Source: an uncultured Methylomirabilota bacterium (GTDB lineage Bacteria > Methylomirabilota > Methylomirabilia > Methylomirabilales > 2-02-FULL-66-22). Taken from it: DNA of 64,000 nucleotides. The notes under the pieces are model-generated. The model did no database searches. It saw nothing but the letters and a program-made list of their open reading frames with translations, and was not told the origin of the DNA. How positions within the stretch are numbered: position 1 is the first letter of the stretch; the number at the start of each line of letters is the position of its first letter. Below are positions 1-64,000 of this stretch, piece by piece. The DNA lies in contig OY970067.1 in NCBI GenBank assembly GCA_963705305.1, positions 3,712,001 to 3,776,000 on the forward strand. The letters are read 5' to 3'. The translations under genes were made by a program, and so were the position numbers.

Positions 1-134
1 TGGAGGAGGCGGTCCTCGACTCCCTCTTCTGCGCCGAGACGATGACCGGGCGTGACGGGCACACCCGGCACGCCCTTCCGGTTGAGGAGGTCATGGGGCT
101 GCTCCGGCGGCATCGCCCGTCCCGGAACGGGTGA
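1..134 (+). CDS. C-terminal end of P1/S58 (DmpA-like) aminopeptidase, partial at window edge
   Basis: Frame from position 3 reads EEAVLDSLFCAETMTGRDGHTRHALP...stop at 132-134, resembling the DmpA-family C-terminus. Confidence 0.7.
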   Translation, partial: EEAVLDSLFCAETMTGRDGHTRHALPVEEVMGLLRRHRPSRNG

Positions 135-239
135 TGCCCGGGGCCGAGGCGGGCTGTTCGGCAGCCACACGAGGAGAGGGTGCGGTCGCGGCTTCCCACC
201 AAAGACGGGGAGAATCGGACCCGCGACAGGGGGCAGGAG

Positions 240-620
240 ATGGACAGCCAGTCGCCGTCGAAACGCCGGTACGGCCGCTTGACGTTCAGGGAGCCGATCA
301 GGGATCAGCTCACCATGGACCACGACGTCCGGGTGTTGGATCTGAGCCTGGGCGGGGCCAGGGTCGAGCACCTGACGGTCCTTCGTCCTGGTGGCAATTG
401 CCACCTCCGGCTTCCGCTGCGCAGCCAGACTATGGTGTTGAACTGCCAGGTGATGTGGTCGCGCGCCGTCAGCGTGTCGGGGCGCCCCTCGGGGGAAGCG
501 GGGATGGTGTATCACAGCGGGTTGATGTTCACCCCGCTGACGCTGGAAGTGGAGACGCTTCTGCGGGCGTGCCTCCACAGCTGGGGGCTGTCGCAACATG
601 GCGGAGACCTGGCCGGGTGA
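240..620 (+). CDS. PilZ domain protein (putative c-di-GMP receptor)
   Basis: RRYGR (RxxxR) and DLSLGG (DxSxxG) motifs. Confidence 0.8.
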   Translation: MDSQSPSKRRYGRLTFREPIRDQLTMDHDVRVLDLSLGGARVEHLTVLRPGGNCHLRLPLRSQTMVLNCQVMWSRAVSVSGRPSGEAGMVYHSGLMFTPLTLEVETLLRACLHSWGLSQHGGDLAG

Positions 621-679
621 GCATACTGGACGGGGCCGTTGCGCCGGTGGGTGCCGGGAGGAAGACATACGGGAGCGGG

Positions 680-709
680 TTGACAACACGCGTGTTCCTG
701 GGATACGGT
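680..709 (+). promoter_or_regulatory. Putative sigma70 promoter with a 12-bp palindrome in the spacer
   Basis: TTGACA 680-685, 18-bp spacer, TACGGT 704-709; AACACGCGTGTT at 685-696. Confidence 0.45.
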
Positions 710-717
710 CGGGTACG

Positions 718-1737
718 ATGAAAGCCCTCTACTACCCTGCGTGGGATCATCTGGAAATCCGGGAGGTTGCAGAGCCAGCGCCCAAACGGGGCGAGGCGCT
801 CCTCCGTGTGCTGGCCGTGGGAATCTGCGGGTCGGAACTGCACGGTTTCATCACCCACGCCGCCCGCCGCACCCCGCCTCTCATCATGGGGCACGAATTC
901 AGCGGCGAGGTTCTGGCGCTGGGCGAAGACGTCTCGGGCTACCGGGCGGGGGACCGGGTGGTGGTGAACTCCTCCGTCTCCTGCGGGGTGTGCGAGTACT
1001 GCCAGGATGGACAGGTCCAACTCTGCCGGACCGGAGAGGTCTTCGGGACCAAGCGGCCCGGCGGGTTCGCCGAGCGAGTGGCGGTCCCGGTCTCGACGCT
1101 GATGCCCATGCCGGAGGGGATTACACCCCTCCAGGCTTCCCTGGCAGAGCCGCTCGGCAATGCCGTACACGCGCTGGCCCTGACCCAGCAGCGCTTTCCC
1201 GAGACCCTGGTTATCTTCGGGGCCGGGACCATTGGGCTGTTCGTGCTGCAGGTGGCCCGGGCGGGCGGCGCCCTGCGCACGCTGGTGGTGGACGTGTCGG
1301 ACGCCCGCCTCGGCGTAGCGAAGGGTCTGGGGGCGACGCAGGTGGTGAACGCGAAGCGCGCAGACGCCGTGGCGGCCATCCGCGAGGCCAGCCGGGGGCG
1401 GGGCGCCGATGTGGTGGTGGACGCGGTGGGGGCCACCGACACTCGCCGCCAGGCCATCGCGGCCGTACGCCCGGGGGGCGAGGTCGTGTGGCTGGGACTG
1501 CACGACGATCCCACCGACCTCTCGGGCTTCGACGTGGTCCTGCGGGAAAAGCACATCTCCGGGTCGTTCGCCGTCACGGCCCACGACCTTCGGACGACCC
1601 TGAACCTCTTCGCCGCCGGCCGGGTGACGCTGGATCCCTGGGTCCGGACATTTCCGCTGGTCGACGGAGACCGGGTCTTCCGCCAACTCGTGACGGATCC
1701 CCCCCAGGATTACATCAAGGCCGTCCTCCTGCCGTAA
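718..1737 (+). CDS. Zn-dependent medium-chain alcohol/sugar dehydrogenase
   Basis: GICGSE, GHEFSG, CGVCEYC...C structural Zn site, GAGTIG. Confidence 0.9.
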   Translation: MKALYYPAWDHLEIREVAEPAPKRGEALLRVLAVGICGSELHGFITHAARRTPPLIMGHEFSGEVLALGEDVSGYRAGDRVVVNSSVSCGVCEYCQDGQVQLCRTGEVFGTKRPGGFAERVAVPVSTLMPMPEGITPLQASLAEPLGNAVHALALTQQRFPETLVIFGAGTIGLFVLQVARAGGALRTLVVDVSDARLGVAKGLGATQVVNAKRADAVAAIREASRGRGADVVVDAVGATDTRRQAIAAVRPGGEVVWLGLHDDPTDLSGFDVVLREKHISGSFAVTAHDLRTTLNLFAAGRVTLDPWVRTFPLVDGDRVFRQLVTDPPQDYIKAVLLP

Positions 1738-1878
1738 TCAGGGCGGCGCGGCCCACCCGGGCCGCACCGTGAACCGGGGCGTCATTGCCTGCCCTGCATT
1801 TCTGGAGAGAGTTCTCCGATCGCGCAGGACGGGCGCCGGACGGGAACCCGCGAGAGCGGGGCCGGCACGGAGCGTCGC

Positions 1879-2620
1879 ATGGATCCGGCTGCATGGGCTC
1901 CGCATGGACTGGCGCTGCTGGATTACCTCCACGGAGACCGTCGGGCGGCGGTGACGGTCCATGGGGAGGACGGCGAAGAGGACAGCGTGGGCGCCGAGGT
2001 GTTCTTCCGCGGGCCGGGGGAATTCTCGGCGCTGGAGGAGGCGGCACTGGATCTGTGCCGTGGGCGGGTGCTGGACGGGGGGGGCGGGTGCGGGGTGCCA
2101 TACGCTGGCCCTCCAGGCGCGCGGGCTCGACGTGGTGGCCCTGGATGCGGCGCCGGCCGCGGTCAAGGTCCTGCAGTCGCGGGGGGCGCTGGACGCCCGC
2201 TGCGGCGACATCTTCGGATTCGACGGCGGGCCCTTCGACACGATCCTCCTCATGATGAACGGCATCGGCATCGTCGAGGACCTGGCCGGCCTGGACCGCT
2301 TCCTGCGGGAGGCGGGCCGGCTCCTTGTGCCGGGCGGGCAAATTCTTCTGGATTCCTATGACCCGCGCGGCGCGGAGAACCCGTCGCGTCCTGGCTTGGA
2401 TCGATATCCGGGCGAGATGCGCTTCCGGCTGGAGTACAAGAGGAAAAGGGGTCCGGTCTACGGCTGGCTGTTCGTAGACTTCGACACCCTGCGGGATCGC
2501 GCCGTCCGGGCGGGCTGGTCCTGCGAGAGCATCTGGCAGGAGGATGAGGGGCACTACCTGGCGCGACTGGCGCGGCGGGGTGAACAGGATGGGGGCGGCG
2601 CACCGGCGTCCGCGGCGTGA
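1879..2620 (+). pseudogene. Class I SAM-dependent methyltransferase, split by a +1 frameshift at G8 (2077-2084); possibly a sequencing error
   Basis: N-part ...LCRGRVLD and C-part GAGAGCHTLAL...FDTILLMMNGIGI lie in different frames and join at SAM motif I. Confidence 0.8.
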
Positions 2621-2677
2621 CGTGGGCGCAGCGGGATCCGATTCAGATTGAGAACGGCGCACACATGGAGGGATGAC

Positions 2678-3589
2678 ATGACAGCCACTGCAGAGCGCAT
2701 TGGGTTTCTCGGTCCCGGGCTGATGGGCAGGGGGATCATCAAGAACCTTCTGGCCAAGGGATTTCCAGTGACGATCTTCGCCCATCGCCAGGGGTTGGAT
2801 CTGGGCGAGCTCACGAAGGCGGGGGCAACGGTCACCACGTCGTACCGGGAGCTGGGGGAGCGCAGCACGGCGGTGCTACTCACCCTGCCCGCGTCCAAGG
2901 ATGTCGAGGCGGTGACCCTCGGGACGCCCGGCCTGTTGGGCAGCCTGCGGGAGGGCACGGTGGTGGTGGATCTCAGCACGAGCTACCCGGGCTCCACCCG
3001 CATGCTGGCCGCGCGGCTCATGGAGCGGAAGGTCGCCATGCTGGACGCTCCCATGACGGGGACACCCGTGCACGCCAACGCCGGCGAGCTGAACCTGATG
3101 ATCGGCGGCGACAAGGCCGTGTATGACCGATGCCTTCCCATCTTCCGGGCCATCGCCAAGAATATATTCTACGTGGGCCCCACCGGTCACGGGAACATCG
3201 TCAAGCTGGTCAACAACTTCCTCGGCCAGCTGACCAATGCCGGGCTGGCCGAGGTGCTGCCCCTGGCGGCCAAATGCGGCGTGGACCTCAAGGCGCTGTA
3301 CGACGTCGTGATGGTGAGCGGCGGATACAGCCGGTGGTTCGAGGGGGCGGTCCCGGCCATCGGGAAGCGGGATTTCACGGTGACCTTCCATCTCAAGCTG
3401 GCGCACAAGGACATGAGCTACGTCAGCGCGCTGGGCCGCGAGGAGACCGTCCCGCTGCCCATGGTCAACACGCTGCTCACCGTCATGGACATGGCCAAGG
3501 CGGAGGGACTCGGTGACGAGAACACCACCGCCCTGGTCAAACTGTGGGAGCGAGCGTCGAAGGTCGAGGTCCGCGGCCAGGTGCGGTAG
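2678..3589 (+). CDS. NAD(P)-dependent beta-hydroxyacid dehydrogenase (3-hydroxyisobutyrate/tartronate semialdehyde reductase family)
   Basis: GFLGPGLMG, DAPMTG, KLVNN, KDM motifs; GGAGG SD. Confidence 0.9.
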   Translation: MTATAERIGFLGPGLMGRGIIKNLLAKGFPVTIFAHRQGLDLGELTKAGATVTTSYRELGERSTAVLLTLPASKDVEAVTLGTPGLLGSLREGTVVVDLSTSYPGSTRMLAARLMERKVAMLDAPMTGTPVHANAGELNLMIGGDKAVYDRCLPIFRAIAKNIFYVGPTGHGNIVKLVNNFLGQLTNAGLAEVLPLAAKCGVDLKALYDVVMVSGGYSRWFEGAVPAIGKRDFTVTFHLKLAHKDMSYVSALGREETVPLPMVNTLLTVMDMAKAEGLGDENTTALVKLWERASKVEVRGQVR

Positions 3590-3666
3590 GCGCGGGCCGG
3601 GGCACCGGGGACACGCTGCGGCGGCGCCTGGCGATCTGGAGGGCCAGGGCGACGGGCCGCCTCATC

Positions 3667-4878
3667 TCAGGGATCGGCGGGCCGGCCTCCCTCGTCTGCG
3701 GACAGGCCGGGTGATGTGAGGGCGGCCCGGCGCGCGGCGTCGTAGATCTCCTGAATGGGAATCCCGGTGGCCTCAGCCAGCCTGCGGCAGTCTTCGAATT
3801 CGGGGGCCAGGATGGTCAGGCGGTCCCCCTGCCAACCGCGCTTCACGCGGACGGCGCCGTGGGGCGTGTTCACGGTGACGAAGTCCCGCCGCAGCTTCCA
3901 GCGCGAGGCCGCATGGCTCCGCACGCCGAAGGTGGTGCTGTGGGCCAGGATGATTTGGGCACAGCCGTCGGCCGCGCCGGGATCCGCGAGCACCGTGAGG
4001 AGGGTCCCCGGTCGAGACTTCTTCATGATGACGGGCGCCAGGAAGGCGTCCAGCGCCCCCGCCTCGAACAGCCGATCCATGAGCGGCTCGAAGAACTGCG
4101 GGTTCATGTCGTCGATCGTGGCCTCCAGGATGGCGATCTCATCGCGCTCCAGCTGGGCAGGCGTCTCGCCGATCATCAGGCGCAGAAGGTTCGCCTGCTC
4201 CGGCAGCTCGCGCTGGCCGGCGCCGTAGGCCACTCGCTCCACGGTCATCAGGGGCATGGGGCCGTGTCCCGAGGCGAGCGTGGTGAGAATGGCGGCGCCT
4301 GTCGGGGTGGTGAGCTCGGCGCGGATCTGGCTGCCGTAAGCCGGAAAGCCGCGGAGGAGGGCCGCCGTCCCCGGGGCCGGCACGGGCATGCTGCCATGGG
4401 CCGCCTGGACGAATCCGCCGCCCAGGTTGAAGGGCGAGACGTGAAGGCGCGCAAGGCCCAGGGCCCGGAGGCCCCAGGCGGCGCCGACGATATCGGCGAT
4501 GGCGTCCAGCGCGCCGACCTCGTGGAAGTGGATGTGATCGGGCATGCTGCCGTGCGCCTCGGCCTCGGCCTCGGCCAGGCGTTGGAAGATCTGCAGCGCG
4601 TCGGCGCGCACCTCGTCGGCGAGGTCGGCTTTCGCCAGGATGGCCTGGATGTCCGGCAGCCGGCGGTGCGGATGTCCGCGCTCGTCGGTGTCCACGTGGA
4701 CGAGCGTTCCGCGGAAGGCCCCCCGCTTGACGGGCTCGGCCCGGAGGCGGATGCCCGGCACCCCCAGCCCGTCGAGGGCCTTCTGGAGCTCCGCGACGTC
4801 CAGACCGCCGTCCACCAGCGCCCCCAGGATCATGTCGCCGCTGGCTCCGCTGAAGCAGTCGAAATACCCGATGCGCAT
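3667..4878 (-). CDS. larC: Nickel-pincer cofactor nickel insertase LarC
   Basis: YFDCFSGASGDMILGAL, HFHEVGALD, TPTGAA, MKKSRPG, PEFED motifs. Confidence 0.95.
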   Translation of the reverse strand: MRIGYFDCFSGASGDMILGALVDGGLDVAELQKALDGLGVPGIRLRAEPVKRGAFRGTLVHVDTDERGHPHRRLPDIQAILAKADLADEVRADALQIFQRLAEAEAEAHGSMPDHIHFHEVGALDAIADIVGAAWGLRALGLARLHVSPFNLGGGFVQAAHGSMPVPAPGTAALLRGFPAYGSQIRAELTTPTGAAILTTLASGHGPMPLMTVERVAYGAGQRELPEQANLLRLMIGETPAQLERDEIAILEATIDDMNPQFFEPLMDRLFEAGALDAFLAPVIMKKSRPGTLLTVLADPGAADGCAQIILAHSTTFGVRSHAASRWKLRRDFVTVNTPHGAVRVKRGWQGDRLTILAPEFEDCRRLAEATGIPIQEIYDAARRAALTSPGLSADEGGRPADP

Positions 4879-4893
4879 GTCGAGCAAGACTCC

Positions 4894-5697
4894 TTAACGG
4901 CGCGCTGCGGCTCCGGGGCGGGAGCGCGGACGGCGTCGCGAGGGTCGCGCCGCAAGGGCGTTGATCCGGTGGGCCAAAACGCCGGCGCCGAAGCCGTTGT
5001 CGATGTTCACGGCCGCCACGCCGGCCGCGCACGAGTTCAGCATAGTGAGGAGAGCCGCCAGGCCGTGGAAGCTGGCGCCGTAGCCCACGCTGGTGGGCAC
5101 GGCGATCACAGGTTTGGCGACCAGCCCTCCCACGACCGACGGCAGGACACCGTCCATGCCGGCCACCACGACCAGGACGTTGGCCGCTGCCAGGGCCGCC
5201 TGCTGGTCGAGGATGCGATGCAGGCCGGCGACGCCGCAATCATACGCGGTCTGAACACGGCTCCCCAGGACGGCGGCGGTGAGCGCGGCCTCCTCGGCCA
5301 CCGGGATATCGGAGGTCCCGGCCGAGAGCACGAGCACCCGCCCGATCGGCCGGGTAGCCGGGGACGGCTTCGCGACGATCGCGCGGCTCAGCGGATGGTA
5401 GACGGCGTGGGGCGCGTGGTGCCTGACGGCCTCGTACGCCTCCGGTGAGGCGCGGGTGGCGAGCAGGGTTCCGTGCCGATCGAGGATGCGAGCGGCGATG
5501 GCCCCGATCTGCTCGGCCGTCTTCCCCTCACAGAAGATGACCTCCGGGAAGCCCTGCCGGAGGGCACGGTGGTTGTCCATCCGCGCAAACCCCAGATTCT
5601 CGTATGGCAGGTGTCGGAGCAGCTCCGCCGCCTTGCCAGGCGTCAGCGCACCGGTTCGGACCTGCCTCAACAGCCGTCGCAACGCGTCCGGATTCAT
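4894..5697 (-). CDS. larB: Nickel-pincer cofactor biosynthesis protein LarB
   Basis: GFPEVIFCEGKT, AGTSDIPVAEEA, VAGMDG, PTSVGYGA, NIDNGFGA. Confidence 0.95.
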   Translation of the reverse strand: MNPDALRRLLRQVRTGALTPGKAAELLRHLPYENLGFARMDNHRALRQGFPEVIFCEGKTAEQIGAIAARILDRHGTLLATRASPEAYEAVRHHAPHAVYHPLSRAIVAKPSPATRPIGRVLVLSAGTSDIPVAEEAALTAAVLGSRVQTAYDCGVAGLHRILDQQAALAAANVLVVVAGMDGVLPSVVGGLVAKPVIAVPTSVGYGASFHGLAALLTMLNSCAAGVAAVNIDNGFGAGVLAHRINALAARPSRRRPRSRPGAAARR

Positions 5698-5717
5698 GCG
5701 TCCCCGCTCGTCATAAC

Positions 5718-5794
5718 CCCATTCCGACAATCTCCCACCGCCAAGGATACCCAACGCTCGCGTTGGGTATCCGGGATGGCACGGCCGGAATGGG
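5718..5794. repeat. Small nested inverted repeat with a GG(G/A)TACCC-type palindrome
   Basis: CCCATTCCG 5718-5726 pairs with CGGAATGGG 5786-5794; inner GGATACCCAACG-CTCG-CGTTGGGTATCC at 5745-5772. Confidence 0.6.
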
Positions 5795-5904
5795 CAGAAT
5801 ACCGCAGGCCTGGATTCAGGCCGAACGAGGCTAACATGAAAGCCGCTCTGGGCCAACGGATTTTGCGCGTGCGCCGGCGGACGCGATCCGGGGTGAAATT
5901 CGGC

Positions 5905-5932
5905 TTGACAGGGATGGCGGCAATGATACGTT
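5905..5932 (+). promoter_or_regulatory. Putative sigma70 promoter of hisG
   Basis: TTGACA, 16-bp spacer ending in TGn, TACGTT. Confidence 0.5.
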
Positions 5933-5986
5933 CTGCTGGCTGCCGTTGGCCGCTCGGGAGGCTGTTGAGAAAGGAACGGGACGCGG

Positions 5987-6859
5987 ATGGAGCCATTGAA
6001 GCTGGGCCTGCCCAAGGGAAGTCTGCAGAAGTCCACCGTCGATCTGTTCGAGAAGGCCGGATACAGGATTCTCGTGCGGGATCGCTCCTACCTTCCGGTC
6101 ATCGACGACCCGGAGATCGAATGCCTGCTGTTTCGGGCGCAGGAAATCGCCCGCTATGTAGAGCGCGGGGTGCTGGACGCCGGGCTGACCGGGCAGGACT
6201 GGATCCTGGAGAGCGCGGCCGATATCGTCGAGGTGGAAGAGCTGGTCTACAGCAAGAGCACGACGAAGGCGTATCGCTGGGTGCTGGCCGTGCCGGAGGA
6301 CTCCCCCATCCGGACGGTGCGGGATCTCCAGGGCAAGCGGATTGCCACCGAATTGGTCGAGGCGACCAAGCGGTACCTTGAGGCCAAGGGGGTCACGGCC
6401 GAGGTGGAGTACTCGTGGGGCGCCACGGAGATCAAGGCGCCGCTCTTGGTGGACGCGATCGTCGAGGGGACCGAGACCGGCGCATCGCTCCGGGCCAACC
6501 GGCTGCGGACCATCGACACCGTGGCGGAATCCACGACTAAGCTCATCGCCAGCCATGCGGCCTGGGGGGATCCCCGGAAACGGGAAAAGATCGAGGTCCT
6601 GTCCATGCTGCTGCGGGGGGCGCTGGAGGCCGAGGCCAAGGTTGGGCTGAAAATGAACGTCCCCCGGGCGAAGCTGGAGCAGGTCTCGGGCCAGCTGCCC
6701 TCCCTCCACACGCCCACCATCTCCAATCAGGTCGATCCGGACTGGGTGGCGATCGAGGTGATCATCGACAAGGAAGTGTCGCGGGACCTGATTCCGAAGC
6801 TGAAGCGGGCGGGGGCGGAGGGGATCGTCGAGTATCCCTTGAACAAGCTGATCTATTAG
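5987..6859 (+). CDS. hisG: ATP phosphoribosyltransferase, long form
   Basis: [31 protein letters not shown]-terminal regulatory domain ending EYPLNKLIY. Confidence 0.97.
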
Positions 6860-7125
6860 CAGGCTGCTGAATAAGACCCATCTGCCGGGTACCCATCTGA
6901 TGGGTGCCCAACCTTCGGCTGGGTACCCGCCCACTCGGGCACTCGTTGCGGCGTACCGGAAGTACGCCTTGACCCGCCTGCGGCGGGTGCCCCGCCCCGG
7001 GTACCCATCCCGAGGGATGGGTGACGCCGCCTTGCCGTTCGGCAGGCTCACGGCCCCGAGCGACGTTGAGGGGCATCTGGGCCTTTTTGAGCAGCCTGGG
7101 TGGAAACGGGTTTTTCAGCAGCCTG
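6860..7125. mobile_element. MITE-like repeat, family A copy 1
   Basis: Terminal IR CAGGCTGCTGAA...TTCAGCAGCCTG; near-identical core shared with 15580-15869. Confidence 0.85.
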
Positions 7126-7243
7126 ATAGAGTGTGGAATCTTGGCGTCACGGCGGTTCAACAGCCGTCTCCGTCCACGGCCGAATGCCCTCCGGCCGCGC
7201 GACAGGCGGCGGCTCGACGGGAGCCTCCTGCGCGACGCGTGCA

Positions 7244-7621
7244 ATGATGCCATACGTCCTTCTCGCCAATGCGGTCCTGATCGTCCACCTGCTGTTCGTG
7301 CTGTTCGTGGTTTTCGGTGCCTTCCTGGTGCTCCGCTGGCCCCGGCTGGCGTGGATCCATGTGCCGGCGGGGCTATGGGGGGTGGCGATCGAGTATATCG
7401 GCTTCGTCTGCCCTCTGACGCCGCTGGAGGTGGCGCTCCGGCGGCGAGGAGGAGAAGCCGGCTATGCGGGCGGCTGCATCACGCACTACGTTTCAGTACT
7501 CCTCTATCCCGCAGGCCTGACGCGCGGCTGGCAGCTGGTGCTCGGCACGCTGGCCTTGGCATTCAATGTCTTCATCTACTGGCGCCTGCTGGCAGGGCGA
7601 AATCGCCGCCCCACCGGGTAG
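7244..7621 (+). CDS. DUF2784-type membrane protein
   Basis: VHLLFVLFVVFG, WIHVPA, CPLTPLE, YP.GLTR motifs. Confidence 0.85.
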   Translation: MMPYVLLANAVLIVHLLFVLFVVFGAFLVLRWPRLAWIHVPAGLWGVAIEYIGFVCPLTPLEVALRRRGGEAGYAGGCITHYVSVLLYPAGLTRGWQLVLGTLALAFNVFIYWRLLAGRNRRPTG

Positions 7622-7684
7622 GGAGGGGGATGCCGAGGCCGGCGGGGAAGGCCGCGAGCCGGGACGGATGAGGCGGGGAGAGAG

Positions 7685-7831
7685 ATGGTCAAATCCATCC
7701 TGCTGCGGGATGGCGACGGGCGCTTCGTGATGGCCTGCGTCCTGGGCCATGCCCGGCTCGACTCGCGGGCGGTGCGCGCTGGCAGCGAGGTGCCCCTCGA
7801 GGATTCATTTCAAGACCTGGGCCCCGTCTGA
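7685..7831 (+). pseudogene. Fragment of a YbaK/aminoacyl-tRNA deacylase-like gene
   Basis: Reads MVKSILLRDGDGRFVMACVLGHARLDSRAVR, resembling the central K(S/T) motif region; both ends are missing. Confidence 0.5.
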
Positions 7832-7960
7832 ACATCGTGGGGACGTGGGCGGGGCCGGCGTGGGTTCAACGCCGATCCTGAACGGCCGCGTGAATACCGC
7901 GAACGCCGGCATCCAATCGCGCCGGAGGCGGAAATGAGGGGCGGGGGCAAGGGAAGTCTC

Positions 7961-8980
7961 ATGAGACCTGTGGCCATCGTGGATCCCCATCCGAGGACGC
8001 TGGAGCTGCTCTTCGACAAGAGCGACCTGAAGCGCTTGAAGTCCCTGGTGCGGCCGATCGTCTGGGAAGGAAGCCGCATGCCGGCGCAGCAGGTCGAGAA
8101 GCATTTGCCGGAGGCGGTCGTCATCATCGGCCAGACGGACCTGCCGCGCGAGCGGTTGCAGCGCGCCGGGAAGCTCAAGGCCGTCATCAATGTCGAGGGG
8201 AATTTCCAGCCCAACATCGACTACGCCACGTGCTTCGAGCGGGGGATCCACGTCCTGGGCACCGGGACCGCGTTCGGTCCGGCGGTGGCGGAGATGGCGC
8301 TGGGAATGGCCCTGTGTCTGGCCCGCGGGATCCCCGAGGCCGATCGTCTCTTTCGTGAGGGGCATGAAGTCTACGGACGGCTCTCAAACCAGGACTCCTT
8401 TCTGATGGTCGGCGCAGAGATCGGGTTCATCGGGTTCGGCAATCTCGGCCGCGCGCTGATCAGGCTGCTGGAGCCATTTCATTGTCGGATCCGCGTGTAC
8501 GATCCGTGGCTTCCGGACCGCCGGCTGGCCGAGTTCGGCATGACCCCGTCGTCATTGGAGGATCTCCTCGGCGTCTCGCGGATTGTGTTCGTCCTGGCGG
8601 GCGCCACCTCCGAAAACCAGGCAATGCTGGATCGGCGGAGACTGGATCTCATGCCGAAAGGGGCGTGCCTCGTGCTGGTCAGCCGGGCCTCTCTGGTGGA
8701 TTTCGAGGCCCTGACGGCAAAGCTGCGCACGCGAGAGATCCGGGCGGCCGTAGACGTATTCCCCGGCGAGCCCTGGCCTACGGACCATCCGATCCGTCGC
8801 TTGGACAGCGCCCTCCTCTCGGCCCATCGGGCCGGCAGCCTTCCGGCCACCTATCGGCTGATGGGGGAGATGCTGGTGGATGACCTGGCCCAAATCCTCA
8901 ACGGGCTCCCGCCGGTGCGGCTCCAGCGGGCGGAGCGCGAAACCGTGGCCCGCATGCGCAGCCAGCCGATCGCCAGGTGA
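7961..8980 (+). CDS. D-isomer-specific 2-hydroxyacid dehydrogenase
   Basis: GFIGFGNLG, VSRA, DVFPGEP, SAHRAG. Confidence 0.9.
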   Translation: MRPVAIVDPHPRTLELLFDKSDLKRLKSLVRPIVWEGSRMPAQQVEKHLPEAVVIIGQTDLPRERLQRAGKLKAVINVEGNFQPNIDYATCFERGIHVLGTGTAFGPAVAEMALGMALCLARGIPEADRLFREGHEVYGRLSNQDSFLMVGAEIGFIGFGNLGRALIRLLEPFHCRIRVYDPWLPDRRLAEFGMTPSSLEDLLGVSRIVFVLAGATSENQAMLDRRRLDLMPKGACLVLVSRASLVDFEALTAKLRTREIRAAVDVFPGEPWPTDHPIRRLDSALLSAHRAGSLPATYRLMGEMLVDDLAQILNGLPPVRLQRAERETVARMRSQPIAR

Positions 8981-9193
8981 GCTCGCGCATCCCCCTCGGG
9001 GCGGGCGCAGGGATGGGTGCAAGGGAATGCGGGCGCCTCGCTCATGCGCGCGCAGGCTGGGGGATGCGTTGCCGAATTGGGCTGTGATCCGGTCGCCCGA
9101 GGCCGCGCTTTTGTGTTGACACTCATCCCGGCGCGGGTGTAAAGAGGCTCACCGGAATCAAGGGCGGGTGAGCCTCATGTGGACGAGTCTTCC

Positions 9194-9970
9194 ATGACCA
9201 GCGCCCGCGAAGTGCGCCAGCAAATCCGGGATGGACAGTGGCGACGGCCGACCGCCGGCCTGGCCCCCGGGTTCGTGCAGACCAACCTGGTGATCCTGCC
9301 GAAAGATTTGGCATACGATTTTCTTCTTTTCGCGCAGCGGAACCCCAAGGCTTGCCCGATCATTGAAGTCACCGACACGGGATCGCCCGAGCCGCGGCTG
9401 TCCGCGGCGGGCGCCGACCTCCGCATCGACGTCCCTCGCTACCGCATCTATCGCTGCGGAGCGCTGACGGAGGAGGTGACCGACCTCCGGAGCGTCTGGC
9501 GGGAAGACCTGGTCTCCTTCCTCCTGGGGTGCAGCTTCACGTTCGAGGCCGCCCTGCTCCGGGCCGGCATCCCGGTGCGCCACCTCGAGGAGGGACGGAA
9601 CGTCCCCATGTTCATCACCTCGATCTCCTGCATACCTGCCGGCCCCTTTCGGGGCCCACTGGTGGTGACGATGCGGCCCATCCCGTCCGCTCAGGTGCCG
9701 CGAGCGGTGCAGATCACCGGGCGCTACCCCAGCGTCCACGGGTCGCCGGTCCAGATCGGCGACCCCGCGGCGTTGGGGATCCGCGACCTGGGGAAGCCGG
9801 ACTTCGGCGATCCGGTGACAATCCGGGCGGGCGAGGTGCCCGTCTTCTGGGCGTGCGGCGTGACCCCGCAGGCCGTCGCTCTCCAGAGCAAGCCCCCGCT
9901 TTTGATATCCCATGCCCCCGGCCACATGTTCATCACCGACCTCCGCGACGAGGCGCTGGCCGCCGGCTGA
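9194..9970 (+). CDS. DUF1445 putative hydro-lyase (YcsI / D-glutamate cyclase-like)
   Basis: QRNPKACP, FLLGCSFTFE, PVFWACGVTPQ, HAPGHMFITD. Confidence 0.9.
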   Translation: MTSAREVRQQIRDGQWRRPTAGLAPGFVQTNLVILPKDLAYDFLLFAQRNPKACPIIEVTDTGSPEPRLSAAGADLRIDVPRYRIYRCGALTEEVTDLRSVWREDLVSFLLGCSFTFEAALLRAGIPVRHLEEGRNVPMFITSISCIPAGPFRGPLVVTMRPIPSAQVPRAVQITGRYPSVHGSPVQIGDPAALGIRDLGKPDFGDPVTIRAGEVPVFWACGVTPQAVALQSKPPLLISHAPGHMFITDLRDEALAAG

Positions 9971-10054
9971 GGGGATGGAGCGGAGGGGGCGCCGGCCCGA
10001 GCGGGTCGCGGTGGTGTGGCGAGCTGGAGGAAGTCAGGGAAGGGAGGAAGGTCC

Positions 10055-11335
10055 ATGCAGATGCGAGGGTGCGGCAAATGGCTCGGGATGACGTGTCTCA
10101 CGGTGGCGGCTGTTCTGGCGCTGGCCGGCAGCCCGGCGGCCCAGACTAAGGAGGTGGTCATCGGCGCGTTGTACGCCATGACCGGTCCCACCGCCCAGAT
10201 CGGGATCGACGCGGTCAACGCCGTCAAGGTGGTGCAGGAAATCGTCAACACCCAGCATCCCCCCATCAACGTGCCGCTGGGCAAGGGAGGAGGCCTCCCC
10301 AATCTGGGCGGGGCCAAGATCCGGATCGTCGTTGCGGATCACCAGGGGAAGCCGGATCTGGGCCTGTCCGAGGCGGAGCGGCTGATCACCCAGGACAAGG
10401 TCAACGCCCTCTTCGGGGCCTACTTCTCCAGCGTGACCAACACGGCGAGCCAGGTGGCCGAGCGGATGGGGGTTCCCTTCCTTAATGCCGACTCCTCGTC
10501 GCCCGCCCTCACGGAGCGGGGGTTCAAGTGGTTCTTTCGGACGACCCCCCACGACGGCGACTTCAGCCGGGTGATGTTCGAGTTCATGCGCGACTTCGAG
10601 AAGAAGGGGGGAGTGAAGTTCAAGAGCGTGGCCATCCTGAACGAGGACACTCAGTTCGGCTCCGACAGCGCCAAGGTGCAGGAGGAGCTGGCAAAGAAGT
10701 TCGGCTACGAGGTCGCCGCCCGGGTCCCCTTCCGGACGGGAACGACCAGCCTGGACGCCGAGGTGGGGCGGCTGAAGGCGGCCAACGCCGACGTGCTCCT
10801 GCCCAGCCTGTATACGTCGGATGCCATCCTGCTCACCCGGACGATGCGGAACTTGGACTACAACCCGAAGCTGATCATCGCGCAGGACGCGGGGTACACC
10901 GATCCCAAGTTCGTCTCCGAGATGGGGAGGGATGCGGTGGGAGCCATCACCCGGGCGCCCTTTTCGCTGGACCTGATGGCCAGGAAGCCGCTGATCCCCG
11001 TGATCAACGACATGTTCAAGAAGCTGGGCGGCCGGGACCTCAGCGATGTATCGGCCCGGGCCTTCACGGGCTTCCTCACGCTGGTGGATGCCATCAATCG
11101 GGCGGGCTCGACTGAGCCAGCCGCCATCCAGAAGGCCCTGCAGCAAACCGACATTCCGCCCGACCAGCTCATCATGCCTTGGACCGGAGTGAAATTCGAC
11201 CAGAAGGGGCAGAACATCGACGCGCGGGCCATCCTGCAGCAGATGCAGGCGGGGGCCTACGTCACCGTCTACCCCTTCGAGCTGGCCACGAAGGACGTGA
11301 TCTACCCCATTCCGTCGTGGTCGCAGCGCAAGTAG
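10055..11335 (+). CDS. Branched-chain-amino-acid-type ABC substrate-binding protein
   Basis: Signal peptide, GALYAMTG, WFFRTTPHD; upstream of two permeases and two ATPases. Confidence 0.9.
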   Translation: MQMRGCGKWLGMTCLTVAAVLALAGSPAAQTKEVVIGALYAMTGPTAQIGIDAVNAVKVVQEIVNTQHPPINVPLGKGGGLPNLGGAKIRIVVADHQGKPDLGLSEAERLITQDKVNALFGAYFSSVTNTASQVAERMGVPFLNADSSSPALTERGFKWFFRTTPHDGDFSRVMFEFMRDFEKKGGVKFKSVAILNEDTQFGSDSAKVQEELAKKFGYEVAARVPFRTGTTSLDAEVGRLKAANADVLLPSLYTSDAILLTRTMRNLDYNPKLIIAQDAGYTDPKFVSEMGRDAVGAITRAPFSLDLMARKPLIPVINDMFKKLGGRDLSDVSARAFTGFLTLVDAINRAGSTEPAAIQKALQQTDIPPDQLIMPWTGVKFDQKGQNIDARAILQQMQAGAYVTVYPFELATKDVIYPIPSWSQRK

Positions 11336-11399
11336 CCAGCCGAGCCTGACGAGGGATCGGAAGGAGAGGGGCGGGGCTCGCCCGCCCCTTGCACGCTCG

Positions 11400-12278
11400 A
11401 TGTTTACCGTGCCGCCTCCGGATGTTCTGGCCCAGGGGATCCTGAATGGGATTCTCATGGGATTCGTCTACGCGCTCATCTCGGTTGGCCTGACCCTCAT
11501 CTTCGGACTCATGGAAATCGTGAACTTTGCGCATGGCGAGTTTCTCATGCTCAGCATGTACACGGCCTTCTGGGCCTGGACCCTCTTCGGCCTGGACCCT
11601 CTCCTCAGCGTGCCCCTGTGCGCCGCGGCGCTCTTCCTTCTCGGCTGGCTGACGTACGTGGGGATCATCCGGCGCGTCCTGGGCGGGCCCATGCTGGCCC
11701 AGATCTTCGCCACCTTCGGCCTGGGGATCTTCCTCCGCGCGGCGGCCCAATTCCTTTGGACCCCCGACTTCCGCCAGGTGGGCCGGGCGTGGGTGCAAGG
11801 GCCGGTGAAGATCCTGGGCATCTCTGTCGGCCTGCCGCAGGTGGTGGCCAGCGGGGCGTCACTCGTGGCGTTCGGCCTGCTGTACTGGTTCATCACCAGG
11901 ACGGAGACCGGCATGGCCCTGGAGGCCACGGCGGAAGACCGGCAGGCGGCGGCCCTCATGGGCATCAACACGGAGCGGATGTTTGCCCTGGGTTGGGGGA
12001 TCGGCTCCGCCTGCGTGGGGGTCGCGGGGGCCTTCCTGGCCAGCTTCTTCTATATCTTCCCCCAAGTCGGATTCCTCTTCGCCCTGATCGCCTACGTGAT
12101 CGTAGCTCTGGGCGGGTTTGGGAGCATCCCGGGTTCATTGGCGGCCGGACTGATCATCGGGCTGGTCGAGGTCTTGGGGGGGCTGTTCATCGCCCCGGCG
12201 TTCAAGTACGTGGCGGTGTACCTCATCTACCTGCTGATCGTCCTGGTGCGACCGCAGGGCCTCCTCGGAAAGTTCTGA
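11400..12278 (+). CDS. HAAT ABC permease (LivH-like)
   Basis: GLTLIFGLMEIVNFAHGEF, ALGGFGS, RPQGL. Confidence 0.92.
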   Translation: MFTVPPPDVLAQGILNGILMGFVYALISVGLTLIFGLMEIVNFAHGEFLMLSMYTAFWAWTLFGLDPLLSVPLCAAALFLLGWLTYVGIIRRVLGGPMLAQIFATFGLGIFLRAAAQFLWTPDFRQVGRAWVQGPVKILGISVGLPQVVASGASLVAFGLLYWFITRTETGMALEATAEDRQAAALMGINTERMFALGWGIGSACVGVAGAFLASFFYIFPQVGFLFALIAYVIVALGGFGSIPGSLAAGLIIGLVEVLGGLFIAPAFKYVAVYLIYLLIVLVRPQGLLGKF

Positions 12279-13306
12279 TGGCGACCCAGGAGCACCCCGA
12301 GGCCGTGAAGGGAGGGGCCGCCCGCAGGGCCCCGTCGGCTGCCGGCGCAAGCGCGGAGACGATCGTCTTCGTGCTCTTGCTTCTGGCCGCCCTGGCGTTT
12401 CCCGTCCTCTACCAGCTTCCCTATCCCCGGGACGTGGCGATCAAGGTCCTCCTGTACGCCATGCTGGCCCAGGCCTGGAACATCCTGGCGGGCTACTGCG
12501 GTCAGATCTCCCTGGGCCACGCCGTGTTTTTCGGCGCCGGCGCCTATACCTCCAGCATCCTCCAAACCACCCTCGGCTGGAACCCGTGGGTCGGCCTCCT
12601 GGCGGGGGCGGCCGTGGCCGTGGCGCTGTCGGTCCTCATCGGGTATCCGTGCTTTCGCCTGCGCGGGCACTACTTCGCCATCGCCACCATCGCCATCGGG
12701 GAGATCGTCCAGACATTGGCCATCAACTGGGACTTCATCGGCGGGGCGCGGGGCCTCTCCCTTCCCTTCCGGAAGGACTCCGTCCTGGGCTTCCAGTTCC
12801 AGACCAGCAAGTACCCCTACTACTACATCATCCTGGCCCTTTTCGCCCTCTGCATGCTGGTGAGCTGGCGGATCGAGCGGACCCGGCTCGGGTACTACTT
12901 CCGGGCGATCCGCGACGATCCCGAGGCGGCGCAGAGCGTCGGGATTTCCATCCGGCGGTACAAGCTCATCGCCATGGCCATCTCCGCGGCGTTCGTGGCG
13001 GCGGGCGGGAGCTTCTACGCGCAGTATGTCCTCTACCTCGATCCCGACAGCGTCTTCCCCCTCTCCTTGTCCATCCTCATCTGCGTCCTGGCGGTGGTGG
13101 GGGGCACGGGGACGCTGTGGGGCCCCCTGGTGGGTGCCGCCATCATGATCCCGCTGTCGGAATTCACGCGCATCCAGTTCGGCGGGACGGGCGGAGCGGT
13201 GGACCTCCTCATCTACGGCGGCCTGCTCACGTCCGTGGCGGTCTTCCAGCCCGCGGGGCTGGTGGGCCTCCTGCGGCGCTGGTGGAGACGCGGATGGCGC
13301 TCCTGA
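12278..13306 (+). CDS. HAAT ABC permease (LivM-like)
   Basis: WNILAGYCGQISLGH, LRGHYFAIAT; TGATG translational coupling. Confidence 0.92.
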   Translation: MATQEHPEAVKGGAARRAPSAAGASAETIVFVLLLLAALAFPVLYQLPYPRDVAIKVLLYAMLAQAWNILAGYCGQISLGHAVFFGAGAYTSSILQTTLGWNPWVGLLAGAAVAVALSVLIGYPCFRLRGHYFAIATIAIGEIVQTLAINWDFIGGARGLSLPFRKDSVLGFQFQTSKYPYYYIILALFALCMLVSWRIERTRLGYYFRAIRDDPEAAQSVGISIRRYKLIAMAISAAFVAAGGSFYAQYVLYLDPDSVFPLSLSILICVLAVVGGTGTLWGPLVGAAIMIPLSEFTRIQFGGTGGAVDLLIYGGLLTSVAVFQPAGLVGLLRRWWRRGWRS

Positions 13307-14067
13307 CCCTCGAAGGCGTCACCAAGCGATTCGGCGGACTGGTGGCCAACAACCGGGTCAGCTTCGAGGTCCGCGAAGGAGAGATTCTGGGGCTCATCGG
13401 GCCCAACGGCGCCGGCAAGAGCACGCTCTTCGAGGTGGTCACGGGCTACTACCGGCCCGAGGCGGGGGAGATCCGCTTCGGCGGCCAGCGGATCGTGGGG
13501 CGGCGCCCGGACCAGATCAACCGGCTGGGCATCGCGCGCACCTTCCAGAAGCTCCGCCCGTTCCACGCCATGACGCTGGCCGAGAACGTCATGGTGGCCG
13601 CCATGCAGCACCTGCCCGATCCGGCCGCCGCGCGGCGGGAGGCGCTCAGGTATCTGGCCTTCGTCGAGCTGGCGGACAAGGCCGACAGCTTTGCCAACAC
13701 CCTCAGCACCGGGGAGCGCAAGCGGCTGGAGATGGCGCGGGCCATGGCAACCCGCCCGCGACTCCTGCTGCTGGACGAGATCACGGGGGGTGTGGATCAT
13801 CGCACCATTCCCACCCTGGTGCAGCTCATCGGGCGGCTCAGGGGCGAGGGGCTGACCCTGGTGGTGATCGAGCACAACATGCGGGTCATCATGTCCATCT
13901 CCGACCGGATCGTGGCTCTGCGGCTGGGCGAGGTGATCGCCGACGGACCCCCCGCCGAGGTGGGGAGGAACCCGCGCGTGATCGAGGCGTATCTCGGAGA
14001 GGCGTTCGTCCTGCCAGCGGGACAGGGCCGGCAGGCTCCTCCACCGGGCCGGCCGGAGCGGGCGTAG
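13294..14067 (+). CDS. HAAT ABC ATPase (LivG-like)
   Basis: GPNGAGKST, RTFQ, LLLDE, IEHNM. Confidence 0.92.
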   Translation: MALLTLEGVTKRFGGLVANNRVSFEVREGEILGLIGPNGAGKSTLFEVVTGYYRPEAGEIRFGGQRIVGRRPDQINRLGIARTFQKLRPFHAMTLAENVMVAAMQHLPDPAAARREALRYLAFVELADKADSFANTLSTGERKRLEMARAMATRPRLLLLDEITGGVDHRTIPTLVQLIGRLRGEGLTLVVIEHNMRVIMSISDRIVALRLGEVIADGPPAEVGRNPRVIEAYLGEAFVLPAGQGRQAPPPGRPERA

Positions 14068-14068
14068 C

Positions 14069-14773
14069 GTGTTAGAGATCCAGGATCTCCAGGTCCGCTA
14101 CGGGGACTTCCAGGCCCTCTGGGGCGTATCCCTCGAGGTCCACGAGGGCGAGATCGTGTGTCTCCTGGGACCCAACGGGGCCGGCAAGAGCACGCTGGTG
14201 AGCGCGATCTCGGGCCTCGTCAAGCCGCTGGCGGGGCAGCTCCGGTTCTGCGGGGAGCGGATCGACGGTCTCCCCACCCACCAGATTGTCACGCGGGGCA
14301 TCTCCCACGTCCTCGAGCAGCGGCGCGTCTTCCCTTACCTCACGGTCGAGAAGAACCTGATCCTGGGCAGCTTCCAGGAGCGGGCCCGCGCGCATCGCGA
14401 GGAGACGCTCGGCTGGGTCTTCAGCCTGTTTCCCATCTTGGCGGAGCGGCGCCACCAGATGGGCTACAGCCTGAGCGGGGGCGAGCAGCAGATGCTGGCC
14501 ATCGGGCGGGGCCTGATGTCGCGGCCGAGGTTTCTCATGGTGGACGAGCCGCTCCTGGGTCTGGCACCCCTGGTGGTCGCCGCCATCATGGAGATCATCC
14601 GCAAGATCAACGCGGCGGGCGTGACGGTGCTCTTCATCGATCAGAACGTCCAGCTCGCCCTGAGCGTCTCGCATCGCGGGTATCTGCTGGAAAGCGGTCG
14701 GATGGTGATCTCGGGCACCGCCGGGGAGCTCCTGCAATCGGATCTGGTGCGGAAGGTGTATCTGGGGATATGA
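14069..14773 (+). CDS. HAAT ABC ATPase (LivF-like)
   Basis: GPNGAGKST, LSGGEQQML, MVDEP. Confidence 0.92.
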   Translation: MLEIQDLQVRYGDFQALWGVSLEVHEGEIVCLLGPNGAGKSTLVSAISGLVKPLAGQLRFCGERIDGLPTHQIVTRGISHVLEQRRVFPYLTVEKNLILGSFQERARAHREETLGWVFSLFPILAERRHQMGYSLSGGEQQMLAIGRGLMSRPRFLMVDEPLLGLAPLVVAAIMEIIRKINAAGVTVLFIDQNVQLALSVSHRGYLLESGRMVISGTAGELLQSDLVRKVYLGI

Positions 14774-14805
14774 GGGGTGGTGACCGCCATCCCGTGGAGG
14801 CACGC

Positions 14806-15573
14806 ATGCAGATCGACCTGAACTCGGACATGGGGGAGTCGTTCGGGGCCTACACCATCGGCGCGGATGAGGAGGTCTTGCGCTGGGTGACTTCCGCCAA
14901 CGTGGCCTGCGGCTGGCACGGGGGAGACCCGCGGGTCATGCGCCAGACGGTGGAGCGGGCCAAGGCGCTGGGGGTAGCGGTCGGGGCCCACCCCAGCTAC
15001 CCGGACCTGCTGGGGTTCGGGCGCCGGGTGATGCAGATCACGCGGGGGGAGGCACGGGACTACGTCCTCTACCAGATCGGCGCCCTGCGGGCGTTTGCCG
15101 AAGCGCTGGGAGTCCGGCTGCAGCACGTGAAGCCGCATGGCGCTATCTACAACGCCGCCGCCGGGGACCGCGAGCTGAGCCTGGGCATCGCCGAGGGGAT
15201 CGCCGATGCCGGGGGCGAGCTCATCCTGGTGGGACTGCCCGGGTCGGAGCTGGTGCGGGCCGGGCAGGCTCTGGGCCTCCGGGTGGCCCGCGAGGCCTTC
15301 GGCGACCGAGCCTACAACGAGGACGGCAGCCTGGTATCCCGCCGGCTGGCCGGCTCGTTGATCACGGATCCGGCAGCGGTGGCCGATCGGGTGCTCGAGA
15401 TGGTGCGGGGAGGCGTGACCGCGATCACCGGAGCACGAATCCCGGTCGAGGCGGATACGATCTGCCTGCACGGAGATACGCCGGGGGCGGGCGCCATCGC
15501 CCGGCGCGTGCGCGAGCATCTGGAGGCCGCCGGCATCCGCCTCCGCCCTCTGGGGGAGTTTCTGGGACGATAG
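14806..15573 (+). CDS. pxpA: 5-oxoprolinase subunit A (LamB/YcsF)
   Basis: IDLNSDMGESFG, SANVACGWHGGD, HVKPHGA, TICLHGD. Confidence 0.95.
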   Translation: MQIDLNSDMGESFGAYTIGADEEVLRWVTSANVACGWHGGDPRVMRQTVERAKALGVAVGAHPSYPDLLGFGRRVMQITRGEARDYVLYQIGALRAFAEALGVRLQHVKPHGAIYNAAAGDRELSLGIAEGIADAGGELILVGLPGSELVRAGQALGLRVAREAFGDRAYNEDGSLVSRRLAGSLITDPAAVADRVLEMVRGGVTAITGARIPVEADTICLHGDTPGAGAIARRVREHLEAAGIRLRPLGEFLGR

Positions 15574-15579
15574 GATTGG

Positions 15580-15869
15580 CAGGCTGCTGAAAAAGGCCCA
15601 TCTGCCGAGACCCATCCTTCGGATGGGTACCCCACCCGCTCGGGCGCTCGCTGCGGCGTACCGGAAGTACGCCTTGACCCGCCTGTGGCGGGTGCCCCGC
15701 CCCGGGTACCCATCCCGAGGGATGGGTGACGCCGCCTTGCCGTTCGACAGGCCCTTCGACAAGCTCAGGGCGGTGAGCACAGTCGAACCGCTCACGGTCC
15801 CGAGCGAAGTCGAGGGACATCTGGACCTTTTTGAGCAGCCTGCGGGGAAACGAGTTTTCTAGCAACCTG
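15580..15869. mobile_element. MITE-like repeat, family A copy 2 (between pxpA and pxpB)
   Basis: CAGGCTGCTGAAAA...TTTTCTAGCAACCTG; shares core with copy 1 and has an extra CCTTCGACAAGCTCAGGGC unit. Confidence 0.85.
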
Positions 15870-15923
15870 TTCGAGGCGGCAGGCGTCCCTCGAAGGACCG
15901 GCGCCGCTGGCACGAGCGCATCC

Positions 15924-16625
15924 ATGGCTATCCAATTTCTTCCGGCGGGCGATCGCGGCCTGGTGGTCGAATTCGGGAACGAGATCAGCGCGGAGCTCAA
16001 CGCGGCGGTGCGCGCCCTGGCGCTCGGGCTGACGACGACCCGGCTGCCCGGAGTGGTGGAGGTGATCCCGACGTACCGCTCGCTCGGGATCGAATACGAC
16101 CCGACGGCGGTATCCTGGGAAAGCCTGGTGGAACACATCCGAGGGGTGCTGGACCGCCTCGATCCGGGCGCGCTGCCGCCTCCGAAGCTGGTCCGGCTTC
16201 CCACGGTGTACGGAGGCCGCTTCGGACCCGATCTGCCCTTCGTGGCGGAGCACGCCGGGCTGGGCGAGGCTGACGTGGCCCGACTGCACAGCCGAGCGAC
16301 CTACCACGTCTACATGATCGGCTTCACGGCGGGATTCGCATACCTCGGCGGTTTGCCCGAGCGCCTGCACACCCCGCGCCTCGCGTCGCCACGCCTCAAG
16401 GTGCCCAAGGGGTCCGTCGGCATCGGGGGGAGTCAGACCGGGGCGTATCCGGCGGAAACGCCCGGCGGCTGGCGGATCATTGGGCGCACCCCCGTGCCCC
16501 TGTTCGATCCGCTGCGGGAGGTCCCCACCCCCATGCTGCCGGGGGATGCGGTGGAGTTCGTGCCCATCACCGAATCCGACTACCGGGACATCGAGCGCCG
16601 CGTGACCGCCGGGGAGTGGGCTTGA
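15924..16625 (+). CDS. pxpB: 5-oxoprolinase subunit B
   Basis: PTYRSL, YMIGFTAGFAYLG, GSVGIGG.QTG.YP, PGGWRIIGRT. Confidence 0.95.
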   Translation: MAIQFLPAGDRGLVVEFGNEISAELNAAVRALALGLTTTRLPGVVEVIPTYRSLGIEYDPTAVSWESLVEHIRGVLDRLDPGALPPPKLVRLPTVYGGRFGPDLPFVAEHAGLGEADVARLHSRATYHVYMIGFTAGFAYLGGLPERLHTPRLASPRLKVPKGSVGIGGSQTGAYPAETPGGWRIIGRTPVPLFDPLREVPTPMLPGDAVEFVPITESDYRDIERRVTAGEWA

Positions 16626-16657
16626 CCTCTGCGTCGGCGAGCGATAGGCTTACAGGC

Positions 16658-17668
16658 ATGGACGCGCTGGAGATCCTTCGTCCCGGATTGTTGACAACGG
16701 TCCAGGACCGGGGACGATTCGGTTGCCAGCAATACGGCGTTCCGGTGAGCGGGGCCGTGGACGATCTGGCCCTGCGGGTGGCGAACCTGCTGGTCGGGAA
16801 TCCGGAGACCGCCGCGGGGCTGGAGATGACGGTGGCGGGACCGCGGCTCCGGATCGTGCAGGACGTCGTCCTGGCCCTCACCGGGGCGGAGTTTATGGCG
16901 GAACTGGACGGACAGCCGGTTCCATGGTACGAATCTTTCCATGCTAATCGAGGGCAGGAGCTCAATCTCCGCGGATGTCGGCGGGGCGTGCGCGGGTATC
17001 TGGCGGTGGGTGGGGGCATCGACGTTCCGACCGTGCTGGGCAGCCGGTCCACGTGCCTGGCGGCTCACTTCGGCGGCTTTCAGGGCCGGGCCTTGGCCGT
17101 TGGCGACCGGCTTCCCGTGATACCGCGGCCCGGCGCGCCCGAGGAATGGACCGGACGGAGCGCCCCCCGGTGGTTGCGGCCGGAATATCCCCCGACCGCG
17201 CCGCTCCGGGTTGTGTTGGGTCCGCAGGATGCAGCCTTCACCGAGGAAGGCGTTCGGGTTTTCCTGGAATCCACCTATCGGGTAACGCCGCGTGCTGACC
17301 GAATGGGCTGCCGTTTGGACGGGCCGCCGATTGCCCATCGCGGCTCGGCGGATATCATCTCGGACTGGGTCCCAATGGGAGGTGTGCAGGTGCCGGGAGA
17401 CGGCAAACCGATCGTCCTGCTGGCGGATCGGCAGACCACCGGCGGCTATCCCAAGATCGCGACGGTGATCGGGCCTGACATCCGGGTGATGGCCCAGCGC
17501 CGGCCGGGCGAGGCGGTGTGCTTCCGGGCGATTTCCGCGCCGGATGCCCAGCAGGCTGCGCGCGAGGAGGAGGCGGCTGTGACCGATTTTTCGCTCCGCG
17601 TGGCGGAGGGTCGCGGACGGACGAAGCCGGCGCGATCCGGACAGTTCCCGGACTCCGTCCCGGCTTGA
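16658..17668 (+). CDS. pxpC: 5-oxoprolinase subunit C
   Basis: TTVQDRGR, ANLLVGN, DRMG, DRQTTGGYPKI. Confidence 0.95.
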   Translation: MDALEILRPGLLTTVQDRGRFGCQQYGVPVSGAVDDLALRVANLLVGNPETAAGLEMTVAGPRLRIVQDVVLALTGAEFMAELDGQPVPWYESFHANRGQELNLRGCRRGVRGYLAVGGGIDVPTVLGSRSTCLAAHFGGFQGRALAVGDRLPVIPRPGAPEEWTGRSAPRWLRPEYPPTAPLRVVLGPQDAAFTEEGVRVFLESTYRVTPRADRMGCRLDGPPIAHRGSADIISDWVPMGGVQVPGDGKPIVLLADRQTTGGYPKIATVIGPDIRVMAQRRPGEAVCFRAISAPDAQQAAREEEAAVTDFSLRVAEGRGRTKPARSGQFPDSVPA

Positions 17669-17797
17669 GGGAATCGGTTGCGAGGCGATGCCGTCGTCAC
17701 GCCGAGCAAGAGGAACGCGGGAGGCGTTTTGGGGCTGTACTCCGGCTGGCTGGGACTCTGGGGAAGGGTCCGTCACGCCATCCAAGGGTGGGACACC

Positions 17798-18220
17798 ATG
17801 CGACTGCGACACGGTGTGGGTCTTTCTGGAATGCTGGCCATTGTGCTGCTGATGACCGGCTGCGCCTGGTTTGCCCCTCGGCAGAGCATCGGCCCGGGCG
17901 CGCCGCACATCGCAAACCTGCGCTTCGATCCGGTCGTTGTCCGCGCGGGCCAGTTTACCCAGATGACGTTCTATTTCGAGGTGGGTTCGGCAGACCTGAA
18001 AGAAGGATTCCTCATCGAGCGGGGCATCCAGGAGTTCCAGTTCTTCCAAGCCCTTCAGACCATTCCCATCAGTCTGCAGCAATATGAGGGGCTGGTGGCG
18101 GGCACGCCCGAGATTCCCGTGCAATTCGACAAGCCGGGCATTCGGCTGCTGGAGCTTTACGTTGTGACCGCCAAGGGAAAGACTAGCAATCACCTCCAGG
18201 CAACCCTGACAGTCTATTGA
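17798..18220 (+). CDS. Hypothetical lipoprotein
   Basis: Lipobox-like LMTGC after a hydrophobic stretch; beta-rich mature part. Confidence 0.7.
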   Translation: MRLRHGVGLSGMLAIVLLMTGCAWFAPRQSIGPGAPHIANLRFDPVVVRAGQFTQMTFYFEVGSADLKEGFLIERGIQEFQFFQALQTIPISLQQYEGLVAGTPEIPVQFDKPGIRLLELYVVTAKGKTSNHLQATLTVY

Positions 18221-18317
18221 CGATACCGCGGACTCGCTCGCCGGCGCACGCTTCCGAGGGGCCGACTCGTCTGGTCCGTGCGGAAGCGAAGCGGGGGCAC
18301 ACGAAGCGGGGGCAACC

Positions 18318-18346
18318 TTGACTTTACAGGAAAGCTCGCTTATGGT
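18318..18346 (+). promoter_or_regulatory. sigma70 promoter of galT
   Basis: TTGACT, 17-bp spacer, TATGGT; GGAGGA SD downstream. Confidence 0.7.
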
Positions 18347-18384
18347 CGGATGCGTGGAAGGTCCACCGTGCGGAGGATGGCTGA

Positions 18385-19383
18385 ATGCCTGAACTGCGGA
18401 AAGATCCGGTAACCTCACGCTGGGTAATCATTGCCACCGAGCGCGGCAAGCGCCCCTCGGATTTCGGGACCGAGCCGGAGAAGGAGCGGGTGGGGTTCTG
18501 CCCGTTCTGCCCGGGAAATGAAGACAAGACGCCGCCCGAGGTCCTGGCCTACCGGACCAACGGCGAGAATCCCAACGGTCCCGGCTGGCATATCCGCGTG
18601 GTGCCCAACAAGTTCCCGGCCCTCCAGATTGAGGGCGACCTGGGTCGCCAGGGCGACGGGATGTATGACAAGATGAACGGCGTCGGCGCCCATGAGGTGG
18701 TCATCGAGACTCCGCAGCATGGTGAGACGCTGGCCGGCATGGCGGAGAACCGCATCGAGGACGTCCTGTGGGCGTTCCACGACCGGCTCTTGGACCTCAA
18801 GAAGGACCAGCGGTTTCGCTACATCCTGCTGTTCAAGAATTACGGGCGGGCGGCGGGAGCCTCCTTGGAGCATCCGCACTCCCAGCTCATTGCCACCCCC
18901 ATCATCCCCAAGCGGGTGCGGGAGGAGTTGGACGGCGCCAAGGAGTACTACAACTACAAGGAGCGATGCGTCTTCTGCGATGTCGTCCGGCAGGAATTGC
19001 ATCAGGGGGTCCGGGTCGTCAATCAGAACGACGACTTTGTGACCATCGCCCCGTTTGCGGCGCGCTTCCCCTTCGAGACCTGGATCCTGCCCAAGAATCA
19101 CGACGCCTTCTTCGAGGACGCACAGAAGCACCAGTACGTCAACCTGGCGAAGCTCTTGCGGGACCTGATGCTTCGAGTAGAGAAGGTGCTGACGAATCCG
19201 CCGTATAACCTCATTATCCACAACTCCCCGCTCCGCGAGACGGACGGGCGGTATTACCACTGGCACATTGAATTGATGCCGAAACTCACGCATGTGGCGG
19301 GCTTCGAATGGGGAAGTGGCTTCTATATCAACCCCACCCCGCCGGAAGAGGCGGCCAAGTATCTGCGCGACGCCGTGGTGTGA
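18385..19383 (+). CDS. galT: Galactose-1-phosphate uridylyltransferase family protein
   Basis: ELRKDP, CPFCPGNE, GASLEHPHSQ catalytic motif, GFEWGSG. Confidence 0.93.
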   Translation: MPELRKDPVTSRWVIIATERGKRPSDFGTEPEKERVGFCPFCPGNEDKTPPEVLAYRTNGENPNGPGWHIRVVPNKFPALQIEGDLGRQGDGMYDKMNGVGAHEVVIETPQHGETLAGMAENRIEDVLWAFHDRLLDLKKDQRFRYILLFKNYGRAAGASLEHPHSQLIATPIIPKRVREELDGAKEYYNYKERCVFCDVVRQELHQGVRVVNQNDDFVTIAPFAARFPFETWILPKNHDAFFEDAQKHQYVNLAKLLRDLMLRVEKVLTNPPYNLIIHNSPLRETDGRYYHWHIELMPKLTHVAGFEWGSGFYINPTPPEEAAKYLRDAVV

Positions 19384-19585
19384 GCCGCCAGGCACCGATC
19401 CGCCAGACGGGGGCGGAGCGGACCGGCATCTTGCTGCTTGCGAGGACCGCCACCCGCTGCGAGGAACTCAGTGACTGTCCTCCGGCGAACCAGGGCCGAG
19501 GAATGAGCGGTCGGGGGTGGCCCGTGCCGCGGCGAATCTCCTCAGCGTCCTGTTGTCGACTGCGGCGCTGTTTTCGCGGCGCGCC

Positions 19586-22500
19586 ATGGACGGTCGGACG
19601 CCTCCCGATGGCAGCATGACTCCCGCAGAGTACGTCCAGGAGCAGCTGGCCGATCTGTCCAGTCTCTACAAGGTCGGGCGCACCTTCGCCTCGGTCCTGG
19701 ATCTGCCCCTCCTGCTCGAGCTGGCCTGCCAGGAATCCGCCAAGGCCCTCTCTGCCCAGACCGTTGTCCTTCGCCTTCTCGACGAGCTGACCGGCACGCT
19801 GGAGGTTGCCTGCCGGTACGACCCGGAGGACGGGGCTCCGGATGTGGGGGTGGACGCCGGACTGGCCGAGATGACCCGGCGCGAAGCGGTGCCCATCCTG
19901 ATCCCGGATCTCCGGACGGATCCTCGCTTTGCCCCCGTTGCCGGGCCCACTGCGGCGTCTGCGCTGTACGTGCCGATGATCGGACAGCACACGTTCCTGG
20001 GGATCCTGGGCGCCTATGGAAGACCACCGGCGGCCCCCGGGGGCCCATCCCGCAAGCTCGAGGTCTACGAAGAGCGGCATCTCCACCTCCTGGTGGGGAT
20101 CGTGAGCCAAGCCGCCACCTCCATCGAGAACGCCCGGCTGTTCGAGAAGGTTCGCATCGGCGCCGCCAGGCTGAAGGCCTTGAACGACCTCAGCCGCACC
20201 ATGAGCGGCTCACTGGATCTCCAGACCGTTTTCGACGAGGTGGTGCGGGCTGCGGTGGATCTCCTGGATCTGGTGTCCGCCCGGCTGTGGGTCTGGCAGG
20301 AGGAGTCGGGCCAGCTCCAGCTTCGTGCCAGCGGAGGGACGCCGGAGACCCTCTATCTGCGAGAGATTTTTGCGCCCGGCGAGGGGCTGGTCGGGGAAGC
20401 CTTCAGCGCCCTGGAGCCGATGACCCTGACGGACGTCGCCGGCGACCCCCGCTACCTGGAGCGGGACTGGGCGCGACAGGTAGGGGTTCAGAGCACGGCG
20501 GCAGTCCCGCTCATCCTGGAGGGACGGGGTGTCGGCGTGCTCAGCGTCTCGCGCCGCACGCGCCGCCCATTTGCCGGCGAGGAGCTGGCACTGCTCTCCT
20601 CCTTCGCCCAACAGGCCGCCATTGCCATCGAGAACGCGCGATTGTACGGAGAGGTGGCGCGTGGCCGCCGGGAGGCGGAGTTTCTGGCGGCGCTGGCACG
20701 GGAAGTGAATTCCTCGTTGTCCCTTCCCACCGTGCTCCAGCGCGTGACGGAGGGGGCTCGGGAGTTGTGCGGCAGCGACTTTGCGCAGATCGCGCTGCGA
20801 GAGTCGGACGTTCGAAGAGTTCCGGTTCCGCTACTGGGCCGGCATGCAGCTCGAAAGCTCTCCGCCCACGCGAATCCAACCCGGCAAAGGGGTGGGGGGA
20901 CAGGTCCTGGTCACCGGCCGGCCATTCCGGACCGACAACTACGCCCCGGACCCGGGGATCGGCAAAGACTCCCCGGCAGAGGGTCAGGCGGGAGGCCTGA
21001 TCGCCGAGCTGGGCGTTCCGATCAGTATCGGCGACCGGGTGGAGGGCATTCTGTTCGTGGGCAACCGCTCGCCGCGGGCTTTCACCGGCCGGGACGAAGA
21101 GACCCTCTTGCGCCTGGCGGACCAGGCCGCCATCGCCATTGCCAACGCCCGGCTTTTCTCCCAAGAGCAGGCACGCCGCCGGCAGCTGGAGGCGATGCGG
21201 GCGATCAGCGAGGAGATCACCCGGGAGCTCGATTTCCACTCGGTGTTGGATCTCATCGTCCAGCGGGCGGTGGACCTGATCGGCGTGCGCGCGGGCGCGG
21301 TATGGCTCTGGGACGAGGCCGCGCAAGTCCTCACTCCCCAGGTCTGGATAGGGTACGGCCCATGGCTGGCGGGGCTCCGACTCCGGCTGGGGGAGGGGGT
21401 CGCCGGGAGGGTGGCGGAACGGCGCGACGGGACGATCATCAACGATTTTCGCGGCTCTCCTTTGGCCCTTCCCGCGGTCCTGGAGCACTCGGCCGTCAGG
21501 GCGGTGGTGGCAGAGCCGCTCCTCTACGGCGACCGCCTCCTCGGCGTGCTGAACCTCGCCGAGGAGGAGACAGGCCGAAACTTCGGAGAGGAAGACCGCC
21601 AGATCCTGCGGCTCTTCGCGGCCCAAGCCGCCATCGCCCTGCAAAACGCCCAACTGCACGAAGCCACCGGGCGGCGGGCGGAGCAACTAGCCACTCTCAA
21701 TCGGCTGGCAGTCACGCTGACGGGGGCCCTGGAGCCGCACGAGGTTGCCGAGCAGGTCTTGGGAGCCGTCCAGGTCCTGCTGGCGGGAGCGGCCGTCCGG
21801 CTGTGGACCTGGCATCGGGACGACGAGAGCCTTCGCCTGGTTCAGGGGGTGGGCTTTCGGGACTCCGCCGGAGGTCTGCGGCAGAGATTCCGGCTCGGAG
21901 AGGGACTGGTCGGCGCGGCGGCGGCCAGCCGGCAGCCGACGATCTGCTCCGACGTGACCCGGGACCCTCGATTCGAGGACCATGAGTGGGCTGCCGCCGA
22001 GGGGCTGGCGGCCCTCATCGTGGTTCCGCTGGTGTACGGGGAACGGTTGAGCGGCGTCCTCAGTGTCTTTACTCGAACGCCCCACGAGTTCAGCCAGGAG
22101 GAGATCGAGCTCCTGAGCGCCTTCGCGGCCCAGGCCGCCATCGCCCTGGAGAACGCCCGGCTGTACGCGTCTTCCGAGCAGCGGGCCATGGAGCTGGAGG
22201 CCCTGCGGGAGATCGACCAGGCCATCACGGCGCGACTCCAGCTCTCCGCCGCCATGGAAGCGGTGGTGGGGGGGGCGCTCCAGCTCCTGCGAACCGAGCA
22301 TGCCCAGATCACGCTGTGGGACGAAGCCGCCCAACGCCTGAAATTCGGCGCTGCGGTCGGCGAGGAAGCGGAGCGGGTCCGGGTGCAGCAGTTCGAGCTG
22401 GGACGAGGCATCAACGGGGTGGTGGCCCAGACCCGCCGGGCCGTGATCGTGAATGATTACGCAACGTCGCCCTATGTCCTCCCTGAGTTCTCCGACATCG

Positions 22501-24623
22501 TCGCCACGATCACCGTCCCGGTCCTCTTCGGCGATCGATTGCTGGGAATCCTGCACTCGCACACCACCCGGCCGGGCATGGGATTCACGTCGGCCGACCT
22601 CCGCCGGCTGGAGATGCTCGCCGGCCGGGCCGCCATCGCCCTGGAGAACGCCCGGCTCTACGAGGCCGCCGAGCGACGCGCCGAGCAGCTTGCCACGCTC
22701 AACCGTCTGACGGGTCTCCTGACGACCGTGATGGAGCCGCAGCAGGTGGCGACCCAGATTCTGACGGCAATGCAGGTCCTCTTCCAGGGCGGAGCGGTCC
22801 GGCTGTGGCGATGGAAGAAGCCGGGTGAGAGTCTGGAGCTGGTGGGCGGCGTCGGGTTTCGGATCTCCGTCGGCGATGTCACCCGGGAGGTCAGGCTGGG
22901 GGAGGGGATCCTGGGCTCGGTCGCCGCCACGCGACAACCGGCGTGGAGTCGGGACGTCACGCGGGACCCCGGATTCGTGGATCCGGCCTGGGCGGCCAGG
23001 GAGGGGCTGGTGTCGCTCCTCGCGGTTCCCCTCGTCTCTGGCGACCGAGCGCACGGCGTCCTGTCCGTCTTTACGCGCGAGCCGCACGAGTTCACTGCTG
23101 AAGAGCTCAATCTGCTGAGCGCCTTCGCCGCCCAGGCGGCCATCGCCCTGGAGAACGCCCGCCTGTTCCAGGAGAAGGAAGATTTGGCGCAGGCGTACCT
23201 CCTGCGGCTGGGGCAGATTTCCATCCTGAACGAGATCGCCGAGGCGGTGCAGGGGATGGTGCAGCTGAACGCGATCTTCCAGGTGATCCTGACGGGTGTG
23301 ACCTACGGGGAGGGCCTTGGGTTCAACCGGGCCATCCTGTTCCTGGTGAATGAATCGGCCGGTCTGCTGGAGGGGCGCATGGGGGTCGGGCCCAGCTCGG
23401 GGGAGGAGGCGGCACAGGTCTGGCAGGCGCTGGGATCCAAGGGCCCCTCCCTGCGGGACCTCATTGCCGAGCGGACCAGCGTCCGCCCGCCGGGAGAGCT
23501 TTCGCCGTTCGACCGGCTGGCCCGAAGCCTCCGGATTCCGCTGCGGGCCGATCAGGGGCTCCTGGCCCGGACGGCCTTGGAAGGCCGGCCTTTTCATGTC
23601 CGCGGCGCGCCGGGGGATCCCGCCGTGCATCCGCAGTGGGAGGGCCGGCTGGAGGTGAAGGAATTTGCCAGTGTGCCCCTGATGGCCAAAGGGAAGGTGA
23701 TCGGGGTGCTGGCTGTGGACAACCGGTATTCCAGGAAGCCCATCACGTCCGATGACGTCGAGTTCTTGTGGGCCTTCGCCAACCAGGCTGGCCTGGCGGT
23801 CGAGCGCGCCCGGATGTACAACCATTTGGAGGAGGCGAACCGCGAGATCCAGCGCAGCCACCACCGGCTGCTCCAGCAAGAGCGGCTGGCCACCCTGGGC
23901 GAGATGGCGGCCCATGTCGTCCACGAGATCCGCAATCCGCTGGTGGCTGTGGGGGGCTTCGCCCAACGTCTGGCCCAGCACCTGGGATCCCGGGAACCGG
24001 AGGGGCGATACGCGGGGATCATCGCCCGCGAAGTGGATCGCCTCGAGCGGATCCTGCAGAACGTGCGCGCCATCTCGCGCGACACCTCGCTGGGCCTGAG
24101 CGAGGTGGACCTCCATGACCTCCTGCAGGAATGCCTGGTGCTCTTCGCAGAGCAGATCAGCGCGCAGCGCGTTGTTCTGCAGATCGACTTCACGGAAGGG
24201 CCGCCGCTCTTGCAGCTCGATCCGGTGCAGATCAAACAGGCCGTCTTGAATCTGGTCTCCAATGCCCTGGAGGCCATGCCTGAGGGCGGGGTCCTCACGG
24301 TCGGATCGCGCGTGATCCCGTGCCCCGAACGTCCGGCTGATGCGCAGGAGGGGGCGGCGGCGGGCTCGCGCGACGGCGCTCCTGCAGAGGAGTGGGTGGT
24401 GTTCTCGATTGCGGATACGGGGAGCGGGATTCCCGCGGAGAATGTGGATCGCATCTTCGATCCGTTCTTCACCACCAAGGAGACGGGGACGGGATTGGGG
24501 CTCCCCCTGGTGCGGTGGATTGTCCGGGCTCACGGGGGCCGACTGGAGGTGAACAATCGGCCAGGCGAGGGGGTCACGTTCGAGGTATGGCTGCCCCTTA
24601 AGGTTCCTACGCCTCCCCGCTGA
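19586..24623 (+). CDS. Cytoplasmic sensor histidine kinase with eight tandem GAF domains; +1 frameshift at about 20811 (probably an error)
   Basis: Eight A(I/L)ENARL-type GAF ends, H-box HEIRNPL, NALEA, DTGSGI, FFTTK, GTGLGL; removing one T at 20811 joins the two ORFs; start codon uncertain. Confidence 0.85.
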
Positions 24624-24685
24624 GACGTAGGCGGATGGGGTGCGGGCGTGCGAGCAGTCGGCTCTCTCCGAAAGGAGGCAGAGAC

Positions 24686-25042
24686 ATGAAGCGCATACTG
24701 GTAGTGGACGACGAGGAAGCCATTCGGATGCTCTACAGGGAAGAGCTGGCCGAGTCCGGGTACAGCGTGGACGTTGCGGCGGACGGATTCCAGGCCCTCG
24801 AGATGGTCCGGCAGGCGCCGCCGGATCTCATGACGATCGATATCAAGATGCCAGGCATGGACGGCATCGAGCTGCTGCGCCGGGTCCGGGAAACCCATCG
24901 AAACTTGCCCATCATCATCTGTACGGCCTACGGCGATTTCCGACGCGACTTCGGCACCTGGGCGAGCGACGCCTACCTGACCAAATCTGCCGATTTGGCC
25001 GAGCTGAAAAGCAAGGTCCGGGAATTCCTGGGCGGGGAGTAA
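24686..25042 (+). CDS. Single-domain response regulator
   Basis: ILVVDDE, DIKMPGMDG, CTAY, YLTKS; AAGGAGG SD. Confidence 0.93.
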   Translation: MKRILVVDDEEAIRMLYREELAESGYSVDVAADGFQALEMVRQAPPDLMTIDIKMPGMDGIELLRRVRETHRNLPIIICTAYGDFRRDFGTWASDAYLTKSADLAELKSKVREFLGGE

Positions 25043-25044
25043 CT

Positions 25045-25092
25045 TGGTCAAAAAAATGGCAACGCCGATGGCGGCTGCCCATGCATGGGGCA
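25045..25092. promoter_or_regulatory. Pair of NtrC-like enhancer sites
   Basis: TGGTC-N7-TGGCA (25045-25061) and TGCCC-N7-GGGCA (25076-25092), centres 31 bp apart. Confidence 0.65.
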
Positions 25093-25175
25093 CCGGCAAA
25101 GCCTGCCGACGGCGCAGGACCCTGCAACGATCGACGAAACTCCTTGTCAGACCGCAAGTTGACCGAAGAGAGTGA

Positions 25176-25598
<423 letters not shown>

Positions 25599-25711
25599 GT
25601 CGGACGCCCACCGGCGGACCCGCAATCCGGGCGCGGAGGGGCAGCGGCATTCCGGGAGACGCGCCTGTCGCCAGGGCGACAGGCCGCACCAGCGAGGAGG
25701 AGTCAACAATC

Positions 25712-27124
25712 ATGACGCCAAAAGAAGTTGTGAAGTTCGCCAAAGATCAGGGGGCACGCTTTCTCGATCTGAAGTTCATGGATTATCCCGGGATGTGGCA
25801 GCACTTCACCGTCCCCATCAATCAACTCGAGGAGAGCTCTTTCGAGGAGGGGTTCGGCTTCGACGGAAGCTCGATCCGCGGCTGGCAGGCGATTCACGCC
25901 AGTGACATGCTGGTAATCCCGGATGCCAGCACGGCGGTTCTGGACCCGTTCACGGCGATTCCGACCCTCAGCCTCATCTGCAACATCGTGGATCCCATCA
26001 CCAAAGAGAAGTACACGCGCGACCCGCGCAACATCGCCCAGAAGGCGGAGGCCTACCTGAAATCCACGGGCATCGCCGATACCGCCTACTTCGGTCCGGA
26101 GGCGGAATTTTTCATTTTTGACGACGTCCGCTACGACGCCAGAGAGCAGTGCGCGTTTTACTTCGTCGATTCGGTGGAGGGCCAGTGGAACACGGGCCGC
26201 GTGGAGAGCCCGAACTTGGGGTATAAGGCCCGCTACAAGGAGGGCTACTTCCCTGTCCCGCCCACCGACAGCATGATGGACATCCGCTCGGAGATGGTCG
26301 CCACCATGGAGCAGGTCGGCATCATGGTGGAGGCGCAGCACCACGAGGTGGCCACGGCGGGTCAGGCCGAGATCGACATGCGGTTCAACTCCCTGACGAA
26401 GATCGCCGACAGCCTCATGTGGTACAAGTACATCCTCAAGAACGTCGCCCGCAAGCACGGGAAGACCGTGACGCTGATGCCCAAGCCCATCTTCGGGGAC
26501 AACGGCTCCGGCATGCACTGCCATCAGAGCCTGTGGAAGGGCGGGCAGCCCCTGTTTGCGGGGAACGGCTACGCGGGCCTGTCCGACTTGGCCCTCTGGT
26601 ACATTGGCGGCATTCTCAAGCACGCGGCCGCCCTGTGCGCCCTGGTGGCTCCGACCACCAACTCGTACAAGCGGCTGGTGCCGGGTTTCGAAGCGCCGGT
26701 CAATCTGGCGTACTCCAGCCGCAACCGCAGCGCGGCGATCCGGATCCCGATGTACTCGCCCAGCCCCAAGGCGAAACGGGCTGAGGTGCGCTTCCCGGAC
26801 TGCAGCTGCAACGGCTACCTGGCCTTCTCGGCGATGATGATGGCGGGACTGGACGGCATTCAGAACAAGCTCGATCCCGGCGCGCCGCTGGACAAGGATA
26901 TTTACGAGCTGGGGCCGGAGGAGTTGAAGGACGTCCCCTCGGTGCCGGGCTCGCTGGATGCGGCCCTGACCGCTCTGGAGAACGATCACGAGTTCCTGCT
27001 GAAGGGGGATGTATTCACGCAGGATGCCGTGGATACCTGGATCTCCTACAAGCGAAAGCGCGAGGTGGATCCCGTCCGCCTGCGCCCCCACCCGTACGAG
27101 TTCGTCCTCTACTACGACATTTAG
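25712..27124 (+). CDS. glnA: Glutamine synthetase type I
   Basis: [24 protein letters not shown], adenylylation loop DKDIYEL. Confidence 0.98.
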
Positions 27125-27153
27125 ACCGCCTGCCCTGTGACCGTGTCCTGAGA

Positions 27154-27183
27154 GCGCCCCGCGAGCTTCGGCTCGCGGGGCGC
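27154..27183. terminator. GC-rich hairpin after glnA, between convergent genes
   Basis: 13-bp stem GCGCCCCGCGAGC with TTCG loop; no clear U-tract. Confidence 0.55.
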
Positions 27184-27220
27184 GCTGCATTGGCGACGGG
27201 CCGGGCCTCGACCTGCCGGA

Positions 27221-27445
27221 CTATTGGGCGGGTGGCGGTGCCGGGCGGGACGGGACGTGCAAGGAGCGGAGCAGGTTCTCCAGCTGGTGGGCGAGAATGA
27301 GCACGCGGTTCCGCTGGATGGACTCCTGGTTTGCCTCCGCGTTCATCCGATAGACCACCTCGGCGATCTCCTCAGCGCGCTGATACGCCAGCAGGCTGAA
27401 AATCAGCGCAGCTCCCGCCAGGATCAGCACCACGACATTCCGCAT
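27221..27445 (-). CDS. Small membrane-anchored hypothetical protein (74 aa)
   Basis: [11 protein letters not shown]-terminal hydrophobic helix, own promoter. Confidence 0.75.
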   Translation of the reverse strand: MRNVVVLILAGAALIFSLLAYQRAEEIAEVVYRMNAEANQESIQRNRVLILAHQLENLLRSLHVPSRPAPPPAQ

Positions 27446-27555
27446 ACGCTCCTCCTTTGCCGCCCTGCGGGGGCGATGGACCGGGTCCCCACTGGCAGGA
27501 TGGGTGCGGCCCTCGGCCCCGCGTCCCCCGAACGGGGAGCAGGGAGACAGAGGGA

Positions 27556-27584
27556 ACGCTAACGGCCGGTTTTCCTCCTGTCAA
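27556..27584 (-). promoter_or_regulatory. Putative sigma70 promoter of the 74-aa gene
   Basis: On minus strand TTGACA, 17-bp spacer, TAGCGT. Confidence 0.55.
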
Positions 27585-27849
27585 TGGTCTCGTCCGGGAC
27601 AACCCTCCGCGATCCCCGTGACCCGAGGCGCGGCCGGCCGCCGGGGCTCCCGCGCGCGCCTCCGCGGGGTGGGGTCTCCAGGGGGCCTGCCTGGAGCGCG
27701 CTTCGCCGCCCGGATGCCCCCTAACGTCGCCGATCCGAATCGGGCAGGGGCGGGAAGGATTCGGGCCGGGCCCTGGCTTGCCCGCGAGGAAGAGAGTATG
27801 GTATGCATGGCTGACGCCTCACGCGTTTCGCGTCGGGAGCCCCGAAGCC

Positions 27850-30800
27850 ATGGTGCCTTTCGAGACAACGCTTTGCGACAGGCTAGCCGGTGCAGGCTGC
27901 CGGTTTCCAGACAGGGCGGCCAAGAATATCCTGGCCCTGGCCCCGGATGCCGCCGCTCGGCCGTACCTGGAAGCCCTGCTTCCGGAGCTGGTTACGGCCC
28001 TGCGGCACATCCCCGACGCCGACCTGGCCCTGAACAACCTGGAGCGTTTTTCTCAGGCTGCGCTGGATCGCCGGTTCCTCCTGGGGTTGTTCCGCGACCA
28101 TCCCCGCGTTCTGCACCTGGCCCTGACGATCTTCGGCAGCTCCCAGTTTCTGAGCGACATCTTGGCCCGTCATCCGCAGCTTTTCGAGTGGCTGCTGGAG
28201 CCGGGAATCGTGCGGTCGGCGAAAAGCAAGGACGAGATTCAAGCGGAGGTCCGACAGGCGGTGGGCAGCGCGGCGACGCCGGAACGCAAGTGGGCGGCCC
28301 TGCGGCGGTACAAGGCGCAGGAGATCCTGCGCATCGGGCTCCAGGACCTGTTGGGGCGTCAAACCCTGGCCGGGATCACCGAGGAGCTGTCAAATCTGGC
28401 CGACGCGATCCTGGACACGGCGTATGGCTTCTGCCGCGCCGAGCTCGCGCGCCGGCACGGGGTCCCGCAGCTGCATGAGGAGGGCGGCCGGGTCCGGGAG
28501 TGCCCGTTCGTGATCCTGGGATTGGGAAAACTGGGGGGGCGCGAGCTCAACTTCAGCTCCGACATCGACCTGATCTTCCTCTACGAGGGGGAAGGGGAGA
28601 CCGGCGGTGCGCCGGGGGAGGGCGACCGACGGACGGGGATCATTGGGAACCAGGAGTTCTTCCGCAAATTGGGAGAGCTGCTGGTGAAGGGGTTGAGCGA
28701 GCCGTCGCCCGAGGGGCACATCTATCGGGTGGATCTCCGTCTTCGTCCCGAAGGGCGCGCCGGGGCCATCGCCTCCTCGCTCCGGACCTGCGAGATCTAT
28801 TACGAGACCGCGGGGCAGACCTGGGAGCGGCAGGCGCTCATCAAGGCCCGCTCCGCGGCGGGCGATGCGGCCCTGGGCGGGCAGTTTCTGCGCATGGTGG
28901 CCCCCTTCGTGTATCGGCAGTTTTTGGACTTCGGCGCGCTGGGCGAGATCCGCGCCATGAAGGATCGGATTAACCTGGCGGTGGCCCAGGATGGACGGGC
29001 CCGCCGGAACGTGAAGCTGGGGTACGGCGGCATCCGCGAGATCGAGTTCCTGGTGCAGGGGCTGCAGCTCTTGCACGGGGGCAAGAATAGTTGGGTGCGC
29101 GAGGCCAATACGCTGCGGGCGCTGCATCGCCTGGCGGGACAGGAGCTGCTGGGGGACGCCGATTACGGGACCCTGGCGAACGCCTATACGTTCCTGCGCA
29201 ATCTGGAGCACCGGCTCCAGATCATGCACGATCGGCAGACGCACACCCTCCCCGAGGACCCCCGCGAACTGCTGGCTCTGGCCCGCCGCATGGGCTTCAT
29301 GCCAGAGGATCATGCCGATTCCGCGGCGGCGCTGCTCGAGGCGTACGAGCGTCATACGGGGGCGGTGCGCGCGCTGTACGACAGCTTCCTCTCGGCAGCA
29401 GAGCGGTCGGAGGGAGATGCCGGGGGCGCCGGAGCGGCGGACGAGCTGGCGCTCTTCTTTACCGCCGACCTGTCGCCGGAGCAGCTGCGCCAGCGCCTGG
29501 GTCCGGTGGGCTTCGAGGATCTGGATCGGGCTCTGCGCAACCTGCTGGTGATCCGGGAGGGCCAGCCATTCGTGCGGCAGACGGCCGAGGACCGCCGCGC
29601 CTTGGGCCGGCTGGCCCCGGCGCTGATCGAGGCCCTCGGCCGGGTGCCGGACCCAGACCTGGCCCTGACGACCTTCGAGCGATTCTTGGCCGGGATCCCG
29701 GCCCGGGCCACGTTCGTCGGGCTGTTGGCCGACACGCCGGGATTGCTGACGCTGCTGATGCGGCTCTTCGGCACCAGCGAATTTCTTTCGGCCACGCTCC
29801 TGCGGCAGCCCGAGTTGACGGAGGCGTTGCTGGCACCCGAGCCGGTGTCGCGTTTCGGCCGGGCGCATGTCGCGGCCGAGCTGGCGCGCGCCCTGGACAA
29901 TCCCGACAGCAGGAGCGCCCGCCTCAGCGCCCTGCGGCGGGTGAAGAAGGCGGAGGAGCTTCGGATCGGCCTGCAGGACCTCCTGGACCAGGCGGACGTG
30001 CATGCCACCAATCTGGCCCTGAGTGCCGTTGCGGAGGCCTGCCTTGCCGCCGCGCTCCAGCTGGCCGAAACGGAGCTGGCGGAGCGATTCGGCCGACCGG
30101 ACCCCCCCGGCGTGGTCGTCGTCGGCATGGGAAAGCTGGGCGGGAGGGAGCTGGGGTACGGATCGGATCTCGACCTGCTGTTCGTGTACCGGGCCGCCGG
30201 CGAAACGACCGGCCCGGAGCGGATCAGCCACCCGGAGTACTTCAGCAAGTTGGCCGATCGGGTGAGCAAGATTCTGAGCACCATAACCCCGGAGGGCGCG
30301 GCCTACCGGGTGGACACTCGGCTGCGGCCCGGCGGTCAAAAAGGGGAGGTGGCGCAACCCTTGGCGGCCTTCGAGGCCCACTTCGACCGGCTGGCCGAGG
30401 TGTGGGAGCGGCAGGCCTACATCAAGGCCCGGCCCGTGGCGGGCGATCCGGAGGTGGGCGCCGATTTCCTGGCGCGGGCCCATCGCTTCGTCTACGAGAG
30501 CCCGGAGGACCCGGATCTGGCCGGGAGAGTCCTGGCCATGCGCCATCGGATGGAGGTCGAGCGAGCGGGCGCCGTCGGCGCGGGGGCGCACGTCAAGGTG
30601 GGGAGCGGGGGCATCGTAGACATCGAGTTCCTAGTCCAGTATCTTCAGCTCCGGCACGGGCGAAGCCTCCCGGAGCTTCGCTCGCCGAACACACGGGAGG
30701 CCTTGGCCCGCCTCAAGGCCGCCGGATTTATTGCGGCGGAGGAGGCGGCCGCTTTGGAGGACGCCTATCGGTTCCTGCGCCGGGTGGAGAACCGCTTGCG

Positions 30801-31005
30801 CATCGTCGCAGACCTCAGCTTGAGCACGCTGCCCAGCGCGCCGCTCAAGCTGGAACGGTTGGCCAAGCGGATGGGCTATCGCGGGAGGGGAGACCGTTCC
30901 GGTCGCGAACAGTTCCTGGAGGATTTCGCGGCACAGACCACGAGGGTGCGGGCAATCTTCAATCGGATCTTCGATGTGTCTCAGGACGGGCCAAGACCGC
31001 ACTAG
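27850..31005 (+). CDS. glnE: Bifunctional glutamine synthetase adenylyltransferase/adenylyl-removing enzyme
   Basis: Two GKLGGREL..SD.DL nucleotidyltransferase motifs, two RVD.RLRP and WERQA motifs. Confidence 0.96.
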   Translation: MVPFETTLCDRLAGAGCRFPDRAAKNILALAPDAAARPYLEALLPELVTALRHIPDADLALNNLERFSQAALDRRFLLGLFRDHPRVLHLALTIFGSSQFLSDILARHPQLFEWLLEPGIVRSAKSKDEIQAEVRQAVGSAATPERKWAALRRYKAQEILRIGLQDLLGRQTLAGITEELSNLADAILDTAYGFCRAELARRHGVPQLHEEGGRVRECPFVILGLGKLGGRELNFSSDIDLIFLYEGEGETGGAPGEGDRRTGIIGNQEFFRKLGELLVKGLSEPSPEGHIYRVDLRLRPEGRAGAIASSLRTCEIYYETAGQTWERQALIKARSAAGDAALGGQFLRMVAPFVYRQFLDFGALGEIRAMKDRINLAVAQDGRARRNVKLGYGGIREIEFLVQGLQLLHGGKNSWVREANTLRALHRLAGQELLGDADYGTLANAYTFLRNLEHRLQIMHDRQTHTLPEDPRELLALARRMGFMPEDHADSAAALLEAYERHTGAVRALYDSFLSAAERSEGDAGGAGAADELALFFTADLSPEQLRQRLGPVGFEDLDRALRNLLVIREGQPFVRQTAEDRRALGRLAPALIEALGRVPDPDLALTTFERFLAGIPARATFVGLLADTPGLLTLLMRLFGTSEFLSATLLRQPELTEALLAPEPVSRFGRAHVAAELARALDNPDSRSARLSALRRVKKAEELRIGLQDLLDQADVHATNLALSAVAEACLAAALQLAETELAERFGRPDPPGVVVVGMGKLGGRELGYGSDLDLLFVYRAAGETTGPERISHPEYFSKLADRVSKILSTITPEGAAYRVDTRLRPGGQKGEVAQPLAAFEAHFDRLAEVWERQAYIKARPVAGDPEVGADFLARAHRFVYESPEDPDLAGRVLAMRHRMEVERAGAVGAGAHVKVGSGGIVDIEFLVQYLQLRHGRSLPELRSPNTREALARLKAAGFIAAEEAAALEDAYRFLRRVENRLRIVADLSLSTLPSAPLKLERLAKRMGYRGRGDRSGREQFLEDFAAQTTRVRAIFNRIFDVSQDGPRPH

Positions 31006-31104
31006 GGATGCAAAGCGCGGGGAGCGGCCTCCTCGCGGAACAGCCGGCGTCTGATCGGCCCGCCACACGACCACCCGAGAAGGCGGGTGGAAGGGAGGTG
31101 CACC

Positions 31105-31764
31105 ATGCTTCAGTATGAAGGGCTCCAGATCACGTGGCTCGGGCACGACGGCTTCAAGCTGAAAAAAGACAAGGTCGTCTATGTGGATCCGTTCAAGCTT
31201 CAGAAGACAGCCGAGCCCGCGGATGTCGTCTGCGTCACCCACGAGCACTTCGATCACCTGAGTCCGGAGGACCTGAAGAAGGTCGTGACGTCCAAGACCA
31301 CGGTGGTGACCATTGCGGCGTGCGAGCAGGCGGCCAAGGGCCTCGCCCCCAAGGCCGTCCGGGTGGTTGCGCCGGGAGAGCGCGTCCACGTCGATGGGGT
31401 CGAGATCGAAGTCGTTCCGGCCTACAACACGGATAAATTCCGGTCTCCCGGAAATCCGTTCCACCCGCGGAAGGACGGGAAGGCCGGCTTCATCATCAGC
31501 CTGGGAGGCCTCCGGATCTACCATGCCGGGGATACCGACCACATCCCGGAGATGGTCCAGGCCAAGGGGGTGGACGTGGCGCTCTTGCCGGTCAGCGGGA
31601 CGTACGTCATGACCGCGGCGGAGGCCGTTCAGGCCTGCCGGACCATCCAGCCAAAGCTGGCGATCCCGATGCACTATGGCGCGATCGTGGGTGCGGCCGG
31701 GGACGCCGAGACGTTCAAGAAGGGGGTCGCCTGTCGGGTGGAGATCCTCCAGCCAGAGGGATAG
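31105..31764 (+). CDS. MBL-fold metallo-hydrolase
   Basis: WLGHDGF, THEHFDH, YHAGDT, IPMHYG. Confidence 0.9.
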   Translation: MLQYEGLQITWLGHDGFKLKKDKVVYVDPFKLQKTAEPADVVCVTHEHFDHLSPEDLKKVVTSKTTVVTIAACEQAAKGLAPKAVRVVAPGERVHVDGVEIEVVPAYNTDKFRSPGNPFHPRKDGKAGFIISLGGLRIYHAGDTDHIPEMVQAKGVDVALLPVSGTYVMTAAEAVQACRTIQPKLAIPMHYGAIVGAAGDAETFKKGVACRVEILQPEG

Positions 31765-31843
31765 GCGGCGGGGCAACGAGGCGGCCGGGTGGCAGGATGG
31801 CCTAGCCTGGCGGGCCCGTGCGCCCACGCAGGGGAGGTCGTGA

Positions 31844-32846
31844 ATGAAGCCAAGGGTTGGGTTGACACTGGGGGATCCCACCGGAATCGGGCCGGAGCTG
31901 GTGGCGAAGCTTCTCGCACAGGCGGACGCGTGGGCGGCGTGCGATCTGATTATCGTCGGGGATCGGCGGATCTTCGAGGAGGGCCAGCGCATTGCGGGGG
32001 TGCGGCCGGCTGTTCGTTTCGTCCGGCGAATCGGGGACGTTCGCTTCGGCGCTCCGGAGGTGCACTTCCTGGAATTCCCCGGTGTCCCAACGGAGGCGTT
32101 CAAATTGGGAATGCTGAGCGCCGAAGCGGGGAAGTCGACTCTCGAGGCGCTTGCCTTCACCCTGGACCTGGCGCGTGCGGGACACCTCAGCGCCATCGTC
32201 TTTGCCCCGCTGAACAAACAGGCTATGCATATGGGGGGGTCCCCGTTCCCGGATGAGCTGCATTTCTTTGCCCACCGCCTCGGGTGGAAGGGCCACGTCT
32301 GCGAGCTAAATGTGCTGGACAACCTGTGGACGTTCTCGCGTGACTTCCCATGTCGGCTTGGCCAAGGTCTCTTCCCTGGTGACGAAGAAGCGGGTGTACG
32401 AAGCAATCGAGCTGATGCACCGGACGCTGCAGCTCTCGGGCGTAATCTCGCCTCGTCTGGCGGTGGCAGCCCTCAACCCGCACGGCGGAGAAGGGGGCCT
32501 GTTCGGCGACGAAGAGACCGAAGCCATTGCACCGGGCATCGAGCTGGCGCGAGGCCGAGGCATTCGCGCCGATGGGCCGTTCCCGGCGGATACGATCTTC
32601 CTGCGTGCCAGGAACGACGGCTATGAGGCGGTCGTCTCGATGTATCACGACCAGGGGCAGATTGCCATGAAGCTGATGGGCTTCGAGCGCGGCGTGACGG
32701 TTCAGGGGGGGCTTCCCGTTCCCATTACGACCCCAGCCCACGGCACCGCCTTCGACATTGCCGGTCAGGGAAAGGCCAATCCATCGGCGCTTGAGTCGGC
32801 CCTCAAGCTGGCAATCATGATGGCAGATTATTCAAATAAAACATAA
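31844..32846 (+). pseudogene. pdxA: PdxA-family 4-hydroxythreonine-4-phosphate / threonate-phosphate dehydrogenase; +1 frameshift at about 32333 (probably an error)
   Basis: GDPTGIGPE, APLNK; second frame VTSH, LNPHGGE, MYHDQG, HGTAFDIAG; removing one T gives WTSRVTSH. Confidence 0.88.
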
Positions 32847-33017
32847 TAAAACAAATATGTTATGATGAATAAATGATGTGAATTCTATGTCCATGTCGCG
32901 CCGCGTTTATGGGATCTCACCGCCCATGTCCGACCGTCCGGAATCATGCCGGCGAGGGTATTGTCGTCGCCGTCTCGTTAAGATCCAATAAGAACACTTC
33001 CCATGAAGAATTGCGTC

Positions 33018-33067
33018 TTGACTTGACTTGAATTCGGAATATATTCAACAATGTAATTGATTACATT
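33018..33067 (+). promoter_or_regulatory. Promoter plus LacI-type operator
   Basis: TTGACT 33018-33023, TATATT 33040-33045, palindrome AATGTAAT-TG-ATTACATT 33050-33067. Confidence 0.7.
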
Positions 33068-33138
33068 CCATCGCATGAGAAAGTTCAGCGCCCAAGCAGA
33101 CCTGATATCATCCGTCTGTCGGACGCTTCGGAGAGCCG

Positions 33139-34203
33139 ATGGCGGACACCGCTTCTCCTCGCCACAACTCCGGGACGACTAGACTCAAGGATGTGGCGCG
33201 CCTGGCGGGGGTGTCGACAGCTACAGTCTCCCGAGTCCTGAATGACCTCGGTTTGACCAGTGACGTGACCCGCGAGCGCGTTCTGCATGCAGTGCGCGAA
33301 CTCGACTATCACCCAAACTGGCTGGCCCGGAGCCTGCGGAGTCGACGGACAAACACTCTGGGGCTTATCCTTCCGGATATCGAAAATCCCTTCTTCACCT
33401 CGTTGGTCAAGGGGGTGGAACGCTCGGCGTCGGCGCGGGGCTGGAATGTTATCTTCTGCAACACGGACGAGAGCATCCAGCGGGAGGAGGCCTTGGTTCG
33501 GACCCTGGCAGAGCGGAAGATCGACGGGCTGATCCTGTGTCCGGCCGCCGGTCCCCACGAGTACATGAAGCGATATCTGGAGCACGGCCTTCCCATTGTC
33601 ACGGTCAACCGCACCCTTGCAGATGTCTCTGTTCCTGCCGTGACCGCCGACAACCAGCAGGGGGCATACGAGGCGGTGCGTCACCTTCTGGCCAAAGGGC
33701 ATCGGCCGCTCGCGCTCATCCTGGGAACTCCCGGATTGAGCACGACCGAGGCGCGCCTGGCCGGATGTCGGCGGGCAGCCCAGGAGTTCGCCCTCGGACC
33801 CGAGGACCTCTACATCAGGGCCGGGTACGGGAGAACGGCCCAAGGGTTCAAGGCAACCCTGGAGAGTCTGGATCTTCATCCCCGCCCGCGTGCCGTGTTC
33901 GCCTTCAACAATCTGATGGCCGAGGCGGCGCTGATGGCGATCCATCATCGCGGCCTGAGATGTCCGGACGATGTGGCCCTCATCGGCTTTGACGATTTCC
34001 GCTCTGCCGCTGCCCTGAGCCCGCCGCTTTCGGTGGTCGAGCAGGACCCGGAAGGCATGGGGGCCAAGGCGGTCGATCAGTTGGCGCGGGTCATCGCGGC
34101 AGGAGAGCAGGCCGCGGCCTGCACCGTCATGCCGACCCGCCTGCTGATCCGGGAGTCGTGCGGGTGCTTCAGTGCGGCCGGCGGGGGCGGGAACAGCTCC
34201 TGA
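33139..34203 (+). CDS. LacI-family transcriptional regulator
   Basis: LKDVARLAGVSTATVSRVLN HTH, ARSLR hinge, IGFDD, IRESC. Confidence 0.95.
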   Translation: MADTASPRHNSGTTRLKDVARLAGVSTATVSRVLNDLGLTSDVTRERVLHAVRELDYHPNWLARSLRSRRTNTLGLILPDIENPFFTSLVKGVERSASARGWNVIFCNTDESIQREEALVRTLAERKIDGLILCPAAGPHEYMKRYLEHGLPIVTVNRTLADVSVPAVTADNQQGAYEAVRHLLAKGHRPLALILGTPGLSTTEARLAGCRRAAQEFALGPEDLYIRAGYGRTAQGFKATLESLDLHPRPRAVFAFNNLMAEAALMAIHHRGLRCPDDVALIGFDDFRSAAALSPPLSVVEQDPEGMGAKAVDQLARVIAAGEQAAACTVMPTRLLIRESCGCFSAAGGGGNSS

Positions 34204-34335
34204 GAGGGCTGAGTGAGGTCTGGATATCCCGGGCGCGGGATGGATGCGCGACACCGCGCCCGGGCGAGCCCGCTCCCCCGAGCCGGATTGGGGCGGAGCG
34301 GCTGTCTTGTGGAACCCCTAGAGAGAGGAGACAGC

Positions 34336-35655
34336 ATGATGGGAGACAAGAGGCGATCGGGAGGTCCGAAGGACGGACGGGCCATCAGCCGGCGGAGATT
34401 CCTGGGCGTGACCGCCGGCGCCACGGCGGCCCTGTCCTTCGGGACATTCCTGCGGACCGGGCTCGGGGCCACCAAGGTCAACGTCCTGACCTGGTCCAAC
34501 ACGCTGAACGCGATGGACGACATCCTGCGGGAGCAGGCCAAGCAGTACACGAAGGAAAAAGGGGTCGAGATCAGCTTCGAGTTCATCAACCAGACCGATC
34601 TCCCGACCAAGACCGCGGCGGCCGTGGAGAGCGGGGCCGGCCCGGACATCATCACGCTCTGGAGCGACGGCCCCCATCTGTACACCGACTCCCTGATCAA
34701 CATCGGCGACGTGGCCACAGGCCTGGGCAAGCAACTCAAGGGGTGGACCAACATCGCCCAGGACATCGCCATCGTCGGCAAGACCTGGAAGGCGGTGCCG
34801 TGGGGCATCATCCCGATCGCCATCAACTACCGGACGGACTGGGCGAAGGAGGTCGGCTACACCAAGTTCCCGGATACCTATGACGAGATGCTGGTCCTGT
34901 GCCGGAAAATGAAAGAGAAGGGGCACTACTCCGGCTTTGCCCTCGGCCGCTCCATCGGAGACGCGAACCAGTCCCACTACCCGATGCTCTGGGCCCACGG
35001 GGGCGCCGAGTGCAAGAAGGACGGCAAGACGGTGGATATCAATTCGCCAGGGACGGCCAAGGCCGTGGACTACGTGCGCCGGCTGTTCAAGGAGGGCGAG
35101 ACGGAAGACGTCTTCTCTTGGGACGACTCCAGCAACAACCGGGCGTTCCTGGCAGGGGAGCTGGCGGTCACCGGCAACGCGGCCAGCATCTACTGGGCCG
35201 AGAAGCAGAACGCCCCGCAGCTGCGCGCGGTGACGGACCACGCCCTCTGGCCCAAGGGCCCGGCCGGCCGCTTCGGCTACTCCACGGCGATCAGCCTCGG
35301 GATCTTCAAGTTCTCCAAGGTCCAGAAGGAGGCCAAGGCCTTCATCCAGTGGCTGCTGGAGCCGAAGCAGTACTCCGCCTGGATCGGCATGGGCGAGGGC
35401 ATGATGGCGGGGCTCCTCAACTTCTACGAGAATGACCCGGTGTGGAAGAAGGACCCGAAGTTGGAGGTCATTCGGGAGATCCCGAAGTACGTGCGCATGC
35501 CCGGCTACCCCGGGCCGCCGACCCGGTATGCCGCCGAGGCGATGGTGAAGTACGTGATCGTCAACATGTTCGCCCGGGCCTGCAGGGGGATGTCCACCGC
35601 CGAGACCATCAAGCAATGCGAGGCGGAGCTGAAGGAGATTTACTCGAAGGCATAG
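34336..35655 (+). CDS. Sugar-type ABC substrate-binding protein, Tat signal (paralog 1)
   Basis: SRRRFL twin-arginine motif, GPDI, WDDSSNNRAF. Confidence 0.9.
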   Translation: MMGDKRRSGGPKDGRAISRRRFLGVTAGATAALSFGTFLRTGLGATKVNVLTWSNTLNAMDDILREQAKQYTKEKGVEISFEFINQTDLPTKTAAAVESGAGPDIITLWSDGPHLYTDSLINIGDVATGLGKQLKGWTNIAQDIAIVGKTWKAVPWGIIPIAINYRTDWAKEVGYTKFPDTYDEMLVLCRKMKEKGHYSGFALGRSIGDANQSHYPMLWAHGGAECKKDGKTVDINSPGTAKAVDYVRRLFKEGETEDVFSWDDSSNNRAFLAGELAVTGNAASIYWAEKQNAPQLRAVTDHALWPKGPAGRFGYSTAISLGIFKFSKVQKEAKAFIQWLLEPKQYSAWIGMGEGMMAGLLNFYENDPVWKKDPKLEVIREIPKYVRMPGYPGPPTRYAAEAMVKYVIVNMFARACRGMSTAETIKQCEAELKEIYSKA

Positions 35656-35674
35656 GCCGCCTGACAGGACGGAG

Positions 35675-36598
35675 ATGCGGATGGAAACCACTACAGGGGC
35701 AGCACAAGTGCCGGCGCAGCCGCTGCTGCGCCGCTTCCTGAAGCCGGAAGCGCTGACGGGGTACTTTCTGATCTCCCCGGCGGTCTTCCTCCTCCTGGTG
35801 CTCCTGGCCTATCCCTTCGTCCTGGCCGTCTGGATCAGCCTCACCAGCCGGGTCCTGGGGGAGCCGGGGAAGTTCGTCGGACTGGGGAACTTCACCCGGC
35901 TCCTCCTGGACCCGCTCTTCCGGCAGGTCGTCCAGAACTCGTTCGTGTACACCATCACCACGGTCGCCCTGAAGATGCTGCTCGGCATCATCCTGGCCGT
36001 CCTGCTGAATCAGGAGATGCCCTGCCGCAACCTCATCCGCGGAGCCATTCTCCTGCCCTGGATCGTGCCCACCTCCCTCAGCGTCCTCACGTGGCTCTGG
36101 ATGTTCGACTCCCTGTTCAGCGTGATCAACTACATCCTGCTGGGGGCGGGGCTCATCCACCAGAAGATCCCCTGGCTGGGCGACCCCTTCTGGGCCATGG
36201 TCTCCGTCATCATCGTCAATACCTGGCGGGGGCTGCCGTTCTTCGCCATCTCGTTCCTGGCGGGGCTCATGACCATCCCCAAAGAGCTGTACGAGGCCGC
36301 CGAGACCGACGGGGCCAAATGGTTTCGCCAGTTCTGGAACATCACCCTGCCGCTCCTGGAGCCGGTCATCGCCGTGGTGGTCCTGTTCTCGACCATCTGG
36401 ACCTTCGCCGACTTCCAGATTGTCTACATCCTGACCCACGGCGGGCCGATCAACGCCACCAATATCTTCGCCACCATGGCCTACGATGTGGCGCTGGTGG
36501 CCGGGCGGATCGGCGAAGGGTCCGCCATTTCGCTCTTCCTGTTCCCGATGCTCTTGTTCGTCATCATTCTCATGCTGAAGTACATCCGCCGCGACTAG
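35675..36598 (+). CDS. Carbohydrate ABC permease
   Basis: FVGLGNF, EAA loop LYEAAETDGA, LTHGGP. Confidence 0.92.
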   Translation: MRMETTTGAAQVPAQPLLRRFLKPEALTGYFLISPAVFLLLVLLAYPFVLAVWISLTSRVLGEPGKFVGLGNFTRLLLDPLFRQVVQNSFVYTITTVALKMLLGIILAVLLNQEMPCRNLIRGAILLPWIVPTSLSVLTWLWMFDSLFSVINYILLGAGLIHQKIPWLGDPFWAMVSVIIVNTWRGLPFFAISFLAGLMTIPKELYEAAETDGAKWFRQFWNITLPLLEPVIAVVVLFSTIWTFADFQIVYILTHGGPINATNIFATMAYDVALVAGRIGEGSAISLFLFPMLLFVIILMLKYIRRD

Positions 36599-36607
36599 AG
36601 GACGCCC

Positions 36608-37456
36608 ATGCGACGAACGCGCTATCGGAGAATCCAACGGCTCTTCGGGCTGTACCTGCCCCTGGCGCTCTTCCTGGTCTTCGCCCTGTTCCCGTTCTAC
36701 TGGATGGCCCTCAGCAGCTTCAAGCCCAATTCGGAGCTGTACAACCTGCATGCGAACCGGCTGTGGATCCAGCACCCCACCCTGGACCAGTTCCGGGATC
36801 TGTTCGCCAAGACCGCCGTCCTCCGCTGGCTCTGGAACAGCTTCTTCGTCTCGTTCCTGACCTCCTTCATCTCCATGGCCTTCGGGGTCATGGCGGGCTA
36901 CGCCCTGGCCCGGCTGAAGTTCCCGGGGGCCCAGGCCTTCGGCCTGGCGACCTTCGTCACCTATCTCGTTCCCACGACCCTCATCTTCATCCCCCTGGCC
37001 AGCGTGGTCCAGTGGCTGGGCCTCTCGAACTCCATCTGGGCCCTGGTGGCGACCTACCCGACCTTCCTCATCCCGTTCTGCACCTGGATGCTCATCGCCT
37101 ACTTCAAGTCCATCCCGAAGGACATGGAGGAGTGCGCCATGATCGACGGGTGCAGCCGGCTCGGGGCCATGGTCTGGATCGTCCTCCCCATGGCCATCCC
37201 GGGGGTCATCTTCTCGGCCATGTTCAGCTTCACCCTGTCCTGGAACGAGTTCGTTTACGCCCTCACCTTCATCTCCAACACCACCCAGAAGACCATGTCG
37301 GTGGCCGTCCCCACCGAGCTCATCCGGGGGGACGCCTACTTCTGGGGGGAGCTCATGGCGGCCTCGCTGGTGGGCTCGGTGCCCGTGGCCCTGCTCTACT
37401 CCTTCTTCATGGACTACTTCGTCTCCGGCCTCACCGCCGGCGCCCTCAAGGGGTGA
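36608..37456 (+). CDS. Carbohydrate ABC permease
   Basis: EECAMIDG, SWNEF, GLTAGALKG. Confidence 0.92.
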   Translation: MRRTRYRRIQRLFGLYLPLALFLVFALFPFYWMALSSFKPNSELYNLHANRLWIQHPTLDQFRDLFAKTAVLRWLWNSFFVSFLTSFISMAFGVMAGYALARLKFPGAQAFGLATFVTYLVPTTLIFIPLASVVQWLGLSNSIWALVATYPTFLIPFCTWMLIAYFKSIPKDMEECAMIDGCSRLGAMVWIVLPMAIPGVIFSAMFSFTLSWNEFVYALTFISNTTQKTMSVAVPTELIRGDAYFWGELMAASLVGSVPVALLYSFFMDYFVSGLTAGALKG

Positions 37457-37490
37457 CCGGGTTCCCGCGAAAGCGAAAGGAGGTTCCTGC

Positions 37491-37928
37491 ATGCAGTATT
37501 TCGTTTCCCAGGCGGCACCCCGGGCTGTCCTGGTGATGTTCGACCGGGATGACTTGCTGCTCGAGGGCCTTCAGGAGGTCGTCAAGAAAGAGCGGATCGA
37601 CACGGCGGCCATCACCGGGGGGATCGGCTCTCTCCAGCGGGTTCACCTGCACACCATCACTACCACCGGCTTTCCCCCCGCCGACAAGTACTGGAACTTC
37701 ACCGGGCCCATAGAGATGGGGAGCGTCCAAGGCTCCGTCATCGGCGGGGACGTCCACGCCCACCTGAGCGTCTTCGACTGGGACAACAAGCAGACCTATA
37801 TCGGCCACCTGGAGCCCGGCAGCATTGTGGCCTACCGGGCAGAGGTCAGCCTGGCGGTCCTGGAGGGGGTGCAGACGGAGCGGTACAACGACGCCCAGGG
37901 GAATTTCCTCATCCGGCAGAAGAAGTAG
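37491..37928 (+). CDS. PPC/DUF296 domain protein
   Basis: GIGSL, E..SVQG, HAHL, GHL motifs. Confidence 0.8.
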   Translation: MQYFVSQAAPRAVLVMFDRDDLLLEGLQEVVKKERIDTAAITGGIGSLQRVHLHTITTTGFPPADKYWNFTGPIEMGSVQGSVIGGDVHAHLSVFDWDNKQTYIGHLEPGSIVAYRAEVSLAVLEGVQTERYNDAQGNFLIRQKK

Positions 37929-37943
37929 TCAGGAGGTCGGCCC

Positions 37944-38888
37944 ATGAATGTGTCTCGTATTGCGGTCGCCGGCACCGGGATGATGGGGCCGGGAATTGCC
38001 GCCACGTTTGCGCTGGCCGGCTGCGAGGCCCTGATCGTCAGCCGGACAGCCGAGAACGCCGCCAAGGGCGTGGCCGCGGCGCAGAAGCTCCTGTCCACGC
38101 TGGCGGAGAACGGTCTGGCGGATGCGTCCGAGGCCAGGGCGGCCCAGTCCCGCTTTGCGCCTTCCACCAGCCCCGAGGAGGCGGTCCGCTCCGTGCAGCT
38201 CTTCGTGGAGTCCATCGCCGAGAACCTGGAGGTCAAGCAGGACTACTTCGCGCGCCTGGACCGGGCGGCGCCGGAGACGATCCTGTGCTCCAACACGTCG
38301 GGGATCAGCATCACCAAGATCGCGGCGAAGTGCGCGAGGCCCCAGCGGGTCATGACGACGCACTTCTGGAATCCACCCTATCTCATGCCGCTGGTCGAGG
38401 TGGTGGTGGGGGAGCGCACGGACCTGGCCATCGCCGAGAGCGTCGTGGCCCTGCTCAAGGCCTGCGGCAAGGTCCCCGTCCTGGTACGCAAGGACGTACC
38501 GGGACAGCTGGGCAACCGGATCCAGCACGCCATGATCCGCGAGTGCATGCATCTCGTGGCGGAGGGGATCGCCACGGCGGAGGACGTGGATCTGGCGGTC
38601 AAGGCCGGCGTGGGGCTGCGCTTCCCGGTCTACGGGGTCTACGAGCACGCGGATCTGGTCGGGCTGGATCTGGTCAAGGCGGTGCAGGACTACGTGGTGC
38701 CCGATCTCAGCAAGGTGCAGGGAGCCTCGCCCATCCACAACGAAAAGGTGGCCAAGGGCGAGCTGGGCGCGCGGGTCGGCAAGGGGTTCCTGGATTGGCC
38801 TGCGGGGAAGGCCGAACAGGTCCGCGCCAGGCGCGACGGTTTCCTGATGCAGTTCCTGCGCTGGGAGAAGGAAGGTCGCTTTTCCTGA
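37944..38888 (+). CDS. 3-hydroxyacyl-CoA dehydrogenase family protein
   Basis: GTGMMG, ESIAENLEVK, SNTS, HFWNPP, G..GNR. Confidence 0.9.
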   Translation: MNVSRIAVAGTGMMGPGIAATFALAGCEALIVSRTAENAAKGVAAAQKLLSTLAENGLADASEARAAQSRFAPSTSPEEAVRSVQLFVESIAENLEVKQDYFARLDRAAPETILCSNTSGISITKIAAKCARPQRVMTTHFWNPPYLMPLVEVVVGERTDLAIAESVVALLKACGKVPVLVRKDVPGQLGNRIQHAMIRECMHLVAEGIATAEDVDLAVKAGVGLRFPVYGVYEHADLVGLDLVKAVQDYVVPDLSKVQGASPIHNEKVAKGELGARVGKGFLDWPAGKAEQVRARRDGFLMQFLRWEKEGRFS

Positions 38889-39079
38889 TCCTCGAAAGGT
38901 TCGGGAAGATCCAGGCCGTGATGAGCGACGCCGACGCGGTGTGCGGTCCCAAGCCCGTCTTCGCCACCAATGTAGAGACGGAGGCCAAGCCGGTCTGCGC
39001 CGACGCCCGGCCGCCCCCAGCGCCGCTGCCGGCGACGAAACCTCGTGGGGGACGACAACGTTTCCAGGGAGGCTGTGCC

Positions 39080-40399
39080 ATGAAACAGAACGCAAGACAT
39101 GCCAGCCAGCACGGCGCGGGTCGCGGGATCAGCCGGCGAAAGTTCGTCGGGCTCACGGCCGGCGCCACGGCTGCCCTTTCCTTTGGGACATTCCTGCGGA
39201 GCGGTCTGGGTGCCGCCAAGGTCAACCTTCTGACGTGGCCCAACACCTTGAGCGCGATGGACGACGTGCTGCGCGAGCAGGCCAAGCAGTACACCAAGGA
39301 GAAGGGGGTCGAGGTCAACATCGAATTCATCAGCTATAACGACCTGCCGACCAAGACGGCGGCGGCCGTGGAGAGCGGCGCCGGCCCGGACATCATCACG
39401 CTGGTCGCCAACGGCGCCTACCTGTACGCCGATTCCCTGGTGGACATCCACGACGTCTCCGAATCCCTGGGCAAGCAGCTGAAAGGTTGGACCAACGTCG
39501 CCCGGGACGTCGGCATCGTCGGAAAGACCTGGAAGGCGGTGCCCTGGAGTATCTCTCCCCAGGTGATCAACTACCGCTCCGACTGGCTGAAGGAGGTCGG
39601 CTACACGGCATTCCCCGACACGTACGACGAGATGCTGGTCCTGGCCCGGAAGCTGAAGGACAAGGGCCATCCGGTAGGCTTCGCCCTGGGCCGGGCCATC
39701 GGGGACGCCAACCAGTTCCACTACCCCTTCCTGTGGGCCTTCGGCGGCTCCGAGTGCAAGAAGGACGGGAAGACGGTCGCCATCAACTCGCCCGAGACGG
39801 CCAAGGCGGTGGATTACCGGCGGGAGCTGTTCAAGGGCGGCGAATCGGAGGACGTTCTCTCCTGGGATGACTCCGGGAACAACCGCGCCTTCCTGGCTGG
39901 CGCGCTCTCGATCACCCTGAATGCCGTGAGCATCTACTGGGCCGAGAAGAAGAACGCGCCGGAGCTGCGGGCGGTGACGGATCATGCCCTGCCCCCCAAG
40001 GGGCCGGCCGGCCGCTTCGGCTACTCCACACCGTTCAGCCTTGGCGTCTTCAAGTTCTCCAAGGTCCAGAAGGAGGCCAAGGCCTTCATCCATTGGCTGA
40101 TGGAGCCCACGCAGTACTCCGCCTGGATCGGAGAGGGCGAAGGCATGATGGCGGGGCTTCTCAACTTCTACGAGAATGACCCGATCTGGAAGAAAGACCC
40201 CAAGTTCGCGGCGTCCCAGGAAGTGGTGAAGTACTGCCGCATGCCGGGGTACCCCGGGCCGCCGACCCGCCAGGCGGCCGAGGCCATGGTCAAGTACGTG
40301 ATCGTGAACATGTTCGCCCGCGCGGCCCGCGGCACCTCCACACTCGAGACCATCAAGCAGGCCGAGTCGGAGCTGAAGGAGATCTACGCCAAGGCCTAG
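39080..40399 (+). CDS. Sugar-type ABC substrate-binding protein, Tat signal (paralog 2)
   Basis: SRRKFV; colinear and highly similar to 34336-35655. Confidence 0.9.
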   Translation: MKQNARHASQHGAGRGISRRKFVGLTAGATAALSFGTFLRSGLGAAKVNLLTWPNTLSAMDDVLREQAKQYTKEKGVEVNIEFISYNDLPTKTAAAVESGAGPDIITLVANGAYLYADSLVDIHDVSESLGKQLKGWTNVARDVGIVGKTWKAVPWSISPQVINYRSDWLKEVGYTAFPDTYDEMLVLARKLKDKGHPVGFALGRAIGDANQFHYPFLWAFGGSECKKDGKTVAINSPETAKAVDYRRELFKGGESEDVLSWDDSGNNRAFLAGALSITLNAVSIYWAEKKNAPELRAVTDHALPPKGPAGRFGYSTPFSLGVFKFSKVQKEAKAFIHWLMEPTQYSAWIGEGEGMMAGLLNFYENDPIWKKDPKFAASQEVVKYCRMPGYPGPPTRQAAEAMVKYVIVNMFARAARGTSTLETIKQAESELKEIYAKA

Positions 40400-40669
40400 T
40401 GTACTGTGTCCGAAATCCTCTTACTTATCTTGAGCTCCGGCTCTGCACCCAGGCACCGGGTCCGCGGGCCAGCCGGGTCCGGTCGCCGCGGCCTCGCAGG
40501 AACCACGTGGCCTATCGACAGGCGCTCCCCGGCGCGGCGTGCCCTCCCGGGGCATCGCCGCCGGAGCAAGGCTGGCCGGTTCCGGGTACCCGCCCGAAGG
40601 GTGGGTGTAGACCCTAGGTGCCGCGGCGCGGAGCCGGGGCGAAAGTCGGCAGATTTCGGACACACGTGA
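40400..40669. mobile_element. MITE-like element, family B, flanked by CTAG
   Basis: TGTGTCCGAAATC (40405-40417) and GATTTCGGACACA (40652-40664), each 5 bp inside CTAG at 40396-40399 and 40670-40673. Confidence 0.75.
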
Positions 40670-40673
40670 CTAG

Positions 40674-40774
40674 CGGGCTGCTGAAAGACCTGCTTTCCCC
40701 AGGGCTGTTCAGGTCGAGATGTCCCTCGACTTGGCTCGGGGCCCTGAGCGAGTCGAAGGGCCTGTCGAACGGCA
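40674..40774. mobile_element. Family A repeat, partial inverted copy 3
   Basis: Reverse complement of the right end of copies 1 and 2 (GATGTCCCTCGACTT...GTCGAAGGGCCTGTCGAACGGCA). Confidence 0.75.
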
Positions 40775-40839
40775 CTCCGGCGGGCGCCCCCGATGCGGGG
40801 CGCCCGCCGCATGCCTTTTGCGGGCTGCCCCGCGCCCGG

Positions 40840-41703
40840 TCAAGGCGGGGTTGGAGGGGCCGGCGGCATGGGTTCCGCCGGGTGCGCGAATTGCCGGATG
40901 GCGGCGAGGACCGCGTCGGCGATGGTCCAGGCCTTCTGGGAAATTGCCGAGAGCGCAGCGGGATCCCCCCGCGGATCGATGTCGACCAGCTTGGCGCCCC
41001 CCATGACCAGGAGCCCGTCCTTCACGATGCCGCGGATGATGCCCCCCACCCTGGCCACCAGGTCTCGATCCTCGACACGGCCCACGACCTGTCCGGCCTC
41101 CACGCACTGTCCGAGATCCAGAGGCGTCCGGAATATTCCCCGACAGGGTGCATAGAGGTAGCGGTCCTTGCCGTGCCCGGCGATCTCCAGCGGTTCGCCG
41201 GTATAGGCGTCCGCCTCGCCCTCCGTGATGATCCGTCCGAGGTTGGGCCCGCGGTTTGTCTCGATGACGACGTGGGCTTCCACGCCTGCCGTGAACCCCG
41301 GTCCCAACCCGATCACGAGCGGGGCATCGGTCGCGCGAGACCGGCCGCGCTCTTTCTTGCGGAGGCGGGCATCCACTACCACGCTCGGTCGGAGGCGTCC
41401 TGCGAGGCCCTCGTCGTCCGAGCCCAGGACCGGGATACCGGGCCGCGAGCGGAGAAGATCAGCGACTTCCTGGACGTCTCGGGCACGGATGGCGGTTACC
41501 CCTTCCAGGGTTACTCGTCCTTCGTAGATGGCGGAGGCGTACGCCATGCCGCGCCGCACGGTGAGAGGATGCGCCGCCTCGAGAATGGCCACGGCGTATC
41601 CGGCCAAGAATAACCGATGGCCCACCGCCGATGCGATGTCGTTCCCACCGTGGATCAGGACGATCCCGCCGACACCGAGGTTTGCCGAAGAGGATGTTTG
41701 CAT
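40840..41703 (-). CDS. yqeB: Selenium-dependent molybdenum hydroxylase system protein, YqeB family
   Basis: GG.DIAS, TVRR, IGLGPGF.AG, IETNRG.NLGR, DIDPRG, ISQKA..I. Confidence 0.85.
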   Translation of the reverse strand: MQTSSSANLGVGGIVLIHGGNDIASAVGHRLFLAGYAVAILEAAHPLTVRRGMAYASAIYEGRVTLEGVTAIRARDVQEVADLLRSRPGIPVLGSDDEGLAGRLRPSVVVDARLRKKERGRSRATDAPLVIGLGPGFTAGVEAHVVIETNRGPNLGRIITEGEADAYTGEPLEIAGHGKDRYLYAPCRGIFRTPLDLGQCVEAGQVVGRVEDRDLVARVGGIIRGIVKDGLLVMGGAKLVDIDPRGDPAALSAISQKAWTIADAVLAAIRQFAHPAEPMPPAPPTPP

Positions 41704-41781
41704 GGCCGCGACTGTAGCATGGCGGCAGGGGAGGGAGCAATGGGGCGCAGGGGCGCAGGGGGGCTGGGGTGAGGGGGAGAT

Positions 41782-41846
41782 GGTTGTAGGTGCTGCAGTT
41801 CTATGTTTGACGGTTTTAAAATCTCGAACCGTCAACCTCGAACCTG
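41782..41846. repeat. Degenerate heptamer (AACCTCG-type) repeat element, short copy
   Basis: GTGCTGCAGTTC...CGGTTTT.AAA.CTCGAACC matches about 46138-46190. Confidence 0.65.
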
Positions 41847-41960
41847 GCGAGCCACGCGAGCCCTGGGCGCCCGCCGACACCTTAGAGTGCGCGCAAGGGC
41901 CCCCCGGACGGCCCGGCCCCCAATAGACCGCCGGACCGTCCGGACTTTTCATCGCGGAAG

Positions 41961-43295
41961 CTAGATGCCGTGGGAGGAGAGAGTGGCTGCTCTCCCGATG
42001 ACGGTGTCCTTCTCGAGGACAGAGACCTCAGGCTTCAACCAGAAAGCCCAAACGGCCGCGCCGAAGACGAGCAGGCAAGCGGCCACGATGAAGGGGGCCA
42101 CCCAGGAGCCGTATTGGACCAGGATGCCGAAAACCGTCGGCGAAAGCGCCCCCCCGATATTGCCGGACATGTTCATCATTCCGGAGACGGTCCCTGAGTA
42201 CTCCCCACCCACGTCCATGGGGACGGCCCAGGACGGCCCGATGGTGCACTCGAGGAAGAACATCGACCCGGTCAGGCAATAGACCGCGGTGTAGGCATTC
42301 GCCGTGAGCGCGGCCGGTACGATGAACGCCACGCAGCCCAGCATGCCCACGATGGCCACCACTCGCCGGGAGAAATTGGTCTTCCCGGTCTTTACAAGCA
42401 GGAAGTCGGTTGACCAGCCCCCGACGGAGTCGCCGACCACGCCCGCGAGAAGAGGTAGCGAGGCAAAGTAGCCCATCTTGAGCAGCGTGAAATGCCGGTA
42501 GTCCACGAGGTACGAGGGCAGCCACGACAGGAAGATCCAGAGGCAGTAGACGTAGGTGAAGTAGCCGGCCATGATCGCCCACATGTTGGGAGATCGCAAG
42601 AGCACCCTCCAGGGGACGGCTGGTTTCTTCTTGATGTCCAGCGTCTTGACGTTGCCCTTTTCATCCGTGCCGCGGATGTACGCCAGCTCGGCCGATCCCG
42701 CCCATCGGTGCTCTTCGGGCATGTTGCGATAGGTCAGGTACCAGAGCACCGACCAGAGAAAGCCTATCGCCCCGCAGAGGTAGAACACCCATCGCCACCC
42801 GAAAGCAAGCATGATGGCCACCGACACCGGAGGCGCGACGGCTGCCCCCAGACGGCTGGCGCTGTGGGAGACCCCCTGAGCGATGCCGCGCTCTTTCCGC
42901 GGATACCAGAGCTGCATGGCCCGGGTCGCCGTCGGAAATGCGCCAGCCTCGCCCACGCCGAAGAGGAAGCGAACAACCGTGAACGAAACGGCGCCCACGG
43001 CCCTGGCGGTCAGTGCGGTCATAATGGACCAATAGGTGACGATGCTCCCCAGCACGCCCCTCGGCCCGTACTTGTCCCCCATCCAGCCGCCCGGCACCTG
43101 GAATAGGGCATAGCTCCAGACGAAGGCACTGAAGATAATCCCCATGGTGATTTTGCTGAAGCCGAACTCCTTGCTGATCAGCGGCGCGGCCGCGGCGATA
43201 TTCACGCGATCGATGTAGGTCACCAAATACATCAGGCTGATCAAGAGCAACACGTACCAGCGTGCGATCCCTCTTTTCTCTTTTGTGGTATGCAT
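41961..43295 (-). CDS. MFS transporter, ACS/sugar-acid type
   Basis: YIDRVNI, GEAGAFP, W.P.KERG, SWLPSYL. Confidence 0.92.
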   Translation of the reverse strand: MHTTKEKRGIARWYVLLLISLMYLVTYIDRVNIAAAAPLISKEFGFSKITMGIIFSAFVWSYALFQVPGGWMGDKYGPRGVLGSIVTYWSIMTALTARAVGAVSFTVVRFLFGVGEAGAFPTATRAMQLWYPRKERGIAQGVSHSASRLGAAVAPPVSVAIMLAFGWRWVFYLCGAIGFLWSVLWYLTYRNMPEEHRWAGSAELAYIRGTDEKGNVKTLDIKKKPAVPWRVLLRSPNMWAIMAGYFTYVYCLWIFLSWLPSYLVDYRHFTLLKMGYFASLPLLAGVVGDSVGGWSTDFLLVKTGKTNFSRRVVAIVGMLGCVAFIVPAALTANAYTAVYCLTGSMFFLECTIGPSWAVPMDVGGEYSGTVSGMMNMSGNIGGALSPTVFGILVQYGSWVAPFIVAACLLVFGAAVWAFWLKPEVSVLEKDTVIGRAATLSSHGI

Positions 43296-43489
43296 AATCG
43301 CTCCCTTCCTCAAATGCCAGACCCTTCAAATCATTCCGGTGCCCATGCTTGCCACGACTATGGGCTTTGGCGAACAATTCTAGGTAAGCCCCCCCCAGCG
43401 GCGCATCGCCCGGCCGGGGGGATTTCGAGGAAATATTGGGGGGAGGGGCGGCTTGAGTGGGGGTCGTGAGGATCTGCCTACGGGAGATC

Positions 43490-43903
43490 TCACGGCCCGG
43501 GCAGTAAAGGAGCATCCAGCACCGCGCCGCCCCGGCAGACGGAGCGGATCATCTTCTTCAGGTCCGCTAGCTCCACATCCTTGACCAGGTAGCCCTTCGC
43601 GCCCGCCGCCAGGCTCCGCAGGACCAGGGCGTCTTGGACGTAGTTGGTCAGCATCACCACCGCCGTCCGGGGGGCGGCCTGGAGGACGCGGGCGCAGACC
43701 TCGGGGCCGTCGAGATCGCCCAACTTCACGTCCAGGAGCATCACCTCCGGCTGGGTCTCCTGCGCCACGCGGACGGCCTCCTCACCCGTCCGCGCCTCGC
43801 CGAGGACGGCCATGTCGGGCTCGGCGGCGAGCGCCAGGCGGAGCCCGTGCCGCACTACCTCGTGGTCGTCCACGATGACGATGCCGATCGTCTTCCGGCT
43901 CAC
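43490..43903 (-). pseudogene. NarL-type response regulator truncated after the receiver domain
   Basis: VDDHEVVR.GL, LLD, GAKGYLVK, then GGAVLD and an early stop; no LuxR HTH; GTG overlaps the kinase stop. Confidence 0.75.
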
Positions 43904-45972
43904 CCTGCGCCTCCTTGGCTGGCCCGCCGGGGGCAGACCGCGGCGATCGCAGCGCACAGCTCGTCCGCCTCCACGGGCTTGGAAAGATAGCAATCGAACC
44001 CCGCCAGCAGGGCGCGATCCCGGTCCTGGCCGGAGGCGCTGGCCGTCAACGCCACGGCGGGGATCGCGCGCTGGGACGTCACTTCGCTCGCTCGCAGATC
44101 CGCGATGAAGGTCAAGCCGTCCTCGTCTGGCATCGCGATGTCGCAGAGCAGCACATCTGGCCGGGACAGCTGCAGCACCTCCCGGGCGTCGTGGGCAGAG
44201 GGGACGCCGGTCACCTCGGCGCCATGCCGGCGCAGCACAGCCGTCAGCACCTCGACGGTCTTGGCATCGTCATCCACCACCAGCACGTGCATCCCAGCAA
44301 GGGTTGCGGAATCGACAGAGGACGCCTTCGAGGCTGCGGCCGGCGACCCCGTCGACGAACCGTCGCCCTCCGCGAGCGGCAGGTCCACGGTGAAGGTCGC
44401 CCCTCGATTTTCACCTGCACTGCGCGCGGAAACGCGGCCGCCGTGCAGCTCGACAAGGTGGCGCACCATGAAGAGTCCCAGGCCGAGCCCTGCGTGGGCC
44501 CGCCCGCCCGCATCCTGTTGAAAGCGCTCGAACAGCCGGGGGAGAAACTCCGGTGCGATGCCCTTACCCGTGTCGGTTACAATGATCCGCGCGCTGTCCC
44601 CCGCCTGGAGCAACGTCACGTCGATCCGCCCCCCTTCAGGCGTGAACTGCACGGCATTGGAGAGCAGATTCCCGATCACTTGTCCCAGACGGGCTGGATC
44701 CCCCGTGACGGGCCCGACGTCTTGGTCCGTGTAGACATTGAGCGTGATGCACTTGGCAGCCGCGAGCGGCCGGTGCGAGTTGACGGCGAGCTCCACGATC
44801 CGGGCAAGATCGACGGTGCGCATATCCAAGATGAGCTTGCCCGCCATGATGCGGCTGACGTCCAGCAAGTCGGCGATGAGCCGATTTTGCAGGACGGCGT
44901 TCTCCTCGATGATCTCGAGCGCCTGCTGCACCGTGGCGGCATCGATCACCCCGGCGCGGAGCAGCCGGACCCAGAGGAGAACGACGTTCAACGGGCTTCG
45001 CAGCTCATGGGACAGGATTGCCAGGAACTCGTCCTTGCGGCGGTCGGCTTCCTTGATCGCCTCTTCCGCCTGCTTGCGCTCTGTGATGTCCAGACTCACG
45101 CCGATCATCCGCGCGGGCCGGCCCCGCTCGTCGGGCAGGATTTTGCCTTTCCGCAACAACCAGCGGGTGCTCCCGTCGGGCCAGCGGGTGCGGAATTCGC
45201 TCTCGTACTCTGTCCGCCGTGCGACCGCGCTGGCGATCGCCAGGAGTGCCCGCTCCCGATCATCCGGATGGATCAGATTCAAGACATCATCGAATGTTCC
45301 ATCGGCGGGTCCTGGGGCTTCCCCGCGCCTCGCCTCACCGAATGCCGGCGAGCCGAGCTCGTCCGTTGGAATGTTCCAGTCCCAGGTGGCCATGCGGCCG
45401 GCATCTAGGGCCAGCCGAAGCCGTTCCTCACTCTGCTTGCGCTCGGCCACCTCGTGCTCCAACGCCTTCTGGCGGTCTCGCGCGTCAGACGCGGCACTTT
45501 CATACCGACCATGCGCGGCCCGCATCGCTTCGGCAAAGCCGGTGATAATGAGGCACGACATGAGATAGAGGGGCAGGCCGAGGAACTCGGCCGCTCCCGG
45601 GAAGCCGAACGCCCCTCGAGGCTCGATAAAGAAATAGTTAGCGACCACATAGCCCAGGCCAGTGGTAAGCACGGCCGGCCCGTAGCCGCCGTACCAAGCC
45701 GCCAAGGCCACCGCGCCATACAGGGTCGGGAATGGCTCGGCATGGCCCAGCAAGGGGTCCATCGCCCAGCGGACGGCCAGCGCGGCGGCGGTGGCCGCAA
45801 TCGCGACAGCGTATGCCAGTGGCGTGTGGGTGGTTCGCCGGGCTGTAAGGATCCGAAGTACGATCGAGTTGCGAATGGCGGACGAAAACCCGGAGCCGTG
45901 AGGGCGGGAAGAGGGAGGAGGATCTTGCTGCGGTTCCGACGCGAAGCCGTCGGGACGATCAGCTGCTGCCAT
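43900..45972 (-). CDS. Hybrid histidine kinase (DUF4118-like membrane sensor, PAS, HisKA, HATPase, REC)
   Basis: KDEFLAILSHELRSPL, GLGLGL, LVVDDD, CDIAMP, SKP; alternative start at 46020. Confidence 0.9.
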   Translation of the reverse strand: MAAADRPDGFASEPQQDPPPSSRPHGSGFSSAIRNSIVLRILTARRTTHTPLAYAVAIAATAAALAVRWAMDPLLGHAEPFPTLYGAVALAAWYGGYGPAVLTTGLGYVVANYFFIEPRGAFGFPGAAEFLGLPLYLMSCLIITGFAEAMRAAHGRYESAASDARDRQKALEHEVAERKQSEERLRLALDAGRMATWDWNIPTDELGSPAFGEARRGEAPGPADGTFDDVLNLIHPDDRERALLAIASAVARRTEYESEFRTRWPDGSTRWLLRKGKILPDERGRPARMIGVSLDITERKQAEEAIKEADRRKDEFLAILSHELRSPLNVVLLWVRLLRAGVIDAATVQQALEIIEENAVLQNRLIADLLDVSRIMAGKLILDMRTVDLARIVELAVNSHRPLAAAKCITLNVYTDQDVGPVTGDPARLGQVIGNLLSNAVQFTPEGGRIDVTLLQAGDSARIIVTDTGKGIAPEFLPRLFERFQQDAGGRAHAGLGLGLFMVRHLVELHGGRVSARSAGENRGATFTVDLPLAEGDGSSTGSPAAASKASSVDSATLAGMHVLVVDDDAKTVEVLTAVLRRHGAEVTGVPSAHDAREVLQLSRPDVLLCDIAMPDEDGLTFIADLRASEVTSQRAIPAVALTASASGQDRDRALLAGFDCYLSKPVEADELCAAIAAVCPRRASQGGAG

Positions 45973-46110
45973 GCGGTCCACCTGCTCGTGGAAAAAGGAT
46001 CGTGGGGCCCAACGCTGCATAAGGATTCCCCAACTGTCCTGTTCTGCGGCATTCTATGGTGAAGGGTGATTCATTGTAAAGGCGGTTTCTCGCCCTGCCT
46101 GGGGTAAGGA

Positions 46111-46272
46111 ACGGTTCTAGGTGCTGCGGTGAAAAACGGTTCTGTGTGCTGCAGTTCGAGGTGCGGCGGTTTTCAAACCTCGAACCTCGAACCTTGAACT
46201 TAGAACCCTAACGCTCGAACCGCGACGCTCAAGCCTAGGACCTCGAACGTGAAACGTCGAACGTAGCGAACC
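46111..46272. repeat. Degenerate heptamer tandem repeat with inverted halves
   Basis: AACCTCG AACCTCG AACCTTG AACTTAG AACC... preceded by GGTTCTA/GTTCGAG units. Confidence 0.75.
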
Positions 46273-46300
46273 ACGCCATGCGTGGGAGCCTGCCGACGCC

Positions 46301-46329
46301 TTGAATCCCTTGGAGGCTTGGGGTATGCT
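46301..46329 (+). promoter_or_regulatory. sigma70 promoter of rnpB
   Basis: TTGAAT, 17-bp spacer, TATGCT, about 7 bp upstream of the P1 helix. Confidence 0.75.
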
Positions 46330-46336
46330 GGGGTCG

Positions 46337-46749
46337 GCCGGAGAGGGCCGGGTGGTCGCTCTTTCCGCCGCGAGGCGGGGAGAGAGGAAAGTCCGGACTC
46401 CGCAGGGCGGGGTGGTCGGTAACGCCGACCGGGGGTGACCCTAGGGAAAGTGCCACAGAAAACATACCGCCCCGAGCAAGGCCCGCGAGGGCCGCGTCGA
46501 GGGGTAAGGGTGAAAAGGTGCGGTAAGAGCGCACCGCGGCCCCGGTGACGGGGCCGGCATGGCAAACCCCACCCGGAGCAAGGCCAAATAGGGGAGCATC
46601 CCCGCCGGCAACGGCGGGGTCGTAGGGTGGTCCCGCCCGAGACTCCCGGGTTGGCCGCTTGAGGCCGCCGGCAACGGCGGTCCCAGAGAAATGATCACCG
46701 GCTCCGGCAACGGAGCGTCACAGAATCCGGCTTATAGGCCCTCTCCGGC
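46337..46749 (+). ncRNA. rnpB: RNase P RNA, bacterial type A
   Basis: GAGGAAAGTCCGGACTC, GAAAGTGCCACAGAAAA, GGTAAGAGCGCAC, GGCAAACCCC, ACAGAATCCGGCTTAT; P1 ends GCCGGAGAGGGCC/GGCCCTCTCCGGC; T-run follows. Confidence 0.98.
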
Positions 46750-47322
46750 TTTTTTATGCCTAACTATCGGAAATCATTGTGAAAAAAATCTAGGCATGGA
46801 TTTTGAGGTCTGAAGGTCCTAGAAACCAGGATTCTGTGTCCTTCGTTTCTGCCTCTAGAAAATGTACGATCTGACTCCACGATCTTCGCTATCGTTTATC
46901 GTGGAGCCTTGAATTGTTGAATGTCCAAGATCCAAGATACCCACCAGGATCTCTCCTGATTCGTGTTCATCTGCCTTTTCAAACCGGGAAAAAGTCTCGG
47001 GGGCTATACCTTGGATACCCAATCCCCCGATAAGCGATTTCTGGAGGCATACAGCACGTCAGGAACGGAATCTTTAAGCTGCCGGTAACCCGTTTTGCTG
47101 ATCCGGGAATCCTGCAGATCCGATCAAGCCGACCACCCGTTTTTGGACTAAGCCCACCTCCTGAGCAGCCAATATTTTCCTCGACAGCTTCAGTAGGATT
47201 ATCGCAGCCGGATATAATCCTTCCTGGACAGCCATATCTCACTGTGCCGGTCCTCTTTCGTCATCTCGGTATGCGTTTTCTGCCATCCGTGTTCCCGTGG
47301 TCCGGGATAAGGGTAGTTTGCC

Positions 47323-47352
47323 TTGACAACCCGGCATGCCCTCCGATACGCT
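47323..47352 (+). promoter_or_regulatory. Putative sigma70 promoter upstream of the 567-aa gene
   Basis: TTGACA, 18-bp spacer, TACGCT. Confidence 0.45.
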
Positions 47353-47492
47353 CCTACCAACGATCTGCTCGCCCTTTCTACAACGATTCAGTGGGTCCCA
47401 TGCGGACCTATTGCCAGATATGGGCATTCGGCCACAAACCAGAAGAGCGCAGTTCGCTTCCTAAGTATCCAGGAAATGGGACCTGACTCGCA

Positions 47493-49196
47493 ATGAATCA
47501 AAATGAAATTACTAAAGAAGCCGAATGGCTACGCCACGTTGACCTGATCGACTTTATGCAATCGGATGCGCTTCATTCTCCATGGTTCCCAGCATTCAAA
47601 AGTACGAAGTCCGAGCGGGAAGAGACGCGCTGGTTTTCTGCGCTTGTTCCGGTATCCCAGGTTTCCGTCCTGGTTTCGAACTCCCACGGGTGGGATATCG
47701 GTCCATCTGATGGCTCGCCCTCTATCTGGACACATTATGGGGGGAGCAAAGTGGTGGAACGTAGATACTGTCCTTACGGGAACGAGGAAGGTATCGAGCC
47801 CATTGTGATTTATAGGTCCTTTCACGGAATGCGGCGAGAAGGGTTGGAGTTGGCTCAGGAATTCCGGCTTTTCCACAACCTCTACGAAGACTCCAAGCGG
47901 AACCAATACCTTAAGTTCGACTCTAATGGTGATGAGGCAGTCGCAGTCCGGTATGGGGACAGCCACGTCGAGATTCTCACTGATTTACTACGAGAATTCT
48001 GTGATGCAAAGCAAATGGCGCTCGCTGTATACCTCGAGAGTTTTCGCTATAGCGAGAGGACTCTTGAGGAACTTGGACTGGAAGAGCAGCGAACCGAATG
48101 GCAGGGTGACCGCTACAAGTTTAGTCTTGCGATTGTCCCCAAAGATGGGATGTTCCAGCGGGCTGACGTCGAATCGCGCGGGCTTATGATAGGTGCGAAG
48201 AAGTATATTTTGCCCGGATCGATGCCAGCCGAAAATGACAAAGAATCAGAATCCTTCCAAGAGTTCATCATAGGTGAGGATGCTAAAGGCAGACCCGTAA
48301 AGCACTCATGTGATCCCAGCGGTCTCGCGAATTATTTCGGAAAGAACCCGGAGGCGCCCCATTACCTGACACCCGTGTTCTTTAGGCCAGAAGTGCTCGG
48401 CAAGTACTACCAGGAACCTGACAAATATTCGGTGGAAGACGGGTATCTCAGATGTGGAAGCCTTTGGGGGTTGCGGCTGGACAATGACAATCCAGATCAC
48501 ATAATGGTTTTCCTCGGCGATCTCGGGACTGACCTCTCAGAGAAGGAGCGCAATTATTGGTTGAACTTCAATATCTCTCCGCAAGGGCGCGGGATGAGCA
48601 AGACAACATTTAGGCGATCCTTCATGGCAGAATTTGCTGATCCATCTCGCCCTGACCACGCATTCAAGCATGTCTACACACGATTTTGTCATGAGTACCG
48701 AAAGAAATATGGGTGGGACCTCTTTTTACCTCTTCATAGTGACGATCAGCATTTTCTCACAGCGTTGCACCTTCCAGCGAATGACAATCAGGCGGATTTC
48801 GATGGTCAGTTGATAGCCTTGACCAAGATTCTTATCGATTGTCTCAATGAAAGGGAAATTGCCAAGCATGTTCAGAACATTGCTCAGGGCGACAAGGGCA
48901 TTACGAAGCTTGAACACTTTTTGTTGGAGCGGTCGCTAGATGGATTTGAGAAACACATCAGATTTCTTCGGATCTTACAGGACTTGCGCTCAAAATCGGC
49001 TGCGCACCGCAAAGGTTCCGAATATGAGAAATTGATCTCTCAACTTGCACTCAAAGATGAAGGCCAGAAGGTTATATTTGGCAAGCTTCTGGTCGCGGGT
49101 TGCCGCTTTCTCGAATACCTTTTCACGAAGCTATGCGGGGGTTCAACCTCGCGAGACCAGAGCCAACCCCAATGCGGTACATCGGACAAGGAATGA
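47493..49196 (+). CDS. Hypothetical protein with C-terminal HEPN-like R-x5-H motif
   Basis: 567-aa intact ORF; helical C-terminus with LQDLRSKSAAHRK. Confidence 0.7.
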   Translation: MNQNEITKEAEWLRHVDLIDFMQSDALHSPWFPAFKSTKSEREETRWFSALVPVSQVSVLVSNSHGWDIGPSDGSPSIWTHYGGSKVVERRYCPYGNEEGIEPIVIYRSFHGMRREGLELAQEFRLFHNLYEDSKRNQYLKFDSNGDEAVAVRYGDSHVEILTDLLREFCDAKQMALAVYLESFRYSERTLEELGLEEQRTEWQGDRYKFSLAIVPKDGMFQRADVESRGLMIGAKKYILPGSMPAENDKESESFQEFIIGEDAKGRPVKHSCDPSGLANYFGKNPEAPHYLTPVFFRPEVLGKYYQEPDKYSVEDGYLRCGSLWGLRLDNDNPDHIMVFLGDLGTDLSEKERNYWLNFNISPQGRGMSKTTFRRSFMAEFADPSRPDHAFKHVYTRFCHEYRKKYGWDLFLPLHSDDQHFLTALHLPANDNQADFDGQLIALTKILIDCLNEREIAKHVQNIAQGDKGITKLEHFLLERSLDGFEKHIRFLRILQDLRSKSAAHRKGSEYEKLISQLALKDEGQKVIFGKLLVAGCRFLEYLFTKLCGGSTSRDQSQPQCGTSDKE

Positions 49197-49202
49197 CCAA
49201 AT

Positions 49203-49300
49203 AGCGAACAACGGCGGGAACCAGTAGCTCATTCAGCGGGGTGTTTGCTCTTTGCGGGCCTGTCTCGCTCTCCCTGCTCGGAAGGTTCCCGCCCGCACTA
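49203..49300 (+). other. Degenerate attC-like site
   Basis: AGCGAAC 6 bp after the stop, then GGCGGGAACC (49213-49222) pairing with GGTTCCCGCC (49284-49293); distal GTT core lost. Confidence 0.45.
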
Positions 49301-49669
49301 GTGATATTCCTTCCATCTATTGCCTACATTCGCCTTTTTTGGAAACCTGGGTAATATTCGAATCCCACCCCTCATTTTATCTGCCAACATCTTCCCTATG
49401 TGACGAGATCCGCAACAATAAGGTATTGTATTTCCTCATGTTATCGAAACGGAAACGATTGTGGTTGACAGCCAATAAGTTAAGCGATACTTTTCCTTTT
49501 ACAACCCGCTGATTTCTCTTCTGTCATCCCGGGGGTGTTATGCAGACACTATATAACATCCCGATCATTGTTTTCCTTGTGTCTAGGTCCTTGCCTTATC
49601 GCTGCCTTTCCAATCACCATGACAGGGAGCACGGTTGTCTCTTCAATAATGCCTTAACGGACGAGTAAC

Positions 49670-50448
49670 ATGGAAGATGGGTATGCTGGTGACGTGGGAG
49701 ACTTCAGTAAGTTTGCATTGCTAAAGTCGTTATTTGGCTGCGCAAATCGTACAATCGGTGTTACTTCGTTCCTCTTTCCGAACGAATCTCAACGAAACGA
49801 TGGAAGGTATGTCGATAACGTCGATCAGCAACGCTTTTTTTGGCTGATGAAGGTCTTTGTAAGCGATTGAAGAAAATCTTGGCTGGTAAAAGATGTGTCG
49901 CCTCCCTCGAAAAAGCAGGATTGCTTCCGGACAGCACCGTTTATTTCTCTGAACCGCCTTACTTTCATATAAGTTATCCCAGCCAAAGCTATAAAGACAA
50001 AACAGAGAGGGAATTCCAGAGAAAACAGTGGCTGAAGAAGGCGACTAATACTGTCTTGGAATGCAGGGTGTTGTCTCTTGATCCTGACAATGGTTTGCAA
50101 GTAAAATCGTGTCCAAGGATAAGTCAAAAAAAGTCCGGCAAATTTGCCTATTATTCTGAGATTTCGGAACTATGGAGAGACAAATCTGTCTGCGTCATTT
50201 ATCACCATGTCAATCGTCATGGAACACATTCAGAAGAAATTAGAGCAAGGGTTCAGGAATTGAAAACGCAAATCAAACCTTCAGGTAGGATATTTGCATT
50301 GCGCTTCTGGCCGTATAGTCCACGAACGTATTTTATCCTTACAGCGTCAGAGGAAGAAGCGAGCTGTATCATAGATCGAATTGATCATTTCTTACAGAGT
50401 GCATGCGGTAAGTTCTGGGATTGTTATCAGGAGGATGAGAACGCATAA
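49670..50448 (+). pseudogene. Hypothetical methyltransferase-fold protein, frameshifted at T7 (49835-49841)
   Basis: N-part YAGDVGDFSKFALL and C-part LDPDNG...VIYHH in different frames; one extra T would fuse them. Confidence 0.65.
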
Positions 50449-50542
50449 GAGATGGCTTTGTCATCAGTATCCTTTCACCAATGCTCTAAAGTGATTGTTA
50501 TGGTCGAATGTAAAGCGAGTGCATAGACGGAATAGGGTAAAC

Positions 50543-50571
50543 TTGACAAATGCCCAGGAAGCGAATATACA
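50543..50571 (+). promoter_or_regulatory. sigma70 promoter
   Basis: TTGACA, 17-bp spacer, [15 protein letters not shown] before 50617. Confidence 0.7.
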
Positions 50572-50616
50572 TGAAACACACATAAACCTTTTCCGTCCAC
50601 CCATTAAGGAGGATCT

Positions 50617-50897
50617 ATGGCTCTCCAATTAAAGGCAGTTCTCGGTAAGGCACTGCGGGAACTAGAAAAGGAACGAGTAAAGGTAGATCGACAAATTGCA
50701 GCAGTTCAGGCAGTCTTGGGAGCATCAGATAGCGAGAAATCCTCACCCGTAAAAGCCAGATCCCGTAAAACGCGAATGATGAGTGCGGCAGCAAGATGGC
50801 GCATAAGCCTGCCTCTGAAATCAGTCTACGATGTTGTGGCGGCGCCCACCTAGCCATGAAAAAACGGTGGGCAGATCGGAAGAAGGCTGATGGTTAA
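50617..50897 (+). pseudogene. Small basic coiled-coil protein interrupted by a 41-bp insertion
   Basis: Removing 50811-50851 gives ...MSAAARWRISLAMKKRWADRKKADG-stop. Confidence 0.65.
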
Positions 50898-51402
50898 CCA
50901 GGAAGAGAGAGGCTAAGGCTAGACCGGAAAAGGAGTGTAATTAAATGGTTACACAATCTATGCAAGGAAGTGAGTTACGGATTGCGCCATTCTTTCGTCG
51001 TTGAGGAAAGGTGAAGAGCGTATTGGCAGGGGTTATATCGACACGGCCGATCTGCATGAACTAAAGGAGAAGATCGAGACAGGTGGCCGGTTTCTTCCTA
51101 CTCGAGTCTTGATCAGATCGATATCGGTGTCTAGGGGACCACTGCAAGAGCATGTCAGAAAAGCACCCACGCCAATTATGATCAAAATTGGGAGGGCAGT
51201 CTTACAGATGAGGAGGTTATACGGTACCTGCCCGCATTTAAGAGTGCCATTCAAGTTCCGGTTTACGTTCTCGGGATCGAGCTATAGCTTCCAGCCACTG
51301 ACATGGATGGATTCAAGTCTGAGTTCGACCCATCGTATGACCGTGCGCTGATACGCAGGTTGAGCCTCTGCTCCTTTCCACGTCTTCGGGGTTGTCGCGC
51401 AG

Positions 51403-53097
51403 ATGACTGCCATTGACAGCTGGAAAAAAGTTGCGATTTTATTTCTAATTGCCGGGTGGTTAGTCTACGGGAACTCTCTGGTCAATGGATTCGTCGGCGA
51501 TGATGAAGATCAGATTGTCAAGAATCTCCCCTTGCATGATATCAGAAACGCAGCCAGGTTTTTCCAGGGCAGTATGTTCTATTCCGGGGGGGCTCGCACT
51601 GTAACAGGCAATTACTATCGTCCATTGGTATCAGTCCTGTGGTCAGCAATGTATAGCACCTTCGGTAGCGGCCCATTTTGTTTTCGCTTCGTTCAAATCA
51701 GTCTGCATATCACGAATAGTATATTCGTCTTCATCGTCCTAAGATATTTCCTCAGCCCATTGACCAGCATCTTCCTCTCCCTCGTATTTTTGCTTCACCC
51801 CATCAATACGGAATCAGTGATCTACATTTCAGGCTTTGGGGACGTACTCTTTTTCTTCTGGGGAATATTGGCTTTAGCTTGCGCACTTAAGAGAAATGCT
51901 TCACTGGCGACCAACTGGCTGATGGCAGCTTTTCTCTTGATGTCCCTCTTATCCAAAGAAACGGGAATCGCCTTTGTAGTGTTACTCAGCGCGGACGTTC
52001 TCCTTAGGCGGCGAGGACGCAAGCTTTTGCTCTATCCCTGCGCCGCGGTGATTAGTTACTTCATGCTCCGATTTGGACTCGGCCATATCTATCTGAATGA
52101 AGCGGCAGTGTCGCCAATCATGAAAGCGGGCATTACCGATCGACTCCTGACCATGCCCAAGGTATTTGCTACCTATCTGACGACTTTTCTGTTTCCACGT
52201 AACCTGGCGTTTGCGCAAGAATGGCTGGTGAGGTCAGCAAGCCTTCATGATTTCTGGACACCCTTAGCCGCCGGTGGGTTATTTTGTATCGCGGTAGGGT
52301 TCCTAGGAAACAGATTGCTAGGAACGAGCCAAATGCTCCGGACATTGGTTTTCTTCTTGGTGTGGTTTGGGCTGGGAATCGGGCTGCATTTGCAACTCGT
52401 TCCAGCAGATATGACCTATGCCGATCGATACTTTTATTTTCCCATGGTAGGACTGTTGGGACTGTTTGGTCTCGGAATGGAGCAACTTCCAGTCTCCAAG
52501 GAGAAAGTCCCCCTAAAGAGTATATTAGGCTCGGTACTGTTGATACTCTTGGCGGGGCGAACGGTAGCGAGAACCTTTGACTTTCGGAGCGGGTACACCC
52601 TCTATACTCACGACAGTAGAATAAACACTGACAGTTTCGCGCTGGAAAATGACTTGGGGGCGGAACTGACCAGAAGGGGAAATTACGCTGCGGCAGAAGG
52701 GCACTTGAAGAAATCAATCAGCCTCTTCCCATACTTTCTCAATTGGAACAACTTGGGTGTCGTGTATGCGAAAACGGGACAGCCCGAGAAGGCATTAGCT
52801 GCCTTTTCTGAATCCCTAAAGAATGCGCAGTTTTATGTGGCGTACGAAAATATCGCAGGATTATTCGTCTGGGTGAAAGAGTCCGATCGGGCGATTAGTT
52901 TCTGCCAAGATGCTCTCAAGAGATTTCCCGAGGACCCTAAGCTCTGGCTGTATCTGGCACTGGCTGAGTACGAAAATGGAGACAAGAAAGAAGCAATATG
53001 GGCAGCTCGGAACGCTTATGCAATTGACCGGTCCCCGGAGAGTGCCTATGTGGTTGACAGAATTGTGAGGAATATGGACATTGTTCTAAGACCCTAA
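51403..53097 (+). CDS. GT-C-type membrane glycosyltransferase-like protein with C-terminal TPRs (TMTC-like)
   Basis: FVGDD, YYRPL, LHP...ESV, SKE, ADRYFY motifs; many TM helices; NNLG TPR. Confidence 0.8.
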   Translation: MTAIDSWKKVAILFLIAGWLVYGNSLVNGFVGDDEDQIVKNLPLHDIRNAARFFQGSMFYSGGARTVTGNYYRPLVSVLWSAMYSTFGSGPFCFRFVQISLHITNSIFVFIVLRYFLSPLTSIFLSLVFLLHPINTESVIYISGFGDVLFFFWGILALACALKRNASLATNWLMAAFLLMSLLSKETGIAFVVLLSADVLLRRRGRKLLLYPCAAVISYFMLRFGLGHIYLNEAAVSPIMKAGITDRLLTMPKVFATYLTTFLFPRNLAFAQEWLVRSASLHDFWTPLAAGGLFCIAVGFLGNRLLGTSQMLRTLVFFLVWFGLGIGLHLQLVPADMTYADRYFYFPMVGLLGLFGLGMEQLPVSKEKVPLKSILGSVLLILLAGRTVARTFDFRSGYTLYTHDSRINTDSFALENDLGAELTRRGNYAAAEGHLKKSISLFPYFLNWNNLGVVYAKTGQPEKALAAFSESLKNAQFYVAYENIAGLFVWVKESDRAISFCQDALKRFPEDPKLWLYLALAEYENGDKKEAIWAARNAYAIDRSPESAYVVDRIVRNMDIVLRP

Positions 53098-53238
53098 ATC
53101 GTCCGGACGCATCTATTCTCTTGATCTACCACCGCAACCGGAGTCTCGTGCCTTTCCAGGTTTCGCCTCACCCCTCCACACCTTGACTGACCCCGGCCAC
53201 CGTATTGAAACCCACAGCTCCCAGTGCCCAGGGTCGAC

Positions 53239-53439
53239 CTACCCGCTACACAAAGGTGTTGAAGATTCGCTTGTCAATAGGCGCGATTCCTCTGTGGTTA
53301 CAGCGCATTCCGTCCTTTTCGGATTGAGCTGACATCGAGGAAGATTTCTTCCCCGACAAGGCGTTCCGATTCGGTCAACCAATTCATGCCGTTACTAGCG
53401 AAACGCCGACCGTTATCAACACCTTTGTGTAACGGCTAG
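53239..53439. mobile_element. 201-bp MITE with IS4/IS50-like ends, family C
   Basis: 24-bp TIR CTA(C/G)CCG(C/T)TACACAAAGGTGTTGA; 9-bp direct repeat AGGGTCGAC at 53230-53238 and 53440-53448. Confidence 0.9.
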
Positions 53440-53499
53440 AGGGTCGACCTCGATGGGGACCCGTGCAGGCCTCGAACTGGGCACCTCATTGGAGCACCA

Positions 53500-53690
53500 C
53501 CCAGAGTTATTCTCCATACCCGGATTGCTTCCAGATTTTCCGGAGGGTATGTCCAATCTCGTCCTGAATAATGCCGCATGATTTCATTTAGGCCGTGAAT
53601 CCTACTCGGGAGTTCTGTTAATTCCCGGATATGGCCGTATCCGATGACGCTTTGCAACGAGAAAGTGCATCGGCAGGGATTGCTGTCATC
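53500..53690 (-). pseudogene. C-terminal remnant of a pyridoxamine-5'-phosphate oxidase-like (NimA) gene
   Basis: DSNPCRCTFSLQSVIGYG...IMRHYSGRDW...IRVWRI aligns with the product of 58351-58824. Confidence 0.85.
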
Positions 53691-53910
53691 CCTATGTTTG
53701 GAGCAGAGCCCTGCACCATCCAAAATGGTCTCGTCGAGTCGAGAAGCGGCGCGACTCCCGTCGGCTCCGGCGATGCGGCAAGGCTCCGTCCGCCGATTCC
53801 ACGCCTGAAGCCGGCGTGGCGGAGGTTCCCACCGATCTCTCCCGGGGAGTGCGCGCCTGTGGCAGGAGGGGCCTCTTTCGAGGACAGGTTCGATCGGGCG
53901 GAAGGTTGGC

Positions 53911-54897
53911 TTACCCCCCAGCGCGGAGCTGGACGGTGCTCCGGTTGCTCCTCGCCAGGTCCGCCTCGCGAGCGCCGGCAACCTTTACTTCCGTGGGATC
54001 GAAAAGGTATTTGAGCGGATTCACGGCGGCGCCATCGACCAGGACCTCATACAGGACGTGCGGGCCGGTCGCCAATCCCGAGATCCCGATGCGGGCGATG
54101 ATCTGGCCTCGCTTCACCCATTGCCCTACCCGTACGACGATGGTGCTCGCGTGGGCGTACAGGGTCTCCACCCCCTGCCCGTGGTTGAGGAGGACCATGT
54201 TGCCGTAGTTTCCCCGGAAGCCGGCGAACGACACAACCCCGTCGGCCGCGGCTAGGATGGGGGTACCGAGAGGGGCGGCGATGTCCACCCCTTTGTGCAT
54301 CTCGGGTTCACCCGTGAATGGCGACGCCCGATAGCCGTATCCGGACGTCAGCAACCCCCGTGCCGGCCAGATGCTCGGCATGGAGGCCAGCAACGCGCGC
54401 TCTCTCTCGAGGAACTCCTGGAGCTCACGAAAGCCCTGCTCGCGCTGGATGATCTCCTCCCCCAGGGCCTCCAGGTCCGATCCTTTCAGGACCGCCTGGT
54501 GGCTGGGGCTTTTGGACTCGGCCGCCCGGGATGCGGCCTGGCGGGATATCCCGGGCGCGTCCGGGGCTGGCCTGCTATCCTGGTCGGACCGGCCGTCGAG
54601 GCCGGCCAGTCTGCGCACCTGCCGATCCAGGCCGCGCAGCTTCGCCAGATCGCTCTCGAGTTGGCTCACTCTGGCGACCGCGAGGCTCCGGGTCGGCACC
54701 TGCTGGCGGAGCAGCTTCAGCTCCGGCAAGGGGACGCTCAGGGTCATGTACTGGTATAGGCAGTAGGCGAACGTGAGGAGAAAGGCCGCCGTCACCGCCG
54801 ACGCCGCCACGACGATGCACGCGCTGATGTGGAACGTCCGTGCGGGTACATCCGGCTCGGAGAGGATGAGCACCGTGTAGAATCGTTTGGCCATCAC
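53911..54897 (-). CDS. M23-family metallopeptidase with TM and coiled coil
   Basis: PSIWP, HKGVD, YAH, ATGPHVLYEV. Confidence 0.92.
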   Translation of the reverse strand: MMAKRFYTVLILSEPDVPARTFHISACIVVAASAVTAAFLLTFAYCLYQYMTLSVPLPELKLLRQQVPTRSLAVARVSQLESDLAKLRGLDRQVRRLAGLDGRSDQDSRPAPDAPGISRQAASRAAESKSPSHQAVLKGSDLEALGEEIIQREQGFRELQEFLERERALLASMPSIWPARGLLTSGYGYRASPFTGEPEMHKGVDIAAPLGTPILAAADGVVSFAGFRGNYGNMVLLNHGQGVETLYAHASTIVVRVGQWVKRGQIIARIGISGLATGPHVLYEVLVDGAAVNPLKYLFDPTEVKVAGAREADLARSNRSTVQLRAGG

Positions 54898-55518
54898 CGT
54901 TTCCTGGCGATCCCCGCCGATTCCGCCGGGATCTCCTGGCCGCCCTGGCGACGGGCGCAGCGGGCCTTCTCTGGCTACCGGGCGGGGGAGCCTGACCCAG
55001 CTCGCGCGTCGAGGCGGGGCAGGAGCTCTTCACCAAACAGCAGGCGGAACGTAGCACAGGTCCAAAAGAGCTGTCAATATTAAGATGGCTCCCTGCCACC
55101 CGCCTACAGAACTGTCGCTTTCCGCTGGTCGAAAAAGGGGAAGGCCCCCTGATACTCTCACGGTGAGGCGTTATCTGAGCTCTGGAGAGGACTGGCTGGA
55201 TGAAGCGCCGGTCTTCACGGGGCAGGGGGTTCGCTCAGCTTGAATGGGGTCCGGGGGGGCTGCTGCGGTTGCGAGGTCCCGCTTGACCCGCCATTCTTCG
55301 AATGGTAGCGTCCGCCTGACGCCGGATCTCCCGGGCGAGGTGCCGTGCGCTCAGCCGTCTCGGCGCCGCTCTGCTCCCTGTGGGCCGCCGCTTTCGGCGA
55401 TGCGGGGTTCGGGGGGTTCATCGAGTGATTTTCCAGTGACAGACAGCAAGAAGGAAAATGGGCGCCCGGATCTCCAATCCCTGACCCCTGAGTTCCGCGC
55501 CTACACGGATTCCCGTCC

Positions 55519-56829
55519 ATGACCCGATCCCATGTGTCGCCGCTCGCCCGGCTCTTGACGTCCGCCGCCGCCATCGAACCCTACGAGATGAAGGCGGTGG
55601 TCCTCTCGTTCATCTATTTCGCCTGCTTGATGGCCAGCTACTTCGTCCTGCGGCCGGTGCGGGACGCCATGGGCACCGTCTACGGTATGCGCCATCTGCA
55701 GGAGCTGTTCACCGGCACGTTCGTGGTCAGCTTCCTGCTCGCGCCGGTGTACGCCGGGCTGACCTCGCGGGTCAAGCTGTCGAACTTCCTCCCGTGGGTC
55801 TATGGCGTCATCGCGCTCACGATGCTGGTCTTCTACGCGCTGTTCGCGCGCGTGGCGCACGACCGGTGGGTGGCCGCCGCCTTCTTCGTCTGGGTCAGCA
55901 CCTTCAACGTCCTGACAATCTCGGTCTTCTGGAGCCTCATGGCTGACACGTTTTCGCGCACCCAGGCCAAGCGGCTGTTCGGCGTCATCGCGGCGGGAGG
56001 CACCCTCGGGACCGTGGCGGGCCCGGCGGTCACGACGCTCTTCGTGAACCTGGTGGGGACGAACACGCTGCTCGTGATCTCGGCGGCCGGCTTCGTCGTA
56101 ACGGCGTGGCTGGTGCGCCTGCTCGAGCGAGAAAAGCAGAAGCTGCGTGCGAGGGGCGATGCGCAGGAGACGACGCTCGATCGCACGCTGGCGGGGAATC
56201 CGTTCGACGGCTTCAGCCTGCTGGTCAAATCGCGGTACCTGCTGCTGCTCTCGCTGTTCCTCCTCTTGATGACCTGGATCTCCACGATCGTCTACTTCCA
56301 GCTGGGAGCCTTGATTTCGGACGCGTTCGCCAGCCGCGAGGCGCGCACCCAGGCCTTTGCGGCCATCGACCTCGTCGTGAACGGCGCCGCCTTTTTCATC
56401 CAGCTGTTCGGAACGGGCCGGATCATCCGCCGGTACGGGGTGACCGCGGGCTTGCTGCTGAACCCGGTCATCATGGTCATCGCGTTCCTGTCCATCGCGT
56501 TCTCACCCGTGCTGATGGTGCTCGCGGTGATGCAGGTATCCCGGCGCGTGGCCGAATACGCGGTCGCGAAGCCGACACGCGAGATGCTGTTCACGGTCGT
56601 CGATCAGGAAAGCAAATACAAGGCGAAGAACGTGATCGATACGGTCGTCTACCGGTTCGGTGATGTCAGCTCGGCCTGGTTCAGCGCGGCCGTGCTCCCG
56701 TACGGCGTGGCCGGGCTCGCCATCTCCGGCATCGTCGTCTCAGCGATCTGGTTCCCGATCGCCCTGATGCTGGGGAGACAATACGAGCACGTCCGCAGCG
56801 GAGAGCTCGTGGGTAGCGCGGCGACGTAG
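55519..56829 (+). CDS. MFS transporter of the NTT / ATP-ADP translocase-like family
   Basis: LRPVRD, FWSLMAD, KRLFG, REMLFT, KYKAKNVIDT.VYR.GD. Confidence 0.85.
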   Translation: MTRSHVSPLARLLTSAAAIEPYEMKAVVLSFIYFACLMASYFVLRPVRDAMGTVYGMRHLQELFTGTFVVSFLLAPVYAGLTSRVKLSNFLPWVYGVIALTMLVFYALFARVAHDRWVAAAFFVWVSTFNVLTISVFWSLMADTFSRTQAKRLFGVIAAGGTLGTVAGPAVTTLFVNLVGTNTLLVISAAGFVVTAWLVRLLEREKQKLRARGDAQETTLDRTLAGNPFDGFSLLVKSRYLLLLSLFLLLMTWISTIVYFQLGALISDAFASREARTQAFAAIDLVVNGAAFFIQLFGTGRIIRRYGVTAGLLLNPVIMVIAFLSIAFSPVLMVLAVMQVSRRVAEYAVAKPTREMLFTVVDQESKYKAKNVIDTVVYRFGDVSSAWFSAAVLPYGVAGLAISGIVVSAIWFPIALMLGRQYEHVRSGELVGSAAT

Positions 56830-57024
56830 GAGCGCCACCGGCACGGCGGAGGTCTTGTGCCGACCGTCGTGGGCGCCAGGCCCGGTCAGTATCTCAGCTT
56901 CGGATTTCCCGGCGACTGCATCTTCTCACCCGCGGCGCCGTGGCATATGCATGGATGGTGCTCCTTGGACGCCGCGTGACCCCCGGGGACCCGCAGGAGC
57001 CCAACGCCTGGAGCCCGCAGTCCG

Positions 57025-58173
57025 CTAGTACCCCCGCTCCGGGTCCACCACCGACAGCATCTTGTCGCCCGCCACGTACCGGCGGACGTTCTCCTTCACC
57101 ACCGCGTCCAGGCGCTCCCGCGGGACGTCGGCGCGGCCCGCGACGTGGGGGGTGATGAGGACGTGGGGGGCGCGGAAGAGCGGATGGCCGTCCGGGAGCG
57201 GCTCCGGGTCGGTGACGTCGAGGCCGGCGCCCGCCAGTTTCCTGCTCGTGAGCGCCTCGATCAGGTCGGCCGTGACGACGCTCTTGCCCCGGGCGACATT
57301 GATGAAGAGCGCGGTCGGCTTCAGGACGGCGAAGAACGTCGCGTTGAACAGCCCGGTGGTTTCGGCGGTCAACGGCGTCGCATTCACGATGACGTCCGCG
57401 GCCCGCGCGAGCGGCAGCAGCTCGCCGGGCAGCCCGACGTAGCTCACGAACTCGGGCCCCTCGTGCCCGCTGTGCCGCGTCGCGAGCACCCGCATCCCCA
57501 GCGCGTGCGCCCGTTGCGCCACCTCGGTGCCGATCCCGCCCAACCCGACCACGAGCAGCGTCTTGCCGGCGAGCACTTCCAGGCCGGCGGCCGGCGCGGC
57601 GGCCCGCGCCCAGTGCCCCGCCGCCTGCGCGGGCAGCCACACGGGGAGGCCCCGGCTGAGCCCGAACATCAGGGCCAGCACGTGCTCGGCGATGATCGGG
57701 GCCTGGACATGCTGCGCGTTGGTCAGGAGGATCTTCCGCTGGCGCAGCTCCGGGCGCGCGACGCACCCCTCGACGCCGGCGCCGCCGGTCTGGAGCCAGA
57801 ACAGGTGCGGCGCGGCGGCCAGGACGGCCGGATCGCACGCGCCGATGTAGGCGTCGGCGTCCGCCACCGCGGCGAGCGTCTCCGCGCGATCCTCCGCCAG
57901 CACGATCTGGACGCCCGGCGCAGCGGCCCGCAGCTCCGCGATGCTGGCCCCGAGCCCCAGGGCGGCGCTGACGACGATCTTTCTCGGCGGCTTCCAGCCC
58001 GGCACCTGGCGGACCGGCGTGCTCGCCTCAATGAGCCGCAGGTCCGACAGCACCGCGTGTTCCGAGGGCGCCGCCGGCTCCGCCGCCTGCGCCACCCCCA
58101 TCGCGCCCGACACGACAACTATGATCGCAGCCGCGAGCGCCCACCCTCCAGCCGCCACACGTGATCGATCCAT
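57025..58173 (-). CDS. D-2-hydroxyacid dehydrogenase with N-terminal signal peptide
   Basis: GGAGGA SD; MDRSR + hydrophobic core + AQA-A; GLGGIG, VARG, DPEP, PHVAG. Confidence 0.88.
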   Translation of the reverse strand: MDRSRVAAGGWALAAAIIVVVSGAMGVAQAAEPAAPSEHAVLSDLRLIEASTPVRQVPGWKPPRKIVVSAALGLGASIAELRAAAPGVQIVLAEDRAETLAAVADADAYIGACDPAVLAAAPHLFWLQTGGAGVEGCVARPELRQRKILLTNAQHVQAPIIAEHVLALMFGLSRGLPVWLPAQAAGHWARAAAPAAGLEVLAGKTLLVVGLGGIGTEVAQRAHALGMRVLATRHSGHEGPEFVSYVGLPGELLPLARAADVIVNATPLTAETTGLFNATFFAVLKPTALFINVARGKSVVTADLIEALTSRKLAGAGLDVTDPEPLPDGHPLFRAPHVLITPHVAGRADVPRERLDAVVKENVRRYVAGDKMLSVVDPERGY

Positions 58174-58350
58174 CGATGTCCTCCAGGCCTTCGGAGGCAC
58201 AAGGCCACGCGGATCCCCAACGGGGCAACCGAGATGTCTGCGGCGGTGATCCGCTTTCTCTTTCCGGTCTCCCCTGTAGTGCCGCGCCGCATGCGAAGCC
58301 CGTCTGCGCTTTCGTTGCCCGAAGACTATTCCCGGCGCGCCACTGCGATG

Positions 58351-58824
58351 TCAGGAGAGGAACTTATCCTTCGACTGTTTCCCCGTCAGACTCTCGATGG
58401 CGATCCTCCATACCCGGATCGTGTCGAGGCTTTCCGCAGTAAACGTCCAGTCCCTCCCCGAGTAGTGGTGCATGATCTGATTGAGTCCCGAGATCTTTTC
58501 GGCGGGGTCAATCAATTCCCGGACAACGCCATATCCAATCACGCTCTGAAACGAGAAGGTCCATCTGCATGGATTACTGTCATTCGTTACTATGCGAACA
58601 TCATGCTCGAATTCAAAGCAGGCCCGATTATTGGCAGTCAGGAACTCGATCTTCCTTCCTTCTTTCGCGGTATGAAAATAGACCGCCGCCCCATCGTACC
58701 CGAAGGATACGGGAAGAACATAGGGGGTGTTGTCCCGCGCCAGTCCCAATCGGCATACCTGGGATTTCTGGATAACCTGCGAAATGAGTGCCTGGTCGGT
58801 AATTTCCTTGTCCGTGCGTCTCAT
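58351..58824 (-). CDS. Pyridoxamine-5'-phosphate oxidase-like / NimA flavin-binding protein
   Basis: MRR.DKEI, PYVLPVSFGY, YFH...GRK, SVIGYG, TGK. Confidence 0.9.
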   Translation of the reverse strand: MRRTDKEITDQALISQVIQKSQVCRLGLARDNTPYVLPVSFGYDGAAVYFHTAKEGRKIEFLTANNRACFEFEHDVRIVTNDSNPCRWTFSFQSVIGYGVVRELIDPAEKISGLNQIMHHYSGRDWTFTAESLDTIRVWRIAIESLTGKQSKDKFLS

Positions 58825-58874
58825 CCCGATCTCCAAGTGTTGGAAGGGCACCATGCGTCAGGGGCTCTTGTGAA

Positions 58875-59624
58875 CTACGCTCCTGTTCTGGCATGTGAAG
58901 GATATATGGTGAACTCCAGGACAAAGAGGTCCTGATGGCCGATCCGTACCTCGGGGAGAGCCTTCCTGGATGCCGCGCTCCCGATCGCTGCGTCCTGCCA
59001 CGCGGGGACCGTGAGAATGTCCGGAGCGGCCAATTCATAGGTGGCGAGAAATCGCTCCTCCCCGGGGCCGGCGCCATATAGTTTGCGCTCTTCCGTCATG
59101 ATCTGCGAGGTCGCGTCATCCCTCTCGTACAGGCGTGCCCGGAGGACTCCCGGAATGCTGCAGACCGTTGGCAGATGCTCGGTGCCGCACCACTCGGTGA
59201 CGCGGTCGCTCCCGGACCCGGCGGTAAAGCGGACGGCCAGATAGTAGGGGGCGTCAGTGGGCAGCACTTCTCCGGCATGTTGTCGGAGGCTGTAGATGGC
59301 CCGCACGGAGTTCCGGTAGTGGCTCAGGGCTTCCCGGGTCCGCGGGTCGGGCTCATTCATGGATTGATGGTAGGAGTTGCCCGCCAGATCGGAGGCCGCC
59401 GACGTTTCATAGGCGATGAGAAAACCGGGCGCCCCCTCCATTCCGACATACCGGTGCCCCACGTACCATCCAGGGGTATTGATGCGCAGGGTCATATGCT
59501 CCCTGCTGTGCCAGTCCCGGAACGTCGGAATGAATTCGTGGTCGATGTCCGTCCAGATGCCCAAGAGACCGCGGAGGACCTGGCTATTCACGTTCGCCCC
59601 TTCGGGTTCTCTTCCCGAACTCAT
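58875..59624 (-). CDS. Hypothetical protein with two EthD-like (dimeric alpha-beta barrel) repeats
   Basis: Repeated W...EH......PG...R motif. Confidence 0.7.
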   Translation of the reverse strand: MSSGREPEGANVNSQVLRGLLGIWTDIDHEFIPTFRDWHSREHMTLRINTPGWYVGHRYVGMEGAPGFLIAYETSAASDLAGNSYHQSMNEPDPRTREALSHYRNSVRAIYSLRQHAGEVLPTDAPYYLAVRFTAGSGSDRVTEWCGTEHLPTVCSIPGVLRARLYERDDATSQIMTEERKLYGAGPGEERFLATYELAAPDILTVPAWQDAAIGSAASRKALPEVRIGHQDLFVLEFTIYPSHARTGA

Positions 59625-60118
59625 TCCGTCTGATAGCAGGCGACAATCTCGCCGAAATAGAGCGTGTGGTAATCCTTTTTCGGATAGATTTCATCGAGCT
59701 CCCTGTCCAGCATTTTTGGATCCAGGGCACTCTTGTACAGCCGTCGACACTCGTAATGGTAGCCCGGGATATCGAGCACCGGGGAACTGACCTTCTGGGC
59801 GTTCCGCGTGGCGAGCTTGCACTCCTTGAGCTTGTCGACCGTCCGGCCGGACATCGAGCCGCAAAACTCAAGCTCTTTTCGCATGTCCGTCGTCGGCACG
59901 CTGATCGTGAAGCTCTCCGCACCTTCCATCAGCCCGAAGGTGTGCCGGCTGTTGCGCACGGCGACCATGAAAACAGATCGCCGCCAGAGAATTCCGACGA
60001 GGCCCCAGCCGATGGTCATCACATTCGTCCGGCCACCGGACGTGACGGTCAGAAACGCTCCCTCCTGGATGTGCTTCATGATGGGCGGGACGATGTCAAA
60101 TTCATTTACCTTCTTCAT
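59621..60118 (-). CDS. Flavin reductase-like (flavoredoxin) protein
   Basis: NVMTIGWG, VR.SRHT, CGSMSGR..DK, ECR, H..YFGEI. Confidence 0.9.
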   Translation of the reverse strand: MKKVNEFDIVPPIMKHIQEGAFLTVTSGGRTNVMTIGWGLVGILWRRSVFMVAVRNSRHTFGLMEGAESFTISVPTTDMRKELEFCGSMSGRTVDKLKECKLATRNAQKVSSPVLDIPGYHYECRRLYKSALDPKMLDRELDEIYPKKDYHTLYFGEIVACYQTE

Positions 60119-60537
60119 AGGGGATCTCCGTTTCGGAAAATATCTCACCGCCAAGGCGCCAAGCATGGCATGGCTGGGATGACCAGAATGCCAAAGGTCT
60201 GGAACCGCGTCACGTCCCCTGGGGGACCGTTCCGGTGCCCCGAATCACAGTCGCCGGACTCCAGGGACTGTGGAGCCTTGGCGTCATGGCGCTTGAACCG
60301 TTCTTTCAGTTCAACGCCAGATGGAATGCAATCTCTATATCAAAATCGCGAACACATAACAATTCAAATCACCCCCGCTCCCTGACCTCATGGTTCGCTC
60401 CATTGAAATTCCTGCCCGGGTGGTTCGGCTTTGCATATTCTGGGCGGCTCGCCTGGACGAACCCCTTGCGCCTGACCCGCTTCCGGCGCAGAATCGGGCG
60501 GCGAGAATGACCCGTCCCCCGGAAAGGAGGAAGATCC

Positions 60538-61032
60538 GTGAATCCGTACGCTAAGTTCCTCGAGGGTCGCGATCCGCTCAAGGTGGCGGCTGCTACACCG
60601 GCCAGGATCATCGCGCTGATCCGAGGACTCACACCCCGGCAACTGGCCAAACGCCCCGCGCCGGGGAAATGGTCGATCCAGGAGATCGTCAGTCATCTGG
60701 CCGATACGGAAACGGTCATGTGCTGCCGGGCGCGCTGGATCGCCTTCGAGGAAAATTTTACCCTCGTTCCCTTCGACCAGGAGAAGTGGGCGGCGGGCCG
60801 GGCCCGCGAAAAAGAGCCACTGGCGGAGACCCTGGAGCGCCTTCGCGTACTGCGCCGGTCACAGCTTCGCCTGTTCCGCCACGCATCCCCGGAGGAGTTT
60901 CAGCGTGCCGGCTTCCACCCCGAGCGCGGTGCCGTTACGCTGCGCGAGCAGCTGGAGACGCTCGCCGGTCACGACCTGAATCACCTGGCGCAGATAGAGC
61001 GGCTGGCAGGGCAGCAGCGGACCGGGCGGTAG
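60538..61032 (+). CDS. DinB-family protein
   Basis: [35 protein letters not shown] with GTG start. Confidence 0.9.
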   Translation: MNPYAKFLEGRDPLKVAAATPARIIALIRGLTPRQLAKRPAPGKWSIQEIVSHLADTETVMCCRARWIAFEENFTLVPFDQEKWAAGRAREKEPLAETLERLRVLRRSQLRLFRHASPEEFQRAGFHPERGAVTLREQLETLAGHDLNHLAQIERLAGQQRTGR

Positions 61033-61088
61033 AGCGCTTCCGCCCGGGCGGACGACGAGGTGCGTGCGCCGAGTTGCCGCCGTCCGGC

Positions 61089-62003
61089 ATGACAAGGAGC
61101 CCTGTGAGACGCGCGTCGGACCTTCTGGGGCCGCTGAGGCCGTCATTCCTCCTCCTGCCGCCCGCGTGCGTGGCGGCCGGAGCGGGCTCGGCCTTCTGGC
61201 GCACGGGACGCCTCGATTGGGGGGCGGCCCTCCTGGTGCTTATGGGAGCCCTGTGCGCCCACGCCTCGGTGAATTCGCTCAACGAGTACTCCGATTTCCG
61301 GACGGGCGTCGATTCGCGGACGACCCGCACCCCGTTTTCCGGGGGAAGCGGCACCCTTCAGCGCCGTCCGGAGCTGGCCGGGTACGCCCTCGGGGTCGGA
61401 CTCGCACTGGCGTCGATCACTGCCGTCATCGGCGCATATTTCGCGTGGCTGGTCGGCCCGGGCATCCTCCCCATCGGCCTCGTCGGCCTCGGGGCAGTGC
61501 TCCTGTACACACCGTGGCTCAACCGGAGCCCGGCCCTGTGCCTTATCGCCCCGGGTCTGGGCTTTGGCACCTGCATCGTCATGGGGACGGACTTCGTTCT
61601 AGGTGACGGATACTCGTGGGCCGGCTTCTTCGTCTCCTTGGTCCCGTTCTTCCTGGTGAACAACCTGTTGCTCTTGAACCAGTTCCCGGACGCCGGCGCG
61701 GACCGGGCGGCGGACCGGCGCCACCTTGTCATCGTGTGCGGGTTTCGCACCGGCGCCGTGGTCTATGCCCTGTTCAATGCCGGGGCCTTCCTTTCGCTGG
61801 CCGCCGGCGTCTGCCTGCAGCTTCTTCCATTCCCTGTCCTGATCGGACTGGCCACGATCCCGTTGGCCGCGCTCGCCTCGCACGGTGCGTTTGCGCACGG
61901 GGAAGAGATTCCGAAGCTCGTTCCATCCATGGCGATGAACGTGGTGCTCACGCTCGTCACGCCGTCGCTCGTGGCGATCGGTCTATTCCTGGCACGCGCA
62001 TAG
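61089..62003 (+). CDS. UbiA/MenA-like prenyltransferase
   Basis: NEYSDFRTGVD, TPFSGGSG, NQFPD...D. Confidence 0.88.
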   Translation: MTRSPVRRASDLLGPLRPSFLLLPPACVAAGAGSAFWRTGRLDWGAALLVLMGALCAHASVNSLNEYSDFRTGVDSRTTRTPFSGGSGTLQRRPELAGYALGVGLALASITAVIGAYFAWLVGPGILPIGLVGLGAVLLYTPWLNRSPALCLIAPGLGFGTCIVMGTDFVLGDGYSWAGFFVSLVPFFLVNNLLLLNQFPDAGADRAADRRHLVIVCGFRTGAVVYALFNAGAFLSLAAGVCLQLLPFPVLIGLATIPLAALASHGAFAHGEEIPKLVPSMAMNVVLTLVTPSLVAIGLFLARA

Positions 62004-62054
62004 AGGGGAAAGCTGCTGGAGGCGGCGGGCCGGGTCCGGGAGCGATTTGGCGAG

Positions 62055-63170
62055 TCAGATCTCTCGCTCCGCCTTCGCATGCGAGGGACGGGCGGCGACA
62101 TAGCTGCCCACGACGAGGAGGGCCGCCATCGCCTGGGCAGCCAGGGTCTCGACCGAGGGAAAGACGGAGAACCAGAGCCCCATCCAATCTGGCAGAAACG
62201 AGGCCAGGGATGGGATGGTGGTGGTCGGGATCCAGTGGGCCAGCTGCATCTCCTGGGCCTGCTCGCCCACCATGACCAGGAGGACGCACCCCAGCAGGAT
62301 GCCGGTGAGGACGAGCATCTTCCGGTAGGGCAACCGCCGGTGAGCCAGAAACGTGAGCGCCCCGACAATGGCTGTGAGGAGGAGTCCCAGCAGGGCGCCG
62401 CCCGCGACCAACCTGCCGCCCATCCGCAAGTAATAGCTCTGAAGGAAGAGCACCACCTCGAAGCCTTCCCGGTAGAATGATGCGAACCCCAGCAGCCCCA
62501 GCCCCCAGATGAGGCGCCCCCGGGGAATCTGGGAGGCGGCCGCATCCCGAAGCAGCGCTTGCTTCTTCCGGGTATGGCGGGAAATCCACCCGGCCCAGTA
62601 CACCTTGTGGAAAAACCAGTTCATGACCAGCAAAAGCACCAGGACGGCCAGGAGGCCCGTCGCCGCCTGCAGCGCGAGTGCGGATACCTTCTGCGTCAGG
62701 TCGCCGACGATCCGCACGGCAATGCACCATGTGACTACAGTCGCCAGGAATCCGATGCCTGCGCCGGCCGCGACGGGTCGACGATGCCGGTGGAGACGGC
62801 CGGCCATCCCGGCGGTCACAGCCGCGAGCACCAGGATAGATTCCAGCCCTTCGCGGAACACCAGGACGCCGATGGAGAGGAGGGCCGCTGCCTGGCTCAG
62901 CTGGGGAGCGGTCGGATCGGGACTGCCATGGGCGGTGACGCCCTGCCAAACCAGCACGCCGGCCACAAGGCCTGCGGCGATCAGCAGCAGGCTCTGCAAC
63001 AGCATCCGCATTCCTCGTGGGGTTGAGGGCGGACGGCGGCGGGTGTCGCGGTTCGATTCCGGCGCGCGGTTACGCTCTCCGCCGCGCGGCGCGGACTCTC
63101 GGGTAGCCGGGGCCTCGTCCGCCTCTGCGCCTCGACCCGTAACCGCGCCGGAATGGTCGTGCTCTTTCAT
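62055..63170 (-). CDS. FTR1-family iron permease
   Basis: Two REGxE motifs (FREGLE, YREGFE), multiple TM helices; start could be 63011. Confidence 0.9.
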   Translation of the reverse strand: MKEHDHSGAVTGRGAEADEAPATRESAPRGGERNRAPESNRDTRRRPPSTPRGMRMLLQSLLLIAAGLVAGVLVWQGVTAHGSPDPTAPQLSQAAALLSIGVLVFREGLESILVLAAVTAGMAGRLHRHRRPVAAGAGIGFLATVVTWCIAVRIVGDLTQKVSALALQAATGLLAVLVLLLVMNWFFHKVYWAGWISRHTRKKQALLRDAAASQIPRGRLIWGLGLLGFASFYREGFEVVLFLQSYYLRMGGRLVAGGALLGLLLTAIVGALTFLAHRRLPYRKMLVLTGILLGCVLLVMVGEQAQEMQLAHWIPTTTIPSLASFLPDWMGLWFSVFPSVETLAAQAMAALLVVGSYVAARPSHAKAEREI

Positions 63171-63192
63171 GGCTGACGCCGAGCCTCCCGGC

Positions 63193-63612
63193 CTACTCAA
63201 GCAGCGTGGCGATGTCCTGGACATGTTCTGTTTCGACGGCAATCTGTTGCCGGATGAAATCTTCCAGGAAGGGGTTGCCGGTCACGCGTGGAAGGAACTC
63301 CGTGTACGCATCCAGCGCCTCTCGCTCGAACTCCAGGGCCTCGGCCAAGGCCTCCTGGAGGCGCAAGGGCCCGCCGGAAAGCGACAGCGTGATGTCCAGG
63401 CGCGGCGTGTCCCCCAAGGCGCGAATCTTCGTGGCGATCGCCTCCGCATGCTCGATGGTCTCCTGGCGCGCCTGTTCGAAAAAGCGCTCGGCAGCGAGAC
63501 GCTCCGCCCCGCGCAGGCGGTAGCGCAGGTGGAAGTAGCGAAGGAAGGCCTCGACCTCCTCGGCTAGGAGGCGGTGCAGCTCGTCCAGCAGATCGACGTT
63601 TCGATGTTCCAT
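63193..63612 (-). CDS. Ferritin-like four-helix protein
   Basis: E...Y, ETIEH, E...Y, ETEH diiron pattern. Confidence 0.85.
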   Translation of the reverse strand: MEHRNVDLLDELHRLLAEEVEAFLRYFHLRYRLRGAERLAAERFFEQARQETIEHAEAIATKIRALGDTPRLDITLSLSGGPLRLQEALAEALEFEREALDAYTEFLPRVTGNPFLEDFIRQQIAVETEHVQDIATLLE

Positions 63613-63624
63613 GGGATTGGGCGC

Positions 63625-64000
63625 TCAAACGCTGGACTGGAACTCGTCCACGAGACACGGGCCGTCTTTGCAGACTTCGCAGCTCTTCCCGTCAGGGCAT
63701 GGAGGGCACGGTCCGCGGAAGCGGTGGAAGCGCGCCAGCAAGTCCTGGGCGAGCGCGTCGTCGGACAGCACGAATTGCACGAATTGCAGCAGGCGCTCGC
63801 TGGTGGGATGGCTGATCAGGTGCTCCACCTTGCAGCTGTCGATCTCCGCCTGCTCGGGCGGGACGCCCAAGACCTCTGCGAGGAAGGCCCGCACGGTCGC
63901 CTTCTTGGCCAGGACCCGCTGGGCAATCGAGAGACCCTCGGGGGAGAGCTTCACCATTCGGTGCGCGTCTGTCACCACGAGCCCCCGCTTCTTGAGGGGC
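63625..64000 (-). CDS. DtxR/MntR-family metal-dependent regulator (partial) with Cys-rich tail
   Basis: LS.EG, FL.EVLGV....A..DSCKVEHLIS; tail CPPCPDGKSCEVCKDGPC. Confidence 0.85.
   Translation of the reverse strand, partial: PLKKRGLVVTDAHRMVKLSPEGLSIAQRVLAKKATVRAFLAEVLGVPPEQAEIDSCKVEHLISHPTSERLLQFVQFVLSDDALAQDLLARFHRFRGPCPPCPDGKSCEVCKDGPCLVDEFQSSV

Follow-up and report, generated by a model that had tools for sequence, protein, structure and literature searches.

Directly downstream of rnpB, the window (the whole 64,000-nucleotide stretch of DNA that was analysed) contains a 6.9-kb island of uniformly low GC content, in which two genes are each framed by short GTT- and AAC-type motifs. The earlier note had placed both genes in an island behind rnpB, and the position of rnpB and the low GC from ~46750 to 53600 confirm this. 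A terminator-like hairpin and T-run lie at 46736-46760. All the 7-mers, and a 10-bp inverted repeat behind the first gene, were read directly in the window at the positions that had been reported for them. The features, including those assigned to two candidate integron cassettes (A, with gene 1, and B, with gene 2), are as follows.

46340..46750, plus strand: rnpB, the class A RNA of bacterial RNase P, bordering the island on its left (RF00010, 293.4 bits over the full model, 1-367)
46751..53600, no strand: low-GC island with the putative cassette relics, GC 0.41-0.55 against ~0.65 in the flanks
47452..47458, plus strand: GTTCGCT, putative 5' boundary of cassette A; L230 has an identical 7-mer 36 nt ahead of the ATG of its 79% homolog
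47493..49196, plus strand: gene 1, an intact 567-aa ORF of a large unannotated family
49203..49249, plus strand: putative attC relic of cassette A, with AGCGAAC (49203-49209) as R'' core and GTTTGCT (49243-49249) as candidate R' core
49213-49222 / 49285-49294, plus strand: perfect 10-bp inverted repeat, 62 nt between the arms
49250..49536, no strand: inter-cassette spacer of 287 nt, with no homolog, model match or family match
49537..49543, plus strand: GTTATGC, putative 5' boundary of cassette B; an intact attC in L094 has this same 7-mer as its R' core
49670..50448, plus strand: gene 2, which belongs to a ~258-aa family with an RlmJ-like fold and is split by a frameshift into 49670-49870 and 49840-50448
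50443..50503, plus strand: GCATAAG...GTTATGG, 61 nt, putative attC relic of cassette B, which aligns to the L094 attC

The remaining island, with three ORFs, bears no cassette marks. The ORFs at 50617-50853, 51001-51351, 51403-53097, 46979-47242 and 49252-49512 have no homologs in the loci examined or elsewhere in the genome and no family matches except TPR repeats, 51403-53097 being a TPR protein. A promoter had also been proposed ~100 bp before the first GTT. A perfect TTGACA stands at 47323-47328, its partner hexamer is weak, and a consensus scan returned no site in 47200-47452 and four in 46700-50700 against 5.0 expected, so that the promoter is unsupported.

Gene 1 and gene 2

The family of gene 1 comprises >2000 members in bacteria and archaea, without annotation and with 50-79% identity across phyla. 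Gene 1 itself has no Pfam, NCBIfam or PADLOC match, and family profiles of gene 1 and gene 2 returned nothing against Pfam and PDB sequences. Within the phylum the family is present in 5 of 251 genomes, where the other copies are only 37-46% identical. Comparison with the homolog in L230 gave a dN/dS of 0.116/0.938, i.e. 0.12, which indicates purifying selection on gene 1; this ratio, together with the rarity of the gene in the phylum, supports horizontal arrival.

The N-terminal, beta-rich domain of gene 1 (residues 3-243) is similar in structure to residues 1848-2076, at the C-terminal end of Avs3, with Z 9.8 and rmsd 4.1 over 166 aligned positions against 8dgc_A and a Foldseek E of 0.02. 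A STAND NTPase core was sought in gene 1 and no NTPase family match was found, so that the protein does not show the Avs3/STAND architecture. HEPN nucleases carry an Rx4-6H motif in a four-helix bundle. In the gene 1 family, R499 and H505 (R-x5-H) are invariant in 34/34 aligned sequences, and the predicted structure of the helical, HEPN-like C-terminal domain (residues 385-555) matches the HEPN structures 5yep_B, 1wwp_B, 2hsb_A, 1jog_A and 3o10_A at Z 5.1-6.5, values that are common for helical bundles. The protein atlas returned RnlA/HEPN_RnaseLS clusters at 0.80 for gene 1, at lead level only. A PADLOC-listed gene adjoins the family member in 22 of 80 loci, and members are also embedded in type I restriction operons, between hsdS and hsdR. 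Gene 1 would most probably encode a stand-alone defence protein that combines a sensor-like N-terminal domain with a HEPN-type, nuclease-like C-terminal domain.

Gene 2, which the earlier note had read as a single ORF, is present as two overlapping frames (49670-49870 and 49840-50448). The frame changes at a T7 run (49835-49841) through which the ~258-aa homologs read straight. In the only public DNA run found (X1, 15% of words), coverage is limited to 48046-48315, 48777-48927 and 49190-49352, so that the T7 run and both GTT borders lie outside it; the frameshift, at a homopolymer position, could therefore be an assembly error. For the homolog P0121 the predicted model (pLDDT 91.5) has RlmJ chains at the top ranks, with E 3.1e-5, probability 1.00 and TM 0.49 against RlmJ 4blv_A. 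RlmJ-like (DUF519) methyltransferases carry a catalytic DPPY-type motif; the gene 2 family, which has no Pfam match, shows a conserved DPDNG at that position and not DPPY.

Border motifs, putative attC relics and homologous arrays

Integron integrases recombine the folded attC strand at the G|TT step of the 3' core. Once inserted, a cassette thus has TTNNNN at its start and, at its end, a site with the complementary 5' core NNNNAAC. At cassette A this border rule holds exactly, as AGCGAAC at 49203-49209, 6 nt past the gene 1 stop, is the exact reverse complement of GTTCGCT; the former crossover would lie between G and TT of GTTCGCT at 47452-47458. At cassette B, 6/7 positions match (GTTATGC / GCATAAG), the core ending in AAG and not AAC; here GCATAAG (50443-50449) contains the gene 2 TAA stop (50446-50448), and GTTATGG follows at 50497-50503. 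The attC consensus core is GTTRRRY, and GTTCGCT fits it at only 2 of the 4 variable positions. If a third cassette began with TTATGG at 50498, its core should read CCATAAC, which has no exact match on the plus strand of 50504-53600; across the whole window, the CCATAAC search gave 83 matches against 83.9 expected.

The site of gene 1 had been drawn from 49203 to 49543. We correct this span: its 3' core is likely GTTTGCT at 49243-49249, or was lost after the 10-bp stem. In the latter, alternative reading, the inverted repeat would be the L''/L' stem of a ~104-nt attC with its R' core lost. The layout of core, 3-nt spacer and stem at 49203-49294 resembles that of a native attC of this genome (L009 10811-10873), and no GTT lies 3' of the second arm (49285-49294). 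The 287-nt spacer is possibly a further, gene-less relic. A typical attC is an imperfect hairpin of 57-141 nt; the site of cassette A measures 47 nt (or ~104 nt without a 3' core) and that of cassette B 61 nt.

Candidate sites were scored, with filters off, using two home-made covariance models, R1 (from 14 class 1 attC sites) and R2 (from 36 matches including native sites). As controls, R1 recovered nine native sites on one strand beside the genome's own broken intI (15.8-44.6 bits), an attC outside the training set (estX, 20.5 bits) and two sites on a cyanobacterial plasmid. In 46751-53600 neither model returned anything significant, so that at least two covariance-model attC sites were not found there. 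The putative cassette A relic (49203-49249) is the top R2 match in 47300-50700, at 6.5 bits and E = 1, and the cassette B site (50443-50503) was not reported at all; the best match elsewhere in the window reached 12.2 bits with R1 and 11 bits with R2. Folding gave a similar picture. The fold energies of the proposed sites lie within the range of shuffled sequences (z -1.13 to +1.25), and neither forms the imperfect hairpin of an attC. The relic of cassette B, at -3.7/-2.8 kcal/mol (z -0.09/+0.32), has lost its pairing, against z ~-3 for the intact site in L094 and -16 to -37 kcal/mol for native sites. The sites are thus degenerate, as the earlier note had described them, and with pairing lost in both, folding and recognition are no longer possible.

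That note had named two outcomes as contrary to an integron origin, namely no attC model score and homologs never found in cassette arrays. The first is what the proposed sites gave. The second is not what was found, as homologs of gene 1 (L230) and of gene 2 (L094, L097) lie in integron arrays; these loci were recovered with alignment queries, single-protein queries having given nothing.

In L230, for which the analysis covered 9.7 kb of a 28.9-kb record, the homolog of gene 1 (79% aa and 80% nt identity, the closest retrievable) is the first unit of an array and is followed by three more ORFs, each with an attC match (6471-6517, 22.2 bits; 7509-7576, 35.9 bits; 8242-8306, 30.2 bits). Window positions 47475-49215 match L230 3982-5723, and the two sequences are similar to the right of GTTCGCT, with no similarity to its left. 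In L230, GTTCGCT lies 36 nt before the ATG, and AGCGAAC lies 7 nt after the stop, followed by GTTATGG. The border rule holds for 4/4 cassettes of this array: TTCGCT/AGCGAAC, TTATGG/CCATAAC, TTAGCT/AGGTAAC (one mismatch) and TTAGGC/GCCTAAC. The attC of the gene 1 homolog itself fails the covariance model, so that this border is drawn from motif conservation and array context.

For cassette B, in the homologous locus L094, the stop of the gene 2 homolog is followed 5 nt further on by an intact attC, GCATAAC...GTTATGC (22.8 bits, fold z ~-3). At the same place L093 keeps GCATAAC and L091 keeps GCATATC, and GTTATGC at 49537-49543 of the window is the exact complement of the GCATAAC core retained in L094 and L093. 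The alignment of the window relic GCATAAG...GTTATGG with the L094 attC has 38 identities, and 0/2000 shuffles reach its score; for the relic interior alone, 86/2000 shuffles reach the score. In L097, two attC matches (929-999, 38.5 bits; 1324-1453, 35.2 bits) directly precede the gene 2 homolog, the second ending 18 nt before its ATG. In L099, domains of a group II intron (RF02001, 112 bits) are found ~200 nt past the stop of the gene 2 homolog, and the sequence directly after the stop in L099 and L097 resembles the intron junction that interrupts the attC of the IMP-1 cassette in the control plasmid L224.

Integron context was found at only 2/80 gene 1 homolog loci (L041, weakly, and L230, from a separate search) and at only ~4/80 gene 2 homolog loci; most members of both families live outside integrons.

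Origin of the locus

We conclude that 47452-50503 very probably represents two former integron gene cassettes, in tandem and in the same direction within the foreign-looking island, forming a decayed array with no nearby integrase (CALIN-like). The complementary cores and two-cassette layout that the earlier note proposed are borne out by the homologs in L230, L094 and L097. Each cassette would once have been a mobile unit of one promoterless ORF and an attC, and would have been put here by an integrase, either by insertion at a secondary genomic site or as a piece of an array that came from a donor of lower GC, with neither route favoured by the evidence. Cassette A (TTCGCT...AGCGAAC) would then have retained an intact, selected gene and cassette B (TTATGC...GCATAAG...GTTATGG) a frameshifted one. 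With attC pairing decayed and no integrase nearby, both would have become frozen in place.

No integrase is encoded locally, as the earlier note had stated: TIGR02249 has no match in the window (G000:C1:3712001-3776000), and tblastn with two IntI proteins found nothing there. The suggested search of the genome for intI did find one, the sole TIGR02249 match over the cut-off (853-854 kb), which is broken by a frameshift and an in-frame TGA and lies 2.9 Mb away beside a live-looking array. This native chromosomal integron occupies ~843.4-854.4 kb of G000:C1, and its attC sites are GC-rich, of the GCCTAAC...GTTAGGC type and on the same strand as intI. The whole-genome R1 search scored only 150 of 1419 candidates, so that the absence of further arrays cannot be shown. 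Integron integrases are common in the lineage, with 83/251 genomes over the cut-off (a tally that includes the unpublished genomes G075, G216 and G217) and 11/20 in the genus. The stretches upstream of intI were also searched in 19 relatives, on the assumption that the array lies there; R1 placed the native array beyond the opposite end of intI and on its strand, so these stretches say little. Among them only L208 gave two matches, and a motif-and-fold heuristic applied upstream of intI was dropped, its matches being mostly false and within GC-rich coding sequence.

A somewhat unlikely alternative is that the cassettes are real and were not inserted here by an integrase, having arrived within a larger element at the rnpB 3' end, or as a block carrying an old integrase-less array by homologous or illegitimate recombination. 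The uniformly low GC of the whole 6.9-kb island is consistent with this, as is the contrast between the relics and the GC-rich native attC type. In addition, two relatives (G017:C47 and G004:C119) carry a second copy of the final 36 nt of rnpB, at 2.1 and 2.6 kb downstream, a mark of rnpB-integrating elements. In the window, however, no direct repeat of the rnpB 3' end was found downstream to position 58000 (~11 kb), the best match being 15 nt, and no integrase of any kind was found in the island; the ORF within the G004 element has no family match either. In four same-genus relatives the sequence downstream of rnpB held no low-GC island and no attC match. An empty site was sought among the relatives and not found, because rnpB synteny is not kept within the genus, and the insertion event can therefore not be reconstructed for this locus. 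A search of the island and the surroundings of intI for repeats revealed no repeated attC-like family.

It is far less probable that the motifs are chance and that both genes are ordinary cargo of an island that arrived by another route, with no integron history. The motif statistics are indeed at chance level for a 64-kb window. We counted ORFs of at least 150 aa with GTTNNNN at most 60 nt upstream and its reverse complement at most 60 nt downstream. Exact pairs flank 24 of 12,741 genome ORFs (0.19%) and one of 145 in the window, which is gene 1; pairs with one mismatch flank 373 of 12,741 (2.9%) and six of 145. Extending the upstream range to 150 nt gave 48 exact and 993 one-mismatch pairs among the 12,741 ORFs, so that one-mismatch pairs amount to 3-8% overall. 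From the genome-wide counts, ~0.3-0.5 exact pairs are expected per window, and an inexact second pair is common. The border motifs alone are thus not beyond chance. The lack of attC model matches and of special folding, and the 78/80 gene 1 homolog loci without an attC, also fit this alternative. Against it stand the identical 7-mers at the same places around a 79% homolog that heads the L230 array, the alignment of the gene 2 relic to an intact attC, and the GTTATGC upstream of gene 2, which is the exact core predicted from L094. The motifs gain their significance from these comparisons with homologs and not from motif statistics, and the chance reading is largely refuted by L230, L094 and L097.

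That the two genes form an operon system with the motifs as regulatory elements deserves almost no credence: they are adjacent and on the same strand, but 470 nt apart, and the reading is refuted by lack of co-occurrence, with a gene 2 homolog within 6 kb at 0/80 gene 1 homolog loci and, in neighbour clustering of 80 gene 2 loci, no neighbour common to >10 loci.

Relation to known systems

Read as two decayed cassettes, the locus is a worked example of a proposed end stage, in which cassettes leave the integron, lose their attC and become ordinary chromosomal genes. Detectors built on attC models are blind to such loci, and the history could be recovered here only through close homologs that remain in live arrays. 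Integrons may thus have contributed more to genomic islands than is counted.

Cury et al. (2016, PMC4889954) describe a CALIN as a cluster of at least two covariance-model attC sites without an integron integrase. The window cassettes resemble one in being tandem, in one direction and without intI nearby, with an intI elsewhere in the genome. They differ in that neither site reaches a meaningful model score, so that a standard detector would not report the locus, and in that one cassette gene is broken. Loot et al. (10.1101/2022.09.11.507474) propose that small CALINs and isolated cassettes (SALINs) may arise by insertions at secondary genomic sites (attG) with a GWT core. The likeness lies in cassettes outside any integron and adjoining a housekeeping gene; in contrast, two adjacent cassettes need two such events, or one and an attC x attC capture. 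The native integron of the genome belongs to the same element class and means that this lineage has had an integrase capable of processing cassettes. Its attC sites (15.8-44.6 bits), in contrast, are foldable and GC-rich, while the relics in the window do not fold, are low in GC and belong to other sequence types.

Integrons are reported to carry phage defence systems ('Mobile Integrons Encode Phage Defense Systems', 10.1101/2024.07.02.601719). The very large, unannotated family of gene 1 is a good candidate for a new defence gene. A more specific proposal, which we hold to be rather unlikely, is that the family is a new single-protein antiviral system joining an Avs3-C-terminal-like domain to a HEPN-type RNase, that it spreads as an integron cassette and as an hsdS/hsdR passenger, and that the window copy is a domesticated, still functional defence gene kept after cassette decay. 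Gene 1 differs from the defence cassettes of that report in that its family has no PADLOC model match and its defence role is putative; it resembles them in being, very probably, cassette-borne and in belonging to a family often found beside known defence genes.

Motifs around two genes of the island behind rnpB

From the end of rnpB, a stretch of ~6.9 kb has a GC content of 0.41-0.55, against ~0.65 for the genome. Two of its genes had been proposed, in an earlier note on this DNA, to lie between integron-cassette boundaries, and every motif on which that proposal was based was found at its position.

Features of the locus (window coordinates unless stated)
46340-46750: rnpB, directly left of the island
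47452-47458: GTTCGCT, upstream of the 567-aa ORF
47493-49196: gene 1, the 567-aa ORF
49203-49209: AGCGAAC, downstream of gene 1
49213-49222 / 49285-49294: perfect 10-bp inverted repeat, after AGCGAAC
49537-49543: GTTATGC, upstream of gene 2
50443-50449: GCATAAG, overlapping the gene 2 stop codon
50497-50503: GTTATGG, downstream of GCATAAG
G000:C1:843444-854377 (locus L009, 5445-16378): the genome's own integron, outside the window

The promoter claimed before the first GTT was not recovered: a perfect TTGACA is present (47323-47328), the second hexamer is not acceptable, and a promoter scan calls nothing. The claimed next gene, gene 2, does have homologs and is present there, but as two overlapping frames (49670-49870 and 49840-50448) and not as one ORF. 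The frame switches at a T7 run (49835-49841); homologs of ~258 aa are uninterrupted.

Judged on the window alone, the motif pairs are not beyond chance. We counted ORFs of at least 150 aa that have an exact GTTNNNN in the 60 nt before them and its reverse complement in the 60 nt after them: 24 of 12,741 in the genome and 1 of 145 in the window qualify, and 373 of the 12,741 do so when one mismatch is allowed; about one pair is expected per 64-kb search. Folding was no better than that of shuffled sequences, either for 49197-49310 (z -1.13 and 0.00) or for 50436-50510 (z +0.77 and +0.80).

Other elements border or share the island. At its right end, 53200-53515 has inverted arms at 53239-53262 and 53416-53439 (24-nt terminal inverted repeats, 92% complementary) and AGGGTCGACC on both flanks; with at least 10 further copies at 80-93% similarity scattered across the genome, it resembles a miniature transposable element. 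Just 5' of rnpB, 46099-46262 holds short repeats, both tandem and dispersed, with 14-nt spacing and TCGAACC among their units, and similar stretches occur at many sites in this genome and its relatives.

attC models and the genome's own integron

Since an Rfam scan matched no attC family here, we built our own covariance model, R1, from 14 distinct attC sites, each located after an annotated cassette gene, in nine plasmid-borne class 1 integron regions. These were aligned, with the R''/R' and L''/L' pairs supplied as structure. The model works: it recovered the estX attC, absent from the training set, at 20.5 bits, found two sites on a cyanobacterial plasmid, and reported nine sites in this genome, all on the same strand and scoring 15.8-44.6 bits (L009 5445-13955; G000:C1 ~843.4-852.0 kb). 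A second, rebuilt model (R2) drew on 36 hits, the native sites included.

With the whole window searched and filters off, neither model matched the island, and the attC-model check suggested by the earlier note thus gave no significant score there. When R2 was restricted to 47300-50700, its best match was 49203-49249 (AGCGAAC ... GTTTGCT; 6.5 bits, E = 1), which begins at the proposed AGCGAAC core; nothing was reported at 50443-50503. The locus is not a CALIN (attC sites in a cluster without an integron integrase) under the detector's definition.

The nine native sites adjoin a broken integrase gene, intI, on the same strand and downstream of its 3' end; it scores 317.8 bits to TIGR02249 and carries a frameshift and an in-frame TGA. 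The genome therefore owns an integron whose integrase is dead, and whose layout differs from the usual divergent one. This is the one intI above cut-off in a genome-wide search, 2.9 Mb from the window. Integron integrases above cut-off occur in 83 of the 251 genomes of the phylum and 11 of the 20 of the genus, a tally that takes in the unpublished genomes G075, G216 and G217. A further attC match (42.1 bits with R1; 150 of 1419 candidates scored) lies far from intI and outside the window, at G000:C1:2519051-2519114 (+), and may be an isolated cassette or another integrase-less array.

Relatives of the two genes and their predicted products

Homologs of the gene 1 protein number more than 2000, and they belong to no named family. 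At 80 genomic loci that carry copies of 35-57% identity, gene 2 homologs are absent throughout, and 78 of the loci show no attC. When metagenome contigs were scanned with the eight closest proteins, aligned, a single locus was retrieved: L230, which carries a 79% identical copy. There, GTTCGCT lies 36 nt upstream of the ATG, AGCGAAC 7 nt past the stop and GTTATGG 52 nt further; nucleotide similarity to the window runs from 47475 to 49215 and, by eye, begins at GTTCGCT, with none to its left. Three ORFs follow, each then an attC match (22.2, 35.9 and 30.2 bits), and the rule that a cassette's 5' TTNNNN is complementary to the 5' core NNNNAAC of its own attC applies cassette by cassette: TTCGCT/AGCGAAC, TTATGG/CCATAAC, TTAGCT/AGGTAAC (one mismatch) and TTAGGC/GCCTAAC. 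Ordinary metabolic genes precede the array, and the 9.7 kb examined contain no integrase. L230 is therefore an array of attC sites, without an integrase over that stretch, and the gene 1 homolog is its first cassette. A weaker case, L041, has an IntI N-terminal fragment just upstream of a 39% identical homolog and two weak attC matches downstream. Homologs of gene 1 do, then, occur in cassette arrays, a check that the earlier note had suggested. The L230 array also has a TPR-repeat cassette (322 aa), with no detectable similarity to a 564-aa protein with C-terminal TPR repeats in the low-GC island (51403-53097, +).

For gene 2, the evidence comes from homologs. In L097, two attC matches (38.5 and 35.2 bits) end 18 nt upstream of the homolog's ATG. 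In L094, a 59-nt attC (22.8 bits; fold z -3.6 and -2.9) begins 5 nt past the stop, with perfectly complementary cores GCATAAC ... GTTATGC; at this core position L093 keeps GCATAAC and L091 has GCATATC. About 200 nt past the homolog's stop, L099 6985-7416 (-) has group II intron domains RF02001 (112 bits) and RF01998 (60 bits), which look like introns targeting attC sites. The sequence right past the stop in L099 and L097 resembles the junction of an intron interrupting the IMP-1 cassette attC in control plasmid L224; the L097 contig stops at that point, so its case has just this resemblance behind it. Aligned to the L094 attC, GCATAAG ... CTAAAGTGATTGTTATGG of the window has 38 identical positions, a score matched by 0 of 2000 shuffles (86 of 2000 for the interior alone, cores left out), and its GTTATGC at 49537, 127 nt upstream of the ATG, is the exact core predicted from the homologs. 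The second proposed cassette is therefore real, with a degenerate attC.

In an AlphaFold model of gene 1 (34-sequence alignment, mean pLDDT 81.2), two parts can be told apart. The first, residues 3-243, is a beta-rich domain, best matched by the C-terminal end of Avs3 (8dgc_A 1848-2076; Z 9.8, rmsd 4.1, 166 aligned; Foldseek E 0.02). The second, residues 385-555, is a helical bundle matching several HEPN proteins at Z 5.1-6.5, scores that do not settle the matter for a fold of this type. R499 and H505 do not vary and have the spacing of the HEPN motif, and a protein atlas points to RnlA/HEPN_RnaseLS clusters (0.80, lead level only). At ~10 of 80 loci a type I restriction operon has the homolog between its hsdS and hsdR genes. 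PADLOC families (type I R-M, IetA, AbiJ, GajB, PycC and several candidate systems) account for 28 of 129 immediate neighbours, the 28 being spread over 22 loci; this is a raw count. That gene 1 is a defence cassette is a fair guess from these neighbours and the model. In L015 and L017 (Verrucomicrobiota), IetA-like ATPase genes (PADLOC, E 2e-72) and two conserved partner genes come after the homolog, all within type I restriction operons.

The gene 2 family has an RlmJ-like fold (4blv_A, E 3.1e-5, TM 0.49; model pLDDT 91.5) and a DPDNG motif where the RlmJ type has DPPY. Among 80 loci, its distant homologs follow an adenylosuccinate-synthetase-like (PurA-like) gene in 10 and a dCTP-deaminase-like gene in 6, and lie beside a MazG/PRA-PH-like pyrophosphatase in 4 (pattern from L139, L111, L112, L158 and L160-L166); together such genes may serve to modify nucleotides or DNA.

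Origin of the locus and its place among known systems

The locus very probably holds two former cassettes. Cassette A spans 47453 to a relic attC at 49203-49249; alternatively, its site was one of ~104 nt built on the 10-bp stem, its 3' core since lost, with the same layout as the native attC at L009 10811-10873. Cassette B spans 49538 to 50497. Neither the 287 nt separating the two nor the remainder of the island bears recognisable cassette marks.

Gene 1 is intact and, against the L230 copy (dN 0.116, dS 0.938), has been under purifying selection since their split. The gene 2 dN/dS of ~0.25-0.3 is near that of an intact pair (0.23), so the break is either recent or a homopolymer assembly error, the T7 run lying outside the coverage of the sole public run found.

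Gene 1 is present in 5 of the 251 phylum genomes, the others only 37-46% identical, and this rarity supports horizontal arrival. The relics, which are low in GC and unlike the native GCCTAAC...GTTAGGC sites, point to a foreign source. By one possible route, an integrase inserted the cassettes at a secondary site in the genome, an event that Loot et al. (10.1101/2022.09.11.507474) describe; another is import of an array fragment. Arrival within an element targeting rnpB is a third possibility: the last 36 nt of rnpB recur 2.6 kb downstream in L237 (G004:C119, 3497-3532; 94% identity) and 2.1 kb downstream in L238 (G017:C47; 86%), which suggests small elements integrated into the rnpB 3' end in the genus (the G004 element contains a 412-aa ORF with no Pfam match), but no such repeat was found within ~11 kb downstream of rnpB here.

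Read as two former cassettes, the locus has its worth in documenting a fossil and in drawing attention to a large unannotated family that travels as a cassette. It belongs to an already known kind of element, not a new one. A CALIN, as in Cury et al. (PMC4889954), has at least two detected attC sites and no integrase; the locus fits that idea, at a stage later than the definition can capture.
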